Below are positions 1 to 4,096 of a stretch of DNA of 4,096 nt, in pieces (within the stretch, counting starts at the first letter, position 1; every line of letters begins with the position of its first letter). The stretch lies in NCBI GenBank assembly GCA_000004985.1, contig GG739198.1; one strand, written 5' to 3'. The DNA is from Naegleria gruberi (taxonomy: Eukaryota). Under the pieces are notes generated by a model, which searched no databases, was not told the origin of the DNA, and saw nothing but the letters and a program-made list of their open reading frames with translations. The position numbers and the translations under genes were made by a program.

Positions 1-2
1 TA

Positions 3-473
3 TTTTTGCTCTCCAATTTTCACATAGCAGCTGAAATGGTAATGAACTGCCGTCTATATGGTCCATTGTGGTGCAATAACGCATTTATTTTTGAGGCAAT
101 GAATAACATTCTCTCAAAACCCTTCAAATGTGCCAATTCTTTAAGATATTCAATTCTATTCTTTGATATGGTAAATTTGGTACAATTATTGAACTTGAAA
201 CCTCCCAATCGTAAACTAGAATGTGTCTGTGGTAATTATATAATCAATAGCAAAAGAGATTACTTGTTACACACTCCCTCTAAAGAAATTTATCAAGTCA
301 ATTCATTTTCTCCAAATTATTCACAAATTGAGATTCGACATGCTGTTAATGGCACAACAATCACCGTCTCACAAGACACTATCAAACAAGATTTCATACC
401 AGCAATATGCCAGCAAATTAATGGCTCTTTTCACTTCAAACCAATTCACAAAATGGCCTTTACATTATATTAA
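3..473 (+). CDS. Possible coding segment of unknown function (3' end of a gene or a terminal exon). The frame is open to the left window edge, so it is probably 5'-partial; stop TAA at 471-473.
   Basis: About 155 codons without a stop in visibly AT-rich DNA, where stops are frequent by chance. The frame is already open at position 3, and the first ATG in frame is at 36. No competing long frame exists on the minus strand. An AATAAA at 504-509 follows the stop. There is no recognisable protein family, and composition is only moderately protein-like. Confidence 0.3.
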   Translation, partial: FLLSNFHIAAEMVMNCRLYGPLWCNNAFIFEAMNNILSKPFKCANSLRYSILFFDMVNLVQLLNLKPPNRKLECVCGNYIINSKRDYLLHTPSKEIYQVNSFSPNYSQIEIRHAVNGTTITVSQDTIKQDFIPAICQQINGSFHFKPIHKMAFTLY

Positions 474-503
474 ATGTCTTTCCATATTTGGCTTCATCTC
501 TAA

Positions 504-509
504 AATAAA
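504..509 (+). promoter_or_regulatory. AATAAA polyadenylation-signal-like hexamer ~30 nt downstream of the stop at 473.
   Basis: Exact AATAAA in ...ctaaaATAAAcac.... The position fits a 3' processing signal for the 3-473 frame. Such hexamers are common by chance in AT-rich DNA. Confidence 0.2.
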
Positions 510-690
510 CACTTTCTATTTTTGCAACCAGTTTAAAATATTTTTCAAAAAAAATACCTCAACATACTAGTAAGTCGTATCAGTTATCAATTATATTACA
601 TCATTTCAATTCGTTTACAAGACATATCAATTCAAATTTTTATTTCACGTTTTTATAAGAAACTCTTGTCAATTTCCTTGTCATCTTTGA

Positions 691-769
691 TGGTGTGAAA
701 TCTTTTACAATATTAATTCACACGGTGTGAATCTTTCACAGCATTGAGTTTCACTCAGTGTGAAATGGT
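691..769. repeat. Tandem ~32-34 bp repeat (~2.4 units) carrying GTGTGAA(A)T half-sites in alternating orientation. It includes the 17-nt near-perfect palindrome ATTCACAC-g-GTGTGAAT (716-732).
   Basis: Unit A 691-714 tGGTGTGAAATCTTTTACAaTATT aligns with unit B 723-745 cGGTGTGAA-TCTTTCACAgCATT, and with partial unit C 757-769 caGTGTGAAATGG. Forward copies sit at 694-701, 725-732 and 759-766. Reverse-complement copies (TTCACA[C]) sit at 716-723, 735-740 and 749-754. Forward copies are spaced ~32 and ~34 bp apart. Confidence 0.6.
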
Positions 770-850
770 TCAAGATGAAAGATTTCCAACTTGTAAGAAT
801 TATGAATAGTTCAATAAAATTTCAATTTATCAAAAATTAATAATCATTCT

Positions 851-1046
851 GCAACGTCATTGGAGACACTTTTTGAGACGTCATTGAGGACGCTTTTTTT
901 GACGTCTTAATGACTCTCAAATTGACACCGTCAAAATGACGAAAAAAAACGTCATTTTGACGTCCACAACACCGTCCCAATGACACCTTAACAAGCATAA
1001 ACAAAGGCGTCATTCATGACTATAAAATCGTCAAAACAAGCGTCAA
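851..1046. promoter_or_regulatory. Degenerate ~24-bp minisatellite of CRE/bZIP-like (TGACG/ACGTCA) core motifs forming the proximal promoter of the gene starting at 1082.
   Basis: ACGTCA at 854-859, 878-883 and 949-954. Palindromic GACGTC at 901-906 and 959-964. TGACG at 937-941. CGTCA at 929-933, 1009-1013, 1029-1033 and 1041-1045. The GCN4/AP-1-like TGACTC at 911-916. Units align, e.g. 852-875 caACGTCATTGgAGACaCTTTTT with 876-900 agACGTCATTGAgGACgCTTTTTTT, and 926-941 ACACCGTCAAAATGAC with 970-985 ACACCGTCCCAATGAC. Confidence 0.5.
1021..1027 (+). promoter_or_regulatory. TATA box (TATAAAA) ~55 nt upstream of the ATG at 1082.
   Basis: Exact TATAAAA immediately after the motif array. The ATG at 1082 sits in an A-rich context (aaaaaaaaATGa) typical of fungal/protist start sites. 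Confidence 0.4.
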
Positions 1047-1081
1047 CAAAAATGAGCGGGTATTTTATACAATAAAAAAAA

Positions 1082-1743
1082 ATGATTATAAGTGAAAAGG
1101 AAAGCCGAGACTCTGCTGTCGTGCAATTAATCGATTTTAATTTAAATAGAAACGAAAATTCACTAGTTCCTGATCTTTTCCAGAAATTAAACAACACAAT
1201 AAAGAATTCTCCCTCCGTTAAGAATCATTTGAAATTTTCACAAAACTTTGAAAAAATTGGTGTAGTGCTACTGATGGATGATGGTATTGATTTGGTCATA
1301 TCGGAACAGTACGATTGTTTAATTATTAATGATGGAAATTATTTGAAAATTTATAACCTACCACAAGAAGGTGATGGAATTAATTTATCAGTTGATAGAT
1401 TTAAGTGTTTGCTCTCTGTTCAATATGAGTATTCTTTTGCATGCATGAAATTGGTGAATGAAAGAGGTGAGGATTTTATTTATGCAACTGCTAGAGGAGA
1501 TTGTGTAGTAATTAAGATTAGAGTTTCAGATTTGATGAAGGGAGAACCAACATTAATTTGGCAATCGATATTTGCTGTTGAAATTGAGAAATTGGATGTT
1601 TTCAAAAATAAGGTCTACATTACTAGTGGTTCAGAAATTATTATTTTGGATTCAAGCAATGGTCAACCACCTATTATTGAGGTAAATATGCCAGCAATTG
1701 TTGATGGCTATTATCTGAAAATATGTCAGAAAATCAAATATAG
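1082..1743 (+). CDS. Hypothetical protein, 5' portion only; the reading frame continues into the N-run, so the 3' end is unknown. No recognisable family. Alternating hydrophobic beta-strand-like segments each ending in D/G (…YLKIYNL…, …DCVVIKIRVSDL…, …KVYITSGSEIIILD…) weakly suggest a beta-propeller-type fold.
   Basis: A 220-codon stop-free frame in AT-rich DNA. ATG in an A-rich context downstream of the TATA box and motif array. Codon preferences (TTG, GGT, AGA, GAA, AAT) match those of the adjacent actin gene. The frame is still open at 1742-1743 (…ICQKIKY then N). A possible GTAAAT splice-donor-like site at 1682-1687 means an intron cannot be excluded. Confidence 0.5.
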
Positions 1744-2675
1744 NNNNNNNNNNNNNNNNNNNNNNNNNNNNNNNNNNNNNNNNNNNNNNNNNNNNNNNNN
1801 NNNNNNNNNNNNNNNNNNNNNNNNNNNNNNNNNNNNNNNNNNNNNNNNNNNNNNNNNNNNNNNNNNNNNNNNNNNNNNNNNNNNNNNNNNNNNNNNNNNN
1901 NNNNNNNNNNNNNNNNNNNNNNNNNNNNNNNNNNNNNNNNNNNNNNNNNNNNNNNNNNNNNNNNNNNNNNNNNNNNNNNNNNNNNNNNNNNNNNNNNNNN
2001 NNNNNNNNNNNNNNNNNNNNNNNNNNNNNNNNNNNNNNNNNNNNNNNNNNNNNNNNNNNNNNNNNNNNNNNNNNNNNNNNNNNNNNNNNNNNNNNNNNNN
2101 NNNNNNNNNNNNNNNNNNNNNNNNNNNNNNNNNNNNNNNNNNNNNNNNNNNNNNNNNNNNNNNNNNNNNNNNNNNNNNNNNNNNNNNNNNNNNNNNNNNN
2201 NNNNNNNNNNNNNNNNNNNNNNNNNNNNNNNNNNNNNNNNNNNNNNNNNNNNNNNNNNNNNNNNNNNNNNNNNNNNNNNNNNNNNNNNNNNNNNNNNNNN
2301 NNNNNNNNNNNNNNNNNNNNNNNNNNNNNNNNNNNNNNNNNNNNNNNNNNNNNNNNNNNNNNNNNNNNNNNNNNNNNNNNNNNNNNNNNNNNNNNNNNNN
2401 NNNNNNNNNNNNNNNNNNNNNNNNNNNNNNNNNNNNNNNNNNNNNNNNNNNNNNNNNNNNNNNNNNNNNNNNNNNNNNNNNNNNNNNNNNNNNNNNNNNN
2501 NNNNNNNNNNNNNNNNNNNNNNNNNNNNNNNNNNNNNNNNNNNNNNNNNNNNNNNNNNNNNNNNNNNNNNNNNNNNNNNNNNNNNNNNNNNNNNNNNNNN
2601 NNNNNNNNNNNNNNNNNNNNNNNNNNNNNNNNNNNNNNNNNNNNNNNNNNNNNNNNNNNNNNNNNNNNNNNNNNN
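1744..2675. other. Run of 932 N (assembly gap or masked sequence). Content unknowable from this window. It must contain the 3' end of the upstream gene, the actin promoter and the first ~126 actin codons.
   Basis: Literal n characters. The ORF-track 'X' proteins spanning this interval are artefacts of translating N. Confidence 0.99.
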
Positions 2676-3425
2676 TTTAGAGTTCCAGCCATGTATGTTG
2701 CCATTCAAGCTGTCTTGTCCTTGTATGCTTCTGGTAGAACCACTGGTATTGTTTTGGATTCAGGTGATGGTGTTTCTCATACTGTTCCAATTTATGAAGG
2801 TTATGCTTTACCACATGCCATTTTAAGATTGGATTTGGCTGGTCGTGATTTGACTGACTACTTGATGAAGATCTTGATGGAACGTGGATACAGTTTCAAC
2901 ACCAGTGCTGAACGTGAAATTGTAAGAGATATTAAGGAAAAGCTTTGTTATGTTGCCTTTGACTTTGAAACTGAAATGAAGAAAGCATCTGATAGTTCAT
3001 CCATTGATACTTCATATGAATTACCAGATGGTAATATTATCACAGTTGGCAATGAACGATTCAGATGTCCAGAAGTGTTGTTCCAACCAAATTTCATTGG
3101 TATGGAAGCTGCTGGTGTTCATGAAACAACTTTCAATTCTATTGGAAAGTGTGATATTGACATTAGAAAGGATTTATATGCCAATGTTGTACTTTCAGGT
3201 GGTACAACCATGTTTGAAGGAATTGCTGAGAGAATGAACAAGGAATTGACAGCTATGGCTCCAGCCTCAATGAAGATTAAGGTTGTTGCTCCACCAGAAA
3301 GAAAGTATTCAGTTTGGATTGGTGGTAGTATTCTTTCTTCATTATCAACCTTTCAATCTATGTGGATCACAGCAGAGGAGTATGAAGATGCTGGATGTGC
3401 CATCGTTCATAGAAAGTGTTTCTAA
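2676..3425 (+). CDS. ACT1: Actin (conventional actin). C-terminal 249 codons plus stop are visible; 5'-partial into the N-run. No intron in the visible part.
   Basis: The translation [67 protein letters not shown]…[50 protein letters not shown] is collinear, with no indels, with residues ~127-375 of canonical 375-aa actin. Hallmark motifs ([58 protein letters not shown][VI]D[VI][35 protein letters not shown]) are all present. Frame 0 is open from 2676 (TTT = Phe) straight out of the N-run. Stop TAA at 3423-3425. The gene symbol is generic because the organism is unidentified. Confidence 0.96.
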
Positions 3426-3468
3426 ACCAAGTTTACCCATGTCTATCATAAATATTGTAAATAATCAA

Positions 3469-3474
3469 AATAAA
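3469..3474 (+). promoter_or_regulatory. AATAAA polyadenylation-signal-like hexamer ~45 nt downstream of the actin stop, within an AT-rich stretch (tcataaatattgtaaataatcaaaataaatta).
   Basis: Exact AATAAA, with neighbouring TA-rich elements resembling fungal 3'-end efficiency elements. Weak on its own in AT-rich DNA. Confidence 0.3.
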
Positions 3475-3921
3475 TTATCCTTATTATTCCTTAGTGAAAG
3501 ACTGTCCAAATTAACATTTAACAATCAATTTGAGTACATCAAAGCAAAAAAGACTACAGCACCACAGGTTCCCAAGTTGTCTCCAACCTCAGTACTGATG
3601 TGGCTCGACGATGCTTAACTTCTCAAATCGGACGGGATGAGGTGCATTCATCGTGATATGGCCGTAGCCATTCAATTATTGAAAATTTGAAAAATAAATC
3701 AAATTCAAACATTTTCTTGAAATTCGATAGAGGTTTGTTGTTGTTGGAAAGCTCGTTGAATATCTTGACCAACTTTTGAATTAAAACAACAAGATGAACG
3801 GTAGTGTTAGATAACATTCTGGAGATGTATTTATTGTTGTCTTGATGAAGATTGGCCAAGTAAATGATGCATCATTAATGTTAGGAAGCATGTAAAAATT
3901 CAACTCGACAATCACTACAAA

Positions 3922-4095
3922 TCACTTGAAAAACATTGTCAAAACACCCTTCTTGATGTGGTACAATAACAAATCTTTGTCCTCCCCTTGAAATTGAGCA
4001 AATCTGTTCAAAGGTGTTTTTTGTTTGGTTAAATTAATTTTACTTTCATCTTTCTCCAGCTCTTTGAATGTACGAATGAAAGTTTTCAAACTTTC
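3922..4095 (-). CDS. Possible C-terminal end of a convergently transcribed gene, open to the right window edge. Translation: …ESLKTFIRTFKELEKDESKINLTKQKTPLNRFAQFQGEDKDLLLYHIKKGVLTMFFK*.
   Basis: 57 stop-free codons on the minus strand running in from the window edge to a TGA (reverse complement of tca at 3922-3924). Codon usage (TTG, GGT, AAG, GAA) resembles the other genes. It is below the ORF-track length cut-off, so I translated it by hand. No family recognised. Confidence 0.3.
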   Translation of the reverse strand, partial: ESLKTFIRTFKELEKDESKINLTKQKTPLNRFAQFQGEDKDLLLYHIKKGVLTMFFK

Positions 4096-4096
4096 T

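What the first reader, a model, noticed from the sequence alone, without database searches (positions are those of the whole stretch)
851..1046. Promoter built from a degenerate ~24-bp minisatellite of CRE/bZIP-type TGACG/ACGTCA cores
Roughly a dozen ACGTCA / GACGTC / TGACG / CGTCA cores, plus one TGACTC, are packed into ~200 bp ending at a TATAAAA box 55 nt before the ATG of the unknown gene at 1082. Adjacent units are clearly homologous, e.g. caACGTCATTGgAGACaCTTTTT and agACGTCATTGAgGACgCTTTTTTT, or ACACCGTCAAAATGAC and ACACCGTCCCAATGAC. The array therefore arose by tandem duplication of a binding-site-bearing unit. In fungi and other eukaryotes TGACGTCA/TGACGT is the ATF/CREB-family site (Sko1, Aca1, Cst6, Atf1), and TGACTC is the Gcn4/AP-1 site. 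A site array this dense suggests strong, probably stress- or signal-responsive, control of the downstream gene. It could alternatively be a locus-independent minisatellite family.
Basis: partly seen in the sequence, partly recalled or inferred. Interest (0 to 1): 0.5.

Follow-up and report, generated by a model that had tools for sequence, protein, structure and literature searches.

The report
Repeated CGTCA dyad promoter array, Naegleria
A 200-base stretch upstream of a Naegleria gruberi gene really is packed with CGTCA-type protein-binding sites and probably acts as a promoter, but it belongs to a larger sequence block that also occurs next to different DNA elsewhere, so it was not built for this gene.

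Summary
All 10 CGTCA/TGACG half-sites of the 4096-base window lie in 855-1045, against 2.5 expected for the whole window. In 237 kb of sister-species DNA no 200-bp span holds more than 3. The window is a small unplaced Naegleria gruberi scaffold.

The repeating unit is a dyad, CGTCA-N3/4-TGAC(G), present seven times at 21-35-bp intervals, not a canonical CRE: TGACGTCA occurs zero times. Only the first 2-3 units look like tandem duplicates.

Sense-oriented CGTCA appears to be a real Naegleria promoter element. In 72 non-redundant N. fowleri/N. lovaniensis upstream regions, 12 of 20 copies sit 85-145 bp before the ATG. Every actin promoter class has one.

The array and its TATAAAA box lie inside a 776-bp block (286-1061). 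That block recurs about 99.7% identical in another N. gruberi contig and diverges completely 20 bp before this gene's ATG. One sampled paralogue promoter has no CGTCA.

Best reading: a promoter-type cluster of dimer-binding sites carried on a duplicated or dispersed repeat. A transposon subterminal array remains a live rival. The binding factor is unknown.

The parts
286..1061 (+). Repeat block shared with a second N. gruberi context (ENA contig L002 511-1253). It comprises the 3' third of an unannotated ORF, about 590 bp of non-coding DNA, both motif clusters and the TATA box. The right edge is sharp: ...AAAATGAGCGGGT|.
   Evidence: blastn and MAFFT alignment A1. There are 2 substitutions in the 590 non-coding bases and two in-frame indels in the ORF part. 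No similarity after 1061, and only one weak 43-nt patch before 286.
854..906 (+). Short tandem duplication, 24-bp period, 2.2 copies at 82% identity (units 847-870, 871-894, 895-918)
   Evidence: TRF; the repeat finder D3; unit identity matrix
855..867 (+). Dyad 1, CGTCATTGGAGAC (degenerate right half)
879..892 (+). Dyad 2, CGTCATTGAGGACG; with the preceding bases it gives AGACGTCA (7/8 CRE match)
900..914 (+). TGACGTCT (7/8 CRE match) overlapping dyad 3, CGTCTTAATGAC; TGACTC at 911-916
929..941 (+). Dyad 4, CGTCAAAATGACG (both half-sites perfect)
   Evidence: (I8)
950..962 (+). Dyad 5, CGTCATTTTGACG, the exact reverse complement of dyad 4, 8 nt (A8) away; followed by TGACGTCC (7/8 CRE match)
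   Evidence: (I8)
973..984 (+). Dyad 6, CGTCCCAATGAC (a degenerate copy of the 925-940 unit)
   Evidence: the repeat finder D4
1008..1020 (+). Dyad 7, CGTCATTCATGAC, abutting the TATA box
   Evidence: the repeat finder D1
1021..1027 (+). TATAAAA box, 54 nt before the ATG and inside the repeat block
   Evidence: shared with L002
1029..1045 (+). Two lone sense CGTCA half-sites (1029, 1041) downstream of the TATA box
1052..1075 (+). 7-codon mini-ORF (ATG AGC GGG TAT TTT ATA CAA TAA) that spans the repeat boundary, between the TATA box and the main ATG
   Evidence: read from the sequence
1082..1743 (+). 5' 220 codons of the downstream gene, a beta-propeller protein of an N. gruberi-specific family; it runs into the N gap
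   Evidence: 99% identical to P0001; 11 distant homologues, and every named one is from N. gruberi; AF2 model pLDDT 79.5 with generic WD40/YncE-like propeller hits
3..473 (+). Upstream open reading frame, unannotated in the reference protein set. Its last third is part of the repeat block. No family assignment.
   Evidence: only one database relative, P0122; no Pfam hit
690..764 (.). Second palindromic motif cluster, also inside the repeat block: GGTGTGAAAT, TTCACACGGTGTGAA, CTTTCACAG, TTCACTCAGTGTGAA
   Evidence: the repeat finder D6/I3

Best explanation
Window 851-1046 is a dense cluster of one repeated binding-site type. The site is the dyad CGTCA-N3/4-TGAC(G): seven dyads spaced 21-35 bp apart, plus lone half-sites, bracketing a TATAAAA box.

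Proposed mechanism (inferred): a dimeric sequence-specific DNA-binding protein occupies the dyads, probably cooperatively. Together with the TATA box, this drives rightward transcription starting at about 1050-1060, into whatever lies downstream. Here that is a beta-propeller gene whose ATG is at 1082.

Origin (shown): the array was not assembled at this gene. Array and TATA box are the right-hand ~210 bp of a block of at least 776 bp (286-1061). The block occurs almost unchanged in a second N. gruberi context and ends 20 bp before the ATG.

The object is therefore a promoter-type site array carried on a recently duplicated or dispersed repeat. The first 2-3 units arose by local tandem duplication.

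The identity of the binding factor is not established; it could be a bZIP, a Zn2Cys6 factor or something else.
For: Shown:
- The clustering is far beyond chance. There are 10 half-sites in 190 bp, against 2.5 expected for the whole window. Sister-species DNA has 0.91 per kb, and no 200-bp span in 237 kb holds more than 3.
- The dyad is real: 7 of 10 CGTC cores have GAC at +9/+10, against a 3% background. Two dyads are perfect (I8).
- Organism and gene: the window is N. gruberi, and the downstream ORF is 99% identical to P0001. The actin fragment is a 100% match to a protein whose contig is 4096 bp long.
- CGTCA behaves as a promoter element in the genus. In 72 non-redundant 300-bp upstream regions of N. 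fowleri and N. lovaniensis, sense CGTCA ranks first of 761 pentamers for enrichment at -145..-85 (12 of 20). Antisense TGACG scores 1 of 11. The variants CGTCC and ACGTC rank second and third.
- All three actin promoter classes carry one sense CGTCA at -101 to -142. One class has the same dyad, CGTCAagtTGAC, identical in both species just upstream of a TATA-like AATAAAA.
- Duplication of the block: L002 511-1253 matches window 286-1061, and the flanks are unrelated.
- L002's sample holds N. gruberi-like DNA: its proteins are 99% identical to NEG-M proteins.
- A paralogue promoter (L018) and another N. gruberi intergenic region (L019) contain no CGTCA.

Inferred: factor binding, cooperativity, the transcription start position and the direction of transcription.
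Against: - There is no transcript, TSS or binding data for this locus.
- The positional interval in the sister-species test was chosen after seeing the CGTCA distribution. Some of those promoters are paralogues or orthologues of each other, so the P values are optimistic.
- Typical Naegleria promoters in the sample carry one CGTCA, not ten. The array is therefore not a typical promoter.
- Motifs in both orientations packed against the edge of a repeat are also the classic anatomy of transposon subterminal regions.
- Only two contexts are known, and one comes from a short metagenome contig that could be chimeric.
- There is a small upstream ATG (1052) between the TATA box and the main ATG.
Confidence: 0.5

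Rival explanations
1. Subterminal repeat region of an unclassified DNA transposon or other mobile element whose right terminus is at 1061. On this reading the CGTCA dyads are binding sites for the element's own transposase, as in En/Spm or Ac subterminal repeats. The upstream ORF (3-473) would be the end of the element's protein. Any promoter activity toward the beta-propeller gene would be incidental read-out.
For: - The block recurs in a second context with a sharp edge 16 bp after the last CGTCA.
- The motifs occur in both orientations within about 210 bp of that edge.
- The window is a small unplaced scaffold, which is typical of repeats.
- The upstream ORF is not in the reference protein set, and both of its indels relative to L002 keep the reading frame.
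- A weak collinear similarity further upstream suggests an older, diverged family.
- The density, 10 sites per 200 bp, is unlike any of the 72 sampled promoters.
Against: - Neither ORF copy hits any transposase or other Pfam family, even at E <= 10. My recollection of a DUF4218/Tnp2-like GP..W..FE motif therefore failed its test.
- The left edge of the shared block (286) lies inside an ORF that stays open in both contexts. It shows no inverted repeat with the right end, so the 776-bp block itself is not a TIR element.
- The other terminus and any target-site duplication are not visible.
- Only two copies are known.
- The right end matches none of the CACTA, hAT, piggyBac(+TTAA) or Helitron(CTRR) termini (read from the sequence, compared with termini recalled from memory).
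- The same core is a host promoter element in the genus.
Confidence: 0.25
2. One reading: a gene-specific promoter that evolved in place for the gene at 1082. L002 would then be an allelic or strain-level rearrangement of the same locus, or a chimeric metagenome contig.
For: - The TATA box and sense-biased CGTCA sites (7 of 10) are correctly placed relative to the ATG.
- The L002 organism differs from NEG-M by about 1% at protein level, so it is another strain in which structural variants are possible.
- L002 is a 1.4-kb MEGAHIT (k127) contig.
Against: - It needs two independent breakpoints flanking a block that is 99.7% identical.
- Even a chimeric contig implies that the shared stretch is repeated.
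- The sampled paralogue promoter lacks the motif.
- Only 20 bp of unshared sequence lie before the ATG.
Confidence: 0.15
3. A functionless degenerate minisatellite or low-complexity palindromic DNA, or a 3' flanking (termination or regulatory) region that belongs to the upstream ORF family rather than to the downstream gene.
For: - A short 24-bp tandem repeat is present.
- The stretch has strong self-complementarity as single-stranded DNA, z = -5.6.
- The array travels with the 3' end of the upstream ORF in both contexts.
Against: - Only 2.2 regular copies exist.
- What is conserved across the units is the dyad, not the spacer. That is the signature of selection on a binding site, not of replication slippage.
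- The core has positional and strand bias in sister-species promoters.
- No Rfam family matches.
Confidence: 0.1

Closest known systems
Viral and retroviral enhancer-promoters built from ~20-bp repeats that carry CRE-like cores: the 19-bp repeats of the human cytomegalovirus major immediate-early enhancer and the three 21-bp Tax-responsive repeats of the HTLV-1 LTR (from my own knowledge, not tested here)
   Same: Several imperfect ~20-24-bp units, each with a TGACG/CGTCA core, lie just upstream of a TATA box. The array is carried on a sequence that exists in more than one genomic context.
   Different: The organism is a heterolobosean protist. No full TGACGTCA is present. The unit is an everted dyad, CGTCA-N3/4-TGAC(G), rather than a single CRE. 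There is no evidence for a CREB/ATF factor or for a viral or retroviral origin.
Subterminal repeat regions of DNA transposons: the 12-bp TNPA-binding motifs of En/Spm (CACTA), in direct and tail-to-tail inverted arrangement, and the AAACGG hexamers of Ac (from my own knowledge)
   Same: About ten short CpG-containing motifs, in both orientations and partly as close inverted pairs, lie within ~200 bp of the edge of a repeated block.
   Different: No transposase homology. No terminal inverted repeat or target-site duplication is visible. Only two copies are known. The motif is also a positioned host promoter element.
Homotypic clusters of transcription-factor binding sites, including plant as-1/ocs elements (tandem TGACG bound by TGA bZIP dimers) and inverted-repeat IR3 sites such as the oestrogen response element AGGTCAnnnTGACCT (from my own knowledge)
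   Same: Many copies of one site type in a promoter-proximal stretch of about 200 bp. The half-site is TGACG, as in as-1. The GTCA-N3-TGAC geometry matches an IR3 dimer site.
   Different: as-1 uses direct repeats. Nuclear receptors do not exist outside animals. The Naegleria factor is unknown. The literature states that Zn2Cys6 (C6) fingers, not bZIPs, are the dominant Naegleria transcription-factor family (PMC3537659).

Membership tests
CRE / ATF-CREB (bZIP) site array | Palindromic octamer TGACGTCA, or at least TGACG/CGTCA half-sites | tested here: inconclusive
   The full octamer occurs 0 times. There are three 7/8 matches and 10 half-sites. The recurring unit is CGTCA-N3/4-TGAC(G), not the CRE.
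CRE / ATF-CREB (bZIP) site array | An ATF/CREB-type bZIP factor exists in the organism and binds these sites | not tested
The literature search found no Naegleria CRE or bZIP binding study. PMC3537659 names C6 fingers as the dominant family.
CRE / ATF-CREB (bZIP) site array | Promoter-proximal position upstream of the core promoter | tested here: met
   The sites span -227 to -37 from the ATG and bracket TATAAAA at 1021-1027. The same core is positioned at -85..-145 in sister-species promoters.
Minisatellite (tandem array of 10-60-bp units) | Several head-to-tail copies with a regular period | tested here: not met
   TRF reports only 2.2 copies of a 24-bp unit (854-906, 82% identity). Core spacings are 24, 24, 26, 21, 23, 35, 21 and 12 bp. 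Mean flank identity is barely above the null.
Minisatellite (dispersed family) | The same unit at many unrelated loci | tested here: inconclusive
   One further context was found (L002). Pattern scans of the metagenome, viral and prokaryote genome collections returned only unrelated bacterial hairpins or nothing.
DNA transposon subterminal repeat region | Multiple short motifs in both orientations within a few hundred bp of the element end | tested here: met
   Ten half-sites (7 on +, 3 on -) lie within 210 bp of the block edge at 1061.
DNA transposon subterminal repeat region | Element-encoded transposase | tested here: not met
   No Pfam family matches the window ORF or the L002 ORFs at E <= 10. 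The only database relative is the L002 copy.
DNA transposon subterminal repeat region | Terminal inverted repeats and target-site duplication | not testable with these tools
   The other terminus is outside the 4096-bp scaffold and outside L002. The left edge of the shared block shows no inverted match to the right end.
Homotypic transcription-factor binding-site cluster (promoter/UAS) | At least 3 copies of one site type within a few hundred bp, beyond chance, next to a core promoter | tested here: met
   TATA box at 1021.
Homotypic transcription-factor binding-site cluster (promoter/UAS) | Site-dependent transcription | not testable with these tools
   No expression, TSS or binding data were reachable.

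The most novel reading that the evidence does not exclude
The 286-1061 block is the end of a so far undescribed Naegleria mobile element. Its terminal array multiplies a host promoter element, the CGTCA dyad. The element therefore acts as a portable promoter cassette that wires whatever gene it lands in front of into one regulatory programme. The same CpG-containing sites might double as transposase-binding or methylation-sensitive (DNMT/NgTet) control sites.
Probability: 0.2. Interest if true: 0.6.

Novelty: new member of a known kind. Interest (0 to 1): 0.35.

Why it matters
Cis-regulatory DNA of Naegleria and other Heterolobosea is almost uncharacterised. Four literature searches found no description of a CGTCA-type promoter element or of this repeat.

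If the sister-species signal holds genome-wide, sense CGTCA at about -100 from the ATG would be one of the first positioned Pol II promoter motifs for the genus, which includes the pathogen N. fowleri.

The ten-site array would then be a natural strong version of that element, useful as a candidate promoter for the poorly developed Naegleria transfection systems.

The fact that the array rides on a duplicated block gives a concrete case to test whether repeats spread promoters in this genome.

As it stands, this is an ordinary kind of object, a binding-site cluster on a repeat, in an under-studied organism.

Tried and rejected
- **Transposase hypothesis for the upstream ORF.** It started from a remembered DUF4218/Tnp2-like 'GP..W..F.FE' pattern. 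Pfam found nothing at E <= 10 for the window ORF or for three L002 ORFs. I demoted it to an untested resemblance.
- **Fetching the N. gruberi reference loci.** P0001, P0019, P0004 and P0123 are not on record. P0010 gave only a 1.2-kb RNA-derived contig.
- **Looking for more copies through small ORFs inside the block.** Window 837-1013 (- strand) and 421-570 (+ strand) are not on record.
- **Pattern scans for the array.** JGI metagenomes returned three hits, all unrelated GC-rich bacterial hairpins. Viral contigs returned none in two scans. Prokaryote genomes returned none.
- **Non-coding RNA.** No Rfam family matches 480-1100; the best hit has E = 0.79. No tRNA was found.
- **Bacterial promoter/terminator scan.** Uninformative for a eukaryote.
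It cannot be run. The gene family appears N. gruberi-specific: every named homologue is from N. gruberi, and the two unnamed ones come from ENA contigs.
- **L019 as a second paralogue promoter.** Its gene is the START-domain ORF, not a propeller paralogue. I count it only as another N. gruberi intergenic region without CGTCA.
- **Helical phasing of the sites.** The spacings of 12-35 bp show no consistent 10.5-bp phase (from the coordinates).
- **The ATG at L002 1345 as a downstream gene start.** Only 12 open codons remain before the contig ends, so I did not use it as evidence.

Full report
**What the window is.** The ORF starting at 1082 is 99% identical to the N. gruberi 'predicted protein' P0001. 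The actin fragment at 2691-3425 is 100% identical to NAEGRDRAFT_54894, whose contig is recorded as 4096 bp long. The window is therefore a whole small unplaced Naegleria gruberi scaffold. The N run at 1744-2675 is most likely an assembly gap. A 5S rRNA gene lies on the minus strand at 3551-3669. G+C content is 33%.

**Checking the observation.** CGTCA occurs 10 times on the two strands, and every copy lies between 855 and 1045. Shuffles of the whole window give a mean of 2.5 and never reach 10. In 237 kb of N. fowleri and N. lovaniensis DNA, fetched around actin genes, the half-site occurs 0.91 times per kb, and no 200-bp span holds more than three. TATAAAA is at 1021-1027, 54 nt before the ATG.

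**What the unit really is.**
- No complete TGACGTCA is present.
- Seven of the ten + strand CGTC cores are followed by GAC 9-10 nt downstream. The dyads are CGTCATTGGAGAC, CGTCATTGAGGACG, CGTCTTAATGAC, CGTCAAAATGACG, CGTCATTTTGACG, CGTCCCAATGAC and CGTCATTCATGAC.
- Only 3% of 473 CGTC cores in the sister-species sample have this arrangement (P about 2e-9).
- Dyads 4 and 5 are perfect and are reverse complements of each other across an A8 spacer (I8). This explains the strong single-strand folding score and the terminator-like hit.
- Tandem duplication is visible only at the left end. TRF finds a 24-bp period with 2.2 copies at 82% identity, and units 1 and 2 share 70% of their non-core bases. 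There is also a 16-nt pair at 925/969 (D4).
- Across all seven units, identity outside the core is 0.35 against a null of 0.29.
- What recurs is therefore a dyad-symmetric site, not a regular minisatellite.

**Is CGTCA a promoter element in this genus?** The N. gruberi genome could not be reached, so I used the sister species.
- Every actin promoter class in N. fowleri and N. lovaniensis carries exactly one sense CGTCA, 101-142 bp before the ATG.
- One class has the dyad CGTCAagtTGAC, identical in both species, in the best-conserved block just upstream of a TATA-like AATAAAA.
- In 72 non-redundant 300-bp upstream regions, 12 of 20 sense CGTCA copies fall at -145..-85. This ranks first of 761 pentamers.
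- The antisense TGACG scores 1 of 11. The variants CGTCC and ACGTC rank second and third.
- Caveat: the interval was chosen after seeing the data, and some regions are related to each other. I treat this as moderate evidence. The strand asymmetry is an independent point in its favour.

**The array is not private to this gene.**
- The upstream ORF (3-473) has a single database relative, P0122, on a 1380-bp ENA contig, L002.
- L002 511-1253 matches window 286-1061. There are 2 substitutions in 590 non-coding bases and two in-frame indels in the ORF part.
- The two sequences become unrelated at window 1062, 20 bp before the ATG, and upstream of 286.
- Only a weak collinear 43-nt patch is shared further upstream.
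- Other contigs from the same sample encode proteins 99% identical to N. gruberi NEG-M proteins, so L002 is N. gruberi DNA.
- Both motif clusters, the TATA box and the expected start-site region thus lie on a block that exists next to different DNA.
- The promoter of a paralogue of the downstream gene (L018) contains no CGTCA, and neither does another N. gruberi intergenic region (L019).

**The neighbouring genes.** P0001 belongs to a family of at least ten N. gruberi proteins (25-37% identity), with no homologue detected in other species. An AlphaFold model built from nine family members (pLDDT 79.5) is a generic beta-propeller. Nothing suggests that it is part of a mobile element. The upstream ORF has no Pfam match in either copy. 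My initial idea that it is the C-terminus of a CACTA/KDZ-type transposase is therefore unsupported.

**Interpretation.** Two steps are shown: a highly non-random cluster of dyad sites around a TATA box, and its location in a duplicated block with a sharp edge. The rest is inferred: that a dimeric factor binds the dyads and activates rightward transcription. The support for that inference is the placement of the TATA box, the sense bias of the sites (7 of 10) and the sister-species evidence.
- **Main rival.** The array could be the subterminal transposase-binding region of an unclassified transposon. Its anatomy fits well: both orientations, close inverted pairs, abutting the repeat edge, and a density unlike any sampled promoter. 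It lacks transposase homology, visible termini and copy-number evidence.
- **The two readings are not exclusive.** An element end that multiplies a host promoter motif would be both.
- **Factor identity is open.** TGACG half-sites suggest a bZIP. The inverted-repeat geometry with a 3-4-bp spacer suggests some other homodimer. The literature names Zn2Cys6 fingers as the dominant Naegleria transcription-factor family (PMC3537659).
- **Background.** A 2026 preprint reports that Heterolobosea keep gene-specific promoters and about 100 transcription factors (doi 10.64898/2026.07.29.740908).

**Literature.** Searches for Naegleria with promoter/motif, bZIP, TATA/TSS and TGACGTCA found no description of this element or repeat. 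A search for Naegleria transposable elements gave nothing that classifies it. The held library lacks the 2010 genome paper, so absence of evidence is weak.

**Verdict.** It needs three corrections: the site is a dyad rather than a CRE, the array is not a true minisatellite, and it rides on a repeat rather than being gene-specific. It is a new member of a known kind of object, of modest interest mainly because Naegleria cis-regulation is so little known. One BLAST search of the N. gruberi assembly would settle the main open question.

Noticed in passing
window 690-764: A second cluster of palindromic motifs in the same repeat block: GGTGTGAAAT, TTCACACGGTGTGAA, CTTTCACAG and TTCACTCAGTGTGAA. 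The word TTTCACA(C) also sits about 55 bp before the ATG in every N. fowleri and N. lovaniensis actin promoter. One of them has the palindrome GTGTGAAAATATTTTTCACA. The N. gruberi paralogue promoter L018 has CAGTGAAAT and GAGTGAAAG at about -75 and -55. This may be a start-site-proximal element.
   Followed up: partly
L006-L017 (N. fowleri, N. lovaniensis), 300 bp upstream of called genes: Sense-strand CGTCA is concentrated 85-145 bp before start codons (12 of 20 copies in 72 non-redundant upstream regions), while antisense TGACG is not (1 of 11). This is a candidate genus-wide positioned promoter motif that I could not find described.
   Followed up: partly
window 3551-3669 (- strand): A complete 5S rRNA gene (105 bits) lies 125 bp after the actin stop codon and is convergent with the actin gene.
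   Followed up: no
window 1725-1743 and 1094-1099: Relative to P0001, the window ORF lacks one Glu codon near the start (MIISEKE versus MIISEEKE). Judged by eye against the P0001 protein sequence, it also seems to lack two single T bases just before the N gap, which shifts the frame. This points to low-quality contig ends or an allelic haplotig.
   Followed up: no
L003 168-199, L004 1848-1879, L005 786-819: Three unrelated GC-rich, apparently bacterial metagenome contigs carry the same inverted pair, CGTCAAAATGACG ... CGTCATTTTGACG, as an intergenic hairpin. L003 and L004 share nearly the same 32-nt sequence. It may be a bacterial repeated palindromic element. It is coincidental to the Naegleria array.
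   Followed up: no
L019 55-1490 versus reference protein P0134: The N. gruberi reference model P0134 (473 aa, 'START domain-containing protein') has a P0001-like stretch in its N-terminal part (weak alignment to P0135), ahead of the START domain. On ENA contig L019, residues 19-241 of the separately called 241-aa gene P0135 match P0134 251-473 at 99% identity. A 460-bp AT-rich spacer lies before that gene. The reference model may be a gene fusion artefact.
   Followed up: no
window 1073-1081; L001 1-23: Runs of A directly precede start codons: A9 before the ATG at 1082, and a 23-nt A run in the leader of an N. gruberi actin transcript contig.
   Followed up: no
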